The position numbers and the translations under genes were made by a program. The notes under the pieces were generated by a model. It was not told the origin of the DNA, searched no databases, and saw only the letters and a program-made list of their open reading frames with translations. Source: an uncultured delta proteobacterium (GTDB lineage: Bacteria > Myxococcota_A > Polyangia > Polyangiales > Polyangiaceae). From it: DNA of 64,000 nt. Within the stretch, counting starts at the first letter, position 1; each line of letters begins with the position of its first letter. The DNA is taken from positions 1,088,001 to 1,152,000 of the forward strand of contig CAWKKR010000008.1 of NCBI GenBank assembly GCA_963850305.1, written 5' to 3'. Of the stretch, positions 1 to 64,000 are shown piece by piece.

Positions 1-1215
1 GTCTTCTTGCAGCGTACCGGCGACGACGAGATCGTCAAGATCGTCGATTTTGGCATCGCCCAGCTCCGCACGACCGACGAAGCTGCGAAGTCCCAGCCCA
101 CCCGACGTCGATTGACGAAGACCGGGATGATCTTCGGAACCCCCGAGTACATGGCGCCCGAGCAAGCCGGCGGGAGACATGCGGATCTACGCGTCGATGT
201 GTATGCGGTTGGGGTAATTCTCTACGAGATGTTCACCGGATCGGTACCGTTCACCGGGGACTCGTTCATGGCCGTACTGACGGCGACCGTGAGCCAACCG
301 CCCCCCGCGATGAGGACGATGAACCCCGAGCTCGCGATCAGTCCCGAGCTCGAACTCGTCGTGATGCGGACGCTCGAAAAGAATCCCGGAGATCGTTTCG
401 CAACGATGAACGATCTGGCAAACGCGCTGGTCTCGACTCCCGAGGGAGCGCCCTTCGCCCGGCCCGGCCTCGGTTTGCTCGGTGAATCGCGAGTGAGCAC
501 GTTTCCGCAGGCGGGCATCCCGACCGCGGCACAATTCGGGCAGAACTCCGATACGTCGCTTACTGCGGTCACTCCGCCGACGGCTCTTTCACCCGGCGGA
601 GGCGGCACGGCGGCCATCGGCACTCCCGGGGGCGCGACGAGCGGCAAGACCACGCCTCTCAGCGGACAATCGTCAACGGTCGGACCGTCTACGTCACCGA
701 GCGTCGGACTCATCGGCGGGTCGCTCGCCGCAGTCGTCGTCGCGCTCGGCGGAGGCGGCTATTTTCTCTTTGGCCGCGGCGCACACCCACCGGAGGCGGC
801 GTCGCCAGTCTCCGTGATGGTCGCGGAACCGCCGCACCCCGCCGCGAGCGCTCCCGCCGTCGTCGCGAGCGTCTCGGCCGCGCCGGAGCCAGTCGTGGCC
901 CTCGCGCCCCTGCCATCGAACGACGTCAAGCTGCACGTCGTCACCGAGCCCCCTGGAGCCATCGTATCGAAGGACGGATTCCAGGCGTGTACGTCGACGC
1001 CATGCGACGTTACCGTCGCGCGCAACGAGGGCGTCGACATCCAAGCCCACAAGGGCGGACTGCGCGGCACGGCGAAGATCTTGGCCCAAGCCGACCAGAC
1101 CGTGACCATTGTGCTTGCGGCTCCCGTGGCGTCGTCCCACAAGTCCAACTCCGGACCGCAAATGTGCGAAGTCGAGGTTGACGGTCTCAAGATCCTGCGA
1201 CCCTGTGCGAAGTGA
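1..1215 (+). CDS. Ser/Thr protein kinase with TM helix and C-terminal PEGA-like domain (5' truncated by window)
   Basis: VKIVDFG, GTPEYMAPEQ, DVYAVG kinase motifs; TM segment; VVTEPPGA PEGA-like tail; frame open from base 1. Confidence 0.93.
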   Translation, partial: VFLQRTGDDEIVKIVDFGIAQLRTTDEAAKSQPTRRRLTKTGMIFGTPEYMAPEQAGGRHADLRVDVYAVGVILYEMFTGSVPFTGDSFMAVLTATVSQPPPAMRTMNPELAISPELELVVMRTLEKNPGDRFATMNDLANALVSTPEGAPFARPGLGLLGESRVSTFPQAGIPTAAQFGQNSDTSLTAVTPPTALSPGGGGTAAIGTPGGATSGKTTPLSGQSSTVGPSTSPSVGLIGGSLAAVVVALGGGGYFLFGRGAHPPEAASPVSVMVAEPPHPAASAPAVVASVSAAPEPVVALAPLPSNDVKLHVVTEPPGAIVSKDGFQACTSTPCDVTVARNEGVDIQAHKGGLRGTAKILAQADQTVTIVLAAPVASSHKSNSGPQMCEVEVDGLKILRPCAK

Positions 1216-1249
1216 CCTTCGGGATAGTCACTTGCCAGGCCGAACGCCC

Positions 1250-2458
1250 GTGACCTCGAGCCGAAGGTTTACCTTCCGCGGCAACCTGGGCGCGACTCGC
1301 CACGGATGGCTCCGGCTGACGCCCGCGTACTCCGTGCACTTCGTCCGTGAGCTGCTCTCGACCCTCGACGCGGCGCCGGGGCCCGTGCTCGATCCGTTTT
1401 GCGGCACCGGCACGACGCTGCTCGCGTGCGCAGAACGCGGGCTCGATTGCGCTACCGTGGATTTGAATCCGTTTCTCGTATGGCTCGCGCGCGCGAAGAC
1501 CGCAAGCTACAGAAACCAGGATATCGACGGCGCCCGTGTTGCGGTCGAGAACATGTACGTGGCCGCGGGCGTACGGTCTGCCGCGTCTTTCGTACCGGAG
1601 ATGCATCGGATCGACCGCTGGTGGGATGGCCCGGTGCTCGCTGCCCTCGGGCGGGCCGCGGGAACGGCCCGCGAGCTCGAGGCCTCTCTCTCGCCGAGAT
1701 CGCGTGATCTGGTTTCGCTCGCGCTTTGCCGGACCGTCATCGACGTTGCCAACGTCAGCTTCGGCCACCAATCGATGTCGTTCCGGAAGACCCAGGGCGG
1801 GGTGACGCGAGGCACTGAGCGCGTTCAGCGAGCGCTCCGGAGCGCCTTCGAAACGCTATCGGACGCCGCCGGTGACCCCCTGAAGAAAAGCCGTCGAAAG
1901 ATCCATCAGGGCGACTCGCGCGCCGTCCACGAAGTCGTCGAGGGAGCCCGCTTCGGCGCGGTCGTGACATCTCCGCCGTACTCGAATCGAATGAGCTACA
2001 TCCGCGAGCTCCGTCCGTACATGTACTGGCTCGGCTACCTGACGGATCGAACGGGCGCGGGCGACCTCGACTGGCGGGCCATCGGCGGCACGTGGGGTTC
2101 CGCGACGAGCCGGCTCGCCTCATGGCGCCCCGATCCGAAGGTGGAGATCCCCTTTCGCGACTTCGGAAAGATCGTGGAGCGCATCTCGGAACGTCAGCCC
2201 ATCCTCGGAGCGTACGTGCATCGCTACTTCGAGGACATGGTGTTGCACGCGCGCAGCGTGTCGCGAATCGTCGCTCCGGGCGCTCGCTTGCACTACGTAC
2301 TCGGCAACTCCAAATTCTACGATGTCCTCCTGCCAGCGGAAAAGATCTTTGCGGCGCTCTTTGACGCCGTCGGCTTTCGTGACGTCCGGATCGTCACGCT
2401 GCGCAAGCGCACGAGCAAGCCGGAGCTATACGAGTATCTCGTGCGAGCAACCGCGTGA
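1250..2458 (+). CDS. DNA amino-methyltransferase, probably N4-cytosine (orphan)
   Basis: VLDPFCGTGTT SAM-binding motif followed by VVTSPPY catalytic motif; GTG start at 1250 chosen manually. Confidence 0.85.
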   Translation: MTSSRRFTFRGNLGATRHGWLRLTPAYSVHFVRELLSTLDAAPGPVLDPFCGTGTTLLACAERGLDCATVDLNPFLVWLARAKTASYRNQDIDGARVAVENMYVAAGVRSAASFVPEMHRIDRWWDGPVLAALGRAAGTARELEASLSPRSRDLVSLALCRTVIDVANVSFGHQSMSFRKTQGGVTRGTERVQRALRSAFETLSDAAGDPLKKSRRKIHQGDSRAVHEVVEGARFGAVVTSPPYSNRMSYIRELRPYMYWLGYLTDRTGAGDLDWRAIGGTWGSATSRLASWRPDPKVEIPFRDFGKIVERISERQPILGAYVHRYFEDMVLHARSVSRIVAPGARLHYVLGNSKFYDVLLPAEKIFAALFDAVGFRDVRIVTLRKRTSKPELYEYLVRATA

Positions 2459-2461
2459 CGA

Positions 2462-3283
2462 TCACGCCGCTGCGGTCAGCATGCCGAAGGCCGCAACACC
2501 GCGGGCGCGGAGCGCGAGACGCAAGTCGGTCTTGCCCCCACCCACGCCGAACGCGCGCAGGAGCGCCGTTGCCCATTCGTCCAGGGTCTTCGGGCCGCAC
2601 GCCGAGAAGTCGCTGCTCTCGCCGCGCAGGATGGCGCGCCAAGCGCCAGCGGCACCGAGAAACTCTTCGGACGGTACCGCTTCGCGCGTCACCCGCGCTA
2701 TGTCGAGCGACGCGCGCACGTCGGCGGCAAACGACGATGCATCGAGCGTACCGTGGCAGAGCAAGTCGGGAATGACAGCGGCGGCGCGAGTCGCTCCCGC
2801 GTCGAGCGCCACGCCGACCAGCGCCGAGACCAGAGTCGCGAACGGATCCTCTCGTGGGGCGCGCGACCGCTCCGCCTCGCAAGCGTCGAGCGCCGGCGAA
2901 GTCACGACTGTCATCGTCGGAACGGCCGACGCGACCTCGGGCGCTTCAGTAAGGCCCGGCGCCTCGAGAATCGCGGCCTGAACGGCGGCATCGTCCGCAA
3001 TCGGCGGAGTCAGTTCCAGATCGAGCTTCTCCAGGAGCAAGCCGAGCACGCTCTCCGGAAGCCGTTCTGATTCTGCGGACTCCATCACGGTTGGGACGGC
3101 TGCTGCTACGGCGGGCGCGTCCGCAACCACTTGCATTTCGCAGACGCGCTCCGCGGCTCGCGGACGGGCCACGGGACGGGGCGGGCCCGAGACACGCAAA
3201 CAGACCCACGACACGCCCGCATGCAGCGCGGGATTGTCGTTCGGAAACTCGGCGGCAAACGCGGGCTCGAACGCCAGACTCAT
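2462..3283 (-). CDS. hypothetical protein
   Basis: Long ORF filling the gap between MTase and serS; start MSLAFEP chosen to avoid overlap with serS. Confidence 0.65.
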   Translation of the reverse strand: MSLAFEPAFAAEFPNDNPALHAGVSWVCLRVSGPPRPVARPRAAERVCEMQVVADAPAVAAAVPTVMESAESERLPESVLGLLLEKLDLELTPPIADDAAVQAAILEAPGLTEAPEVASAVPTMTVVTSPALDACEAERSRAPREDPFATLVSALVGVALDAGATRAAAVIPDLLCHGTLDASSFAADVRASLDIARVTREAVPSEEFLGAAGAWRAILRGESSDFSACGPKTLDEWATALLRAFGVGGGKTDLRLALRARGVAAFGMLTAAA

Positions 3284-3367
3284 GTCGCAAGCGTAAGGAC
3301 CCAGCCGAAATTCGGCCAAGAAAGCGTCCATGTCGCCCGAACGCCGCGCGTGAAGTAGAAGCGGGCC

Positions 3368-4666
3368 ATGCTGGACGCTCGTTACGTCGCCGATCACTTG
3401 AACGAGGTGCGCGCGGCGCTCGCTCGTCGTTCCGCGGATGCGGTGACGGGGCTAGGTGCCATCGCGGAGCTCTCGGATCGCCGACGGTCGGCGATCGTTC
3501 GAGTCGAGGCCAAACTCGCCGAACGCAATGCGGCAAACCAGGACATGGCGCGACTGGCAAAAACGGATCGAGCCGCGTTCGAAACACGCCGAGAGGACCT
3601 GAAAGCGATTGGCGCGAGCGTTGCGGTGCTCGAGTCGGAGCTCTCGGATATCGAGACGCAGATGGAGAGCCTGCTGCTCTCGGTTCCGAACGTGCCGCAT
3701 CCGACGGTTCCGGATGGGCAGAGCGAGGAACACAACCGCCTCGTTCGCACATCGGGGACCAAACCCGTATTCGACTTCGAGCCGAAATCGCACTGGGACC
3801 TCGGCGAGCGCCTCGGCATCCTGGACTTCCAGCGCGCGAGCAAGCTCTCGGGCGCAAGATTCTCGGTGCTCTTTGGCGCGGGCGCGCGCCTGTCGCGCGC
3901 CCTCACCACATTCATGCTCGACGTCCACACCCGAGAGCACGGCTACGTCGAAGTCGCGCCACCCTATCTCGTCCGAGCGAGCGCGCTCGTGGGCACGGGG
4001 CAGCTTCCGAAGTTCGAGGCGGACCTGTTCAAGACCAGCCGCGGCGACCCCGATGACCCGGGTGCGCTCTATCTCATCCCGACTGCCGAAGTGCCCGTGA
4101 CCAATCTCCACGCCGACGAGATCATCGAGACCCCGCTCCCGGTCGCTTACGCCGCCTACACGCCCTGCTTCCGGAGCGAAGCCGGCTCCCACGGCCGTGA
4201 CGTGCGCGGACTCATCCGTCAGCACCAATTCGACAAGGTCGAGATCGTCCGCTTCGTGGATCCAGCGAAGGGCGAATCGGAGCTCGAGCTTCTGACGATG
4301 CACGCCGGTTCGGTGATGGACAAGCTCGGGCTGCATTATCGCGTGGTCGAGCTGTGCTCGGGGGATCTCGGCTTTGGCTCGCAGAAGACGTACGATCTCG
4401 AGGTGTGGTTGCCAGGACAGGACGCGTACCGGGAGATTTCGAGCTGTTCTTGGTTTGGGGATTACCAGGCACGCCGTGCAAAGATCCGGTACCGGCCTGG
4501 TCCCAAGGCAAAGCCGAAGCTCGTTCACACGCTGAACGGATCCGGGCTCGCCGTCGGCCGCACACTCGTCGCGGTCCTCGAACAGTTTCAGCAGAAGGAC
4601 GGCAGCGTCGTCGTTCCCGAGGCGCTGCGTCCCTTCGTCGGAACGGACCGCATCACCGTGAAGTGA
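3368..4666 (+). CDS. serS: serine--tRNA ligase
   Basis: N-terminal coiled coil, [39 protein letters not shown]. Confidence 0.98.
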
Positions 4667-4810
4667 CGCTGCGGCCGCCGGGCGCCATTACGCGGCGTGA
4701 GTTTCAACGCGTGCACGAGAGACGTCTGGTGATCCGCTTCTTCTTCGCGAAAGGGTGTCTTCCTCCGCGTTGCCGAACGAGCGAGGCGCACGACGCACGC
4801 GGTCCCACCA

Positions 4811-6982
4811 TCAGCGCCGACGCGAGCGCCGGCTCCTCGCGGCGCGTCCACGTTCGGGTTCCTCGCGAGCGGACTGAGCAGATTTTCGATCACCGCCCTG
4901 AGATTTTCGGCGAGCCCCAGCCCCGCTCCGTCGGTCGGGCCCAGAGGGCGGATGCCGGTCGAGCGCCGCCAATGCCTTGCTCGGGACCACCCGCCTGGCA
5001 AACACTGCGCGTCTTTGAAGTGCGACGTCTTCGATCGTCACGGTGAGACGATCCCCGAGCCCTACGCTGTCCCGAGACCGGCGTCCGACGACGGACAGTT
5101 CATCGTCGTCGATCTCGTACTGGTCGGGTCCGAGCGATTCGTACCGCACGAGTACGTCGACGAAAGGGTCGTCGAGTGCCACGTAAAGCCCGCCGCCCGT
5201 TATCGCCGTGACGGTTCCTTCCATCACGTCACCGATGTGATGGCGCATGTAGAGTGCGCGATAGAGATCGAGGACTTCGCGTTCCACCTCCATTGCTGCG
5301 CGCTCGCGCGTGCTCGCCTCCAGCGCGCTTGCAGCCAGTGCGGCGAGCGCCTCGGAGCGCATATCGGGTCTGCCTCCGCGCAACAGTCGCTTCACCGCTC
5401 GGTGAACCTGAACGTCGGGATACCTCCGGATCGGCGAAGTGAAGTGCACGTACGCCTCGGACGCGAGACCGAAGTGGCCCACGTTGTTCACGTCGTAAAC
5501 GGCTTGCTTCAGCGACCGGAGAAGAAGCGTCTCGAGCACATTCTTCCTCGGATGCCCCGCGATCTTTCCGAGCCAGCGTCCAACGCCGTCCGGCTTTTGC
5601 ATCTCCTCGAGCTCGAACGGCGCGCCGAGCCGCTCGCAGATATTTCCGAGTCGTTCGAGCTTTTTCAGATCCGGCTTCGCGTGAATGCGATAGACGGTGG
5701 GGGAGTGCCGCTGGCCGAGCCAGGCGGCCACGAGCTCGTTCGCGAGGATCATCAACTCCTCGATCATCTGGTATGCACGCTTGACGCCGGGGTCCCCCGC
5801 CCGACGCTTCACCCCGACGGGCTGACCCGTCTTCTCGTCGAGGAGAACCTTGGGCTCGGGCAAATCGAAGTCGAGCGCTCCCCGGCGAATGCGCCGCTTT
5901 CGCAGCTTCCGCGCGACATCGTCGAGCACCTTCAGATCGCGCCGGAACGTCTCTGCCTGGGCGCTCTTCGGCGGGAGCTCCGTGAAGCCCAGCGTTCGCG
6001 CGACGCTACCGTAAGTCAGCATTGCGGCGCCGCGCATGCACGCCTCCGACACGTGGAAGTGCGTCACGACGCCCTCCGCGTCGAGGTCGGCGACGACGGC
6101 CATGCACAGACGCTCCCGCTCCGGAAGCAGTGAACACTTGTCCGCCGCAAGCGCAGACGGCAGCATCGGCAGCGCGCGATCCGGCAGATATATCGTGCAG
6201 CCGCGAGCGAGCGCCTCGTCGTCGAGGGCCGTCCCTGGTTGCACGTATTCCGCAACATCGGCTATCGCGACCCAGACCCGGTAACCGTCGCCGTTCTTCT
6301 GCGCGAACACCGCGTCATCGTGATCGCGAGCGTCTTCGGGATCGATGGTGAGCAACGGTACTTCGCGAAGATCCTCCCGCCCCGCCGTCTCGACGTGCGC
6401 CAGCCGGGAGGCCGTCGCTTCGGCTTCGCGCAGCGCGCCCTCCGAGTGTCGTTCGTTGATCTCTTCGCGAATCAAGATTTTCGCCACCTCGACCTTCGGA
6501 TCCCCCGGTTCGCCGAGGACCACGACGATTGCGCCCTCGGGATTCTCCGACGGCGTTTCGGGAAATCGAGTGATCGCAGCGACCGCAGCGTCGCCGTCGC
6601 GAGCATCCTTCGGTACCGACGAGAGTACGATCGGGCCGCGAATGCGAGAGTCGTCGGGTTCGAGCCAGGCGCTCTGCCTTCTCTTCCGGAGCACGCCAGC
6701 CACGCGCGCGCGACGGCGAGCAACGATCTCCACGATCCGCCCCTCCGCGCCGCGCGAAGATCTCGCAACGACGACGACCTTCACCTTGTCCCCGTGCAGC
6801 GCGCCGAGGAGCCCCTCCGCTGCCACGTAAACGTCGTCATTCCCGACCGAAGACACGAAGCCGAACCCCCGTGGGTGCACGCTCAGCACCCCCTCCCAGC
6901 CGGCGCCGGACCGCGGGCTCGTGGGGTTTCCGGGCAGCGGCCGCCGCGGCGACTTGCTCCGTGCCGAAATCTTCGATTTCAT
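4811..6982 (-). CDS. rnr: ribonuclease R (RNB/VacB family)
   Basis: HPRGFGF cold-shock domain, TIDPEDARDHDDA, HFTSPIRRYPD, C-terminal S1 and basic tail; start MKSK. Confidence 0.93.
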   Translation of the reverse strand: MKSKISARSKSPRRPLPGNPTSPRSGAGWEGVLSVHPRGFGFVSSVGNDDVYVAAEGLLGALHGDKVKVVVVARSSRGAEGRIVEIVARRRARVAGVLRKRRQSAWLEPDDSRIRGPIVLSSVPKDARDGDAAVAAITRFPETPSENPEGAIVVVLGEPGDPKVEVAKILIREEINERHSEGALREAEATASRLAHVETAGREDLREVPLLTIDPEDARDHDDAVFAQKNGDGYRVWVAIADVAEYVQPGTALDDEALARGCTIYLPDRALPMLPSALAADKCSLLPERERLCMAVVADLDAEGVVTHFHVSEACMRGAAMLTYGSVARTLGFTELPPKSAQAETFRRDLKVLDDVARKLRKRRIRRGALDFDLPEPKVLLDEKTGQPVGVKRRAGDPGVKRAYQMIEELMILANELVAAWLGQRHSPTVYRIHAKPDLKKLERLGNICERLGAPFELEEMQKPDGVGRWLGKIAGHPRKNVLETLLLRSLKQAVYDVNNVGHFGLASEAYVHFTSPIRRYPDVQVHRAVKRLLRGGRPDMRSEALAALAASALEASTRERAAMEVEREVLDLYRALYMRHHIGDVMEGTVTAITGGGLYVALDDPFVDVLVRYESLGPDQYEIDDDELSVVGRRSRDSVGLGDRLTVTIEDVALQRRAVFARRVVPSKALAALDRHPPSGPDRRSGAGARRKSQGGDRKSAQSAREEPERGRAARSRRSRRR

Positions 6983-7072
6983 GATGCGTCGCTCATAGCG
7001 CGCCCCCTCCGCGAACACTACCGCCGCTCTTCGCTGACGGGGGTCGAATCTCGCTGTAGAACGAAGACGACT

Positions 7073-8215
7073 ATGACCACCCCGGATGCCAGTCTTTCCG
7101 CAGGCTCTCCCGTGACCGCCCGATGGGCCGTGGCGTGCCGCGTGGCGGTGCTGTTCGCCGTTGCCGCAAGCGCCGCGCTCTACATCCAGTATCTGAACCC
7201 AGCCGAGGCGCCGTTCTGTGGTCTCTCCTCCGGCTGCGAAACCGTGCGCCGAAGCGTCGGTTATTTCTTCTCCAGCCGCTACTTCTCGATTCCGCTCGTC
7301 GGGCTCGTAGCCTTTGGTACCGTATTCTGGACGTCCCTCGCGTGGCCCCGCACGCGCATCACCCTGTGGCTCACGTCGATCGGCGCGATCTGCGCCATCG
7401 CGCTCGTCGGGGGGCAGGCCCTCTTCGTTCACGCGTTTTGCTGGCTCTGCCTCGTCGTCGACGTCTCGGCGATTCTCGCAGCCGCGTTTGCTGCCGCCCA
7501 CGACCGCAGCCTCTGCGCGGACCGTGAGTTTCCGGATCCGCTGCGGTTCGGAACGTGGATCCTCCTCGGAGTCCTGGCTGCGGCCCTGCCGGTGATCTGG
7601 ACGCACGTGAAGCCGGCCCCGGACGTTCCGTCGTCGATTCGCGCCGCGTACGTTGCCGGCAAGATCAACGTCCTCGAGTTTCAGGACTTCGAGTGTCCTT
7701 ACTGCCGGAAGCTCTCGCCTGTCCTGAAGCGTGCGCTCGAGAGCTACCCGAACGCACGCTTCGTTCGGGAACAATATCCTCTGTCGATTCACCCGGAGGC
7801 ACTTCCCGCCGCGAGGGCGGATGTTTGCGCCGCGGCGCAAGGCAAGGGGGAGGCGCTAGCCGATCGTCTCGTTCGGATCGATCTGTCGGAACCGATGATT
7901 CGACGCGCCGCGATCGGCGTCGGCGTCGACGCGGTGGCGTTCGACCGCTGCCTCGCCTCGAAGGTGCCCGACTCGGTCATCGACGCGAACAAGAAGCTCC
8001 TCGACGACGCGGGAATGGTCGGTCTGCCGACGACGTACATCCAGGGCAAGCGACTCCTCGGTGCCGTGTCGGAAGCGGCCGTTCGCGATGCTCTCGACAA
8101 GGCCGCCCGCGGCGAAACCAACTCGGGGATTCCGGCGACGGTGTACGTCCCGTTCGCGTTCGCGTTCCTGGGCCTGGTCGCGTGGCTCGGACGGACCAGG
8201 CGTGTCATGGTTTGA
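7073..8215 (+). CDS. VKOR family protein fused to DsbA/thioredoxin domain
   Basis: CGLSSGCETV loop, CWLC in TM helix, EFQDFECPYC, GLPT cis-Pro, C-terminal TM. Confidence 0.88.
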   Translation: MTTPDASLSAGSPVTARWAVACRVAVLFAVAASAALYIQYLNPAEAPFCGLSSGCETVRRSVGYFFSSRYFSIPLVGLVAFGTVFWTSLAWPRTRITLWLTSIGAICAIALVGGQALFVHAFCWLCLVVDVSAILAAAFAAAHDRSLCADREFPDPLRFGTWILLGVLAAALPVIWTHVKPAPDVPSSIRAAYVAGKINVLEFQDFECPYCRKLSPVLKRALESYPNARFVREQYPLSIHPEALPAARADVCAAAQGKGEALADRLVRIDLSEPMIRRAAIGVGVDAVAFDRCLASKVPDSVIDANKKLLDDAGMVGLPTTYIQGKRLLGAVSEAAVRDALDKAARGETNSGIPATVYVPFAFAFLGLVAWLGRTRRVMV

Positions 8216-8216
8216 G

Positions 8217-9347
8217 ATGAACGAGCGGAGTACGAATTCTCCGGACCGGGTCCCATTCGAGATCTTCCAGGAGCTCCCCAAGGCGGACCTACACGTCCAT
8301 CTGGACGGCTCACTGCGTCTCGAAACCATTCTCGAACTCGGCGACCGCTCGAGCGTTCGCTTGCCGGCAGACGACGTCGACGGGCTCCGCGATGCCATCG
8401 GATGCGGCCGCCAATTTGGTTCGCTCGTCGACTATCTGAAGGGCTTTGCCATCACCCTGCAGGTGATGCAGACGGAGTCGGCGCTGGAGCGGATCGCCTT
8501 CGAGCTCGCCGAAGACGCGCATCACGAAAACGTGCGCTACATGGAGGTCCGCTATTCGCCGATGCTTCACACCGAGCGCGGGCTCAAGCTCACCGCGGTC
8601 GTCGAAGCAGTGCTCGAGGGACTCGACCGCGCCGCGAAGACTTACGGAATTCGCAGCAACGTGATCCTGTGCGGCATCCGGAACATCTCTCCAGAATACT
8701 CCTACAAGATGGCGGAGCTCGCGGTTGCGTATAAAGGACGCGGCATCGTCGGTTTCGATCTCGCGGGAGCGGAAGCCGACAACCCGGCAAAGGATCACCG
8801 CGAAGCGTTCCATCTGGTGCGCGACAACAACATCAACTGTACGATCCACGCTGGCGAGGCTTACGGTCCGGCGTCGATCGCCCAGGCGTTACACGTCTGC
8901 GGCGCGCATCGAATCGGCCACGGCTGCCGGCTGATCGAGAGCGGCGACCTCGTGCATTACGTAAACGACCATCGAACGCCCCTCGAGTGCTGTCCGTCGA
9001 GCAACGTCCAGACGGGGGCCGTGAGAAACCTCGCGAGCCACCCGCTCAAGCTGTACTTCGATCTCGGAATCCGGGTGACGATCAACACGGACAATCGCCT
9101 CATCACCGATACGACCGTTTCCAAGGAACTATGGCTCGTCCACTCGCAGCTCGGCGTGCCGTTCCGCGATGTGAAGAGCATGGTGCTCGCCGGCTTCAAG
9201 TCGAGCTTTCTGCCTTTTCACGAAAAGCAGGTTTACCTGCGGCAGGTCGGCACGGAGCTCTCGCGATACGCGGACGATGGAACGGTCCTCGCCGAGCCGC
9301 CCCCGCGCGATCCTCGCGGGCATGCAGGTGCTTTGGTCAGAAGCTGA
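8217..9347 (+). CDS. add: adenosine deaminase
   Basis: [35 protein letters not shown]. Confidence 0.93.
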
Positions 9348-10260
9348 TCCCCCCGCGCGGGTCGGGGGCACTTTCCTTTTCCAAGATCTCGATCGCCCGT
9401 TCGATGGCTTCGCTTTCGTCTTCGGGCAGCTGGATTAAAAACCGGATAAACAGGTCGCCGGTCTGATCCTTCCTTCGAACTCCGCGACCCTTCAAGCGGA
9501 CGACCTGGCCACTCTGGGCATGCTTTGGCACCTTCAACGCCACGTGGCCGTTCGGCGTGGGCACCGAGACTTTGCCGCCGCGATACGCTTCGGCGACAGT
9601 GATGGGCAGGTCCAAACGTAGGTCGAGTCCGTCGCGTTCGAAGTGATCGTGCGGCCGAACCCGTACCGTGATGAGAAGATCCCCGCGTTCCCGGCCCGAG
9701 CCTCCGACGCCGCCGTGAGACGCGACGCGGACGCGATCGCCGTCCGTCGCGCCCGCTGGGATGCGAACCTGGACGGCCTCGGAATCGACGGACAGCGGGA
9801 TCGTCGTGCCGCGAACAGCGTCGGCAAAGTCAATCGTGATCTCCCCGCTCAGATCGGCGCCTCGCGCCGGCCCTCGCCTTCTGCCGCCCACGCGACCGCC
9901 AAAGAGATCACCCATCAGATCTCCCAACCCGCCGGAGCCCGAAAAGATCTCGTCGAGGTTCATGGCGCGTCCGCCGCTTGAGGCGACACGACCGCCACCG
10001 TGGCGATAAGCGCGGGCGGCCTCGGCACGAAACCCCTCGCGCAGACTTTCTTCACCAAACTCGTCGTAGAGATCGCGCTTCTTCTTGTCGGAGAGGGTTT
10101 GATAGGCCCGATTCACCTCCTTGAAGCGCGCCTCCGCGGTCTTGTTGCCCGGGTTCTTGTCCGGGTGAAGCTGAGCCGCGAGCTTGCGGTACGCCTTCTT
10201 GATCGCGTCGGCGTTCGCGTTGCGATCGACGCCGAGCTCTTTGTAGAAGTCCGCGGGCAT
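9337..10260 (-). CDS. DnaJ-class chaperone without Zn finger (CbpA-like)
   Basis: J domain with HPD, Gly-rich linker, DnaJ C-terminal domain, no CxxCxGxG. Confidence 0.92.
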
Positions 10261-10266
10261 CTGAAA

Positions 10267-11139
10267 TCAATCTAAACCCTTCCGGGTCTTCCACACCAGG
10301 CGCGCGGAACCCTTCGGACGGCCAGCACCTTCAGCGCGGACGCCGCAACTCACCACGAGCGAGTCGGCCTCTCCGGCCGGCGGCGCATCGGTGAAATCTC
10401 GCGTCCACGTGATGTCCGAAAAGCCGTTGTAATGGAGCAGCGCTTCCATCTCCCGCGGGAAAAACTGCCGATGCGTGAGTGGAACGACCCAAGGCTCCGA
10501 ACCGTTCACCGGAGTGAACTCGAGATGCATTTTGAGAATCTGACCGAACGGATCGTAATCGAATCGCTCCGCGTAACGAACGACGCCTCGCGTGGGATGC
10601 CGAAACCGCGGCGCACCGTAGCGGCGGCCGGGGTCGGCGCGGAGGTAGTCCGGGTGCGGTACCGAGAAGTCGAAGACGAAACGACCGCCCGGTGCCAGGT
10701 GCGAACGAACACGCGATAGGAATTGCTCCACGTCCTTGCGCTGCGGCAAATGAAGAACCGTGTTGAAGGCCGCGATCACGAGTGGAAAGCGCCCTCGGAT
10801 CCGTGCGGTCCGCATGTCGCCCCGAACGGCGTGGACCCGGCCGCGTATCTGTGCAGGCTCGGCTCGAAGGCGCCTCCCGAGCCAGTCCAGCATCGGCGCG
10901 GAATGATCGACGCCCGTGACCGACAAGCCCGCGCGCGCGAGCGGGATCGCGATGCGACCCGTGCCGACGCCGTACTCGAGCACCGGACCCCCGGACAGCC
11001 GTCCGAGGCGGACGTAATGTGCCACATCGTCCAGACGATCCGCGTACGCTTGGTCGTAGTAGGCCGGATCGTCGTAATGCGCGAACGCGCCCGGATCGGC
11101 ACCACGGCGTTCGTCGGCGCGTGGCCTCCGGACCCTCAG
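10267..11139 (-). CDS. class I SAM-dependent methyltransferase
   Basis: [36 protein letters not shown]; start uncertain, placed just after rpoZ stop. Confidence 0.85.
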
Positions 11140-11378
11140 CTCGGGTTCTTGGCCTCGTACTCGTCGAGCCACTCCTGCACGATCTCTTGGCTGTCGCGGT
11201 GCCACCGTACGCGGCCTGCCGCGATCTCGCGCAGCGCGACGACCGCAGCCTTGTTGTCCGAGCGAACCAGCGGCGGCACGCCCTTCATCAGTTGGCGAGC
11301 GCGAAGCGCTGCCAGGACGACCAGCGCAAATCGGTTCTCCTCGTGATCCAGACAGTCTTCGACGGTGACGCGAGCCAT
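11136..11378 (-). CDS. rpoZ: RNA polymerase omega subunit
   Basis: [10 protein letters not shown]...[16 protein letters not shown]...ALREIAAG. Confidence 0.96.
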
Positions 11379-11388
11379 GTGGGCGCGC

Positions 11389-11417
11389 AACCTAGCGGTT
11401 GAACCGCGGTCATGCAA
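11389..11417 (-). promoter_or_regulatory. sigma70-type promoter for rpoZ
   Basis: TTGCAT - 17 bp - TAGGTT on the minus strand, 10 nt upstream of the rpoZ ATG. Confidence 0.6.
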
Positions 11418-11598
11418 GCCCGAGAGCCTCACTGATAATCGTTTCAGTAGCGAGATGCCCGAAGCCCGAAGCGGCAGGCTCGGCCGGATTCCGGTCGCCA
11501 ACTGCGAACCCTCGAGTGCGTGCCCTGCGCCCTGGAGGGCCGCCGCCGAATTCCTCTAGCTGGCCTGTCGCTTGGAAACTCCTGCTTCGGGCTTGCAT
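11412..11598 (+). ncRNA. long imperfect palindrome: candidate structured ncRNA (6S-like size) or MITE-like element
   Basis: 12-bp terminal inverted repeat ATGCAAGCCCGA/TCGGGCTTGCAT plus nested stems with G-U pairs on the + strand. Confidence 0.45.
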
Positions 11599-11614
11599 CG
11601 ATGAAGTCCAGACT

Positions 11615-11627
11615 TAGACAGTGTCTA
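11615..11627. promoter_or_regulatory. putative PerR/Fur-family operator
   Basis: Perfect dyad TAGACA-G-TGTCTA ending 2 nt before the fur-family ATG. Confidence 0.6.
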
Positions 11628-11629
11628 GT

Positions 11630-12085
11630 ATGGTGCTCGGGTCGCCCGACAGAGTCGCAGAAGGCAACCCTTCCGAGTTGCTGCGAAGGCATGGCATCCG
11701 GCCGTCGGCGCAGCGTCTCGCGGTCGCCGCATCTGTGTTGTTCACGGACGCGCATCCCTCCGCTGACGCAGTGTTCGAGGACGCCAGGTCCCGCCTGCCG
11801 ATGCTGTCGCGTGCGACCGTCTACAACACGCTGAACCTGTTCGTGGAGAAGGGACTCCTTCGCGCGCTGGATCTCGGCCCCGGTCGAATGGTGTTCGACC
11901 CGAAAGTCGATCGTCACCACCACTTCATCGACGAGGGCAGCGGGCGCATCCACGACATTCCGTGGACTGCAATCACCGTGGCGCGCGTCGAGTCGCTCGG
12001 AGGATTCGACGTGAGCGACTATCAGGTCGTGCTGCGAGGGCGAAAGCACCCCGAGAAAGCCAGATCGAACAAAAGGAGGCACTGA
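11630..12085 (+). CDS. Fur-family regulator (PerR/Irr-like)
   Basis: GIRPSAQR, HPSADAV, SRATVYNTL, HHHF; coupled to ahpC. Confidence 0.9.
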   Translation: MVLGSPDRVAEGNPSELLRRHGIRPSAQRLAVAASVLFTDAHPSADAVFEDARSRLPMLSRATVYNTLNLFVEKGLLRALDLGPGRMVFDPKVDRHHHFIDEGSGRIHDIPWTAITVARVESLGGFDVSDYQVVLRGRKHPEKARSNKRRH

Positions 12086-12624
12086 TGTTGACTGTTGCGA
12101 ATCGTTTTCCAGATTTTTCTCTACAAGCTGTCGTGAGTCGAGAACCCGGTAAGGAATTTTCGAGACTCACCCAGACGTCGTACCCCGGCAAATGGCTCGT
12201 CTTGTTCTTCTGGCCGATGGATTTCACGTTCGTCTGCCCGACGGAGATCGCCGAATTCGGGCGGCGTGCGAAGGATTTCGCCGATCGCGGCGCGCAGGTC
12301 CTCGGCGCAAGCACCGACACGGAATACGTGCACCTCGCGTGGCGTGAACACCATCCGGATCTGAAAAATCTCCCCTTCCCGATGCTCGCCGATACGAAGC
12401 GGGAGCTCTCGAACGCGCTGGGGATTCTGCATCCGGAGGCGGGCGTCGCGCTCCGAGCAACGTACCTCGTCGACCCAGCGGGCGTGATCCGGTTCGTCAG
12501 CGTGAACGATCTCGCCGTCGGACGCAGCGTGGACGAAGTCCTGCGGGGGCTCGATGCGCTCCAGACGGGCGAGCTTTGTCCCGTCAACTGGAACAAAGGC
12601 CAGAAGACCCTCTCCGCCGCGTGA
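12085..12624 (+). CDS. ahpC: peroxiredoxin, alkyl hydroperoxide reductase C
   Basis: FWPMDFTFVCPTE, GRSVDEVLR, ELCPVNW; AGGAGG RBS. Confidence 0.95.
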   Translation: MLTVANRFPDFSLQAVVSREPGKEFSRLTQTSYPGKWLVLFFWPMDFTFVCPTEIAEFGRRAKDFADRGAQVLGASTDTEYVHLAWREHHPDLKNLPFPMLADTKRELSNALGILHPEAGVALRATYLVDPAGVIRFVSVNDLAVGRSVDEVLRGLDALQTGELCPVNWNKGQKTLSAA

Positions 12625-12759
12625 GCTCGAGAAGCGGCCAGTCCACGCGGAGAAGAGTCGCGAGGTGCCGCCCGTCTCGCATCGCGAGACCTTCGAGATC
12701 GCGAGCTCGCGTTCGAGTGCTGTCGCAGGGTCCGGGGCTTTCGTGAGAGAGTCCCGCGC

Positions 12760-13572
12760 ATGAAGAAGGATGGAAAGGGGCGCACCGCGCTCGTCACGGG
12801 AGCGTCTGCGGGCATCGGGACGGCTCTCGCGAGGGTGTTCGCGAGGAATGGCTTCGACGTGGTGCTGACGGCTCGACGCGAGCACCGGCTCTCCGAAGTG
12901 GCGCGCGACCTGGAGAACGATTTCGGGGTGACGGCGTGCGTGATCGCGGCGGATCTCGCCGATCCAGGAGCTCCCGCCGCGCTGGCGTCGGACCTCGAGC
13001 GCCGGAAGATCGCGGTCGACGCGCTCGTCAACAACGCGGGCTACGGAGTCGCGGGCAGGTATCGGAACAGCCCGTGGGAAACACACGCCACCTTTCTTCG
13101 AGTGCTGGTGACGGCGGTTGCCGAACTGACGCACCGGTTCGAACCGGGCATGACTTCACGCGGGTACGGACGCATCATTAACGTCGCATCGCTTGCGGCT
13201 CTCGTTCCGGGTTCTGCCGGGCACACGCTATACGGCGCGTCGAAGGCGTTCCTCGTAAAATTCTCCGAGTCGCTGGCGCTCGAGCACCGGAAGGACGGGG
13301 TGCAGGTCTCCGCGCTGTGTCCGGGGTTCACGTACTCCGAGTTCCACGACGTGCTCGGGAATCGGAAGCTCGTCAGCCGGCTGCCCAAGTATATGTGGAT
13401 GGACGCGGAGACGGTGGCGCGCGAGGGCTACGACGCGGTGATGGCGGGACGCGTCCTGTGCGTGCCAGGCGTCGTGAATCAGACGATCGCCTCGGTCACG
13501 CGGCTGATTCCCGAACCGCTCGCGCTCCGATTGATGCAAGCGCAAGCAGCGCGGATCCGCGTCGCGGACTGA
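12760..13572 (+). CDS. short-chain dehydrogenase/reductase
   Basis: TGASAGIG, NNAG, YGASK. Confidence 0.93.
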   Translation: MKKDGKGRTALVTGASAGIGTALARVFARNGFDVVLTARREHRLSEVARDLENDFGVTACVIAADLADPGAPAALASDLERRKIAVDALVNNAGYGVAGRYRNSPWETHATFLRVLVTAVAELTHRFEPGMTSRGYGRIINVASLAALVPGSAGHTLYGASKAFLVKFSESLALEHRKDGVQVSALCPGFTYSEFHDVLGNRKLVSRLPKYMWMDAETVAREGYDAVMAGRVLCVPGVVNQTIASVTRLIPEPLALRLMQAQAARIRVAD

Positions 13573-13669
13573 GGGTCGCGGACGCACCGGAGGCGCCGCG
13601 GCCCACGCCCTGCAGGGCTGACTTTCCCGACGGACGCCTCGGGGGAACGCTTCTTGCTGCACCCTGGGG

Positions 13670-14569
13670 ATGGCGCATGCGCATCCGAAGGCGTTCGCCG
13701 CGCTGTGCGGCTTCGCCGCAGCGTTCATCGTCGCCGGGGCGAACGCTCAGACGCCGTCGGCCGCTGGGCCCGGGCCCGCCACGGCGACCCCGTCTGCCGT
13801 GGGGAATCCGCCAGATGCGCTCGCAGCGAGTGCTTTGCTGGAGAGCCTGTCGGCCGCGTCGTACGCGCGTGCCGCGTCGGCCTACTCCCTCTGGTGGGCC
13901 GCAAGCGCGGCGGAGAGCCGCGCCCGGGCGACGAGCGCCGAGACAATACCAAACCCAGCCGAGCCAGCCGCGCCGCCGAGCCCGCCACCGGCCGACATCT
14001 GGTATTCGAACAGCACGGATCCCGTGACGCCGTCGGCCGGACACCACTTCGGCATTTCGTACTACTCGAACACTGCGGACCCGAATCCGTACCGAGCCGA
14101 AACCGCGGGCAGCTTCGTGCCGAATCCGACGCCGCCCGCACCGACGGAAACGGAGGAACCTCCACCAGCGCCGTCGAGCGCTCCGAGCACCGCAGTGTCC
14201 GCCACGCCTCCGCCCACGGCCCCTTCAGCCGCCGCGCCGCTGCCCGCCGCTTCCACGACGGCAACGCCATCTCCGCCCGAAACGAATTCGAACACGAAGG
14301 CGCCGAGCGTCCCCACGTCACATCCCGCCGCGTCGAGCTCGACTCGAACGGCGGAACCCACACCGGTGACCGGGACGGCAAAAAACCCACGCCCGTCTCG
14401 GGTGTTGCGCCAGCTCGACGAAGGCTACGAAAATGTGAATCGGGTCCTCGTCGGCGTGACCGTGCTCACCGTGTTCGTCTTGACCGCGTGCGTACTCGCG
14501 GCGGCGGCAACGTTCGTCGCGGGCTTCGTGCTCCGGACGAAATGGCACGAACTGCGCGAGCGGAAGTGA
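13670..14569 (+). CDS. exported Pro/Ala/Thr-rich protein with C-terminal TM anchor
   Basis: Signal-peptide-like N-terminus, low-complexity core, hydrophobic C-terminal helix. Confidence 0.65.
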   Translation: MAHAHPKAFAALCGFAAAFIVAGANAQTPSAAGPGPATATPSAVGNPPDALAASALLESLSAASYARAASAYSLWWAASAAESRARATSAETIPNPAEPAAPPSPPPADIWYSNSTDPVTPSAGHHFGISYYSNTADPNPYRAETAGSFVPNPTPPAPTETEEPPPAPSSAPSTAVSATPPPTAPSAAAPLPAASTTATPSPPETNSNTKAPSVPTSHPAASSSTRTAEPTPVTGTAKNPRPSRVLRQLDEGYENVNRVLVGVTVLTVFVLTACVLAAAATFVAGFVLRTKWHELRERK

Positions 14570-14753
14570 ACGGGATCGCCGTCGGGGCGAGGGCGCGGCG
14601 CGCGGGCCGTGAATTCCCTCGCGAGGATTCGGGACGCCATGCTGTTCGGTCGCGCCGACGGCCGACGGCGGCCGGCGTGTTTCGCGAGAAAAAATAGCGC
14701 CGTCGGGGAAGCCGAGCGACGACGGATTTCACGCGATGTAAGCTCACGCTCTC

Positions 14754-15158
14754 GTGTCACCCCGCTGGATCTTCGATGATAGCCGCTCTCCGTTGATCGT
14801 GCTCCGCCTGCCGTCAGGGACCCAGGAGCCACCGGACCTTCCGGCGTTGTTCCGTGACGTGGAAGCGCTGTTCGAGACCAAGGGGCGTTACGTCGTGGTT
14901 CAGGACCTGACGTACGCGAACCCGGATGCCGGGCGACGGCGCATGACGGTCGACTGGCTCAAGCGAAATGCGGATCCCATCCGTGACCATATCGTTGCGC
15001 TCGGACTAGTCGCGCCAACCGCGGTCCAGCGCGGGCTCATCGTCGCGCTGAAGTGGTTCGTGACGCCCCTCATTCCGTTCGAGGGGTTCCCGGATTTTCG
15101 GTCCGCCCTCGAGTGGTCGAAAGAGAAAGCGCGCAACGCGGGGCTCGTCGTCAGATGA
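14754..15158 (+). CDS. STAS/SEC14-like domain protein
   Basis: 134 aa, YVVVQDL...ALGLVAPT...F..FRSALEW pattern. Confidence 0.6.
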   Translation: MSPRWIFDDSRSPLIVLRLPSGTQEPPDLPALFRDVEALFETKGRYVVVQDLTYANPDAGRRRMTVDWLKRNADPIRDHIVALGLVAPTAVQRGLIVALKWFVTPLIPFEGFPDFRSALEWSKEKARNAGLVVR

Positions 15159-15448
15159 CGACGACGGCGGCGTTCGCCGTCGGAGTCCTCGGCACGACGC
15201 CGTCAATCGCTGCTCGCTGGTGCTTGCCCGTCGTGGGACGGACAACGCACGTCAGGCGCAGCTTCTCCTCGACCTCGGCCTTCGACTCGACCGTCCGGTG
15301 AGCGACCTTCTTCGGCGTGAACCCGAAGGAGGCGAACTCGGACTGGTCTCTCCGCAGCAAGCTCACGACCGCGAGGATCTCGTCGAGGACGGGCGTGATG
15401 TCGTCGCGAGCGGATGCGTCCGTGCCCAGGATGCACGGCCGGGGTCAT
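15151..15448 (-). pseudogene. small hypothetical CDS, possibly frameshifted just after the start
   Basis: ATG overlapping the MMPL stop is one base out of frame with an open coding-like frame (RPCILGTDASARDDITPVLDEIL...). Confidence 0.35.
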
Positions 15449-17976
15449 TGGCGAGCGACGGGGCGCCTGCGCTCGATCAACCGCAGAATGGCCGGCAGAA
15501 CCACCATCACCGATGCAATGCAGCTCAGCTCGCCAATCACGGCCACCTTCCCGAAACTGCGGACCGCGGAGTTCACGGACTGCATCAACGCCGCGTATCC
15601 CAGCACGGTGGTCAAGCTGCAAAGAACGATGGCCCCGCCGGTCTCGCGCACGATGGTTGGCACCTTCCCCGCGCCCTCGACACGCCACCGATGCACCATG
15701 TTGATGGAGTAATCGACGCCGATCCCGAGGGTGATGGGGATGGCGATGAAGTTCAGAAAATTGATCTTGATCCCCAGCCACCAGAGCATCCCGCCCATCC
15801 AGCTGAGGCCCATCGCGAGGGCACCGAAAACCAACCCGATGGCGCGCCAGCCATTCTTGCGGCGGATGAATGTGAGGATCACGACGAGGGCCGTCCCGAT
15901 ACCGGCGAAGAAGATGGCCTTGGGCGACTCCTCCGCGACGCTCGAGAGCATGTCGGCGAAAATGACGGCACGCCCGCTCCCATGAATGACCTCACCGGAG
16001 GGCAACTCGACGACCCGGTAAGCGTTCGCCCATCTGAGGAGATAGTGCAGGTTGCGGACGCTCTGCCCCTCCGTGGGTGCGACGTAGACGATGCGACCAC
16101 GCGTGCCGTCGCGCTCGGTGAATGGGCGCGCTACTTGCTCGGGTAGGTCTGCGATCCCAAAAGGCTTGGTATTCCTCGGCGGGAGGTACGACTCGATGTC
16201 GGTCCAGTCTTTGTCGCTCAGCTTGCCCAGGTTCCGGATCCGCTCGAGTCTCTTGCGAGTTTGGCTCAGTAGCGCGAGCTTTTCTTCCTGGTGCTCCGGG
16301 ATCAGATTGTAGATGGAGACGACCTTGTCGAAGGGTGGGGATTTCCCCGCCGCTGACCTTCGACGTTCGAGCTCGGCCACGAGCGGTTTTACCTGATCGA
16401 TCCGATCGGTCATGACCGCCATGCCATCTTGACCCGCGCGGCCCGTGATGTTCGTCATCCCTCTCCCCAGGCGCGTCGCCTCGCTCTGCACGGAAGACGA
16501 GTCGTTCTCGAGCTGGCCGAGATCGTATTCGATCGGATCATTGGCCAGATAGCGACTGATCGCCCAGACGCCGCCCAGGCTGAGCAGGAGTCCCGACGCG
16601 GCAACCCACCTCGCAGGGGAGTGCTTCGACACCCAGGCGAACGGTGCCCCGAAGGGCACCCCGCGATCCGCTGTGCGCTTGAGCCAGCCGAGGATCCCCG
16701 GCTTCGTCGTGTGCAGGTCCAGGGGCAAAAAGCGCTCGAAGACCACCATGAGTGGTGGCATGAGCAGGTAGTTCGCGGCCCAGCAGAGGAGCATGCCGTA
16801 GCCACCGATACGGCCGAAATCACGGAACCCGCGGAAATCCGTGAGCGCCAGGGAACCGTAACCCGCGCCTGCGGCAGCCGCCACGGCCAGGGTCGGAACG
16901 AATGTGTCTCGGAGGCTCGCCTTCAAGGCGTCCGCAGTACTCTCACCGGCGCGACGCGCTTCCATGTAGCGGGCGCGCAAGAGGACCCCGAAGTTCAGCC
17001 CGTTACCGAAGATGATCGAGACCAGAAAGCCACTGGCCGTATTGAGCTGCCCGATTGCAAACTCGGTGATGGCAAACGTCCAGAGCAGGCCAGTACCAAT
17101 CGCAAGGGCCATGGTGATTACGGCGCGAAGCCGCAGGAAGAACAGGAAATCGACGATCAAGATCATGGCCACTCCTGCCACGCCGACCGAGACTAGGTCT
17201 TTCTTCACTGCTCCGTATTGCTCGGCAAACGTCACCACGTCACCGGTGAACCCCGTGGTGATCGAAGGACCGAACCGCTTCGGATCGACCTCATCGATGA
17301 TGGTCTTGACGCGGCGCTGCAGCTCCTTCGTGCGTTTGAGATCCCCCTGAGAAATCGGGGTACGCACCATCACGACGATCCGAGTCTGCTCGGGGTTCAT
17401 GTAGTAGCCGTCGGGATAGGGTGGTGCACCCTTCGTATTCTTGGCTTTCTCGTCCTCGAACTCCTTGACGACCGAATCCCGGGTGATGGGTTTGCTGTCG
17501 TCGTCATCGACGACGTTGCCCCACACCGCGGTTTGAAAGGCCTCCTCCACCCGGTCGTGGATCTCCTGAACCTTCGCGAGCGGAAGGTAGAGGGCCTGCC
17601 GCTGCTCGAGGAATTCCTGCTGCGCTCGAACGCCGTTCTCCGCCGTGCCCACCCACTCCGGGCCGAGCGCGCGTAGCGGCGGAAGCAGCGCATCGGAGAA
17701 CCGCTCCAGCGCGAGCTTGTCCGCCCCGTCGATGACGATCGCCAGGTTCGCAACACCCGCGGTCCGCTTGGACACGCGTTTCAGTTCGATGACGCTGGGC
17801 TTGTTGTCCGGAAGAAGCGAGTCGAACCCAGTCTTCAAGTCGAGCTGTCTGGCGAAGTAAAGCGAGGGAACGGCGAGCAGTGCCGCAGTGAGGATGAACC
17901 ACCAGGGTCGGCGTGTTTGCGCACTGACCAATCGCTCTACGAAACGACCTAGCGGAGAAGCATCGACGGATGACAC
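15445..17976 (-). CDS. MMPL/RND family transporter
   Basis: Two repeats of TM - large loop - TM bundle; GIGVDYSI motif. Confidence 0.92.
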   Translation of the reverse strand: MSSVDASPLGRFVERLVSAQTRRPWWFILTAALLAVPSLYFARQLDLKTGFDSLLPDNKPSVIELKRVSKRTAGVANLAIVIDGADKLALERFSDALLPPLRALGPEWVGTAENGVRAQQEFLEQRQALYLPLAKVQEIHDRVEEAFQTAVWGNVVDDDDSKPITRDSVVKEFEDEKAKNTKGAPPYPDGYYMNPEQTRIVVMVRTPISQGDLKRTKELQRRVKTIIDEVDPKRFGPSITTGFTGDVVTFAEQYGAVKKDLVSVGVAGVAMILIVDFLFFLRLRAVITMALAIGTGLLWTFAITEFAIGQLNTASGFLVSIIFGNGLNFGVLLRARYMEARRAGESTADALKASLRDTFVPTLAVAAAAGAGYGSLALTDFRGFRDFGRIGGYGMLLCWAANYLLMPPLMVVFERFLPLDLHTTKPGILGWLKRTADRGVPFGAPFAWVSKHSPARWVAASGLLLSLGGVWAISRYLANDPIEYDLGQLENDSSSVQSEATRLGRGMTNITGRAGQDGMAVMTDRIDQVKPLVAELERRRSAAGKSPPFDKVVSIYNLIPEHQEEKLALLSQTRKRLERIRNLGKLSDKDWTDIESYLPPRNTKPFGIADLPEQVARPFTERDGTRGRIVYVAPTEGQSVRNLHYLLRWANAYRVVELPSGEVIHGSGRAVIFADMLSSVAEESPKAIFFAGIGTALVVILTFIRRKNGWRAIGLVFGALAMGLSWMGGMLWWLGIKINFLNFIAIPITLGIGVDYSINMVHRWRVEGAGKVPTIVRETGGAIVLCSLTTVLGYAALMQSVNSAVRSFGKVAVIGELSCIASVMVVLPAILRLIERRRPVARQ

Positions 17977-18177
17977 CGAACGGCCTCCCGTCCGTTGAAG
18001 GACCGTTCGAAAGCGAACGTAGCAGTTGCATAGACCATCGAGCTAAAGGTCACCAGAACGTTCGCCCCGCCCAGATTGACGCGCACGGAGAACGGACCGA
18101 GCGTGCCGGTCTCCTAACCAGGGGCTCGCCAGGCGCCAAAGGTTCGGCCTGGAATCGATATCGAGATCGGGAAGTCC

Positions 18178-19755
18178 ATGACTTCGGGTACGTCCGAGAC
18201 AATCGAATCGCGATTGAAAACTCAGCACCGAACGTGGCTTCTCGTCGGGCTCGTGGTCACCCTGATTCACGCGCCGCTCTTGAACAAGCCCTTCGTGGAT
18301 TCCGACGAAGCGGTCTACGCGTCCATCGCCGCATTGACGAACAGCGTGGGCCATCTGTATGCGGAAGGCGGCGTCGACAACAAGTTCCCCGGGATCTACT
18401 GGATCTACGCCGCCGTATTTCGTGTCTTCGGACGGTATTCGATGAACGCGGTCCACGTGCTCACGATTCTCGTCGTGCTCGCAACCTGTGGGGTGCTGGG
18501 CAGGATCGTGTACCGCATCGGAAATGGGTCAGCGGTGTGGGCGGTAGCGCTCTTCTATGGGATCGCGACGACGCTCTATACGCCGAAGATGCTCGCGGCG
18601 AACACGGAGGTCTTCGCGATGCTACCCATTTCTGTCGCGGTGCTCCTCGTTCTGCCCGATGTCTCGTGGCCCCGCCCTGGGTTCTTGCCCATGTATCTCG
18701 CGGGTGTGCTGATCGGAGCAGCCACCTTGGTCCGCCAGCTTGCGGCGCCGAACCTTCTCGTGATCTGCACCGTGCCCCTCTTCTGGCGGGAAACGGGCTG
18801 GCCAAGGAGGCTCGCCTCTTCGTTGATCGCTGCGCTCGGCTTTGCCACGATGGCCGGGCTTCTCGCGTACTTCTTTTTTCAGCAAGGCACGCTGCGAGAT
18901 TTCTGGTTCTGGACCGTTTCCGTCGTGGTCCAGCGCTATCTGCCTGACGGCTGGCACTATACCCCGCCGCTTCATCAGCTCGGAATGTTGGCCGAGACGG
19001 TGGTCTTCTGGACGCTGGTCGTGCTCCGAGCGCGCAGGTGGCGCGAGCTCTCCCTCTCGGAGAGAGCAATCTGGGGTTGGTTGGTGCTCAGTCTGGCAAT
19101 CGTGATCTTTCCCGGGCGCTTCCACCCTCACTACGCAATTCAGGCGTTCGCACCGCTCGCGATCTTGTCGGCAATGGAATTCGGAAAACGTCTCGAGGAG
19201 GCTCGCGGCCCCGAGGACTTTCGCCTCATTCGGTGGAGCGCCGGCTTGCTCGGCGCGCTGACGGTCGTATTCGGCACCATCGCCATCTTCTGGGAGCCCT
19301 TCGCGGAGCCGAGCCATTTCAGTCGAACCACGCCGCTCTATCTGCAGGTGGCGCGTTACATCCGCGAGACGACATCGACCAACGACCGAATCTTCGTCTG
19401 GGGCGCCTATACGCCGATCTACGTCATGTCGGACCGCTTGCCTGCATCGCGCTTCGTCGCTTTCAAGCGAGGATGCGGCCGGGATGTTCGCAGTCCCTTC
19501 GCGGACTGCTGGGATTCTGGCCCCGAAATGTGGCCCCTCTTGACGCAAGACCTGGCGGCAAGCGCGCCCGCACTGATCGTGGACACGTCGCCAGCCAACC
19601 TGGGCGACTTCGCGCCGTATCCGATCAAAGACTTCGCCCTGCTGCGGGAGCTTTTGGCGACGCGGTACTCCAGCGAACGAACGATCGGTGGGGTGGTCAT
19701 CTATCGGCGCACCTCGCCTGGCGCGCACGCAGCGCACCCCGTTTCAACAGGGTAG
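18178..19755 (+). CDS. membrane glycosyltransferase, ArnT/GT-C type
   Basis: DSDEAVY, DNKFPGIYW, many TM helices. Confidence 0.82.
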   Translation: MTSGTSETIESRLKTQHRTWLLVGLVVTLIHAPLLNKPFVDSDEAVYASIAALTNSVGHLYAEGGVDNKFPGIYWIYAAVFRVFGRYSMNAVHVLTILVVLATCGVLGRIVYRIGNGSAVWAVALFYGIATTLYTPKMLAANTEVFAMLPISVAVLLVLPDVSWPRPGFLPMYLAGVLIGAATLVRQLAAPNLLVICTVPLFWRETGWPRRLASSLIAALGFATMAGLLAYFFFQQGTLRDFWFWTVSVVVQRYLPDGWHYTPPLHQLGMLAETVVFWTLVVLRARRWRELSLSERAIWGWLVLSLAIVIFPGRFHPHYAIQAFAPLAILSAMEFGKRLEEARGPEDFRLIRWSAGLLGALTVVFGTIAIFWEPFAEPSHFSRTTPLYLQVARYIRETTSTNDRIFVWGAYTPIYVMSDRLPASRFVAFKRGCGRDVRSPFADCWDSGPEMWPLLTQDLAASAPALIVDTSPANLGDFAPYPIKDFALLRELLATRYSSERTIGGVVIYRRTSPGAHAAHPVSTG

Positions 19756-19965
19756 CCCCACGGACCAAGCGTATTTTTCACGAGTCGACCGAAAAGACGC
19801 CATAATATCGTCCATGGCGAAGCGAGAGCACGGGGACCCATCCGCGGCTCGTTTCGGTCGAGACGACCAATCACTGCAACGCGAAGTGTGTGTTCCGTCA
19901 GAACAATCGGGACGCAACCGTTGCCGCGAGGGCGCGAAACCGCGCGAGCGCAGGCTGATCGACGT

Positions 19966-21141
19966 ATGCGAATCGCTCTCGTGAGCCCATATCCGCCGAG
20001 GCGGTGTGCGATCGGATTGTACACGCAAAACCTTGCGCGCGCGCTCGCTGCGCGATCGGACGTGGATCGGACTCACGTGGTCGCCGAAGAGGGCGCGGCG
20101 TCGGAGGGCGACCCGGGATCACGGCTCGTCGCCGTGCCGACGTACCGCCGGGGCGACGACTACGTGAAAGACATTCTCAGGGGCGTTACCTTCGCGAAAG
20201 CCGACGTGTGCCACGTTCAGTATGCGCCGGATCTGTTCGGCGAAGATCGCCGCTTGCCGTCGTTACTGAGCGAACTCGAAGCTGGCGGTGTGACGACCGT
20301 GGTGACTCTCCACACCGTGTTCGGTCCGCGTCGTTTTCGTCGGTTGCTCGGAAAGTCGAGCACCCAATCGTTCCACCGTGCGCTCGCCCGCCACGCGAAT
20401 CGCTTCATCGTTCACCATGAGGACGGCAGCGCCGACAAGCTCGTGGCTCAAGGCATCCCTCGGCAACAAATCGCGGTCATCCCTCACGGCACTCCGACGC
20501 CAACGCTGCCCGATCGGGCCGGGGCGCGGCGTCGCATGAATCTGCCGGAAGACGCATTCGTCTTCACGTTCTTCGGCTTCATTCACCGATACAAGAACGT
20601 CCACACGCTCATCGAGGCATTCTCGAGCGTCGCACGCGCGCATCCCGAAGCGCGACTCGTCGTCGCGGGAATGCCCTGGGGTGATCGCTGGTACAATCAT
20701 CTTTACGTCGGCATGCTGAAGGCGCGCATCCTGTCCCTCGGTCTTCGAGATCGCGTCGAGGTGAGGGATCGGTACCTGCCGGCGGAGGCGGTACCTGATC
20801 TATACGCGGCGACGGACGTCGTGCTGCTGCCGCACAAGCAAAGCTATGGCTCGGCGAGCGGCGTGTTTCACCAGGCCATCGGCATGGGCCGACCCGTCAT
20901 CTGCGCGGTCGGGCCGAAGTTCGCGGACGCCAGCCGCCTGTTACCCCGCGAATTCTCCGTTCCGAGCGGCGATATCCGAGCCTGGTCTCGCGTCATGATC
21001 AGCGTGATCGACGAGCCGTCGCTACTTACCGAGGGCCGCGAGGGCGTTTCGCGTTACGTCGAAGCGAGCGCGTGGCCCGTCGTCGCGGCAGCGCACCACG
21101 ACCTGTACGAAGACGCGCGGATCACGTCGAAACGCGGCTGA
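19966..21141 (+). CDS. glycosyltransferase family 4
   Basis: MRIALVSPYPP, VTLH, IPHG, FFGFIHRYK, SGVFHQA. Confidence 0.9.
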   Translation: MRIALVSPYPPRRCAIGLYTQNLARALAARSDVDRTHVVAEEGAASEGDPGSRLVAVPTYRRGDDYVKDILRGVTFAKADVCHVQYAPDLFGEDRRLPSLLSELEAGGVTTVVTLHTVFGPRRFRRLLGKSSTQSFHRALARHANRFIVHHEDGSADKLVAQGIPRQQIAVIPHGTPTPTLPDRAGARRRMNLPEDAFVFTFFGFIHRYKNVHTLIEAFSSVARAHPEARLVVAGMPWGDRWYNHLYVGMLKARILSLGLRDRVEVRDRYLPAEAVPDLYAATDVVLLPHKQSYGSASGVFHQAIGMGRPVICAVGPKFADASRLLPREFSVPSGDIRAWSRVMISVIDEPSLLTEGREGVSRYVEASAWPVVAAAHHDLYEDARITSKRG

Positions 21142-21328
21142 AGGTTACCGCCCGTGGTGTGATCTGCTCCGCGTCCCGTTCACTCGAGCCGCAACCCGGG
21201 GAGCGGCGCGAGCGCCCTTGCCCACGACGCGGAGTTCCACCGGGCTGGCTGAACGAGATTCAGCAACTGCCCGGCCCCCGCGCCGCGGGCGGGGGTCCGT
21301 CACCCAGCCAGCGTTGCTCACCGATAGT

Positions 21329-22798
21329 CTACGGCGCCGCCGAAATACACTCGTCCGCGTGAATTAGCGAATTGACGCCAGGCTGAACCAGCGTGTGCGC
21401 CGGATACGCCACGGTGAAGTTGAAACACATCTCGTCGGTCGTCTTTTCGCCGAAGCTGACGGTGTAGGGGTTCGGGTTGTCGAAGTGACAGGTCGTGAGG
21501 ATCGTGTCGCCCGGATTGATGATGGTGGGGAAGGTGTACTGAACCTGATCGTTGAAGTCGAAGGGCTCGTCGAAGAGCGTCTCCGTCTGATGCGTCGCAG
21601 CCCGCGTGATCGTTGCCGTCATGCGCGTCCCGAGCAAATGCATGTGCGGCCACGACTTGATGACGTGCACCGGCGTCGTGTTCGACGGCACGCAGTTGCC
21701 AGCGATCGGAGCGTCCTGAGTCGACGCCGGAATCGTGAAGAGATCATTGCCGAGCCAGGAGATGCCCGCGGTATTCTCGCGTGGGGTCTTGGCCGCGCAG
21801 ATTTCGACGCCGCTGTGGTCGGTCTGATCCACACCCGTGTAGTTGTTGTAATGAATCTCGAGGATGAAATCCCCCGTCCCGAGTCCCATGCCGACGGTGG
21901 GGGGCAGAATCCAGTCATCGCCGCCGGGAGCCCAGCCTGCGATCAACGCGCCATCCGGGTGAGCGCCCAGACACGCCGACGACGCGCCGTTCGTCTGCGT
22001 GTCCGTCATCGCGTAGAGCAACCAGTGGTGGAGCACCTGCGCGTTGTCGATCTTTCGAACGAAGGACAGGCCTTGCGTCGAGCCCTGAAGGTCCACGTGG
22101 TAGCTGAAGCACTGATAGAGATTGGATGTGCCCGCGGGCACGGGGAACGGCGTTCCCGAAGCGTCGTTTCGGGCAAGAATGTCGATGGGCGTGCAATCGT
22201 TGGGATCGGGCGGGGGGGGTGAGCCCGCGTCCGACGCTTGGACGGCGCCGCCGCCCCCGGTGACTCCGCCGGAGCCGTAGTTGTCCGAGCCGCCCGCGCC
22301 ATACGTATCGCCCCCGCCAGCGCTGCCCACGACGCCGTAACCACCGGCTCCTGTACCCGAGCCCCCGCCCGCCCCTTGCTGGACCTGACATGCGCTGCCC
22401 TGAGGCGCCCCCGCAGCTACCCAATTGTCCAGGGTCGCCATCTGGTCGGGCGCGAGCGGTATGTTGCCCTCCGGCATCGGGTTGTGCGGATCATGGATGC
22501 GCTCTCCGATCCGTTGCCAGATGGGCTCCTTGGTCGAATGATCCGTTGCGTCCGGATTGGTGTCGATGAGCTCCTGCTGCGTGTCCGCGTACGTGAGGAG
22601 CTGCATCGGGGCGCCGTAGAGCGGTGTTTGTCCGTGGCACGCGGTGCACACGTTGTTGAAGACGGTCTGAACCTCGCACGGAAGAACGCCGCCCGCCGAG
22701 AGTTCGGACTGCGACGGCGCCTGGGACGCGCCACTCGGATTGCACCCGCCCACGCTCGCGGCGATGAGTAGACCGAGGACCTTATGTCGCAACAACAT
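21329..22798 (-). CDS. lipoprotein: cytochrome c domain fused to copper type II (PHM/DBH-like) monooxygenase
   Basis: Lipobox VGGC, CTACH heme motif and MP, LHHWLL, EIHY, WPHMH, TTDEMC. Confidence 0.85.
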   Translation of the reverse strand: MLLRHKVLGLLIAASVGGCNPSGASQAPSQSELSAGGVLPCEVQTVFNNVCTACHGQTPLYGAPMQLLTYADTQQELIDTNPDATDHSTKEPIWQRIGERIHDPHNPMPEGNIPLAPDQMATLDNWVAAGAPQGSACQVQQGAGGGSGTGAGGYGVVGSAGGGDTYGAGGSDNYGSGGVTGGGGAVQASDAGSPPPPDPNDCTPIDILARNDASGTPFPVPAGTSNLYQCFSYHVDLQGSTQGLSFVRKIDNAQVLHHWLLYAMTDTQTNGASSACLGAHPDGALIAGWAPGGDDWILPPTVGMGLGTGDFILEIHYNNYTGVDQTDHSGVEICAAKTPRENTAGISWLGNDLFTIPASTQDAPIAGNCVPSNTTPVHVIKSWPHMHLLGTRMTATITRAATHQTETLFDEPFDFNDQVQYTFPTIINPGDTILTTCHFDNPNPYTVSFGEKTTDEMCFNFTVAYPAHTLVQPGVNSLIHADECISAAP

Positions 22799-22998
22799 GG
22801 AAGAGCTCCTGACAACACGCTCGCGCCAGAGGCGAGAGGTGATACGGCCGCGTACGTATTGATGGACCGACGGCGATTTTCGGTCAAGTATCCAAAATCC
22901 GTCAGCCAGCACTTTGAGCTCCCGCAGGGGGCGCGGCCTCACAGGCTCATTGAATAATTCTGTCCGTGCGAGAGAACTCGAGCCGTGCGTTCAGGGGG

Positions 22999-24156
22999 TC
23001 ACTTTTCGTGCTCGCTCTGCAGCAACTTGGCGATGGTCTGAAGCTGCATGTTGCTCGTGCCTTCGTAGATCTTCCCGATCTTCGCGTCGCGAAAGAACTT
23101 CTCGACCGGGAAATCCTTCGTGAACCCGACGCCACCCAGAAACTCCACGCACAGCGAAGCCGAGCGCTCGGCGACCTCCGACGAGAAGAGCTTGGCCATG
23201 GCGGCCTCTTTGATGAACGGCTTGCCGGCGTCCTTGAGCCGCGCGGCGTTGTAGACCATCAGCCGGGCCGCTTCGATCTCGGTCGCGACGTGGGCGTATT
23301 GAAACTGCAGTCCCTGAAAGTCTCCTATCTTCTTTCCGAACTGCTCACGTTCCTGCAAGTATCGCATGGCGTGGTTGAAGGCTCCCTGCGCGAGCCCCAC
23401 CATCTGCGCGCCGATCCCGATACGACCCTCGTTCAAGGTCTCGATCGCGATCTTGTAACCTTTACCGACCTCGCCGAGGACGTTCGCCGAGGGGACTTCA
23501 GCGTCCTCGAAGATGAGCTCACAAGTGCTCGACGCTCGAATGCCGAGCTTGTCTTCCTTCTTGCCGATGCTGAAACCGGGAGCGCCCTTTTCGACCAGAA
23601 ACGCGGTGATGCCCTTGTACCCCTTCGACGGGTCGACGTTCGCCAGCACGATGAAGAGGCTCGCCTCGGCGCCGTTCGTGATCCAGAGTTTCCGGCCGTT
23701 CAAGACGTACTTGTCGCCGTGCTTCTCGGCGCGCGTCGCGAGCGCGAACGCATCCGAGCCGCTGCCCGACTCGCTGAGCGCGTAGCTGCCAACCCACTTG
23801 CTGCACATGTTCGGCATGTACTTCTTCTTCTGCGCGTCGTTCCCCCAGCGCAGAATCGCGTTGTTGACCAGCGTGTTCTGAACGTCCACGAGCACGGCGA
23901 CACTGGGATCGGTCTCGGCGAACGCCTCGACGGCGAGGATCGCCGTGAAGAACGAGCTGCCCGCCCCGCCGAGTTCGGCCGGGACCTCGATGCCCATGAC
24001 CCCCAGCTCGAACAATCCCTCGATGATGGCCCGGTCCATCGCGCCTTTCGCGTCCATCTCCGCCACGCGAGGAGAAACTTTCGATCGCGCGAAGCCGACG
24101 ATCGCGTCTCGAAACATGCCTTCGTCGTCGGACAGAATCGTGAGCGGCTGGGTCAT
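22999..24156 (-). CDS. acyl-CoA dehydrogenase (short/branched chain type)
   Basis: ALSESGSGSD, NGRKLWITNG, KLGIRAS, GRIGIGAQ, IYEGTSNMQ. Confidence 0.95.
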   Translation of the reverse strand: MTQPLTILSDDEGMFRDAIVGFARSKVSPRVAEMDAKGAMDRAIIEGLFELGVMGIEVPAELGGAGSSFFTAILAVEAFAETDPSVAVLVDVQNTLVNNAILRWGNDAQKKKYMPNMCSKWVGSYALSESGSGSDAFALATRAEKHGDKYVLNGRKLWITNGAEASLFIVLANVDPSKGYKGITAFLVEKGAPGFSIGKKEDKLGIRASSTCELIFEDAEVPSANVLGEVGKGYKIAIETLNEGRIGIGAQMVGLAQGAFNHAMRYLQEREQFGKKIGDFQGLQFQYAHVATEIEAARLMVYNAARLKDAGKPFIKEAAMAKLFSSEVAERSASLCVEFLGGVGFTKDFPVEKFFRDAKIGKIYEGTSNMQLQTIAKLLQSEHEK

Positions 24157-24224
24157 GGCCCGTGTCTAGATGACACGGCGCTCGCCCGCAACAGGATCGC
24201 CCGCAGCCAGCGCGGGACTTCCCC

Positions 24225-24258
24225 GGGGGCCAGGGCTGCCAGGGCCCCCCCCTGTTAG
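24225..24258 (+). repeat. REP-like hairpin element (family copy)
   Basis: GGGGGCCAGGGCTGCCAGGGCCC matches 34021-34043 at 19/23; tail CCCCCCCCTGTTAG resembles 35160-35172. Confidence 0.5.
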
Positions 24259-24281
24259 TAATGGTAGAATCGCTCCGAAGA

Positions 24282-25409
24282 ATGCCCGGCAACACGTTTG
24301 GACAGGCGTTTAGAATCACGACGGCGGGCGAGTCGCACGGCCCGGGTAACGTCGTCGTCATCGACGGATGTCCACCGGGCATCCCCCTGACGTCGGAGGA
24401 TCTACGCGTGGACCTGATGCGGCGAAGGCCCGGTCAGAGTCACATCGTCACCCAGCGTAGCGAAGCGGACGAACCCGAGATCCTGGCCGGCGTCTTCGAA
24501 GGCAGGACGACGGGCACGAGCATCGCGATCTTGATCCGAAACACGGACCAGAAGAGCCGCGACTACGACGACATCAAGGACAAATACCGGCCCGGTCACG
24601 CGGACTACACTTACGACGCCAAGTACGGTTTCCGGGATTACCGCGGCGGCGGCAGGTCGAGCGCGCGCGAAACCACGGCGCGCGTCGCGGCGGGGGTCGT
24701 TGCCAAGAAGCTCATCGCGCTGGCGTTCGGCGGACGCGTCGTCGCCTACGTGAAACAGGTCGGCGATATCGTCGCGGAGGTTCCCGATCCGGCGGCGATC
24801 ACCCTGGAGCGCGTCGAGACATTGCCGGACGGGACACCGAACGTGATCCGGTGTCCGGACGCGGCGTGCGCCGGTCGCATGGTGGCGCTCATCGAGGAGG
24901 TTCGAAAGGCCCAGGACTCCATCGGCGGCGTCGCGGAGATCGTCGCGTGCGGCGTGCCAGCCGGGTTGGGGGAGCCGGTGTTCGACAAGCTCAAGGCCGA
25001 TCTCGCGAAGGCCATCTTCAGCCTGCCCGCCGTGCTCGGCGTGGAGTACGGGGCGGGTTTTGCCGCAGCCCGCCTCCGCGGCAGCGAGAACAACGACGCC
25101 TTCGTTCGCGACGCGGGTTCCCATGGAAGGGTCGTGACGGCGACGAACCGACACGGCGGCATGCTCGGGGGCATCTCGAGCGGCATGCCGATCGTTCTTC
25201 GGGCCGTCGTCAAACCCACCAGCAGTCTTTCGAGGGAGCAACCGACCCTGACGAGCGCTCTCGAGCCGACCACGATCCGCACGAAGGGTCGCCACGATCC
25301 CTGTCTCTTGCCGCGCTTCGTACCCATGGCCGAGGCAATGGTCGCGCTGGTGCTTGCCGACCATTGGCTCCGTCTTCGAGGGCAATTATCGTCTCTGCCG
25401 CATGCCTAG
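24282..25409 (+). CDS. aroC: chorismate synthase
   Basis: GESHG, RPGHAD, RSSARET, GGISSG, GRHDPC. Confidence 0.98.
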   Translation: MPGNTFGQAFRITTAGESHGPGNVVVIDGCPPGIPLTSEDLRVDLMRRRPGQSHIVTQRSEADEPEILAGVFEGRTTGTSIAILIRNTDQKSRDYDDIKDKYRPGHADYTYDAKYGFRDYRGGGRSSARETTARVAAGVVAKKLIALAFGGRVVAYVKQVGDIVAEVPDPAAITLERVETLPDGTPNVIRCPDAACAGRMVALIEEVRKAQDSIGGVAEIVACGVPAGLGEPVFDKLKADLAKAIFSLPAVLGVEYGAGFAAARLRGSENNDAFVRDAGSHGRVVTATNRHGGMLGGISSGMPIVLRAVVKPTSSLSREQPTLTSALEPTTIRTKGRHDPCLLPRFVPMAEAMVALVLADHWLRLRGQLSSLPHA

Positions 25410-25680
25410 ATCGCAGAATTCCCGACTCGTTCTCGCTGCCGCCGCGGGACTCGCGCTCGGCGCGGCAGCTTGCAAGACCAGCGCCGACCCGGCGAACTCC
25501 ATGAACGCCACGACCGCAGCTCCGACGCCAAGCACGCCAACGCACGGTGCGAAGGCGTGTTGCAAGGGGCTGAACGATTGCAGGGGCAAGGGCGGTTGCG
25601 CCGTCGACGGCAAGCACGAATGCGCCGGCAAGAACGCCTGCAAGAATCAGGGCGGCTGCAACATGCGCTGCCCGAAGTGA
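25402..25680 (+). CDS. secreted Cys-rich peptide/lipoprotein, bufferin (BufA2)-like
   Basis: Signal peptide ending AAAC, then CCKGLNDCRGKGGC and CAGKNACKNQGGC repeats. Confidence 0.75.
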   Translation: MPRSQNSRLVLAAAAGLALGAAACKTSADPANSMNATTAAPTPSTPTHGAKACCKGLNDCRGKGGCAVDGKHECAGKNACKNQGGCNMRCPK

Positions 25681-25715
25681 ACGACGGCCGCGCCGAGCAC
25701 CCTGGGCAGCGGCCC

Positions 25716-27062
25716 TCAGCTCTCGCGCTTCGACATCTCGGCCGGCAGCGGCGGCGGCGCGCTGGCTCTCCCGGCGGGGTCGGCCGGCAGCGGCGGCGGA
25801 GTGCTCGACGCTCGCGGTAACGGCGGCGGCACGCTTCTACGCCCGCGCGACCCCGTACTCGTCGCTGCCCGTGCTTGTGGCGCGGGCGACGCATCTCTTC
25901 GCCGTCGCTCCTCGAACAGGACGATCTTCATGAGGCCCGAGACGTCGGCGTCGCGAATGATGGGATCCTGGGTGTCCACGCTCGGGTCCAGCAGCTCGAT
26001 GAGCGCGAGCATCGCGGTGCGCAGCAGCGTCTGGTTCGGGAACGACTCGCGAATGCACGCTTCGCGCTCGTCGTCGTCGCTCACCGCCCACAGGTCGGCG
26101 TACATGCTCTCGATCGAGAGCATGATGGCCGTCGACAGGTTCGCGTTGCTGGGAGGCAGTCGGTCGATCACGCGCAGGCGCTCGATGACGCGTCGCCGGA
26201 CTTCGTCTTCGTCGCCCGTACGTGGCGAGTCGCTCTTCACCGAGACCGGTTCAGGCTCGACGGGTGCAGCTGCCTCGATGATGGCAGGCGGTGAAGGAAC
26301 CTCCGGTGAGGCCGCGGGCTTCGCGACCGCCGGTCCCACCAGCGCGGCGGGTTCCGCAATCTTGTCGAGCACGACCCGGTGCCACGTGTGATCCAGCGCC
26401 ACGTGCGACACGAGCGCAGGAAGCGGCACGACCGCCAGGAACCGCTCCTCGGTGAGTGGCGCGCCCGCGCGCGCCACTTGGAGCGCGTGCTTCACGACGT
26501 CCCTCACGTCGGCGATGGGCAGTGACAGCGCGATCTCGTCGAAGGTCATACCGTCCGCGACATCGCGCAACGTGATGAGCCCCTCCGACAGCGCGCATTC
26601 GACGATGAAGGCCAGGCGGCTGGCAGCGCGCGCGTGCTTGGATGCCTCGTCCTTCGTGACGTGGTGAAACTCGTCCTCCACCGCGAAGGCCCACAGCTTC
26701 TTCGCATCCAGGTACCTCACCTTGTCGTCCGCTGGATACAGGCCGACCAGAGCGTTCGGCGTGGTGGTCTGTTCGGCCAGGGCGAGCTCGAGGTCTTCCG
26801 TTGCGCTCGCGACCGATTTCTTGAGAGCGATCTTCTCGTGAGTGCCCGTCGCGGAGACGAGGACCTTCACGCGGAGCGCGTCGGCCTGCGAGAGCGAAGC
26901 GATGATCTGGGCGGGCGGAAAGTGTTTCAGAAAATCGTCGGAACTCCGGAAGCCGCCGGTGAGCGCATGATCGACGACACGCGACAAGAAACGCTCGCGT
27001 GCTTCGGACAGCTCGGAAACGTGGGGCTTCGGTAGATCCTCGGTGTCTCTCGGGGTCGGCAT
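25716..27062 (-). CDS. hypothetical protein with Pro-rich C-terminus
   Basis: 448-aa ORF with helical segments; TATTCT 7 nt upstream of ATG. Confidence 0.75.
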   Translation of the reverse strand: MPTPRDTEDLPKPHVSELSEARERFLSRVVDHALTGGFRSSDDFLKHFPPAQIIASLSQADALRVKVLVSATGTHEKIALKKSVASATEDLELALAEQTTTPNALVGLYPADDKVRYLDAKKLWAFAVEDEFHHVTKDEASKHARAASRLAFIVECALSEGLITLRDVADGMTFDEIALSLPIADVRDVVKHALQVARAGAPLTEERFLAVVPLPALVSHVALDHTWHRVVLDKIAEPAALVGPAVAKPAASPEVPSPPAIIEAAAPVEPEPVSVKSDSPRTGDEDEVRRRVIERLRVIDRLPPSNANLSTAIMLSIESMYADLWAVSDDDEREACIRESFPNQTLLRTAMLALIELLDPSVDTQDPIIRDADVSGLMKIVLFEERRRRDASPAPQARAATSTGSRGRRSVPPPLPRASSTPPPLPADPAGRASAPPPLPAEMSKRES

Positions 27063-27462
27063 GGGCGACAGAATAATCGGGGCGACGTTCCCGGGAAGCG
27101 ATCTTCCTTGGAGATCGACGCCGACCGTGTACGGACGAGCAGGGGAACACGCGCAACGTTTCCGTCATCGAGCGAAAACTGCACTCGTGCACCGCATCCC
27201 CGGCCAGCCGCGCGTGCCCGGCTCCAACTTCGGACAAACAGTGGCTCCGCGTCGCAGACGACGGCGACGTGGCACCCGAACGAAAATCTTGCCGGCCACC
27301 AACGACGACGCGCCGAAATTCCGCGTTGCCCACGGCGACACACACCCGACATCTCGGGTGGTCGTTTCCCGGCCCACTCGTCGGGAATTCGTCCGCCGAA
27401 GTCACGCGAACTTCACGACGTCAAAACCACGCGGACACGACGACTCGAGATACTTTCGTGTG

Positions 27463-28497
27463 ATGGACATTTCCATTCTCGAACTCGGCACTCGAACCTT
27501 TCGTCTTCTCCGTGCCGTGAAGGACTCGGACGGCGGAGCGGCCGTCTCGTGCGTCTCGAGTGAGCGCGTCGGCATCGAAATGAGCGTCGATGCGATCGGC
27601 ACCATCTCGCGCAGCGATGCGTCGGACGCGCTCCGAGTCATGGGCCGGCTCCTGTCGCGCGCGCGCCGACTCGACGGCGGACGACACGTAGTCACGTACG
27701 CGCCCAACGCGTTCGGCGGGGCGGGTAACGCAAGCGAGTTCGGGCACGCCGTGAAGCGTCGCTTCGGCGTCTCCGTCACGCTCCTTTCCCCGCGTGATTC
27801 GGCGACACTCCCCTATCACGCGACGCGACACGAGCTCGGACCGTCGCTCCACGAAGTGCGTGAACGCGAGCATCCCCTGGGCGTGGTCCACGTGGGTGAT
27901 CCAGCCCTCGATTTTGCCGTCGGCGCGAGCGCCATCCCGGATTTCACGGTGTCATTGGACCTCGGCGTGGCTCGTCTGCACCGCGCCGTCGGCGCAACGG
28001 AGCGAGGTCTCCCAACGACCGACGCGGCGGCGTTATTTTCCCTCGTGCGGCTCTCCGGAGGCCCCGCGTGCCGGAGAGTTCGTGAATGGGGCAAGCCCGA
28101 GGTCGCCTTCGGCTCGGAAAATGCAAAAGCCGTTCGTGATGTGGCACGGGCCTGGGGTTACCTCGACGCGAACGCGAACGGCCTCTGCAGGCTATCGCTT
28201 CACGCGTTGGTGCCGGAGATCCTCGCGGCGCCGCCCGACTTGCTCGTCGACATCGGAATTTTGCCGTCACGCGCCAGTCTGGTCGGGACGACTGCAGTCG
28301 TCATCGACGCGCTCTCGGACTTGCTCGGGCTACGAACGGTACGCTTCTCGGCGCACGGTCTGCCGGAAGGCGTCGCGCGTTCGATCTTTCTGCGCGGCAA
28401 CGTGCTCGAAGCCGGTCGATCGGGTGAACACCGGGTCGGCGAACCGGAAGCCGAGCTTCCGTCACGCAGCGGACACATGAGATCAGCGGCTCCGTAA
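27463..28497 (+). CDS. Ppx/GppA-family protein with degenerate active site
   Basis: ISILELGTRTFRL, LDLGVARL, GLPEG resemble Ppx/GppA motifs with catalytic residues substituted. Confidence 0.7.
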   Translation: MDISILELGTRTFRLLRAVKDSDGGAAVSCVSSERVGIEMSVDAIGTISRSDASDALRVMGRLLSRARRLDGGRHVVTYAPNAFGGAGNASEFGHAVKRRFGVSVTLLSPRDSATLPYHATRHELGPSLHEVREREHPLGVVHVGDPALDFAVGASAIPDFTVSLDLGVARLHRAVGATERGLPTTDAAALFSLVRLSGGPACRRVREWGKPEVAFGSENAKAVRDVARAWGYLDANANGLCRLSLHALVPEILAAPPDLLVDIGILPSRASLVGTTAVVIDALSDLLGLRTVRFSAHGLPEGVARSIFLRGNVLEAGRSGEHRVGEPEAELPSRSGHMRSAAP

Positions 28498-28530
28498 CAA
28501 TCGCCTGCTAGACATGGAGGGAGAAAGAGA

Positions 28531-28872
28531 ATGGATCGGTTGACCGTTACGTTCGGGGAAGGGCGGGGGATCGTCATTCCGCTGGAGGTCCGTTCTCCGG
28601 CAGAGGCAATCCCGCATACGGACGTGTCTGCGCTCCTTTTCTCGCTGAGAGTCCAGGTCCTGGAGACGGAAGAGCACCTCGAGGCGGACGATGCCATCCA
28701 GCGATTTCTCGTCTGCGAGTTCGACGGCGGTCCGCTGCGCTCACAGCGTCGCCGAGCCATCCTCACCAAGCTGACGTCGGCCCTGGAGAGCGTGGTCGCC
28801 CGAACGGAGGGAACTCGAGGGCCCGGGCTTGCGACGGCCGGGACGCGTGGGACTGCGCGCCACGCTGCGTGA
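28531..28872 (+). CDS. hypothetical protein
   Basis: 113-aa ORF with GGAGG RBS-like sequence upstream. Confidence 0.55.
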   Translation: MDRLTVTFGEGRGIVIPLEVRSPAEAIPHTDVSALLFSLRVQVLETEEHLEADDAIQRFLVCEFDGGPLRSQRRRAILTKLTSALESVVARTEGTRGPGLATAGTRGTARHAA

Positions 28873-28902
28873 CGATCCGCCACAGATGCGACGGTCTCGC
28901 CT

Positions 28903-31900
28903 TCAGTCGTCCCGCAGGCAGCGCGCGAGCTCCGATAGTGCACGGTCCGCGAGCTGGAGGCCGTCTCGAAAGGACTCCCCGTCCGCAACGCGGCGCGTGA
29001 GGCGCATGTCCGGCGTTACCTTGTAGGGCGACCTCTTCGCCGCGACGAGCTGCCCGACTTTCACCGGATCGAGCGGTGTGTCGTCGCGCAGGTGCAGCGT
29101 GACGCCCTTCGCCGCGGCCTCGCAGCCGAGGGCGCGAAAGCGACGCAGTTCGACCTTCAACCGCATGAGCTCGACCAGCCGGCGCGCGTCGAGCGGCGCG
29201 GGCCCGAAGCGATCTTCCATCTCCGCGGCGACTTCGTCGACCTCGGTTTCGTGGCTCGCGCTTGCGAGCCGCTTGTAGAGCGAGAGCCGCACGCCGACCT
29301 CCGACACGTAAGCTTCGGGGATGAGCGCGTCGACGTCGATGGTCAGCTCGGGATCCACGTCGTGCACGACGGGCTCGCCCCGTAGTTCGTGCGTCGCCTC
29401 CTCGAGCATCTGGCAGAAGAGATCGAAGCCCACGCTCGAGACGAAGCCGCTCTGTTCGCCGCCGAGGAGGTTCCCCGCGCCCCGAAGCTCCATGTCGAGC
29501 GTGGCGACGTGAAATCCAGAGCCGAGTTCCGTGAAACGCTCGAGGGCCTCGATGCGGTAGCGCGCCTCGTCGGTGAGCTGGCTCGGCGGCGGTACGAGGA
29601 GATAACAATACGCGCGCTCGTTCGACCGCCCGACTCTGCCCCGGAGCTGGTAGAGCTGCCCGAGCCCGAAGAGATCGGCGCGATCGACGATCATCGTATT
29701 GGCGCGCGGTATGTCGAGACCGCTCTCGACGATCGCCGTCGACGCGAGCACGTCGAACTTCCCCTCCACGAAGTCGAGCATCGTCTGCTCCAGCGCGCCC
29801 TCGTCGAGCTGTCCGTGACCCACCCCGACACGCGCTTCGGGCACGATCTCGCGTACGCGGGCCGCACGCTCGTAAAGCCCTTCGACGCGATTGTGGACGT
29901 AGAAGACCTGGCCGCCGCGCGCGAGCTCTCGTCGGATCGCGTCACGGACGATACCGTCGTCGGGCTGCGACGCGATGGTTCGGATCGCGCGCCTGTCCGC
30001 GGGCGGCGTCGTGATCACGCTCATGTCCCGCAATCCGCCGACCGCGAGCTGCAGCGTACGCGGGATGGGCGTCGCCGTGAGCGTGAGCACGTCCACGTTC
30101 GCCTTGAGTTGCTTGAGTCGCTCCTTGTGGACCACGCCGAAGCGCTGCTCCTCGTCCACGATGACGAGCCCGAGGTTCTTGAAGTGCACGTCCTTGGAGA
30201 GCACGCGGTGCGTTCCGACCACGATGTCCACCGAGCCCGCGCGTAGCCCCTGAACCGTCTCGAGCTGCTCGGCCTTGGATTCGAACCGCGACAGCACGCG
30301 GATCGCGATGGCGAAATCACGCAGCCGCCTGGAGAACGTCAGATAATGCTGCTGAGCGAGCACCGTCGTCGGGCACAGCAGCGCCACCTGGCGCCCCGCC
30401 ATCGCCACGCGAAACGCGGCGCGCAGAGCGACTTCCGTCTTGCCGAAGCCCACGTCACCGCACACGAGGCGGTCCATGACCCGTTCCGACGTGAGATCGG
30501 CGAGCACGTCCGCGATCGCGTTTGCCTGGTCCCGCGTCTCTTCGAATGGAAAAGTCGTCTCGAGCGCCCGGTAGTCGTCATCCGGCGGCGGCAGCGGCTC
30601 CTTCTTCGACCCGCGACGCTCGGCATAGAGGCGAAGAAGTTCGTCGGCCATCTCGCGGACCCGCCGCTGGACGCGCGCCTTCGTCTTGGCAAAGGTCTGG
30701 CCACCGAGCCTGTCGATCTTCGGCGCGCCGCCGTCCCCCGCGTACTTCTGGATCTGATTCAGCCGGTGAACGGGCAGAAAGAGCTTGTCGCCCCCGGAGT
30801 ACTCCACCACGAGAAGCTCGACGCTCGCACCGCCGACGCTCTTGCGTTCGAGTCCCAGGTATTTGCCGATGCCGTGATCGACGTGAACGACGTGGTCACC
30901 CTCCGACAGCGCCCGCAGATCCTCGAGCAGCGCACGCGGGCTCCTCTTCTTCTCCGTCGCGCGGTGCGCCCGGTGTCCGAAGATCTCTTCTTCCGTGACG
31001 AGAACGAAGCCCTCCGCGGGCGCCACGACCCCGCGCGCAAGCGAGCCGACGACGAGATGAATGCGCGACTCGTCGCCCGTGCCGAAGGGCGGGGCGATCG
31101 CGACGTCGCGGTGCGACAGGAGCGCTGCCAGACGCTCCGCCTGCGTGCTCGACCGCGCGGCGATGACGACCGACAACCCGTGCTCTTCCCAGATGGCGAG
31201 CCGCTCGATCAACGGATCGAGCGCACCCTGATTGCCGGCCGTGCTTCTCGCGGACGCCACGGCGCGCTCGAGGTCCGCATGGTCGCGAGCCGCGAGTGAA
31301 GGCACGTCTTCGGGCGTCACCTCGAGCGCGGAAAGGTGGCTCGCCTCGTCGCCACTCACGCCGAAGCGGTGAAGCGCCAGCGACGTGCGTCGAGCGAGCT
31401 CGCCGGCGAAGTCTTCTTCGGTGGCGTACAGCTCCTCGACCGCGAAGTGCGGGCTGCCGCCGCGAAGGGTCGCGCCTTGACGCGCCCCTTCGAGCTCCTC
31501 ACGAACCGCTCGGACCACGCGCGGCGGTTCTTCGATCACCAGGATCGCATCGCCCGGCAGGTAACTCCACAGCGGCTCGAGCGTGTAGTACGCCGGCAGA
31601 TAACCCTCGCCGCCGTAAAACTGCCGGCCGTCGGCGACGTCGTCGGAGAGGCGTCGCGCCTTCGCACTCGGCAGGTTCACCGAGTCGCAGAGCGCGCGCA
31701 TCGTCCCGCGCGCTCGCTCGCTCGCCTCCTCCGTGAGAATGGCTTCGCGCGCCGGCGGAAGCCAGACCTCGGCAGCGGTCTCCTTGCCCGTTCGCTGCGT
31801 CTCGGGGTCGAACGGCCTCAGCGAGACGATGAGATCGCCGTAGAGTTCGGCACGCACCGGCGATTCGAGCTGCGACGGCCACACGTCCAGGATCCCTCCG

Positions 31901-32478
31901 CGCACCGCGAACGCGCCCGGATCTTCGACGACGGGTGTCCTCGAATAGCCGCTCGCGTCCAGGTGCGCGACGACCCGATCGAAGTCGATCGCGTCCTCGG
32001 CGACGAGCCGCTCGGCGCCCGCGAGAACGGCGTGGCGGGGCACGACGCGACGTACGAGCGCCGGAGCGGGGACCACCAGAAAACGCCACGGGAGCCCCCG
32101 CGCGAGGTGAAACAAGGTAGCCATCCGGAGCATCGCGGCGCGACGTTCCGGATGCACGTCCGAGTACGGGTTCGCTTCCGACGCCGCGAACAGCAGCACC
32201 GCGGAGGCGTCGAGCGCGGGCGCGATTCGCGGCACCTCGCCGCACAGGAACCCCAGATCGTCCGCGGCGCGGCGCGCGGTGTCCAGATCCGGCGTGACGT
32301 GCACGACGGCGCGTCCGGACCCTGCCGCGAGCGCGCGTGCGACGAGCGCGGGAGCCGCACCTTCGGCACCGACCACATGCGAGAGACCGGTTCGCTCCTT
32401 CGCGAGGCGCGCCAAATCCGCGGCGCGCACGACCTTGCGATCCGTCGGGAGCTCCAGGAGCGAGTTCAGGTCCGGCAT
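28903..32478 (-). CDS. mfd: transcription-repair coupling factor
   Basis: UvrB-homology module, CarD/RID, GDVGFGKTEV, DEEQRFG, QLRGRVGRS, TRCF domain. Confidence 0.98.
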   Translation of the reverse strand: MPDLNSLLELPTDRKVVRAADLARLAKERTGLSHVVGAEGAAPALVARALAAGSGRAVVHVTPDLDTARRAADDLGFLCGEVPRIAPALDASAVLLFAASEANPYSDVHPERRAAMLRMATLFHLARGLPWRFLVVPAPALVRRVVPRHAVLAGAERLVAEDAIDFDRVVAHLDASGYSRTPVVEDPGAFAVRGGILDVWPSQLESPVRAELYGDLIVSLRPFDPETQRTGKETAAEVWLPPAREAILTEEASERARGTMRALCDSVNLPSAKARRLSDDVADGRQFYGGEGYLPAYYTLEPLWSYLPGDAILVIEEPPRVVRAVREELEGARQGATLRGGSPHFAVEELYATEEDFAGELARRTSLALHRFGVSGDEASHLSALEVTPEDVPSLAARDHADLERAVASARSTAGNQGALDPLIERLAIWEEHGLSVVIAARSSTQAERLAALLSHRDVAIAPPFGTGDESRIHLVVGSLARGVVAPAEGFVLVTEEEIFGHRAHRATEKKRSPRALLEDLRALSEGDHVVHVDHGIGKYLGLERKSVGGASVELLVVEYSGGDKLFLPVHRLNQIQKYAGDGGAPKIDRLGGQTFAKTKARVQRRVREMADELLRLYAERRGSKKEPLPPPDDDYRALETTFPFEETRDQANAIADVLADLTSERVMDRLVCGDVGFGKTEVALRAAFRVAMAGRQVALLCPTTVLAQQHYLTFSRRLRDFAIAIRVLSRFESKAEQLETVQGLRAGSVDIVVGTHRVLSKDVHFKNLGLVIVDEEQRFGVVHKERLKQLKANVDVLTLTATPIPRTLQLAVGGLRDMSVITTPPADRRAIRTIASQPDDGIVRDAIRRELARGGQVFYVHNRVEGLYERAARVREIVPEARVGVGHGQLDEGALEQTMLDFVEGKFDVLASTAIVESGLDIPRANTMIVDRADLFGLGQLYQLRGRVGRSNERAYCYLLVPPPSQLTDEARYRIEALERFTELGSGFHVATLDMELRGAGNLLGGEQSGFVSSVGFDLFCQMLEEATHELRGEPVVHDVDPELTIDVDALIPEAYVSEVGVRLSLYKRLASASHETEVDEVAAEMEDRFGPAPLDARRLVELMRLKVELRRFRALGCEAAAKGVTLHLRDDTPLDPVKVGQLVAAKRSPYKVTPDMRLTRRVADGESFRDGLQLADRALSELARCLRDD

Positions 32479-32585
32479 GACCGCCGCGCGGTTTACCACC
32501 GCGCGCTGGTGAGGCAGGCGGCGAAGGCCCTGCGCGGGAAGACCGAGCGTGCCAGAGCGACGGCGCGTATAACAGTCCTAAGCAT

Positions 32586-32613
32586 CTGTAACGTAAGCCT
32601 TATTATGCGAACA
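32586..32613 (-). other. dif-like XerC/XerD recombination site
   Basis: Minus strand TGTTCGCATAA-TAAGGC-TTACGTTACAG vs E. coli dif GGTGCGCATAA-TGTATA-TTATGTTAAAT (arms 9/11 and 8/11). Confidence 0.75.
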
Positions 32614-32666
32614 AGGTCGCGGCGTGGTGGCGGCGCGTCGAACCGCCCGTGGTATGGCGTCGCGGC

Positions 32667-33638
32667 GTGCCGGTCGTCCCAGCCTCCGAGTCGAACATCC
32701 TCGAGGCCGCGGCGGTGTTGCGGCGCGGCGGCGTCGTCGCGTTTCCAACCGAGACGGTTTATGGCCTGGGCGCGCTCGCGGGCGACCCGTCCGCGTGTGC
32801 GCGCGTCTTCGAAATCAAGCAGCGGCCGCGCTTCGATCCGCTCATCGTTCATCTGTCGGGCGCGGGCAACCTCGGCAGCGTCGTCGCCGCCCTGGACGAA
32901 CGGAGCTTGCTCCTCGCGACCGCATTCTGGCCGGGTCCCCTCACGCTGGTCCTACCGAAAGCGCCCTCCGTCCCCGACATCGTCACGGCGGGTCTGCCGA
33001 CGGTCGCCGTCCGGATCCCCTCGCATCCGATCGCGCACGCGCTGCTCGTCGCTGTGGGCGCGCCAATCGCGGCGCCGAGCGCAAACCCGTTCGGGTACAT
33101 CAGCCCGACGCTCGCGTCGCACGTGAACGAACGGATCGGGCGCGAGGTCGACCTCATCCTGGACGGCGGCGCGACGACGGTCGGCGTGGAATCGACCATC
33201 GTCGATGTTTCCGGAACCGCGCCCGCTCTGCTTCGGCCCGGTGCCATCGAACGCGAGCGGATCGAAGCACTGATAGGTCCGCTCGCGCACGAGCACGGTT
33301 CCGGCGATCGACCGCGCGCGCCCGGGCAGCTTGCCAGTCACTATGCGCCGCGAACACCGCTGGTGATCCTGGATGAGCTCGCACGGTTACCGGAACACCC
33401 GGGGCGCGTCGGACTGCTCGCGTTTGGCCCGCCGGACCCCGACGTCAGAGCGCGGTCGGCGGTCGTCGAAGTCCTCTCGGAATCGCGCGATCTCCGGGAA
33501 GCCGCGGCGAACCTCTTCGCGGCGCTCCATCGACTCGACCGCGCCGGAGTCGACATCGTATTCGCCGAAGCTCCCTCGCCGGCCGGGCTCGGTCTGGCCA
33601 TCCTCGATCGCCTGACACGCGCCGCGGCGCGGCCGTGA
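32667..33638 (+). CDS. tsaC: L-threonylcarbamoyladenylate synthase (Sua5 type)
   Basis: FPTETVYGLG, KQRP..DPLIVH, APSAN, GVESTIVD, SHYAP. Confidence 0.96.
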   Translation: MPVVPASESNILEAAAVLRRGGVVAFPTETVYGLGALAGDPSACARVFEIKQRPRFDPLIVHLSGAGNLGSVVAALDERSLLLATAFWPGPLTLVLPKAPSVPDIVTAGLPTVAVRIPSHPIAHALLVAVGAPIAAPSANPFGYISPTLASHVNERIGREVDLILDGGATTVGVESTIVDVSGTAPALLRPGAIERERIEALIGPLAHEHGSGDRPRAPGQLASHYAPRTPLVILDELARLPEHPGRVGLLAFGPPDPDVRARSAVVEVLSESRDLREAAANLFAALHRLDRAGVDIVFAEAPSPAGLGLAILDRLTRAAARP

Positions 33639-33755
33639 TCCGTCGTTGCGCGCGATGACGTGATCGTGCGGCGCGACGATGGGGTCCCAGGTATGGCAAC
33701 GAAGATACGCGGCGCGACAGCAAGCTCATGAGGCACAGCGACGAGGTCGCGCGAC

Positions 33756-33931
33756 GTGGTAGCCGACTCACGCAGCGTAGTAACCGACTCACGCGGCGTA
33801 GTAACCGACTCACGCACTCGTGAGGACGCGTCATCGCCGCGTGCGAACCGGTTCTCACGGCCCTCGGACGCTTCGTCGCCGCGCGTGAACCGGCTATCGC
33901 GGCCATCGGACGCGTCATCGCGGCGTGCGAA
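33756..33931. repeat. 21-bp and 42-bp tandem repeats
   Basis: 3 x 21 bp (GTAGTAACCGACTCACGC...) at 33756-33818 and about 2.6 x 42 bp at 33824-33931. Confidence 0.85.
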
Positions 33932-33990
33932 GCCGCGCAGAGATCAAAGCGGTCGCGGAACCACGCGAGCGGAGCGAGCCCGCCGAAGGC

Positions 33991-34032
33991 GGCGGGGGGA
34001 GCGGTTGCGAAGCAAGCCGCGGGGGCTAAGGC
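33991..34032 (+). repeat. direct repeat copy 1 (REP-like)
   Basis: GGCGGGGGGAGCGGTTGCGAAGCAAGCCGCGGG identical (33 bp) to 35118-35150, followed by GGCTAAGGC. Confidence 0.9.
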
Positions 34033-34428
34033 TGCTAAGGCCCGCCGGGACCTAGGCGGGCAGCCTCGATTGGAAGTCGGGCCGGTTGCGGGGACGGGCG
34101 CGGGAGCGGAGCCGGAAGAAGAGACGGTTTCGGGATGGGGAGCGGGAACGCGCGCAGCGCCGACAGATTTGGGGGCCGCACCGGAGTGACGGGCGCGGCA
34201 AGAGTCGGTTGCCGCCGCCGGGCCAGGCTGCGGGCCTCGTGGCGAAGTGCAGCCGCGCCTGCGCATCGGGGGGACGGGAAATGGGGGATCGGTCTCGGTG
34301 TGGGCCTCGGTTCTGAGAGCGGTGTCGGGCTCGGGGTGGCTCCTGCCTGACGGCGCACGCCCCGCGCCAGCGGCGACAAGGAGCCATGCACGACGCTTCG
34401 CTGTCACGGGTCCTGCGCCAGGGAGGGC

Positions 34429-34724
34429 ATGAGCCACCCCGAGCCCTCCGCATCGCTTCCTCACCATCGTCTCATCGCATACCAGCTCGCGCTCGAGCTC
34501 GTGAAGCTCGTCGCGGGCACGCGCATCCGGGACTCGCGCTCGCAAGGGGGTCTTGACCCCCGCGGCTCGCTTCGCTCGCAGCACGGCAGAGCCTCGCGGA
34601 CAAGAGCCGCGCTTACGCGATCGCGCTAGCAGAGTGCTGTGAGGCGTGCGCAGCGGCGGAGATCGCGGAGGTGCTGGCGCTCGGGGTGCGGCTGAAGAAT
34701 GTGCTGAGCCGGCTCGTGCGCTGA
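34429..34724 (+). pseudogene. four-helix-bundle (IVS/Avd-like) protein, disrupted
   Basis: LPHHRLIAYQLALELVKLV... then, in another frame, AARQSLADKSRAYAIALAECCEACAAAEIA; interrupted by a REP-like hairpin. Confidence 0.75.
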
Positions 34725-35117
34725 TGCGTCGCAGGCGCAAGTGGGCTTCGCGTTTCTCGCGTGGGTGGGATCCTCACGCTCTTCCGCAGTATCACGCAGC
34801 GCTCGGACGAGTGCCGGCACGTGCCGTGGAAGGCGTTGCTCGAGGACGTCTTCTTCGCGCTCGTTTCTGTGACTGATGCCGAGCTCGGCCCACGCGCCAC
34901 TCTTGCCGAAGGCCCCGACTGAAGCCCGCGCCTCCCGACTCCCCGGGGCCGACGCCCCAAAGCACATACAAACCTCGGCCCGCGCGAGCGAAGCCGCCTC
35001 CGGCGGTCCCGCTCCCGCTCGCCCGGATCCCGCCCCGAACCCGCTCCCGCGCCCGGAACCGACCCCGGCATTGCCAACCGGAGCCTCGCTCGACCGGTCA
35101 CCGATCGAGAGTGCCCA

Positions 35118-35160
35118 GGCGGGGGGAGCGGTTGCGAAGCAAGCCGCGGGCGGCTAAGGC
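35118..35160 (+). repeat. direct repeat copy 2 (REP-like)
   Basis: Matches 33991-34032 with a one-base insertion. Confidence 0.9.
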
Positions 35161-35168
35161 CCCCCTTG

Positions 35169-36074
35169 TTAGAACACCTTGGCCGGCACCTGCCGGCGCG
35201 CGGCGAGCAGATAGTTCTGAGCACGCAGTCGCCACGCCCCGGTCGGATGACGGACGAGGTAAGCCTGGAACAGCGACGCGGCGCTCCCGAAGTCGTACAT
35301 CCAGTGCGCGAGAATGCCCCGCGCGAGAAGCTCAGGGTAATCCGGATCGCGACGCGAGAGACCGCGTACGTACTGCGCGAGCAGGGAGGGTTCGATCGAC
35401 GACGAGTTCTCCGTACGCTCGACCTCTGGATGCAAGAGGAGCGTCCGATAATAGAGGCGCCAGTCGTTCAGCGAAGGGGCGAATGGATACGTCTCGAGGA
35501 GACCGGCGAGCTTCGTCCATCGAACCGCAAAGAGCACCGCGAGCTCGTCCGTGGGGATGACCGAGGCGCGACCTTCCGAGATCCAGCCGTACGCGCGCGC
35601 GCGCGTCGCGAACGCGCCGCCGAGCTCGGTGAGATCCCCGGAGTCTTTGCCGTCCTTGCCGTAGCGCTCGACCGCGTGCACGAAGAGCTCTGCCTGGACC
35701 GCACGGAGCGCGAGTAACGGTTCGTCGCCGTGGTGTTTTCTCGCGTCGGCCACGCACTTGCGAAGATCGAGACCGAGGGCGTCGAGGTGGGTCGGCCAGC
35801 CCTTGGCCTCTCCGCGCCCGAAACGCCGAAAGGCCTCTCCGGCGGCCCGGACGAGGTACGGCAGCCGGGCCGTCGCGGCCGCTTCGACACGCGCGCGGTC
35901 CCGTGTTTCCGTACGGTGTTCGTCGAGGCGGTCGATGTCGGGCAAGGGGAGTTCCCTCGGCGGGACGGCTCGCGGAAGCGCGAGAATCGCGGAAAGAAAG
36001 GCCATCCCCACGGCGACGACGCCGAGCTGCCACCCTTCGGCATGTCTCTCCCACTTCGGCTTCGTCGCGCTCAT
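35169..36074 (-). CDS. hypothetical membrane-anchored protein with TPR-like C-terminus
   Basis: N-terminal TM; C-terminal LARGILAH...AASLFQAYL..HP.G.W. Confidence 0.7.
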   Translation of the reverse strand: MSATKPKWERHAEGWQLGVVAVGMAFLSAILALPRAVPPRELPLPDIDRLDEHRTETRDRARVEAAATARLPYLVRAAGEAFRRFGRGEAKGWPTHLDALGLDLRKCVADARKHHGDEPLLALRAVQAELFVHAVERYGKDGKDSGDLTELGGAFATRARAYGWISEGRASVIPTDELAVLFAVRWTKLAGLLETYPFAPSLNDWRLYYRTLLLHPEVERTENSSSIEPSLLAQYVRGLSRRDPDYPELLARGILAHWMYDFGSAASLFQAYLVRHPTGAWRLRAQNYLLAARRQVPAKVF

Positions 36075-36132
36075 CCGAAATCAGCCGGGTTGCCGAGGAT
36101 ACTCCGCGCCGAGATCCGCTAGACTCCCCCTC

Positions 36133-36441
36133 GTGCAGGACAAGCGCCGTCACCCGAGAGTTGCGATCCGTGTTCCCATTTCGTGCGAGGTCGCGGGAGC
36201 GGCGCCATTCGCGGCCGTCGCCGCTGATCTGAGCGTCGGCGGTCTCTTCGCGGAGTCCGAGCTGGTGCCCGCATTCGGAACCGAGCTTACCATCGTCGGT
36301 GATTTTCCGGGAGCGCCGGGACTGCGGCTCCCGGCCATCGTGAGGTGGGCCCGAGGCGGCGGCTTCGGCGTCCAGTTCGGCCTCCTCGGCGCGCGCGAGA
36401 CGCATCTACTCGCGAAGCTGATGCATCCGCCGTCCCGCTGA
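36133..36441 (+). CDS. PilZ domain protein
   Basis: KRRHPR and DLSVGG c-di-GMP motifs; VRW...GFGVQF. Confidence 0.9.
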   Translation: MQDKRRHPRVAIRVPISCEVAGAAPFAAVAADLSVGGLFAESELVPAFGTELTIVGDFPGAPGLRLPAIVRWARGGGFGVQFGLLGARETHLLAKLMHPPSR

Positions 36442-36449
36442 CGAGCCAG

Positions 36450-37028
36450 ATGTCGCAGGCCCCGCGCGATCCGAGCGTCTTCTTCTCGTCGTATCTGCCG
36501 GCGCGATTCGCCGATGCGTCGCCCGAGCTCGCCGCCGTCACTTCGGTGGGCAGCATCACCTTCCGCGTGCCCGAATCGGGTGAGTGGACCTTGCGGCTCG
36601 TGGAAGGCGCGCTCGAAGTTACCCGCGGCATGGACGACGACGTGATGCTGCAGGTGACCGTTCCAGAGGAAGATTTTTGTTTGTTCGTCGTGGAAGCGCT
36701 CGAACGCGCGGACACGACGAGGCGCGCCGCGGCCGGCCTCGGCGCCTTGCGGGCGCTCGCCGCGAGAGCCGACGTCGCCCGCATGGTGCGACACGTGCCC
36801 GGCAGCGTCCTCTTCGTCGCGCGCGACGGCGAGCAGCGCCATCGCCTGCTCGTCACCCCGGGCCGCCGCGTCGCGAACCTCGCATCCGCCGAGTGCACGA
36901 TCGAAGTGTCCCTGTCGGACCTGCTCGAGAACCAGGGAATGAACCCGATGCAGCTCTTCGTCGCCGGCAAGCTCCGCATCACCGGCAACATCCAGATCGC
37001 GATGGCCCTGTCGGGCATCTTCGGCTGA
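36450..37028 (+). CDS. SCP2 sterol/lipid-binding domain protein
   Basis: NPMQLFVAGKLRITGNIQIAMAL. Confidence 0.85.
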   Translation: MSQAPRDPSVFFSSYLPARFADASPELAAVTSVGSITFRVPESGEWTLRLVEGALEVTRGMDDDVMLQVTVPEEDFCLFVVEALERADTTRRAAAGLGALRALAARADVARMVRHVPGSVLFVARDGEQRHRLLVTPGRRVANLASAECTIEVSLSDLLENQGMNPMQLFVAGKLRITGNIQIAMALSGIFG

Positions 37029-37036
37029 GACCCCTC

Positions 37037-38308
37037 TCACTCCGCCCGCGACAGCCACTCGACGGTCCGCGGACGCAGCGTGGACTCGAAGTCTCCGTTG
37101 CCGAGCTGACCATCCTGGTTGCCGCCCCAGCACCGAGCCGCGCCGTCGGGATACACCGCGCAGCCGTGTGCGCGACCGAGCGCGAGGTGAGCCGCGGAGG
37201 AAACCTCGGGCACAGCGACGGGCAGGCGTTGATCGACGGCCGCGTCGTTGCCGAGTTGACCCGCGTGGTCGCCACCCCAGCAGCGCATCTCGCCGCTCGC
37301 GAGGCGCGCGCAGGTCTGCTGATCGCCGGCCACGAGGTCGGTGGCGTCGGTGATGCCCGCGACGAAACGCGCCGTCGAGCGGTTCGCGGTCGTGCCGTCG
37401 CCGAGCTGACCATGCGAGTTGTCACCCCAGCACGCGACGCGGCGATCGGCGAGCAACGCGCACGAGTGCTGGCTGCCGAGCGCCAGGCGGACGGCGCCCT
37501 GCACACCGGAGACCGTCGCAGGGGCCGCGTGCGCCGTCGTCGTACCGTCGCCCAGCTGCCCGACGTAGTTGCCGCCCCAGCACCGCACCGTACCGCCCTC
37601 GATCAGGGCACAGCCATGATAAGCGCCGAGGGCGATCTGCTCGACGTGCGCGAGACCCGGGACCGCTTCCGGAGCCGCGGCGACCGTGGCCTTCTCGGTG
37701 CCGAGCTGGAAGTGCGAGTTGTCGCCCCAGCACCGCACGGTGCCGTCCTCGAGCCGCGCGCAGGTGTGCGCAGAACCGAGGGCGATCTCGCTCGCCTTCG
37801 GCAGGTGTCCGACGACGACCGGCGCGAGGCGGTCCGTGACGCTGCCGTCGCCGAGCTGGCCATCGCGGTTGTCGCCCCAGCACCGAACGCTCCCGTCGTC
37901 CCCGAGCGCGCAGGTGTGGTCTCCGCCAGCGGCGACCGATGCCACCGAGGAGAGGCCCGAGACCCGCGCCGGCGTGAGGCGCACCACGTCGCTGCCGTCG
38001 CCGACCTGACCATGCGTATTGTCGCCCCAGCAATGCACCGTGCCGTCTTCGAGACGAGCGCAGGTATGGGCAGCACCGAGCGCGAAGCCCTGCACTCGGG
38101 GAGACCCCGCGACCGCCGCGTACGCGCCGCCGGACAGGACCGCTGCACTGGTGAGCCCCGCGACGGCCAGGAGGGCCGCCAGACGGTTGCCTCGGGACGC
38201 AGTCCTCCGATCTTCTTCGACGCCCACGTCGCCGGGACGCGCGAAGCTGATGGGCGTGGGTTCCGAGTCCTGATCCGAGTAGAGGCCGATGCCGTCGAAG
38301 GTCGTCAT
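37037..38308 (-). CDS. RCC1-like repeat (beta-propeller) protein
   Basis: Seven repeats of HTCA...G.V.CWGDN..GQLG. Confidence 0.92.
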   Translation of the reverse strand: MTTFDGIGLYSDQDSEPTPISFARPGDVGVEEDRRTASRGNRLAALLAVAGLTSAAVLSGGAYAAVAGSPRVQGFALGAAHTCARLEDGTVHCWGDNTHGQVGDGSDVVRLTPARVSGLSSVASVAAGGDHTCALGDDGSVRCWGDNRDGQLGDGSVTDRLAPVVVGHLPKASEIALGSAHTCARLEDGTVRCWGDNSHFQLGTEKATVAAAPEAVPGLAHVEQIALGAYHGCALIEGGTVRCWGGNYVGQLGDGTTTAHAAPATVSGVQGAVRLALGSQHSCALLADRRVACWGDNSHGQLGDGTTANRSTARFVAGITDATDLVAGDQQTCARLASGEMRCWGGDHAGQLGNDAAVDQRLPVAVPEVSSAAHLALGRAHGCAVYPDGAARCWGGNQDGQLGNGDFESTLRPRTVEWLSRAE

Positions 38309-38504
38309 GGTCGAGTCCTTGAGCACGTCGCGTGCCAGCCTTGATCTGCCGTGAATTTTGGGGGGAACCTGGCTCGTGTCTGGAGGCGCGGACACGGTGC
38401 TGTCCGGCGTCGTGGACACTAGCGAAGTGCGGCTGCCCTCCGCTGGACCGCCAGGACCCGTGCCTCGGGCCCGGTCAGGCACGCGGGGGCTGCCCCTCGA
38501 GACC

Positions 38505-39903
<1,399 letters not shown>

Positions 39904-39959
39904 GAGTCCACGGTAGTCGCGGGCACCGGGCGGAACAAGCGCGGCGCTCGGGGTGGCAA

Positions 39960-40247
39960 GAGGAGAGCAAGGTGCGGCTCGTTTGACCTGTCGGCGGGCG
40001 GGGACGCGGCCCTTGACCGAAGCGACGGGTGCGCAGGAACCCTCCTCGAGGGACCGGTTGCGAGCGTCCGCAAGGAAGCGGTCGCGCTCGGCCGGCTCAT
40101 GGCTCGACGTCGAGGAGGCGTCCGAATTTCTCGCCCACGGCGTGGAGCGTGCCGACGTCGCGAAGGCCGATGGAGCGATGGAAAGGCGAGGTGTCCGCGG
40201 TTTCCGCGCGGCCCGTTCCAGTATTCGCTCTGTTCCTCGTTCGCCAC
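39960..40247 (-). pseudogene. probable methyltransferase remnant carrying a duplicated piece of the GNAT gene
   Basis: MANEEQSEYWNGP resembles class I MTase N-termini, then runs into the 80-bp duplicate; end coordinate approximate. Confidence 0.4.
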
Positions 40248-40400
40248 GTTTCACTTCTCGCTGTTGAGCAGGTCGCCGTTCATGACGAAGCGCGTTCTCT
40301 CAGATCGATAGTTCCAGGATCTCGACGTCGAGGAGGCGTCCGAATTTCTCGCCCACGGCGTGGAGCGTGCCGACGTCGCGGAAGCCGATGGAGCGATGGA
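40103..40400. repeat. 80-bp direct duplication (40103-40182 and 40321-40400)
   Basis: Copies differ at 2 positions. Confidence 0.9.
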
Positions 40401-40794
40401 GCGCGAGGCTCGGTGCGCTCTCGGAGGTGATGCGGGCGAGCAGCACGTGAAGGCCGTTCAGACGCGCCGTCTCGATGATCCGCACCAGCAAACCTCTCCC
40501 GATCCCCCGGCCCCGGAAATCACGGTGCACGTACGTCGAGGTTTCGGCAGTGCGGTCGTAGGCGCGGCGATCGGAGTATCGCGACAGGCTCGCCCAGCCG
40601 ACGACCTTGCCCGCTTCTTCGCACACGATCGCGGAGTAGCGCGGCTCGGCGTGCGCGTCGGCCCAGCGCTGTCTCCGCTCGGGTGTGCTCGGCTCGGTGT
40701 CGAACGTCGCGGTGCCGTGCAGCACTTCGTCGTCGTAGATCGCGAAGACGGACTCGAGATCGCGTGTGGGATCGAACGCGCGGTGGAGAGTCAC
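40300..40794 (-). CDS. GNAT N-acetyltransferase (phosphinothricin/YncA type)
   Basis: GTATFD, RGRGIGRGLL, SLALH..IGF..VG..KFGR.LDV; GTG overlaps tolB stop. Confidence 0.9.
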   Translation of the reverse strand: MTLHRAFDPTRDLESVFAIYDDEVLHGTATFDTEPSTPERRQRWADAHAEPRYSAIVCEEAGKVVGWASLSRYSDRRAYDRTAETSTYVHRDFRGRGIGRGLLVRIIETARLNGLHVLLARITSESAPSLALHRSIGFRDVGTLHAVGEKFGRLLDVEILELSI

Positions 40795-42197
40795 GGCGGC
40801 AACGGCGCCCAGCGGAGCGATTCCCCGATCTGCGACGAGAGTTTCTGCGAAGTCCAGCGCTTCAGGGACAGGACGTAGAGACCCGGGCCCGCGCCTTGTT
40901 TGCGCGTCGTGAAGAAGGCGAGCAGGCGCCCATCCTTGCTGCACGCCGGGTACGTGTTCGTGCCCTGGTTCTGCGTGAGCCGCGCGATGTCACCGCCTCG
41001 CTCGTTGGTCATCACGACGTCCTGCCGGTTGTTGCCGACCGCGACCGTGAACACGAGCCGAACGCCGTCTTCCGTGTCGCAGAACGCCGGCGCAGACGCG
41101 GCGAACGCCGAGGGCGAGACCGGCTTCCCATCGACGTAGATGCGCTGCGTACCTTGCTTGCCGCCCCCGCCGACCCACGCGAGCTTGCCCGACGGGCTGA
41201 AGACGGGGTGCGTCGCGAGCTCGGTCGTCGACACTTTCTGGAGGCCGGTCCCGTCGGCGTTGCCCTCATAGATGGCGCTTCCGAGGTTCTCCGCGACCGC
41301 GACCGCCATTCGCTTGCCGGTGGCATCGAACGCGACGCTGTAGACGCTCGTCGTGAACCCGAGCTTCACGGGGTCGGCTTGCGAACCGGTCTCGCGAAAG
41401 ACGGCGAAGGGCTGATAGTCGTGCGACAGCGAATAATAGAGGACGCCCGCCGGTCCCCACGCGGGCGCAATCGCCGTGTCGGTCTCGGGAGTGCGCGGCT
41501 TCAGGTCGTGACCGTCGGCATCCATCGTGAAGACTCGCCGCGCCCTGCCCCACGGCGCCACGTAAGCCATGTGGCTCGCGAAGCCACCCTCACGCCCCGT
41601 GAGCGCGCCGAGGAGGGCGTCCGTGATGCGGTGCGCGGTGACGCGCACGTCCGCGGGAGCGACGATCAGCTTCTTCTGGTAAACGGGGTTCTTCCCGACG
41701 CTCAGGAAGTACGCGATCCCGGAGACCTCGATCGTCTTCGCGTCGTGCGGGCGCGCCGCGACCTTGATGATCACCTCCGCGCCGAGGTTTTGCCACGCGG
41801 GGACGTCCACGGGATCGTCGAAGCCGTAGAGACCGGCCGGGGCCTCGCTGTCGGGCATCACGTCGAACATGCCGGACAGCTCGAAGTCGCGACGAACCAC
41901 GCCGCGTACGACGACGTCATCCATGTCCGGCGAGAGCGACGGCAGGATCGCGAGCTTGATGAAATGCTCCGTCGTGCTGCCCGTGACAGGAATTTCCCCG
42001 AGGACAGTCTCGTCAGGCGGCGTCGCCGTGGTCGTCGCAGGCTGCGCAGCCGGCGCGCTCGCCGTCGTGGGGGCAGCGGGCAAAGGGGGTGCCGCCGGTG
42101 CCTGTGCGAGCGCGGAACTCGCCGCCGCGAGGAGCGCCGTGAAAACCGCGAAGCCCGGTCGGCTACCGCGACGATATCGAGCTTCTACGCGATCCAT
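40791..42197 (-). CDS. tolB: Tol-Pal beta-propeller protein TolB
   Basis: AHRITD..LTG.EG.F, MDADG, PD40-like repeats; operon context. Confidence 0.85.
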   Translation of the reverse strand: MDRVEARYRRGSRPGFAVFTALLAAASSALAQAPAAPPLPAAPTTASAPAAQPATTTATPPDETVLGEIPVTGSTTEHFIKLAILPSLSPDMDDVVVRGVVRRDFELSGMFDVMPDSEAPAGLYGFDDPVDVPAWQNLGAEVIIKVAARPHDAKTIEVSGIAYFLSVGKNPVYQKKLIVAPADVRVTAHRITDALLGALTGREGGFASHMAYVAPWGRARRVFTMDADGHDLKPRTPETDTAIAPAWGPAGVLYYSLSHDYQPFAVFRETGSQADPVKLGFTTSVYSVAFDATGKRMAVAVAENLGSAIYEGNADGTGLQKVSTTELATHPVFSPSGKLAWVGGGGKQGTQRIYVDGKPVSPSAFAASAPAFCDTEDGVRLVFTVAVGNNRQDVVMTNERGGDIARLTQNQGTNTYPACSKDGRLLAFFTTRKQGAGPGLYVLSLKRWTSQKLSSQIGESLRWAPLPP

Positions 42198-42203
42198 GTC
42201 GGC

Positions 42204-43016
42204 CTATTTGCACGAAGGGACGAAGAACGCGACGGAGATCGTCGTGCCGAGAACGTCGGGGTAGTCTGGAGGAGGGGGGGGCAGCTCGGAGCCGCCGCCG
42301 ACGATCCCGTCGAGCGTACTCTTGACGCGGCTATCGAAAATCTCGTTACCGCTCGGTTTCACGATCGAAAAGCCGGTGACGGTTCGCTCGCCCCCGATGT
42401 TCGCCGTGACCGACGCGCGCAGTTTCTTCAGGACGTCACACGGGATCTCGGTCGTCGGCCGCTTGAAGCGGGCGTTGAACCAGGACGAGATCTTGATGCG
42501 GTACTGACTGACGGCGAACGCCTTGAGCGGGTCCGTCTCCGTGCCTTCCTTGACGCCGTCCTGCGCGCCCTCCGTGGGCAGATTCGCCGGAGGCGTTTCC
42601 GCGGACTCGGTGGGCTTCGGCACCTCCTCGACCTTCTTCGCGACGGCGGCATCGGGCGGCGGCGGCTCGGCCGTCGGCTTCGCGAGCGGCGTGTCGGGGA
42701 TCTTTTCTTTGACGGCCTGGGCCTTCGGCGTGGGCGCACTCACCGCCTCGTACCGCTTGATGGGCGGCTTCTTCACCCACATATCGGGCAGCTTGGCGCG
42801 CATGCGCTTGCTCCCGAGCTTGAGGAGCGGCGGCATTTCGTCGAGGACGGGTTTGACCTCGATCGGAACGGGTTCCTTCGCGGCGTCGTCGACAGCGGTG
42901 ATGTGGGTCTGGCTCGTCGCCGTTTCGAACACGATGAACAGGCTGCCTTCGACGATGACCGCGAGCCCCGCGGCGAGCACGATCTCCGACGGTAAGAAGG
43001 CGCGGACCGCCGTCAT
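42204..43016 (-). CDS. TolA/TonB C-terminal domain protein
   Basis: N-terminal TM, Pro/Lys-rich linker, PSGNEIFD. Confidence 0.8.
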   Translation of the reverse strand: MTAVRAFLPSEIVLAAGLAVIVEGSLFIVFETATSQTHITAVDDAAKEPVPIEVKPVLDEMPPLLKLGSKRMRAKLPDMWVKKPPIKRYEAVSAPTPKAQAVKEKIPDTPLAKPTAEPPPPDAAVAKKVEEVPKPTESAETPPANLPTEGAQDGVKEGTETDPLKAFAVSQYRIKISSWFNARFKRPTTEIPCDVLKKLRASVTANIGGERTVTGFSIVKPSGNEIFDSRVKSTLDGIVGGGSELPPPPPDYPDVLGTTISVAFFVPSCK

Positions 43017-43468
43017 TTGGCCTTCGCGGTCACCTTGGCCGTCGGATCGTCGGGGATCTCCTCGAGCTCGGGTTGCACGAGGAGATTCAGGGACTTCACG
43101 CCCGCCGAGCGCGCCGCGGCGACGACCTTGGCGACCACGCCGTAGCGCGCGTCCTTGTCGGCGCGAATGTAGAGCTCGCTCTCGGTCTGAACGCGTTCGT
43201 TCGTCCGGAGTACGTCTTCGATCGTCTGGGTGACGTCTTTTTCGCCGAAGAGAATCCGCTCGTCCTTCGTGACGGTGACGAGCAGGCGGGCATCTTTCAC
43301 CGGCGTGCTCGCGGCTTTGACTTCGGGCAAATCGATGCGAAGGCCCGCCGTCAGGATCGGCGCGGTGACCATGAACACGATCACGAGGACGAGCATGACG
43401 TCCACGAGCGGCGTCACGTTGATGGTGGCGAAGCCGCCTCGACCGCGCCCGCGGAGCTCGCCCCCCAT
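43013..43468 (-). CDS. tolR: TolR/ExbD
   Basis: INVTPLVDVMLVLVIVFMVTAP. Confidence 0.9.
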   Translation of the reverse strand: MGGELRGRGRGGFATINVTPLVDVMLVLVIVFMVTAPILTAGLRIDLPEVKAASTPVKDARLLVTVTKDERILFGEKDVTQTIEDVLRTNERVQTESELYIRADKDARYGVVAKVVAAARSAGVKSLNLLVQPELEEIPDDPTAKVTAKAK

Positions 43469-43470
43469 GG

Positions 43471-44187
43471 TCAGTAACCGGCGGCGCGCGGGTGATCCGA
43501 GCGGACCAGCGGGACCGCGGCCGTCGAACCGCCCGGGTCGGCCGCCATCGTCTCTACCCAGACCTCGCTCGACGAGGTGAGCTCAGCCAAGAAATCCCCG
43601 ATGCGCTTGTCGACGTAGTTGTAGCCAATGGTCGCGGGGATCGCGGCGACGAGGCCGAACGCGGTCGCGATGAGGGCTTCACCGATGGCCGGTGCCACGA
43701 CGGGCAGCGACGCGCTCTTCTCGAGCCCGATCCGCAAAAAGGCGTTCATGATGCCCCACACCGTCCCGAAGAGCCCGACGAACGGCGACGCGCTCGCGAT
43801 GCTGGCGAGCGTCGGCATGAGCCGCGACGCGCGCTGCTCCTCTTGAACGATCGCGCGGCGCGCGACGGCCTGGAGAAGTTCCGCGCTGAGGTTCCGCTGG
43901 TGATGCCGCTTCGCGAGCTCGATGACGACTCTGCCACCCGGCGACGCCTCGTGCTTCAGCGCGAGCGAGATGAGATCCTGGGCGTTCACTACGGCCTCGG
44001 CTTCGCGCTCGAAGTCCAGGTTGAGCGCGCGCAGGCGCAGCACCTGGAGCGTCTTCAGCAGCCAGATCAGCCAGACCGCGAAGGAGGCGATCATCAGCAG
44101 AAGCAGGACGACGCGCACGATCCCCGACGCGCTCGCCATGAGCGCCAATGGATCGATCTGAAGCGAGGTGCTGGGTGGGCCGTTCAC
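43471..44187 (-). CDS. tolQ: TolQ/ExbB proton channel
   Basis: SPFVGLFGTVWGIM, APAIGEALIATA. Confidence 0.9.
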   Translation of the reverse strand: MNGPPSTSLQIDPLALMASASGIVRVVLLLLMIASFAVWLIWLLKTLQVLRLRALNLDFEREAEAVVNAQDLISLALKHEASPGGRVVIELAKRHHQRNLSAELLQAVARRAIVQEEQRASRLMPTLASIASASPFVGLFGTVWGIMNAFLRIGLEKSASLPVVAPAIGEALIATAFGLVAAIPATIGYNYVDKRIGDFLAELTSSSEVWVETMAADPGGSTAAVPLVRSDHPRAAGY

Positions 44188-44220
44188 CGGATTTCCGTAT
44201 AGCCCGGATGGGCGCCGAGG

Positions 44221-44757
44221 TCAGGTCCCGAGCACGACATCCACGCGGCGATCCTTCGCCCAGCCCGCTTCATCCGTGCCGGTTGCGTCCATTGCTCCAC
44301 GGGACGTGGTAGCGGCCTGGCTCGCTGGGAGGCCCACGCCGACGAGGGCGCGCTTGACGTTGTCCGCGCGCTTCCCACCCAGGACCATGTTGTATTCCTC
44401 CTCGCCGCGAGGATCGGCGTGGCCGACGAGGTTCATGTTGCGGCCCTTGAGGGGGCCCGTCGTGAAGCACGCGGCCAGCTTGACGAGCACATTGTGAGCC
44501 GCGGCCTCGACGTGCGCCGAGTCGAAGGCGAAGTACGCCTCGGCATCGGTGATGCCGCAGGCGCGGCGGATCTCGTCGGAAATGTTGATCTGACTCTGAG
44601 TGGGGTTGTCGTCGGGCTTCTCGGGGGGTGCCGGCGTCGCCGCTACTGGCGGGGGCTCGGTGCCGCCCGAAGGCGCCACCGGCGGCGGCTTGGCCTCCGA
44701 ACCGCAAGCCGCGACGCTGAACGCAAGAACAACCCCAAGGTGCTTCATCATCGACAT
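44221..44757 (-). CDS. pal: peptidoglycan-associated lipoprotein (OmpA family)
   Basis: Lipobox VAAC, YFAFD, GHADPRG.EEYN.VLG.KRA, DRRV. Confidence 0.88.
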   Translation of the reverse strand: MSMMKHLGVVLAFSVAACGSEAKPPPVAPSGGTEPPPVAATPAPPEKPDDNPTQSQINISDEIRRACGITDAEAYFAFDSAHVEAAAHNVLVKLAACFTTGPLKGRNMNLVGHADPRGEEEYNMVLGGKRADNVKRALVGVGLPASQAATTSRGAMDATGTDEAGWAKDRRVDVVLGT

Positions 44758-44986
44758 CTTCGAGACCTCCGATCGAGTCGTTTGACTTCAAACGGACTCG
44801 CGCTCGCCTTCGGTAACCAGCGGGTCATACCGTGAATCCAACGCTGCCGTAGATAGCTTTTTTTTCGACTGTCCGGGGGGCTGTTCCGCGGCCCTCCGAC
44901 GAGACGCCAACGAGGGGCGACGGCCTGATATTCCCCGGTCCGGCAATTTGGCGGTCTCGATCCGAGCGGGCGTCTCCTCTGCCCGA

Positions 44987-45310
44987 TCACCGTCCAAGGA
45001 GGTAGAGCAATGCGGCGGAGCCCAGCGCAAAGAGGAGAATGGCGAAGACCCGCAGGAGGGTCGTGGCGCGGGAACGCTCGGGGACGCGCTCGAGCTCGAG
45101 GCTGGCCATCGCGAGCGTCGCGATTCCCTGAAGTCGCCTCTGAGCAATCGGTCCGCGCGTGTGGTCGCCGGCCATCCCGCGGTAACGCACGGCAGCTTCG
45201 AGAAGCTGATTCTTGGAGCGGCAATATTCTATGAACGCACCGTGTCTCTCGTCGTCGTCCCAGGCGTCGATGACCTTCTTCCAGAGGGCTTCGAGCACGG
45301 GGTCCGTCAT
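44987..45310 (-). CDS. small membrane protein
   Basis: Start overlaps upstream stop; C-terminal TM. Confidence 0.7.
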   Translation of the reverse strand: MTDPVLEALWKKVIDAWDDDERHGAFIEYCRSKNQLLEAAVRYRGMAGDHTRGPIAQRRLQGIATLAMASLELERVPERSRATTLLRVFAILLFALGSAALLYLLGR

Positions 45311-45762
45311 CGGACGTCGGTGAGGCCCAGTTCCCGCATCAGCCGACGCGTGACCTCGAAGTACTCTGCGCGCTCGTACGGTTCGTTGAGGATGTGAAAG
45401 TCCTTGCCCGAGAGCCCCGCGCAGCCGAACGAATAAGTACAATCCGCAAGAGCGACGCAGCGCACGAGGTACGAACTACGGAGCGAGCTCTCCGTGCTGA
45501 TGCAATGCGAGCACGCGACGAGGGAGCGACACCCGCGGCAATGCGAACAGTCGTCGCACTGGGAGCACGCAACGCAATAGTGACAGCGGGAGAGACGCTC
45601 GGACTCGTGACAGAACGTGCAATCCGCGCACGAGCGGCATCCTACGCAGAGCACCGATCCGGTGTTTTCTGCTGCCGCCGCAGCAGCCACGAGGTCGCGG
45701 AACCGCTTCTCGAATCGCGCGGCGTCGAGGACGGCAGGATCGAGGCGCGGGAAGCGATTCAC
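45307..45762 (-). CDS. Cys-rich CxxC-repeat protein
   Basis: 17 Cys with 3-residue periodicity; FGCAGL...HILN.PY tail. Confidence 0.8.
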   Translation of the reverse strand: MNRFPRLDPAVLDAARFEKRFRDLVAAAAAAENTGSVLCVGCRSCADCTFCHESERLSRCHYCVACSQCDDCSHCRGCRSLVACSHCISTESSLRSSYLVRCVALADCTYSFGCAGLSGKDFHILNEPYERAEYFEVTRRLMRELGLTDVR

Positions 45763-46364
45763 GTCCGGATCGCGCGCCGGAGTCGTTCCGCCAGGTCGCG
45801 CGTCGGGGCCTCGTCCGCGTGTTCCTCCAAGCGTCGGAGACGCTGGTCGAGAACGGGCTTTTTGATGGGTTCAGCGTCCTCGAGCAACTGGGACATCGCA
45901 ACCAGGCTCTCCCGCGCCCGCGCCTCGTCGAAGTGTTCGAGCAGTTGCAGATGGACTTCCTGCTCGTGGGGAAGCTCGAATCCGTTCCGCAGAAATTCGT
46001 CCGCGGCGCGCGAGATCGCGCCGCGACCCTGGCTCGCCATCAGCCGACCGAGGAGCTTCCGGCGTTCACGCTCGCGGTCGTCGGCCTCGCCGCCGCCGAT
46101 CTGGATGATACGCGCCGTTCTCCGCTGTGGCTCGGGAGCCGCGACGACCGAGGACGCCACGGCGGGCTCCTCGACGCGAGCGGCGGATTCCGCCGTGCGA
46201 CGCGGGGTCGCGGACGCGGCGATGCTCCGCGGAGGTTTCTTCACGATCACCGGCGAGTCCGGACGCCGTGCGGCGATCCGGACCGGCTCGGGTCGTTCGG
46301 CGCGTTCGGCCTTTGGTTTTCGTCGGCTCTTTTCCCAGCTGGATCTCTGACGTTGTCCGTCCAT
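45759..46364 (-). CDS. hypothetical protein
   Basis: Basic disordered N-terminus and helical C-terminus; overlaps downstream start. Confidence 0.7.
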   Translation of the reverse strand: MDGQRQRSSWEKSRRKPKAERAERPEPVRIAARRPDSPVIVKKPPRSIAASATPRRTAESAARVEEPAVASSVVAAPEPQRRTARIIQIGGGEADDRERERRKLLGRLMASQGRGAISRAADEFLRNGFELPHEQEVHLQLLEHFDEARARESLVAMSQLLEDAEPIKKPVLDQRLRRLEEHADEAPTRDLAERLRRAIRT

Positions 46365-46671
46365 GTCGCTCTCACTTGGCCCGTTGCCGTGCCATTTGCC
46401 GCCCGGTCCGATGCAAGGGGTCCGGCTGCGGTTCTGCGGGGCTCTGTGCCCGCTTCCTCGAGATCGGGCCGCCGCGCGCTCCCGCGGTTGCCCCTCACCT
46501 TGCCCGTCCCGGCTCTGCCCCCGGCCGTCCGAGAGGCTCAACCGACACCGAAATCTGGCAAGTCGCGCGCCGAAAGCCGACCGCGCCTTTTGCGCATACC
46601 ACGGCGGCCGCCTTTCGACTTACCAAAAAAACCCCGGCCGTTTGGGGTTCTCGGGTACCTTCGAAACCTCC

Positions 46672-47592
46672 ATGGAGCACGGGCAGAGGTTCTGGCAGGA
46701 CGGGCAGGTCCTCGAGTGGGACGCCGCCGGAAAGGTCTCGCTCCTCACGCACACGCTGCACTACGGCCTGGGGGCATTCGAAGGAATTCGCGCGTATAGA
46801 CGGTCGCACGGCGAGAGCGTCATTTTCCGGCTGACCGAGCACGTGATCCGGTTATTCGAGTCCTGCCGCCTGGTCTTCATCACGCCGCGCGTCACTCGTG
46901 CGGAGCTGGAAGCAGGATGCGCAGCGGTTCTTCGCGAGAATGCACTCGCCGAGGCTTACATACGCCCGATCGTCTTTCTCGGCGAGGGATCGATGGGACT
47001 TCTGCCGAGGGACAATCCGGCAGTCACCGCAATCATGGCGTGGACCTGGGGCGCGTACCTCGGGGCGAAGGGGCTCGACGAAGGGATTCGGTGCAAGGTC
47101 TCGAGCTTCGCGCGCGGCGCGGTGAACGCCGGGCTCCCCCGCGGAAAGATCGTCGGGCAATACGTGAACTCGACGCTCGCGAAGCAGGAAGCGACGCTCG
47201 CAGGATACGACGAAGCGTTGCTCCTCGACGCGAGCGGCTACGTCAGCGAAGGTTCCGGGGAAAATATCTTCATCGTGCGGAACGGGAGGCTCGCGACGCC
47301 GCCCCTGTCGTCGTCGATCCTCGCAGGCATCACCCGCGACACGGTAATCACTCTTGCCAAAGAGGAGGGCCTGGTCGTCGTGGAAGAGCAGTTGACACGC
47401 GACGCGGTCTACCTGGCGGAAGAGGTTTTCTTGACGGGCACGGCGGCCGAGATCACGCCGGTGCGCGAGATCGACAATCGCGCAATCGGCGCCGGGACGG
47501 CAGGTCCGGTGACGAAAACGTTGCAGCGGCGTTACTTCGACATCGCGCGCGGCTCCGACGATTCGCATCCCGAGTGGCTCACCCGCGTATGA
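46672..47592 (+). CDS. ilvE: branched-chain amino acid aminotransferase
   Basis: LHYGLGAFEGIR, EGSGENIF, LAGITRD, TGTAAE. Confidence 0.96.
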   Translation: MEHGQRFWQDGQVLEWDAAGKVSLLTHTLHYGLGAFEGIRAYRRSHGESVIFRLTEHVIRLFESCRLVFITPRVTRAELEAGCAAVLRENALAEAYIRPIVFLGEGSMGLLPRDNPAVTAIMAWTWGAYLGAKGLDEGIRCKVSSFARGAVNAGLPRGKIVGQYVNSTLAKQEATLAGYDEALLLDASGYVSEGSGENIFIVRNGRLATPPLSSSILAGITRDTVITLAKEEGLVVVEEQLTRDAVYLAEEVFLTGTAAEITPVREIDNRAIGAGTAGPVTKTLQRRYFDIARGSDDSHPEWLTRV

Positions 47593-48215
47593 ACGTCGCG
47601 TGGAGGTGCGCGCTCGCGCTGTCGATGGCGCTGTCGTGCTGCACGTCGCCGTCGCCACCGCCGTCCCGTGTAACGCCCGCAGCGCCCACGGACGCTCCAC
47701 TGCCGAACTCTGGCTGGAGCTCCCTGGTGTCACGGCACTTCATGGTCGAGTTGCCCATCCCGGACGCCGAGCACTGGAGCGTCGATGACCACTCGGACCG
47801 CTGGCTCGTCGCGCAGCACGCACCCTCGAAGTCCATGCTCTGGGTACGCGAATGGCACGAAGGCTCGGTCGTCACGCACGCCCAGTGCGAAGCCGAAGCG
47901 CGACTCTTGCGCCCGGACCTTCTCGGTCGAGACGAGTCGGCGCTCGTCGACCGGCGTGTGCTCGGTGCTCCGCCGGACTTCGATACCGAGGTCGGCTTTT
48001 CCGTTCGCCGCGCGAAGAGCGCGCTCGGCGGCGTTGCAGTCGCGATCGGCGCGAACCTGAGGACGTGCCTCGTGATGGCCTACGCGACCCGAGCGGACGG
48101 GCCGAATGCTCCGGCAATCATCGGTCAGCGGCTGGCGCTCGTCGCGGAACGCGTCTTCGGTCGAGCCGCGACTCGAACCATCGAGGATCGCGTCGCGCCG
48201 GAAGAATCGCGTTAG
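47589..48215 (+). CDS. putative lipoprotein
   Basis: ATG overlaps ilvE stop; signal ending LSCC. Confidence 0.7.
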   Translation: MNVAWRCALALSMALSCCTSPSPPPSRVTPAAPTDAPLPNSGWSSLVSRHFMVELPIPDAEHWSVDDHSDRWLVAQHAPSKSMLWVREWHEGSVVTHAQCEAEARLLRPDLLGRDESALVDRRVLGAPPDFDTEVGFSVRRAKSALGGVAVAIGANLRTCLVMAYATRADGPNAPAIIGQRLALVAERVFGRAATRTIEDRVAPEESR

Positions 48216-48278
48216 CAGCTTCTGGCCCACCGGATGAACACGGGTGTCTCCTCGCCCTTTCTCGGGCACGGGCGCTGC

Positions 48279-49100
48279 TCAGAATCCGAGACCCACGACG
48301 CTGCGAATCCAGATCTTTCCGAAGCTGTCCCCCGAAAGTGGATCCAGGTCGTGATTCCAGTCGGTCAAGCGCACGTAGACCCCGTTCGTCCACCATAGCG
48401 CGCCAAACTGCAGCAAGAGAGCCGGGCCGAGGTATTGATGCGGTCCAAGCTCGAAGGGGCGCGGCGACGTCGCGTTCTCTTCCTGGTATTCGCCGTACAT
48501 CCACCACTCGATGCCGGGTTGTACGGACGGCGTCGCCTCGAAGGTGAGCCCCGCCGACGGGTTCAAGACGAGGTCGTGTCTTCCGTCGAAGTAGAACTCC
48601 TCTTCCGCGGTGGCGTTCGCGATGACGCGCATGATGCCGAAGCGCCGCTGCAAGATCGCCTTCGCCTCGAGCTCGATCTCGCGTTCGTTTTCGCTGACCT
48701 CGCCGTAGAGCGCGACGTCGATCGGCCAGGCGCCCGTGTCCGCGAGCTTGTACCGGAGACGCTGCTTCATGCCGTTGCCTTCGACGGCAAGCGGGACCTC
48801 CTCGAAATCGGACGGCGCCGCGGGCGCGTACGTGACGTAAAGCCCGAGTTCGAGACGATCGGTCAGCCCATGTTCGAACTCGGTTTGAAACTGAAGCAGG
48901 CCGTACGTGACGGTGCCCTGCGTCCCTGAAAGGGCATGGACCGGCGTGTAGTCGACGTATTGCTCGATCTCCGTCGAGCCCTCGCCCAGCTGCTCGTGCG
49001 GGTAAGAAAACGGTAAGGGCCGGGGATTTGCGAACGCCGATCTCGCGCATAGGGCGGCTGCCGCCGTCGCCATCGCCGCATTGAAAGCCAGTCGAGGCAC
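48279..49100 (-). CDS. putative outer-membrane beta-barrel protein
   Basis: Signal peptide, alternating beta strands, C-terminal Phe. Confidence 0.7.
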   Translation of the reverse strand: MPRLAFNAAMATAAAALCARSAFANPRPLPFSYPHEQLGEGSTEIEQYVDYTPVHALSGTQGTVTYGLLQFQTEFEHGLTDRLELGLYVTYAPAAPSDFEEVPLAVEGNGMKQRLRYKLADTGAWPIDVALYGEVSENEREIELEAKAILQRRFGIMRVIANATAEEEFYFDGRHDLVLNPSAGLTFEATPSVQPGIEWWMYGEYQEENATSPRPFELGPHQYLGPALLLQFGALWWTNGVYVRLTDWNHDLDPLSGDSFGKIWIRSVVGLGF

Positions 49101-49421
49101 TTTCGGTTCCTTTGTTCGCGCGGGACCGTATTGAAAATGAAATTCATTTGCAACACCTTTCTCGAGCAGGGAACCGTCATCACGAGAGGCAGCCGGGAAT
49201 GCGGCCGCTGAATGCTAGGACCAGAAGCCGCTTGTCGAGTCATGCGCAGTACCCGTTCGGGTACCCCGAGACATACCTATGGGACCCACATATGGACGAC
49301 GGTCGATCGCAAGTGTGGGTCGGCGACTGATTCGCATGGTGGCGCGTGAGAAGAAGCGTCAGAAGAATTGTGGAACATGACTTTCGAAATCGGGTAAGGA
49401 CCTCCGAACGAGGGAGTCGAA

Positions 49422-49853
49422 ATGGCGACGGCGCGACCGAGCGACGGAGCGGCGACGGATGAAGCGCTTCACTGCGCCGACTCCGAGCGAGAAACACGTG
49501 CGAGCGGCTTTCAGAGGCGCTCGGCGACGCGCGAGGACCCACGGGCAGCATCGGAAGAGCCCACCTCGAAAACGAAGTGGACGGTCGTGCAGGCCTTCGT
49601 GCGCGGCGACTTTCACTATCAGTTGCGCCGTCGGCCGGCACATCATACCCAGCCGCGATTGACCCAACGCGAGGAGCAGGTGCTGGCTCTCGCCCGTGAT
49701 GGCCACTCGAACAAGAGCATTGCGTACGCGCTCGGCCTCTCCCCATCCACGGTGGGCGTGTTGTTGTTTCGCGCCGCCGCCAAGATGGGCGCAAGATCGC
49801 GACGCGAACTGCTCCTGGCGTACGCCCGGTCGAAGCAGTCAATCGGGCGCTAG
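49422..49853 (+). CDS. LuxR-type HTH transcriptional regulator
   Basis: LTQREEQVL...GHSNKSIA..LGLSPSTV. Confidence 0.88.
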   Translation: MATARPSDGAATDEALHCADSERETRASGFQRRSATREDPRAASEEPTSKTKWTVVQAFVRGDFHYQLRRRPAHHTQPRLTQREEQVLALARDGHSNKSIAYALGLSPSTVGVLLFRAAAKMGARSRRELLLAYARSKQSIGR

Positions 49854-50318
49854 TGCTGCGGCCGCTGGTCTCCATGCGCGTGAATCGCCGCGACCGACGG
49901 GGCCAACCGATGACCACCGGCGCAGGCGTTCGCAGTGGAGATCGGCAAAAGCCGGTCAAGTCCACTGCCGAATTTCGAGGAACTTTTCCGAGCGAGCACC
50001 GTCGAGGATCTGGCAAACCAAAGCGCATTTACATCGCGGGTCGTAAACTTTCCATCGCGGGTCGTCGGCGTCGGACTCGACGTTTCTCCGTCGCTTCGCG
50101 AAACTCACGGAAGTGACCTTCGATGTGGCCGGATCACATATTTACGGGTCACCTCGTAAACGCGTAAAATCTTGCAAATGCAGCCGCGTTCGATGACTCT
50201 TCATCTCACAATAGAGATGTGGGCCGGTGGCGCAGACCACCGCAGGGGATTGCGCCGTCCCAATCCGAAGACTCAGGCGCAGAGGTTCGTGATCCTCGAT
50301 CGCGGGAGGAGATTCCCC

Positions 50319-51344
50319 TTGGAAGATGAGAGGCTTTCTGGTGTCGCACCGCCATCGGTGATTCCTCGCAGTGACGTTCCCATTTCATCGGCGCCCGGCG
50401 ATGCCGACATGGAGGTCCGACCGTTCGTCGCCCACGGGCTCCTGCGCGCCTCCGTTCCGGAGACGATCGGGCTTGCCTGGACCCACGCCAAACCAGGACG
50501 CGACGTCGCCTTGCGCTCGCATCCCATACCGGGGTTGCTCGTCATCCTGCAGGGACGGGCCGAGCTGACCGGGCGGACGCGACGCTTCGTCGAGCAAGGC
50601 GATGTGGTGACCTTACCGAGTCATCACGAGTACGGCTTCGCTTCAGTGGGTCATGCCGGTCTAACTGCGCTGCACGTGGCGTTCCGTAAGGACCCCGAAT
50701 ACCGGACCGACGAAATCCTCAGTCTCGAACATCTGCTCGCACGCAACGAAGTTCGGGCGCAGCTTTCCATCGAAGGTCCCGCCTTTCAACTGCTCAGAAA
50801 CGGCGCTCTCGATGGAGTGAGAAGTCGCGCCCGATTCATCGACTCGATCCGCGTCTTCTCCGACGCCTTTCAGACGATTCTGCTGACGCGTCAGGCAACT
50901 TGCTTCGACGAAGCATACATCCGGACGTTTCACGAACACTTCACCGAGGAGCTCGGACATAACGAGCTTCTCACCGTAACCGAAAATCGGAAGGCTCCGT
51001 CCGACCCAGTCCTTCGCGCGACCTCGCTATGGTTTTGCCACCAGATGCTGGTGCTCGACAACATCGGTAAAGCCGCCCTCGTGCACCTCGTGCTGGAGAC
51101 GGCCGGCCACTACTTTCATACCCTCGCCGAACCCGTTCTCTCCGCAGACGTGAACGCGGGTTACTTTCACGTCCACGCCGAAGCCGACGACGATCACAAG
51201 GACGTCGCCATCGAGTTGCTCGAAGGGCAGCACCCGCACACCTATAGACGCTTGCACCGGATCATCGAGGACGGCTGGGACGTTTTCGACACGATGATGG
51301 CGCGCGTCGCGCACCTGGTCGACCTCGAGACCTCGAGTTCCTGA
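50319..51344 (+). CDS. degenerate cupin + heme-oxygenase-like diiron (HDO) domain fusion
   Basis: EELGH, LVLE, YFHVHAEADDDH ligand set; TTG start with GGGAGGAG RBS. Confidence 0.8.
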   Translation: MEDERLSGVAPPSVIPRSDVPISSAPGDADMEVRPFVAHGLLRASVPETIGLAWTHAKPGRDVALRSHPIPGLLVILQGRAELTGRTRRFVEQGDVVTLPSHHEYGFASVGHAGLTALHVAFRKDPEYRTDEILSLEHLLARNEVRAQLSIEGPAFQLLRNGALDGVRSRARFIDSIRVFSDAFQTILLTRQATCFDEAYIRTFHEHFTEELGHNELLTVTENRKAPSDPVLRATSLWFCHQMLVLDNIGKAALVHLVLETAGHYFHTLAEPVLSADVNAGYFHVHAEADDDHKDVAIELLEGQHPHTYRRLHRIIEDGWDVFDTMMARVAHLVDLETSSS

Positions 51345-51377
51345 CACGCGCCAGCGAACGGAGAAGAAGGTGAAGCC

Positions 51378-52394
51378 ATGGAAGGTCAAATTCAGGTCGT
51401 AAAGAGAGAGACGATCCCGCCGATTCGCTCGGTCGATCAGCAAGGACACGTCCACGGGTTGGGCGAGCTGCGGGATTTCCGGTGGAGCGCCGAGCTCCGA
51501 CAGTTCATGCCCGACGCGTCCGAGTTTTCGGTCAGCTGGGTGCGGCTCGAACACGAGGAAGTTCTTCATCCGCACACGCATCCCATTCAATCGATGCTCG
51601 TCGTTTACGCCGGCTCCGGACGCATGCTCGGCGACCTGTGCCAGCCCATCTCCGAAGGTGACGTGATTGTCGTCCCTCCGGGTCGGATGCACGGATTCGT
51701 CGGCGGCCTTGAAGGGCTTCATGCACTCTCCATCCAATTCGGCGAGGGTCTCTATACGACCCCCGAGAAACCGCGCGTCATCTTCACGGACGCCAACGGG
51801 TCCCTGAGTGCCCTCCTCCTCTACAGCGAAAAGCGGCAGCAAGAATTCTCCCGATCGTCACTCTTCGAAATGCTCGAGGATGGGACGCTCCGCCAACCGT
51901 CCAGGCGGGCGATGTTCGTCGAGTGCGTCCGAATCTGGGACGCCGAGAGGAACAAGCTGTTGATGTGCCGGCAGGCGACCACGATGGATCCGACCTACGA
52001 GCGGGCCTTCCTTGCCGATCTTCGGAGCAAGCTCGGTGACCGTGCAGACCTCGGCGAGGCCGTCGACGTGCGGGATGCGACCCTCCAGTCGCTCGCGAGC
52101 TGGTTCTCTTACCAAATGTACGTGCTCGACAACGTCGAGAAAGCAGCGCTGGTCCACCTCGTGGTGGAAAAGGCGGCCGCGGTACTGGATGAGGCCACCG
52201 AGCGCGCCCTCGGCGACGTGTCGTGTCGCCCCGCGTCTCGAAGCTCCTCGCCTAGTGACGGTCGTGACCTCGAGCTTCTCCGAAACGAGACCGACGCCAC
52301 CTACACGCGGCTCCGGCGCCTCGTGAGTGAAGCTTGGGACATGGTGTTCGCCTTGACGGAACGCATCGTCGACCGGACGCGTGCGGCGTACTGA
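51378..52394 (+). CDS. cupin + degenerate HDO domain fusion (paralog of the upstream gene)
   Basis: HTH...GDVIVVPPGRMH cupin; RQAT, QMYVLDNVEKAALVHLVVE shared with the paralog. Confidence 0.8.
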   Translation: MEGQIQVVKRETIPPIRSVDQQGHVHGLGELRDFRWSAELRQFMPDASEFSVSWVRLEHEEVLHPHTHPIQSMLVVYAGSGRMLGDLCQPISEGDVIVVPPGRMHGFVGGLEGLHALSIQFGEGLYTTPEKPRVIFTDANGSLSALLLYSEKRQQEFSRSSLFEMLEDGTLRQPSRRAMFVECVRIWDAERNKLLMCRQATTMDPTYERAFLADLRSKLGDRADLGEAVDVRDATLQSLASWFSYQMYVLDNVEKAALVHLVVEKAAAVLDEATERALGDVSCRPASRSSSPSDGRDLELLRNETDATYTRLRRLVSEAWDMVFALTERIVDRTRAAY

Positions 52395-52427
52395 AGGTCG
52401 GCGGTTTCCGACACGGAGTACCCCCAG

Positions 52428-54131
52428 ATGTCGTTTCGCGCGGATGAGTTCGAGCTCGATCGATATCCGTACGCGGCCCGACGCGTGCCCATCTTCGCGC
52501 CGCACGGCGCGGTCGCGACGAGCGAACCCCTTGCCGCACAAGCGGGGCTCCGCATCTTGCAGCGCGGCGGCAATGCCGTCGATGCCGCGGTCGCCACCGC
52601 CGCGACGCTGACCGTAGTCGAGCCGACTTGCAACGGGATCGGCGGCGATGCCCTTGCACTCGTCTGGGACGGCTCGGCGCTTCATGGGCTCAACGGGTCC
52701 GGACGCGCGCTCGCCGCACATACCCCTGAACTCTTCTCTAAGCTCGAGCTCGATCACGTGCCTCCGCACGGCTGGCTCCCGGTGACGGTTCCGGGCGTTC
52801 CCGCGTGCTGGAGGGATCTTCATCAGCGCTTCGGCAAGCTGCCGTTCGAGGCGCTGTTCGAGTCGGCCATCGAATACGCCACGGATGGCTTTTCCGTTGC
52901 GCCCGTCACGGCTCAGCGCTGGCGCGCGGCAGCCGCCATTCACGCCGCCCGGACCAGCGACGAGCCCGCAATCATGCCGTGGCGCGAAACGTTCACGCGA
53001 GACGGGCACGCGCCGCGTATCGGCGACAAGTGGTCGCTACCCGATCTCGCCTCGACCCTGAAGGAGCTCGCGGCGACCTCCTGCGAGTCCTTCTACCAAG
53101 GCAAGCTCGCAAACCAGATCCTGAACTTCGCGGATGCCACGGGAGGCTATCTGACGCGCCGCGACCTCGCGAACCATCGGAGCACCTGGGTGACGCCCAT
53201 CAGCGCCAACTACCGTGGCTACGACGTATGGGAAATGCCACCCAGCACTTCGGGGATCGCGGCCCTGACGGCTCTGAACATTCTCGAGGGCTTCGATCTG
53301 GCGCGCCATCCGCGTGAATCGATCGATAGCTACCATCTCCAGATCGAGGCGATCAAGATCGCCCTCGGGGATGCGTACGGTTACCTCGCCGATCCCGACG
53401 TGACGGCGGTGCCGTTTCAGGTCCGTCTCGACAAGAGATACGCGGCGGAACAGCGACGGCATATCGGCGACAGGGCGCTGTCATCACCCCCGAGGGATCC
53501 CCCGCGAGGGGGAACCGTGTTTCTGACCGTCGCGGACGCCGACGGCATGATGGTCTCCTTCATTCAGTCGAACTACACCGGGTGGTTGCTCGGATTTGGT
53601 TCCGGCGTGGTGGTACCGAAGACGGGGATCGCGCTGCACAGCCGCGGCTGTGGCTTCACGCTGGACCCGCGTCACCCGAACGTGATCGCCCCGGGCAAAC
53701 GACCGTTTCACACACTGGCACCGTCATTTCTCACGCGGGACGGGAACGCCATTGGACCTTTCGGGATCATGGGCGGACCGATGCAGCCGCAGGGACACGT
53801 ACAGTTCATCGTGAACCAGATCGACCACGGGATGAATCCGCAGGCATGCGTCGACGCGCCCCGGTTCCAGTGGATCAGCGGGAACGTCGTCGAAGTGGAG
53901 CTCGGCGTGCGCCCCGAGTTGGTGCAGGGCCTGGTCGTCCGCGGACACGACGTCCGACCGTGCGTCGATTTCGCCGCGATTCCCCCGCGGCTCAGCGGCC
54001 CCTTCCTAGGAAGCGGGGGCATGGCGAGCAGCGGGGACTTCGGCAAGGCGCAGATCATCCGGCGTCTCGGGAACGGCACGTACGTCGCGGCAAGCGATTG
54101 GCGCTCCGACGGTTGCGCCGTCGGTTATTGA
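52428..54131 (+). CDS. gamma-glutamyltransferase family protein (cytoplasmic, YwrD-like)
   Basis: GGNAVDAAVA, GIGGD, TVPG, GG-TVFL nucleophile Thr, PGKRPFHT, GGPMQPQGH; no signal peptide. Confidence 0.93.
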   Translation: MSFRADEFELDRYPYAARRVPIFAPHGAVATSEPLAAQAGLRILQRGGNAVDAAVATAATLTVVEPTCNGIGGDALALVWDGSALHGLNGSGRALAAHTPELFSKLELDHVPPHGWLPVTVPGVPACWRDLHQRFGKLPFEALFESAIEYATDGFSVAPVTAQRWRAAAAIHAARTSDEPAIMPWRETFTRDGHAPRIGDKWSLPDLASTLKELAATSCESFYQGKLANQILNFADATGGYLTRRDLANHRSTWVTPISANYRGYDVWEMPPSTSGIAALTALNILEGFDLARHPRESIDSYHLQIEAIKIALGDAYGYLADPDVTAVPFQVRLDKRYAAEQRRHIGDRALSSPPRDPPRGGTVFLTVADADGMMVSFIQSNYTGWLLGFGSGVVVPKTGIALHSRGCGFTLDPRHPNVIAPGKRPFHTLAPSFLTRDGNAIGPFGIMGGPMQPQGHVQFIVNQIDHGMNPQACVDAPRFQWISGNVVEVELGVRPELVQGLVVRGHDVRPCVDFAAIPPRLSGPFLGSGGMASSGDFGKAQIIRRLGNGTYVAASDWRSDGCAVGY

Positions 54132-54203
54132 CGCGACTCGCGACGTCGCATCGAGACGGAGCTCCCGTAGCCGTCTGCGACGGCCCCTCGGGCGCATTCG
54201 CGG

Positions 54204-54779
54204 TCAGCTCTTCCAGATGATCTCGAACGCCGCTTCGTCGGTGCTGGGCTTCTCGAGCGACCATCCCGTGACGGTCGTACGCTCGAGGGATTTTCCCATC
54301 GTCTGAAGAGCAAACGTCACGAAGCCGGTCGCGGTGCATGCGGCGTGGTCGAACCCGCTGGTGCCGAGCACCTGGCAGACGAGCTTCGTGTCCGTAACAT
54401 CGACGATCAGCTTCCCGCGATTGCAGTCGCGACTCCATAGGTCCGGGACCTTCTTTGCGAAGAGCGCGGGCGTCAGCATCTTCATCAACAATCTGAGGAA
54501 TGTGTTCGTCGCCTCTCGCGCCATGCTCGCGCCGCATCCGATCAGAAGATCCCTGGCGCGGTCCTGGTCGCCGCCAGCCAGTGTTGCAATTGCCGCGGTT
54601 ACCTCGGACATGGCCGAGACCGGCGCCCACGCGCCTGCCTTCCCGCCCACGACTACCTCGCGCGTCTGCGGTGCAAACGCATCGACGATGCGCTGCCCCT
54701 CGGAACCTGCCAGCTCACGGAGATAGTCCACCGAGGCCAGCACCATGTATCCGCGCACCTGAAACTGCTCTTGAGCCAT
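54204..54779 (-). CDS. hypothetical protein (myxobacterial, possibly V4R-like fold)
   Basis: About 190-aa ORF; fold guess from pattern only. Confidence 0.6.
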   Translation of the reverse strand: MAQEQFQVRGYMVLASVDYLRELAGSEGQRIVDAFAPQTREVVVGGKAGAWAPVSAMSEVTAAIATLAGGDQDRARDLLIGCGASMAREATNTFLRLLMKMLTPALFAKKVPDLWSRDCNRGKLIVDVTDTKLVCQVLGTSGFDHAACTATGFVTFALQTMGKSLERTTVTGWSLEKPSTDEAAFEIIWKS

Positions 54780-55368
54780 GATTTCGTCCTGTTCTAGAAA
54801 CGCCACGCGCTGCAGGATCGCATCGCGCACTCTCCCCGATTGATGCCCCGAGCCCCGGAGCCCAGCTGCAATCCTGCTCCTGGACCAGTCATGAGTGACG
54901 ACTCGGAACCGACTCTTCGACGGTAACTTTACAGCTAACCGAACGCCGTCGGATCCGTCAATACGGATGCGTCGACGGCAGCCACGTTTGGTCGGCAGGA
55001 GTACGACGATGTCCGTCGCGCTTCTTCATTCTGTGAGGGCATCGACGCACTCCGCGCGCTCCTTTTCACGACAGCGCTTGGCTTCGAAACGCGCATCGAA
55101 AAACCTTGCTGTCACGAAAACACAACTTCGATCCGTGTAGGTCATGACTAACGCGTCCCAGTCGGAACCAAGAGAGGGCCACAATTGGTACCTCCGCCTT
55201 CCCGTCGTGTGCCCACGGTGCCCACGCTCACGAAGCGAGTCCCCAGCGAAACATGGACCTATACAGAAAGAGAGCGATCCGTTAGGTTGAAAGGCCCTGA
55301 TGAGTCCCGTGCGGTCGTATCGGGCGCGCCTGGGCGCGGAATGACCGAAAGCGCGCTGAGCAGACCAA

Positions 55369-56001
55369 ATGGAGGCCGTGTTCGAGAAGGCGCTAGCTGT
55401 CCTCGTGCAGCATATTTCCCCGGTAAACGCCCGATCCTTGTTGCTGCGCGCACTCCACGAGCAGCGCCTTACACCGCGGGATCTGACGAAGCAGGACCTG
55501 AGCAAGTGCAGCGTCGCACTCCGTCGGGGCGTCGCCCTTTTCGTGGAACCAGAACGCCGCCAGGCGGCGCTGCGGACAATCGCCGACCTGTGCGGGGAGG
55601 ATCCGACTGCGCTCGATCCATGCCTCCTTCAGATCACCACCGAGTCCGACATCGGGAAGGCTCGAGCGGAAGCGCGGCGGATCTGCGATGCGATCGGTGC
55701 CTCGCCGTTCGTGATGCAGAAGATCGCGACCATCATGAGCGAGCTAGCGCGCAACATGGTGCTCTATGCCGGCGGGGGCGTGGTCGAAATGATCGCGATG
55801 AACACCGGACAGCGGCGTGTGCTCATCCGTGCAACGGATCGCGGCAGGGGCATTCCGAATCTCGAGGAGGTCATGTCGGGCAAATACAAGAGCAAGACGG
55901 GCATGGGGCGTGGCTTGCTCGGGTCGAAGCGTCTGGCCGATCGGTTCGACGTCTCCACGGGAACGGCGGGCACGCGCGTATCGTTGGAGGTCTTCTTATG
56001 A
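55369..56001 (+). CDS. rsbT: RsbT-like Ser/Thr kinase with N-terminal extension
   Basis: SELARNMVLYAGGG, DRGRGI, GMGRGL.GSKRL.D.F. Confidence 0.85.
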   Translation: MEAVFEKALAVLVQHISPVNARSLLLRALHEQRLTPRDLTKQDLSKCSVALRRGVALFVEPERRQAALRTIADLCGEDPTALDPCLLQITTESDIGKARAEARRICDAIGASPFVMQKIATIMSELARNMVLYAGGGVVEMIAMNTGQRRVLIRATDRGRGIPNLEEVMSGKYKSKTGMGRGLLGSKRLADRFDVSTGTAGTRVSLEVFL

Positions 56002-56564
56002 AGTTCCGCGTGGCCCATTCATCGTCGCCGATGGTCGGAGAAACCGCGAACGGCGACAGGGCCGTCTTCCGGACGGACGAAGAGGACCGCACGCTCATCG
56101 CGGTTATCGACGCTCTGGGACACGGGCCCGGCGCAGCAGTCGTCGCCGACGCCGCTGCGGAGTGTTTGGCTCAGATCTCTCTGGAGTCGACGATGCTCGA
56201 CGTCGTCCAGACGCTGCACGCGAAACTCGCCGGATCGCGCGGGGCCGCCGGGACCCTGTGCCTCTTTCGCGAGCGAAACGTCGAGGCGTGCGCCGTCGGG
56301 AACGTGGAGCTGCGATGTGCAGATCTCCGGCTGCCGCTCGTGTTCTCGGCCGGAGTTCTCGGCGCGAGAGTGGCGAAGTTCCATGTGTGCCGCGCCGTCA
56401 TACCCGGGCGCGCGCGCTGCGTTCTATTTTCGGACGGGATCTCGTTGCGAGTACCGCTCGAGGACGTGCGGGGGCTTCCACCAGACGAGGCATGCAACGT
56501 CATCCTCACGAAGTATCGGCGAAAAGAAGACGATTCAACGGTCCTCGTGGCTGACATGGAGTGA
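55998..56564 (+). CDS. rsbX: RsbX-like PP2C/SpoIIE phosphatase
   Basis: NGD, IDALGHG, LFSDGI, DDST. Confidence 0.8.
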   Translation: MKFRVAHSSSPMVGETANGDRAVFRTDEEDRTLIAVIDALGHGPGAAVVADAAAECLAQISLESTMLDVVQTLHAKLAGSRGAAGTLCLFRERNVEACAVGNVELRCADLRLPLVFSAGVLGARVAKFHVCRAVIPGRARCVLFSDGISLRVPLEDVRGLPPDEACNVILTKYRRKEDDSTVLVADME

Positions 56565-56570
56565 GCTTCA

Positions 56571-57023
56571 ATGGACGACGGCTATCATCGGATACCAATC
56601 ATCGAGTTCTGGGATCTCCTTCTGGTCCCGCTCCAGGGCGACATGACGGACGACATGGCGAGCCGCCTGGTGTCGGAGGTCCTCGATCGGATCCATCGGA
56701 GCGGAGCTTCCGGTCTGATGATCGACATCACGGGCCTGTGGCTCGTGGACAGCCATCTGTGCGCCGTGCTCTCCCAGCTCGCCGCTGCAGCGTCGCTGAT
56801 GGGAGCGCGCACGCTGATCTCCGGAATGAAACCCGAGATAGCCATGGCTCTCGAAACGATGGGAATCAAGCTGGCGAACGTGACGACGACGCTCGATCTC
56901 GAAACGGCGCTCGGGCTTCTCGGCGTGGGTCGACCGAATCTCGACGTCACCCGGCTCGACGCGCTCGATCTCGCCGAATCAGGGGCGGGCGCAAATTCCT
57001 TCCCCGCGGAGGCTTCCAAGTGA
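56571..57023 (+). CDS. rsbS: RsbS-like STAS protein
   Basis: IPII, LQGDMTD, IDITGL.LVDS, GMKPEIA. Confidence 0.85.
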   Translation: MDDGYHRIPIIEFWDLLLVPLQGDMTDDMASRLVSEVLDRIHRSGASGLMIDITGLWLVDSHLCAVLSQLAAAASLMGARTLISGMKPEIAMALETMGIKLANVTTTLDLETALGLLGVGRPNLDVTRLDALDLAESGAGANSFPAEASK

Positions 57024-57691
57024 AGAGCGGAGATTCCCCGGACGTCGAAGCCGAGCTGGTCCACTCGGTCGGCGCGCTTTTGTCCGTGGTTGCGGCGGTC
57101 GGCAGGGGCGACCTTTCGCAGAGGCTCGAGGTTCACTATCCGGATTCGCACCCGGTCGGCGCTCTCGTTCAGAGCGTCAACTACATGGTCGACGCGCTGG
57201 CGGAGGCGCGTTCCACTTCGGCCGCGTCTCTCGCCCAGCTGAGTGATCGCATCGCGACGATCGAACACCAGCGTGAGGCCATTCGTAACTTGACGGTCCC
57301 CGTCATCGAGATCTGGGCGGGCGTGCTCTGCGCGCCGGTCGTCGGAGTGCTCGACAGCGTGCGCGCAGCGGACGTCACCCAGACGCTCCTGCAAGCCGTG
57401 GTCGAAATGAAGGCGCAACACGTGATCATCGACGTCACCGGCGTCGAAGTGATGGACACTCAATCGGCTGATCATTTTCTCCGCATCGCACGTGCCGTGA
57501 TGTTGCTCGGCGCTCGGTGCGCGCTCTCGGGGATGCATCCGAACATTGCCCGTACCATCGTCCACATGGGCGTGGATCTTCAGGGCCTCAAGAGCTACCG
57601 GAACATGCGAGACGCGCTCCGACACTGCGTCCACGACGTTCGTGCACGCCGCGCTGGACGCACACCTGGTGGAGCTTCCAGGGCCCCGTGA
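57020..57691 (+). CDS. rsbR: RsbR-like STAS protein with HAMP-like N-terminus
   Basis: LTVPVIEIW.GVL..PVVG.LDS.RA, IDVTGV..MDT. Confidence 0.85.
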   Translation: MKSGDSPDVEAELVHSVGALLSVVAAVGRGDLSQRLEVHYPDSHPVGALVQSVNYMVDALAEARSTSAASLAQLSDRIATIEHQREAIRNLTVPVIEIWAGVLCAPVVGVLDSVRAADVTQTLLQAVVEMKAQHVIIDVTGVEVMDTQSADHFLRIARAVMLLGARCALSGMHPNIARTIVHMGVDLQGLKSYRNMRDALRHCVHDVRARRAGRTPGGASRAP

Positions 57692-57737
57692 TGCCCCGGA
57701 AGGACCCCCAAACCGCTCGAGAAAGGTCCGAAGAATC

Positions 57738-58361
57738 GTGAGCTCCGCGACGATGTCCGAAGACGAGATCCTGGAAGCAGTGGCTGACGCTTTGTTGACG
57801 CTCGCGAACGTCGGGTATGGGGACTACTCGACTCGCCTGACGATCGACCCGAACGACACTGGCCCGTTGACGACCCTTTACATCGGCATCAACGAGATGA
57901 TCGCGTCGCTCAGCATCGAACAAGACAAGAGTCGAGCCTATCAGGCCGAGCTCGAGGAGAAATTAGCGACGATCGAGAAACAGCGAGAAACGATCCGTGA
58001 ACTGTCCACGCCGATCATGGAGGTCTGGGACGGCGTGCTCTGCCTCCCGGTGGTCGGAATCATGGATACCGTCCGCAGCGCGGAGATGACGACGTCGCTA
58101 CTTCAAGCGGTGGTCGAGAAGAAGACGAGGTGCACTATCATCGATATCACGGGCATCGACGTCATGGACACGCGGACGGTCGATCACTTCATGCGTATGG
58201 CGCGTGCCGTTCGGCTCCTCGGAGCGGATTGCGTTCTGACTGGGATCAACCCGCACATCGCACAGACGGTCGTGCACATGGGGATCGACCTCACGAACGT
58301 CGTCACTCACCGGACCCTCCACGAGGCGTTGCAGCAGTACGTGGAGCGGAGCTCCCGCTGA
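57738..58361 (+). CDS. rsbR: second RsbR-like STAS protein with HAMP-like N-terminus
   Basis: ELSTPIMEVWDGVLCLPVVGIMDT.RS, IDITGI..MDT; start uncertain. Confidence 0.85.
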   Translation: MSSATMSEDEILEAVADALLTLANVGYGDYSTRLTIDPNDTGPLTTLYIGINEMIASLSIEQDKSRAYQAELEEKLATIEKQRETIRELSTPIMEVWDGVLCLPVVGIMDTVRSAEMTTSLLQAVVEKKTRCTIIDITGIDVMDTRTVDHFMRMARAVRLLGADCVLTGINPHIAQTVVHMGIDLTNVVTHRTLHEALQQYVERSSR

Positions 58362-58368
58362 CATCGGA

Positions 58369-58818
58369 ATGCCGCACTGCGACGTCCGTGACTGGGTAGA
58401 CGTCTTTCACGTGCAGCGCACCGTCGCGGGCTTCGCGCGCGATGTCGGGTTTTCGAGGCTCGAGAGCAACGAACTGGCGATCGTCGGATCCGAGCTCACC
58501 TCGAATATCTTGAAGTACGGAGTCGTGGGTGCGGTGGACGTGGAGCCGTACGTGGACACTCGGGGTGGGGGACTGACTCTCATCGCGACGGACCGCGGCC
58601 CTCCATTTCACAATCTCGACGCCGCGCTGCAAGACGGCTGTGACGATCGGGGTCCGATCGATCCGCTCCAGATGCTGACACGGCGAGGGATCGGAGGGGG
58701 CCTCGGGGCCGTGCTGCGCCTGTCACATTCTTTCCGCGTCGAGCCTCACCCTGGGGGTAAGAGAGTTCACGTGATTCGCTACCTCTCATCGGTCAAACCC
58801 ACGCGCGGCTCCCCGTGA
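58369..58818 (+). CDS. second RsbT-like HATPase kinase
   Basis: SELTSNILKYG, DRGP, GIGGGLGAV.RL. Confidence 0.8.
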   Translation: MPHCDVRDWVDVFHVQRTVAGFARDVGFSRLESNELAIVGSELTSNILKYGVVGAVDVEPYVDTRGGGLTLIATDRGPPFHNLDAALQDGCDDRGPIDPLQMLTRRGIGGGLGAVLRLSHSFRVEPHPGGKRVHVIRYLSSVKPTRGSP

Positions 58819-59567
58819 CCCTGTTCGGCCATGCGCTACTTGTCGTTTCCGGAGGCGTCGCGGGCGCACTGAATTCCGTGGCTGGCGGGGGAAGCTTTCT
58901 GACCTTTCCTTCGCTCGTGTGCGTCGGCGTCCCGCCGGTCATCGCGAATGCGACAAGCGCGGTGGCACTCTGGCCCGCCCAGCTCGCGAGCACCGTCGCG
59001 TACCGGCGTGAGCTCGCAGGAGTTCGACGCTGGATCCTCGCGCTGGCCATCGTCAGCGCCGCGGGAGGCTTCACGGGCGCGCTCCTGCTGCTTCACACGT
59101 CGAATGCCATTTTTTCGCGGGTCATCCCGTATCTGCTGCTCGGGGCGTCGCTGCTCTTCACTTTCGGAAAGCGGTTCACGACGAGTCCGCCGGGCAGTGT
59201 AGGAGGGCTGCGGCGCGCCGTCGTCGCTCAGGCACTCGTCGCGATCTACGGAGGGTATTTCGGGGGCGGGATGGGAATCGTCATGCTCGCGCTGTTCTCG
59301 ACGCTCGGCATGACCAACATCCACGCGATGAACGCGCTGAAGACGATGTTGGCCGCCCTGATCAACCTCGTGGCCATCTCGACGTTCATCGCGGCGGGCG
59401 CGGTGGCGTGGCGCCCTGGAATCGTGATGGTCACGGCCGCCACCCTCGGCGGCTATTTCGGCGCGGCCGGCGCGCGGCACATTCGTCCAGCCCTCATCCG
59501 CCGCTTCGTCCTGATCGCTGCGTGGTCGATGACCGCCTACTTCTTCTTCAGAGCTTACGCGAGATGA
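58815..59567 (+). CDS. TauE/SafE family (sulfite exporter-like) membrane protein
   Basis: NSVAGGGSFLTFP, ANATS, YGGYFGGGMG. Confidence 0.9.
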   Translation: MTLFGHALLVVSGGVAGALNSVAGGGSFLTFPSLVCVGVPPVIANATSAVALWPAQLASTVAYRRELAGVRRWILALAIVSAAGGFTGALLLLHTSNAIFSRVIPYLLLGASLLFTFGKRFTTSPPGSVGGLRRAVVAQALVAIYGGYFGGGMGIVMLALFSTLGMTNIHAMNALKTMLAALINLVAISTFIAAGAVAWRPGIVMVTAATLGGYFGAAGARHIRPALIRRFVLIAAWSMTAYFFFRAYAR

Positions 59568-59606
59568 GCCAGGCGAGCCGAACGCCGGGCGACACTGCGA
59601 CTCGCG

Positions 59607-60923
59607 TCAGCGGAACGCGTCGATGATGCCCGCAAGGCTGGCCTGGCCACGCTTCGATTGTGTGCCGACCATGGCGACGCTGAGCGAATCGCGCACGAAC
59701 AGCCGCTGCGCGGCACCACGCACCTCGTCGATGGTGACGGCATCGATCTGTTCCCGCCGCATCGCAGGACTCGTGGCGTATCCGCGAAGCGTCGAGTCCG
59801 CGAAATACTCTGCCAAGTCCGCGCAATCGTCGATCATCGCGGTCAGCCCCCAGCGATGCCTCGCCTTCGCCTTGTCCAGTTCTGCCGGGTTCGGCCCGCC
59901 ATCGCGAAGATCGCGCACCACGTCGAGGATCTCCGTGAGCACTGCGCTCGTCCGTTCGTGGGCCGTGTCGCAGCCCACTTCGAGGAGACCGACGTCATCC
60001 GAAGCCTCGTAGCCCGCGGACACGTCGTAAGCGAGACCACGCTCGTCACAGATGCGCGTATAGAGGCGCGTCGAATTTCCATCGTCGAGGATCCGGAGAA
60101 GCAGCTCCGTGGCGGGCTCGAGGACGTCATGAGCACCAGGGCCGCGAAATCCGATGCGAAGCGACGTCTGGCTCGACGAGTACCGTACGACCTTCATCCG
60201 CGGCGTCGTCTGCGGCAGCGGCGGGGATGTCGACGCGAAATCTCCCCGAGGCATCGTCTGGAACCGATCCGCAACGAGACGTGTAACGGCACCCGCGTCG
60301 AAGGGGCCCGCAAGCGCAATGACGGAGCCTACGCCCACGTAATGCTTCTCGTGATGCCGCCGGAGGCTGTCGACCTCGAACGCCTCGACTCGATCGACCG
60401 TCCCGATGACGGGGAACCCGAGTGGGTGGCCCTCGAACACCAGTGCGCGAAGGAGGTCGTACCCGTCGATGACGGTGCCGTCTTCGTCGAGGTCCTCCAG
60501 AATTTCTTCGCGCACGATCCGCTTTTCCACGTCGAGGCCCCCGAGCAAGGGCTCCCTGTACGCGCGCGCGAAAAGCTCGAGAGTGCGAGCGAAATTCTCT
60601 GCCGGACACGCGATCGCCATCGAGCCGCTGTCGGAACCAGTGGCAGCGGCGAGAGTGCCTCCCAGAGACTCGAACGCGAGCGCTTGCTCGTGCGCCGTCG
60701 GGAAACCCGGGATTCCCCGATAGAGCATGTGCTCGAGAAGGTGACTGATGCCGTTGTTTGCTTCGGTCTCGTAGCGCGACCCCACCCGTAGGTGCGCCAC
60801 CATGGCAATCCGATGAACCGACGGGAGCGGGACTGCGACGATTCGAACCCCGTTCGACAGGGTGGTCGAAGTCGGCGATAGCGCGGCGAGCCCGGTAAAA
60901 TCCTGCGACGGACCGTTGATCAT
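59607..60923 (-). CDS. M16 family zinc metallopeptidase
   Basis: GISHLLEHML inverted zincin motif, R.ERGLAY. Confidence 0.92.
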   Translation of the reverse strand: MINGPSQDFTGLAALSPTSTTLSNGVRIVAVPLPSVHRIAMVAHLRVGSRYETEANNGISHLLEHMLYRGIPGFPTAHEQALAFESLGGTLAAATGSDSGSMAIACPAENFARTLELFARAYREPLLGGLDVEKRIVREEILEDLDEDGTVIDGYDLLRALVFEGHPLGFPVIGTVDRVEAFEVDSLRRHHEKHYVGVGSVIALAGPFDAGAVTRLVADRFQTMPRGDFASTSPPLPQTTPRMKVVRYSSSQTSLRIGFRGPGAHDVLEPATELLLRILDDGNSTRLYTRICDERGLAYDVSAGYEASDDVGLLEVGCDTAHERTSAVLTEILDVVRDLRDGGPNPAELDKAKARHRWGLTAMIDDCADLAEYFADSTLRGYATSPAMRREQIDAVTIDEVRGAAQRLFVRDSLSVAMVGTQSKRGQASLAGIIDAFR

Positions 60924-62669
60924 CTAATCCTGATCGCCGGCTTTCGGCTCCTCGAGGATTCTGTCGTTGATGTCGATCTTGCCCTGCTGTGCTTGACGAA
61001 GACGCGCGACGTATCGGGTCAACGCGTCGGCCTGCTTCGCGATCACGAGCTGACGTATGACATCCGCCTTGGCCGAGGCGAAGTCGTCACGGGTCGCAGC
61101 GGTCTTTTCTTTGAGCTGGATTACGAGGAAACCACCCATGATCGAGATCGGCTCGGGACGAACTTCGTCAGGCTTCGAGAGATCGAATGCCATGCGTCCA
61201 ACAGGAACGCCGTACGCACCCGGCACGGGTTCGCCTTCGACGTTGAACGGTGCGGAGATCTCGGCCCTCGGCACGTGCTCATCGGCTTCGGGCCCGGATT
61301 CGTCGTTTTCTTCGGTCGGACCCTTGACGCCTGGCTTGCTCGGGTGCGCGGGCACGGGAACATTGACGGCGGCAAATTGCCCATTCAGCTTCGCCACCGT
61401 GTCATCCAGCCGCGCACCGCCCTGCGCGGCGCGGACGAGCTCGGTCGCGAACTCCTTGGCGCGAACCTCGCCGGCCGCATGCAAGGCGAGCGGACGCGCC
61501 ACACTTCGTCGGCCAGTCGCGACGACATCCCCAGCCGCGAGCACGGAATCCACTCGAATCAGATGATAACCGCTCGCCGTCTCGATGACGGGCGAGACGC
61601 TTCCTGGCGTGAGCGTCGCCGCAGCACGGGCGAGTGCATTGCCACCTGGACCGTACGATTCGGGCGTCAGACATCCGAGCTGCCCGCCCGCGAACGCTGA
61701 CGGCCCGTCAGACAGGTCCCGCGCAACGACCCCGAACGGCTCTCCTCGATCGATGCGGCTCTTCGCCTGGACGATCTTGTCTTTCAGAAGCGTCTTGTCC
61801 GCCTCGGTGGCGTCTGGTGCGAAGGTCTCCACGATTTCGCTCGCAAGGGGACAACCCGCTTTCCATTTCGGAGCCGCCGTCTTCCAGGCTTCGTCGACCT
61901 CGGACTTGTGATCGCGGGACCAGCGATCTATCGCCGCGTCCGAGGAGTCGACAGCCCACTTGGCAAACCAGTCCGAATCCACCTTCACGAAGCGAATGAC
62001 CGCTTTCGATTTGTCGCGCTGAAAGACATCGAAGGCCTCGTCGTCGGAGACGCGGACCGGCGCCCGCACGAGATCCCGGAGACGCGCCGCGAGCAGCTCG
62101 CGTTCCTGCATCTTCAGAAACTCCTTCGGACTCCGGTTCGTCATGCTCCGTACGACCCGCGCGTAGAGGTCGTCATCGACTTCTCCCGTCTTCGGGTCCA
62201 CCACGGGGAGCTCGCGAACCATGTCGCGGGAAATTCCATTCTCGTCGGCACTCACGAGGTCGAGCATGGACCCGAGGCGGAGGGCGCTCGCCGCCGGCAG
62301 GGAAGCGTGAGCCCTACCTTGACGAAGCTCGTCCTTGACGGCTTCCTCGTCGATGGACAACCCGAGACGTTCGGCTTCCGAAAAAAGCAGCTCGCGTTCG
62401 ATGACCCCGTCGAGAACGTGCTTTCGCAACGAGTACGCCTTGATCTGCTTCTGCGAGACGCCGCGTGGAACGATCAGCCCGAATTCAGCGAAATAGTCCT
62501 TCGGCGTCACACATTCGTCATCGATCCGAACTGCGCACTCGCGGCGGATGGATCCCGTCTGCATCCGCGACGTCGAGCGAAATTCGAGGATGAAGACGAC
62601 GATGATCGAGAACACGACGCCGGCCATCAAGACCTGGCCGGTGCCGCCTTGTCGGAGCGAGCTCAACAT
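60924..62669 (-). CDS. SurA/PpiD-like peptidyl-prolyl isomerase
   Basis: N-terminal TM, SurA N domain, F..VARDLS, GG.LG, SPVIET.SGYHLI. Confidence 0.85.
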   Translation of the reverse strand: MLSSLRQGGTGQVLMAGVVFSIIVVFILEFRSTSRMQTGSIRRECAVRIDDECVTPKDYFAEFGLIVPRGVSQKQIKAYSLRKHVLDGVIERELLFSEAERLGLSIDEEAVKDELRQGRAHASLPAASALRLGSMLDLVSADENGISRDMVRELPVVDPKTGEVDDDLYARVVRSMTNRSPKEFLKMQERELLAARLRDLVRAPVRVSDDEAFDVFQRDKSKAVIRFVKVDSDWFAKWAVDSSDAAIDRWSRDHKSEVDEAWKTAAPKWKAGCPLASEIVETFAPDATEADKTLLKDKIVQAKSRIDRGEPFGVVARDLSDGPSAFAGGQLGCLTPESYGPGGNALARAAATLTPGSVSPVIETASGYHLIRVDSVLAAGDVVATGRRSVARPLALHAAGEVRAKEFATELVRAAQGGARLDDTVAKLNGQFAAVNVPVPAHPSKPGVKGPTEENDESGPEADEHVPRAEISAPFNVEGEPVPGAYGVPVGRMAFDLSKPDEVRPEPISIMGGFLVIQLKEKTAATRDDFASAKADVIRQLVIAKQADALTRYVARLRQAQQGKIDINDRILEEPKAGDQD

Positions 62670-62787
62670 CTAAAGCGGCGCTAGCACTAGATGACAGTCC
62701 GTTGCTCGGCAACAGATCTTCGAACCACTCAGCTCGGCAAACCTTGGGTGCGCCGCTTCCATCCTGCTTCTCGCGGGGAGCACCTGA

Positions 62788-63228
62788 TCAGGTGTCCTGA
62801 TCCGCATCCGCTGTCTTGTTCGCCGCGAGCATCAGTTTGAGCTCTTCCACGAGACTTCCTGCGTCCACGCTCTTTTCGAAGGCGACCTCGTACCACGTGT
62901 CCAGCGTGCGCGGCCCGCCACCCGGATCCCTGACGACGACGACGGATGTCTCCACTTCGCGATAGCCACGTGGCCCCGCGAGGACCGCAACTTTGCGGGC
63001 GCGGCCGAAGAGATCGTCCGGTGTCTCGCCGGGAAATTGGCTCGCCTGAGCGCGTGTCACGAAGCGGACGGCTGGTGGATCCGACGCCACGGCACAAACA
63101 TCCCCGTCCATGATGAGGTTCTCCCTGACGCGATCCGCAAGGTGAACCCTGTCTCCTTGGACACGAAAAATCTCCAGACCTGCCGCAATGAGCTGCTTCT
63201 TGAGCTCGGTGGGGGTGGCGCTCGGCAT
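62788..63228 (-). CDS. hypothetical protein
   Basis: 146-aa ORF with GAGG RBS. Confidence 0.7.
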   Translation of the reverse strand: MPSATPTELKKQLIAAGLEIFRVQGDRVHLADRVRENLIMDGDVCAVASDPPAVRFVTRAQASQFPGETPDDLFGRARKVAVLAGPRGYREVETSVVVVRDPGGGPRTLDTWYEVAFEKSVDAGSLVEELKLMLAANKTADADQDT

Positions 63229-63495
63229 TTACCTCATTCTGGCTAAACGGCAGGGTTGGGCTCGGGTTCGCGGCGGAGGTTCCGACGGGGAAACCGCGGC
63301 CCTGGAACGGCGGCGTCCGAGACCTTCTCAGAGCAAAAAAACCCCGTCAAGGACGTCGGCGCGCCGCTCACGGCGAAAAGCTCGGCAAAAGTCCTCCTCG
63401 GCAGACCGCCGATTCGCGGGCGAGGTGACGCGCCCGCGGCCGGAGCCCTCCTAATTCGCGGGGTGGACGCCAAAGTAGTGCTAGGTTTAGGCGCC

Positions 63496-63867
63496 GTGTC
63501 TCGCCGGAGCTCGAGTCCATCCGTCCCGATACCGGAGGGTGCCATCCACGGGACTCGTCGGGCAGGAGGGCCGCGTCGAGAAGCGACGGAGCGAGTTCGA
63601 CTTCGCAGCGACGCGTTTCAAACGACGGGATGGACACTGAACATCAGTAGAGGGGGAGCACGCCTCGTGCTGGAAGAAGGTGTCCAGCTCGGAGAGCTTT
63701 ACCAGGTCGAGATGGGGAGCGACGCCGAGCCGCGCGAGGTTCGCATCATCTGGGCGCAAGACGAGGCTGATGGCCAGATTGTCGGAGTGCAGTTCCTCGA
63801 TACCGACGGCTCGGTTCCACCGCCGCCGGTGACGTCGGGCGCGCCCGGCGCGAAGAATCGCGGATAG
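63496..63867 (+). CDS. PilZ domain protein
   Basis: RREATER, NISRGG, IIW...VGVQF. Confidence 0.8.
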   Translation: MSRRSSSPSVPIPEGAIHGTRRAGGPRREATERVRLRSDAFQTTGWTLNISRGGARLVLEEGVQLGELYQVEMGSDAEPREVRIIWAQDEADGQIVGVQFLDTDGSVPPPPVTSGAPGAKNRG

Positions 63868-64000
63868 TGAACTCGGCCGAGTTGCTCGGACCGGACGGAC
63901 CGCTCGCCCGGAATATGCCCGGCTACGAAGCACGTAGCGGTCAGCTCGCCATGGCCGCCGAAGTCGAACGAGCCCTGCGTGAGGATCGAGTGTTGTTGTC

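Follow-up and report, generated by a model that had tools for sequence, protein, structure and literature searches.

About a dozen heme-oxygenase-like diiron oxidases (HDOs) have been characterised, and most of them brought new chemistry (PMC13108848). According to this 2026 review, SznF is the sole characterised HDO with a cupin, and passages of PMC7848743 describe its chain as an N-terminal dimerisation domain followed by a central HDO and a C-terminal cupin. AetD and SktA (8TWN, 8JI2), which share 39% identity, are single-domain enzymes, AetD being homodimeric, and their genes adjoin Trp halogenases and flavin monooxygenases (PMC11869266). In passages of the two structural accounts of AetD, F44 clamps the indole of the substrate (PMC10654658), F48 occupies the position of the extra Glu ligand of SznF and RohS (bioRxiv 2023.08.03.551874), and this aromatic pair is described as clamping or stacking on the substrate (PMC10654658; bioRxiv 2023.08.03.551874). 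CADD, UndA, HamA, HrmI and BesC, which have no cupin domain and act on other substrates, share the E-H-E-H-D-H ligand motif as given in part of PMC11363339, and HrmI is an N-oxygenase with three His and three carboxylate ligands (3H/3C; PMC13108848). In the literature searched, mostly main texts of open-access papers, we found no HDO family with an N-terminal cupin. The HDO sequence networks supplied as supplementary material with PMC7848743 and PMC11363339 may include the present family; this subfamily appears to be unstudied.

We analysed a stretch of 64,000 nucleotides (the window) of an uncultured delta proteobacterium of the Polyangiaceae, in which two consecutive genes, A and B, each encode an N-terminal cupin and a C-terminal helical domain (Table 1). 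Gene A starts with TTG and is preceded by a strong ribosome-binding motif, GGGAGGAG, at 50304-50311, and a promoter and terminator scan gave counts at chance level. The two proteins align with 30% identity over 309 columns (E 5e-37), and the alignment contains the shared motifs from which their paralogy had been proposed. In protein A, the cupin spans residues ~10-124 and the HDO domain residues ~131-340; the cupin metal positions are occupied by R66, H68 and Y105, while the HDO domain has the ligand set E211, H214, E260, H286, D290 and H293, the conserved H207 and E210, and a pocket of ancestral type (S181-F184-Q185). In protein B, the cupin has the triad H66, H68 and H105, with S72 at the fourth ligand position, and five of the six HDO ligand positions are gone, only the Glu equivalent to E260 of gene A being left. 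This is the residue pattern of the original prediction, namely a diiron set with a dead cupin in gene A and a 3-His cupin with a dead HDO in gene B.

Table 1. Features of the window discussed in the text
Feature	Coordinates	Strand	Description
LuxR/GerE-type HTH regulator	49422..49853	+	upstream of gene A
Gene A	50319-51344	+	341 aa; metal-free cupin + intact 3-His/3-carboxylate HDO domain
Gene B	51378-52394	+	338 aa; 3-His cupin + ligand-stripped HO-like domain
GGT-family Ntn hydrolase	52428..54131	+	closest solved relative 2NLZ, E 2e-169
c4, orphan 190-aa protein	54204..54776	-	convergent
RsbRST-type stressosome cluster	55369..58818	+	RsbT-like kinase fusion, STAS proteins, second RsbT-like gene

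The AlphaFold models of both proteins (mean pLDDT 90.3 for A and 84.7 for B) consist of a cupin and an HO-like bundle. Pfam gave sub-threshold cupin matches for both genes and a weak PF14518 match for gene A, single-sequence PDB searches returned weak cupin matches only, and the Foldseek output was swamped by cupins, so that a wider structural search was used instead. Gene A matched CADD with a Z of 18.9 (rmsd 2.6, 192 aligned), HamA with 18.2, UndA with 18.2, HrmI with 18.1 and AetD with 18.0, a tie by fold (Z within 1); across CADD, UndA, HamA, HrmI and BesC the range was 17.3-18.9, and SznF ranked 35th (Z 12.7). Gene B matched HamA (Z 15.8), AetD (15.4) and BesC (15.0), so its dead HDO domain retains the fold. 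These structural comparisons upheld the expectation that both C-terminal domains are HO-like. Gene A has the seven-helix fold of the HDO superfamily and its ligand motif (E-H on core helix 1, E on helix 2, H-D/E-H on helix 3), whereas gene B has lost the dimetal motif and nonetheless keeps the fold. By modelled fold and ligand motif, gene A is a member of the HDO superfamily with a putative O2-activating dimetal centre.

An HDO-only profile of 19 sequences found AetD as its best PDB match (E 0.005, profile positions 19-180) and reached an AetD homolog with a probability of 91.7 (E 7.6e-7); CADD, UndA, HamA, HrmI and BesC gave no match to this profile at E up to 10. AetD gave no single-sequence match to gene A, and a true AetD homolog scores E 1e-43, against E 0.005 for the gene A profile. 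Gene A shares with AetD and SktA the HO-like fold, the 3H/3C ligands, an identical E/D-x2-H spacing, a comparable core helix 2 motif and aromatic residues at the F44 and F48 positions, which in a weak alignment correspond to F180 (113/120) and F184 (114/120) of gene A. In contrast to these single-domain enzymes, A and B have an N-terminal cupin and are split over paralogs, and the identity of the gene A family to AetD in the structural alignment is ~15%. Judged from sequence, gene A is a distant relative of AetD and SktA and not a member of their clade. The reaction type of gene A is not fixed by this likeness, because the alignments are weak and HrmI, an N-oxygenase, is a 3H/3C enzyme too.

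The proposed analogy of the pair to SznF proved weak. The cupin and the HDO stand in reverse order, the N-terminal dimerisation domain of SznF is absent, two genes replace one chain, and the Glu that is the seventh ligand of SznF (E189) corresponds, through AetD F48 and hence in a weak alignment, to F184 of gene A; AetD is nearer by sequence. SznF was the sole HDO match of the full-length profile (E 0.009), over 32 residues only, and D182 of gene A, which lies near the E189 position in similarly weak alignments, is kept in 117 of the 120 gene A rows. No Arg-modifying or N-N pathway genes were present among the annotated neighbours of the family loci, whose context is of a Trp type. A/B resemble SznF only in combining a diiron HDO with a 3-His cupin for two-site chemistry, the mononuclear cupin being present in gene B and absent from gene A, and they are not SznF-family members. 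Both N-terminal domains have the fold of small monocupins of the TM1459/DddK type, which differ in that the gene B cupin has H-x-H...H with a fourth-position Ser, gene A has R/H/Y, and both are fused to an HDO. The gene B cupin gave a weak match to mandelonitrile lyase (E 1e-4), which was not accepted as an assignment since it scored 21.8 bits where the cut-off is 140.

The survey of gene A homologs covered the best 120 of 170 listed (119 plus the query); those with names come from Polyangiaceae. Among these best 119 listed homologs, the ligands were kept in 119 (E211), 118 (H214), 118 (E260), 117 (H286), 116 (D290, with Glu in 2) and 118 (H293), the cupin positions were R in 102, H in 87 and Y in 114, and a 3-His cupin occurred in none, a pattern that is not due to chance given that the ligand columns are held in 116-119 of 119. 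The 119 gene B homologs listed besides the query, of 144 found, include five partial sequences; the cupin was intact and the HDO dead in 51, both sites were intact in 45, both were dead in 21, and 2 had a dead cupin with an intact HDO, so the His triad was retained in 96. Reciprocal loss therefore stands for the window and on the gene A side, but it does not extend to gene B at large: with the HDO intact in 45 and both sites dead in 21 of the 119 listed, three states are common, and the clean reciprocity seen in the window is one of them. The same picture was obtained with 36 putative A/B pairs, namely the window and 35 that were paired through an identical length of the longest contig rather than read on DNA, one gene A having two gene B partners. 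Gene A was always cupin-dead and HDO-intact, and gene B was intact in 16, HDO-dead in 14 and doubly dead in 6, with the cupin intact in 30. The distance matrices of A and B correlate (Mantel r 0.57 for 35 aligned pairs, 0/2000 permutations), as expected of linked genes. The pair is present in 5 of 401 genomes of the order, the gene A profile found no match at E 1e-10 in 400 other genomes of the phylum, and a scan of genome contigs returned 1 locus.

Single-gene relatives bear on the ancestry of the pair. Both sites are kept at 27 of 32 single-gene loci; three others are cut by contig ends, and the remaining two (L026 and L027) carry a lone cupin-dead, HDO-intact gene with no partner within 8 kb. 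We also examined 134 new cluster representatives, drawn from the best 150 of 500 matches, and among the matches listed both sites were present in 62, while 23 had an intact HDO and no aligned cupin, some of these being probably fragments. Together with L026 and L027, the cupin-less representatives suggest that the HDO of this family may function without a cupin. The 62 two-site representatives mostly have S181 (60), F184 (60), Q185 (58) and the cupin residue S72 (57), and the 120 gene A rows have S181 in 102, F184 in 114 and Q185 in 120; in contrast, all 45 HDO-intact gene B proteins have V181, G183 and N184, and all 45 have the cupin S72. These residues argue that, in nearly all pairs, gene A kept the ancestral HDO and gene B the ancestral cupin, and the altered pocket suggests that the gene B HDO became a different, optional enzyme.

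In an IQ-TREE analysis of 49 chosen rows, from which the ligand-bearing columns were excluded, gene A formed one clade (support 96) and gene B another (97), and the HDO state changed at least 6 times on this tree, for which a single origin of the 21 HDO-dead gene B rows was rejected (p-AU 0.007). A FastTree of 141 rows required at least 5 changes among the gene B rows. The gene B HDO was lost repeatedly. The duplication and subfunctionalisation of one two-site gene, as originally proposed, agrees with the single-gene loci, and the A:B pair very probably is an ancestral two-site enzyme that was split.

The dead domain of gene B has not decayed evenly. In 46 HDO-dead, cupin-intact gene B proteins, the ligand helices have a pairwise identity of 16-24%, and segments 229-259 and 305-333 are at 57% and 49%, respectively; thus the helices on the modelled interface side were retained and the ligand-bearing ones decayed. 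The dN/dS of the dead domain in four close pairs is ~0.16-0.26, which corresponds to purifying selection, and even in doubly dead gene B the cupin is still conserved (67% identity). The predicted A:B complex had an ipSAE of 0.80, against 0.00 for the best of three controls, a score that does not show a preference for a hetero- over a homodimer. Of 157 solved complexes, 116 attain this ipSAE mark, as do 2 of 215 mismatched pairs, counts that are only approximate for our own alignments. The runs shared at least 89% of contacts, with a partner pLDDT of 81. The modelled interface is mainly cupin-cupin, with the N-terminal strands exchanged, and the HDO contacts in gene A fall at 194-197 and, inside the conserved segments, at 242-249 and 311. 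TM1459/DddK-type monocupins dimerise by strand exchange, and the interface score may echo the likeness of the model to solved monocupin homodimers. The AetD dimer likewise uses its fourth helix, according to a passage of PMC10654658, and by helix order only, this helix maps to about residues 230-245 of gene A. With these qualifications, the complex model supports the heterodimer that had been foreseen, and we consider it likely that A and B associate in this way. That the partnership is obligate, as had also been proposed, is put in question by the lone genes of L026 and L027.

Genes A and B were found on one stretch at 19 loci, at 7 of which gene B is intact (one frameshifted), at 7 HDO-dead and at 5 doubly dead; since kin are not independent, the following co-occurrence counts are overstated. 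Enzymes that tailor the ring of Trp or of other aromatics are encoded at 9 of the 19 loci. Five loci (L023, L029, L030, L043 and L048) have a Trp halogenase, which in L043 is in one frame with gene A, and the L029 enzyme, the only one of the five that was tested against PrnA, matched it with E 3e-224. A PhhA-like hydroxylase with a methyltransferase is encoded at three loci, and in one genome (G377) the hydroxylase is a second, cluster-specific copy; a flavin monooxygenase-like gene occurs at two loci, and L033 has a TsrM-like radical SAM enzyme (TIGR04428 E 1e-75, below the cut-off) and a further HDO. No Trp-tailoring gene was found in the 64-kb window itself, and the window's genome gave no match to a Trp halogenase in tblastn, nor to an O-methyltransferase or a flavin monooxygenase with the queries used.

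The state of gene B is accompanied by different neighbours. A PLP-IV aminotransferase carrying the HHYG motif is encoded at all seven intact-B loci and at L048, where a stand-alone B-type HDO adjoins it, and at none of the remaining 11 A+B loci, some of which are short. A GGT gene is present at 5 of the 7 HDO-dead-B loci and at 0 of the 12 others. Doubly dead gene B adjoins gene A at 5 of the 19 loci, and at two of them (L035 and L036) a stand-alone His-triad cupin follows directly; no such cupin was seen near the doubly dead gene B of L024 and L044, and a search of genome G369 for the L035-type cupin, run without a positive control, was negative. Two candidates from the surroundings were set aside. 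The ilvE gene of the window (46675-47589) was rejected as a pathway aminotransferase, having the canonical motif and orthologs of 63-78% in all four same-genus genomes that do not have the pair, and trpBA beside the locus of G083 was dropped as evidence, since it holds the sole trpB match of that genome.

Further genes of the window point to regulation. The GGT-family gene starts 33 nt after gene B and is probably the third gene of an A/B operon. The orphan protein c4, a candidate ligand receptor, had no Pfam or NCBIfam match, and the Atlas pointed to DUF2378 (13% of one cluster). Regulators similar to the LuxR/GerE-type protein of the window recur at related loci, and this gene may regulate A/B. 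The stressosome cluster that adjoins the pair is the sole such cluster found in the genome. Stressosome genes or the orphan genes c4/c13 are present at 14 of the 19 A+B loci, and of the five others, L048 is AT-rich and apparently unrelated, the remaining four being shorter than 5.5 kb. The module is more widespread than the pair: of the 401 order genomes, 71 have the RsbT-like fusion and 25 have c4, against 5 with A/B. Among 15 additional c4 loci that lack the pair, several carry other small-molecule cassettes, the others having none that is clear, and one of the former (L086) encodes a Trp prenyltransferase together with the AetD homolog that scores E 1e-43. This distribution fits a synthase-plus-sensor module. 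In the literature searched, we found nothing relevant to a small-molecule input for a myxobacterial stressosome.

The reading that we prefer, and to which we give a nearly even chance, is that A and B form a heterodimer which oxidises the side chain of Trp and yields a small indole metabolite that may serve as a signal. According to it, one cupin-HDO gene with a 3-His mononuclear and a diiron site would have been duplicated, the diiron function passing to gene A and the cupin function to gene B, and the heterodimer, through cupin-cupin strand exchange and a small HDO-helix contact, would rebuild the two-site enzyme in trans, which would explain why the metal-free cupin of gene A and the dead HDO of gene B were kept. 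The substrate-triggered 3H/3C diiron centre of gene A would bind free L-tryptophan, or Trp with a substituent on the ring, and cleave or rearrange its side chain oxidatively, as AetD and SktA do; the gene B cupin would perform the next step on the resulting intermediate, and the GGT-like hydrolase would trim the product, a small indole-type metabolite that the c4-stressosome module might sense. In the ancestral pair, the gene B HDO may have gained a different pocket and partnered the PLP-IV aminotransferase, and where the latter is missing, as in the window, it would have decayed. Taken separately, Trp is the somewhat favoured substrate, and a signalling role of the indole product is tentative. 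The widest form of this reading, that a repeatedly evolved split pseudo-domain heterodimer converts lineage-decorated Trp to a diffusible indole signal read by an orphan receptor and the stressosome, and that myxobacteria have a signal-synthase/stressosome module in which one synthesis cassette can replace another, is speculative and on balance doubtful.

Other explanations differ in what they assign to gene B. Gene A could be the sole catalyst, with gene B in a structural or regulatory role, completing the cupin barrel of gene A and binding a metal or ligand at its His triad as a sensor, without catalysing a step. We regard this as rather unlikely, although the 21 of 119 listed gene B homologs that lack both sites and are yet conserved, the lone cupin-dead genes of L026 and L027, the mainly cupin-cupin interface of the model and the regulatory neighbourhood agree with it; the triad, however, persists in most of the listed gene B homologs and matches the single-gene ancestor, and in L035 and L036 a His-triad cupin stands after the doubly dead gene B. 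If, instead, A and B were separate homodimers and the gene B HDO decaying baggage after the loss of its aminotransferase partner, the losses in at least several lineages, the low identity of the ligand helices and an A:B score that does not tell hetero- from homodimers would all be accommodated; purifying selection on the dead domain, the retention of the modelled interface residues and the doubly dead gene B kept beside gene A at five loci make this highly improbable.

The chemistry may also differ while the heterodimer remains. Gene A could N-oxygenate the Trp amine with decarboxylation, in the manner of FlcE or HrmI, giving an oxime or nitro compound that the cupin finishes, for example a nitroethyl or nitrovinyl indole of the labindole type; a myxobacterium is the source of labindoles A and B, 2-methyl-3-(2-nitroethyl)- and 3-(2-nitrovinyl)indole (PMC6017429), a TsrM-like enzyme adjoins A/B in L033, and HrmI, as a 3H/3C N-oxygenase (PMC13108848), indicates that a seventh ligand is not required. 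The second HDO of L033 could, however, carry out that step, and the sequence affinity is to AetD and not to HrmI or RohS, and we hold this alternative to be improbable. A split SznF, in which an amino acid, for instance a derivative of Arg, is N-hydroxylated and the cupin rearranges it to a nitroso or N-N product, is very improbable. An HDO with a 3-His cupin is the equipment for SznF chemistry in the relevant passages of PMC7848743, and the short full-length-profile match and the nearly invariant D182 close to the seventh-ligand position point the same way; against this stand the reverse domain order, the Phe aligned at E189, the low rank of SznF by fold and annotated neighbours that indicate Trp or aromatics and not Arg.

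The cupin-HDO family provides natural controls, in the form of two-site single genes, split forms and doubly dead partners, with which each metal site can be assigned to a step. The A/B pair is a clear case of the division of labour between enzyme and pseudoenzyme, in which losses recurred convergently. Should the link to the stressosome prove functional, the product of this locus would be a candidate for a small molecule to which a stressosome of myxobacteria responds.

Several loci that carry the A/B pair, the paralogous cupin-HDO genes (HDO, heme-oxygenase-like diiron oxidase domain), also encode additional enzymes. In one of them, the AT-rich locus L048, the genes for A, an HDO-dead B and a Trp halogenase share a strand, and the opposite strand carries a B-type HDO that stands alone, a PLP-IV (aminotransferase-type) enzyme and an AMP-ligase-like gene. 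At another (L033), the pair is adjoined by a further HDO and by a gene resembling TsrM, a B12 radical SAM enzyme, which is apparently split over two frames; this locus is a candidate source of 2-methylindole products, such as the labindoles. Elsewhere in the family, a member with two cupin domains N-terminal to the HDO (L025) is flanked by a MauG-type di-heme peroxidase on one side and a P450 on the other.

The single-gene cupin-HDO relatives occur in other surroundings. In L053, L061, L062 and L064, the gene is followed by an anthranilate-dioxygenase-like Rieske pair, and a CoA transferase III, a CynX/NimT-like transporter, TauD and a ferredoxin are also found downstream (as annotated in L061), and these loci may encode a catabolic route. 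In L058, L060, L065, L069, L071-L073 and L076, the cupin-HDO gene belongs to a conserved and apparently unassigned biosynthetic cluster, which also encodes a PLP-IV enzyme, an ATP-grasp ligase, an ABC protein of 1,120 aa and an orphan protein of 311 aa; some of these loci add a 2OG-Fe(II) oxygenase.

In the window, a 273-aa protein with a signal-peptide-like start, encoded just upstream of the LuxR-type gene, had no Pfam match. The window's genome gave a single trpB-like match. This match is partial (42%), contains two in-frame stops and may be disrupted or carry a frameshift.

Coordinates of the features described
Feature	Location	Coordinates	Strand
AT-rich A/B locus	L048	1293-10019	both
TsrM-like gene and further HDO	L033	2357-4788	
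Two-cupin HDO gene	L025	1661-3178	
273-aa protein	window	48279-49100	-
trpB-like match	G000:C7	357906-358733	
c4 + stressosome cluster	window	54204-58818	
AetD homolog region	L086	7775-13191	
Dimethylallyltransferase region	L093	9368-13482	

The orphan gene c4 and the stressosome cluster were found repeatedly across the order, at loci lacking the A/B pair (L085-L099). One of these, L086, encodes a homolog of the tryptophan-acting HDO AetD (E 1e-43), a Trp dimethylallyltransferase, an HMG-CoA reductase and an FAD oxidase; the dimethylallyltransferase and the reductase are also present in L093. This gene content fits a prenyl-indole cluster, for which the indiacens are a candidate product. In several cases within this set, different small-molecule enzyme cassettes adjoin the c4 and stressosome genes: an FAD oxidase; a flavin monooxygenase with a P450; a carrier protein with an acyl-CoA dehydrogenase and a halogenase; or an isopropylmalate synthase-like enzyme with a radical SAM protein and LuxE. 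With its varying cassettes, the c4-stressosome cluster could possibly represent a general signal-synthase/sensor module.
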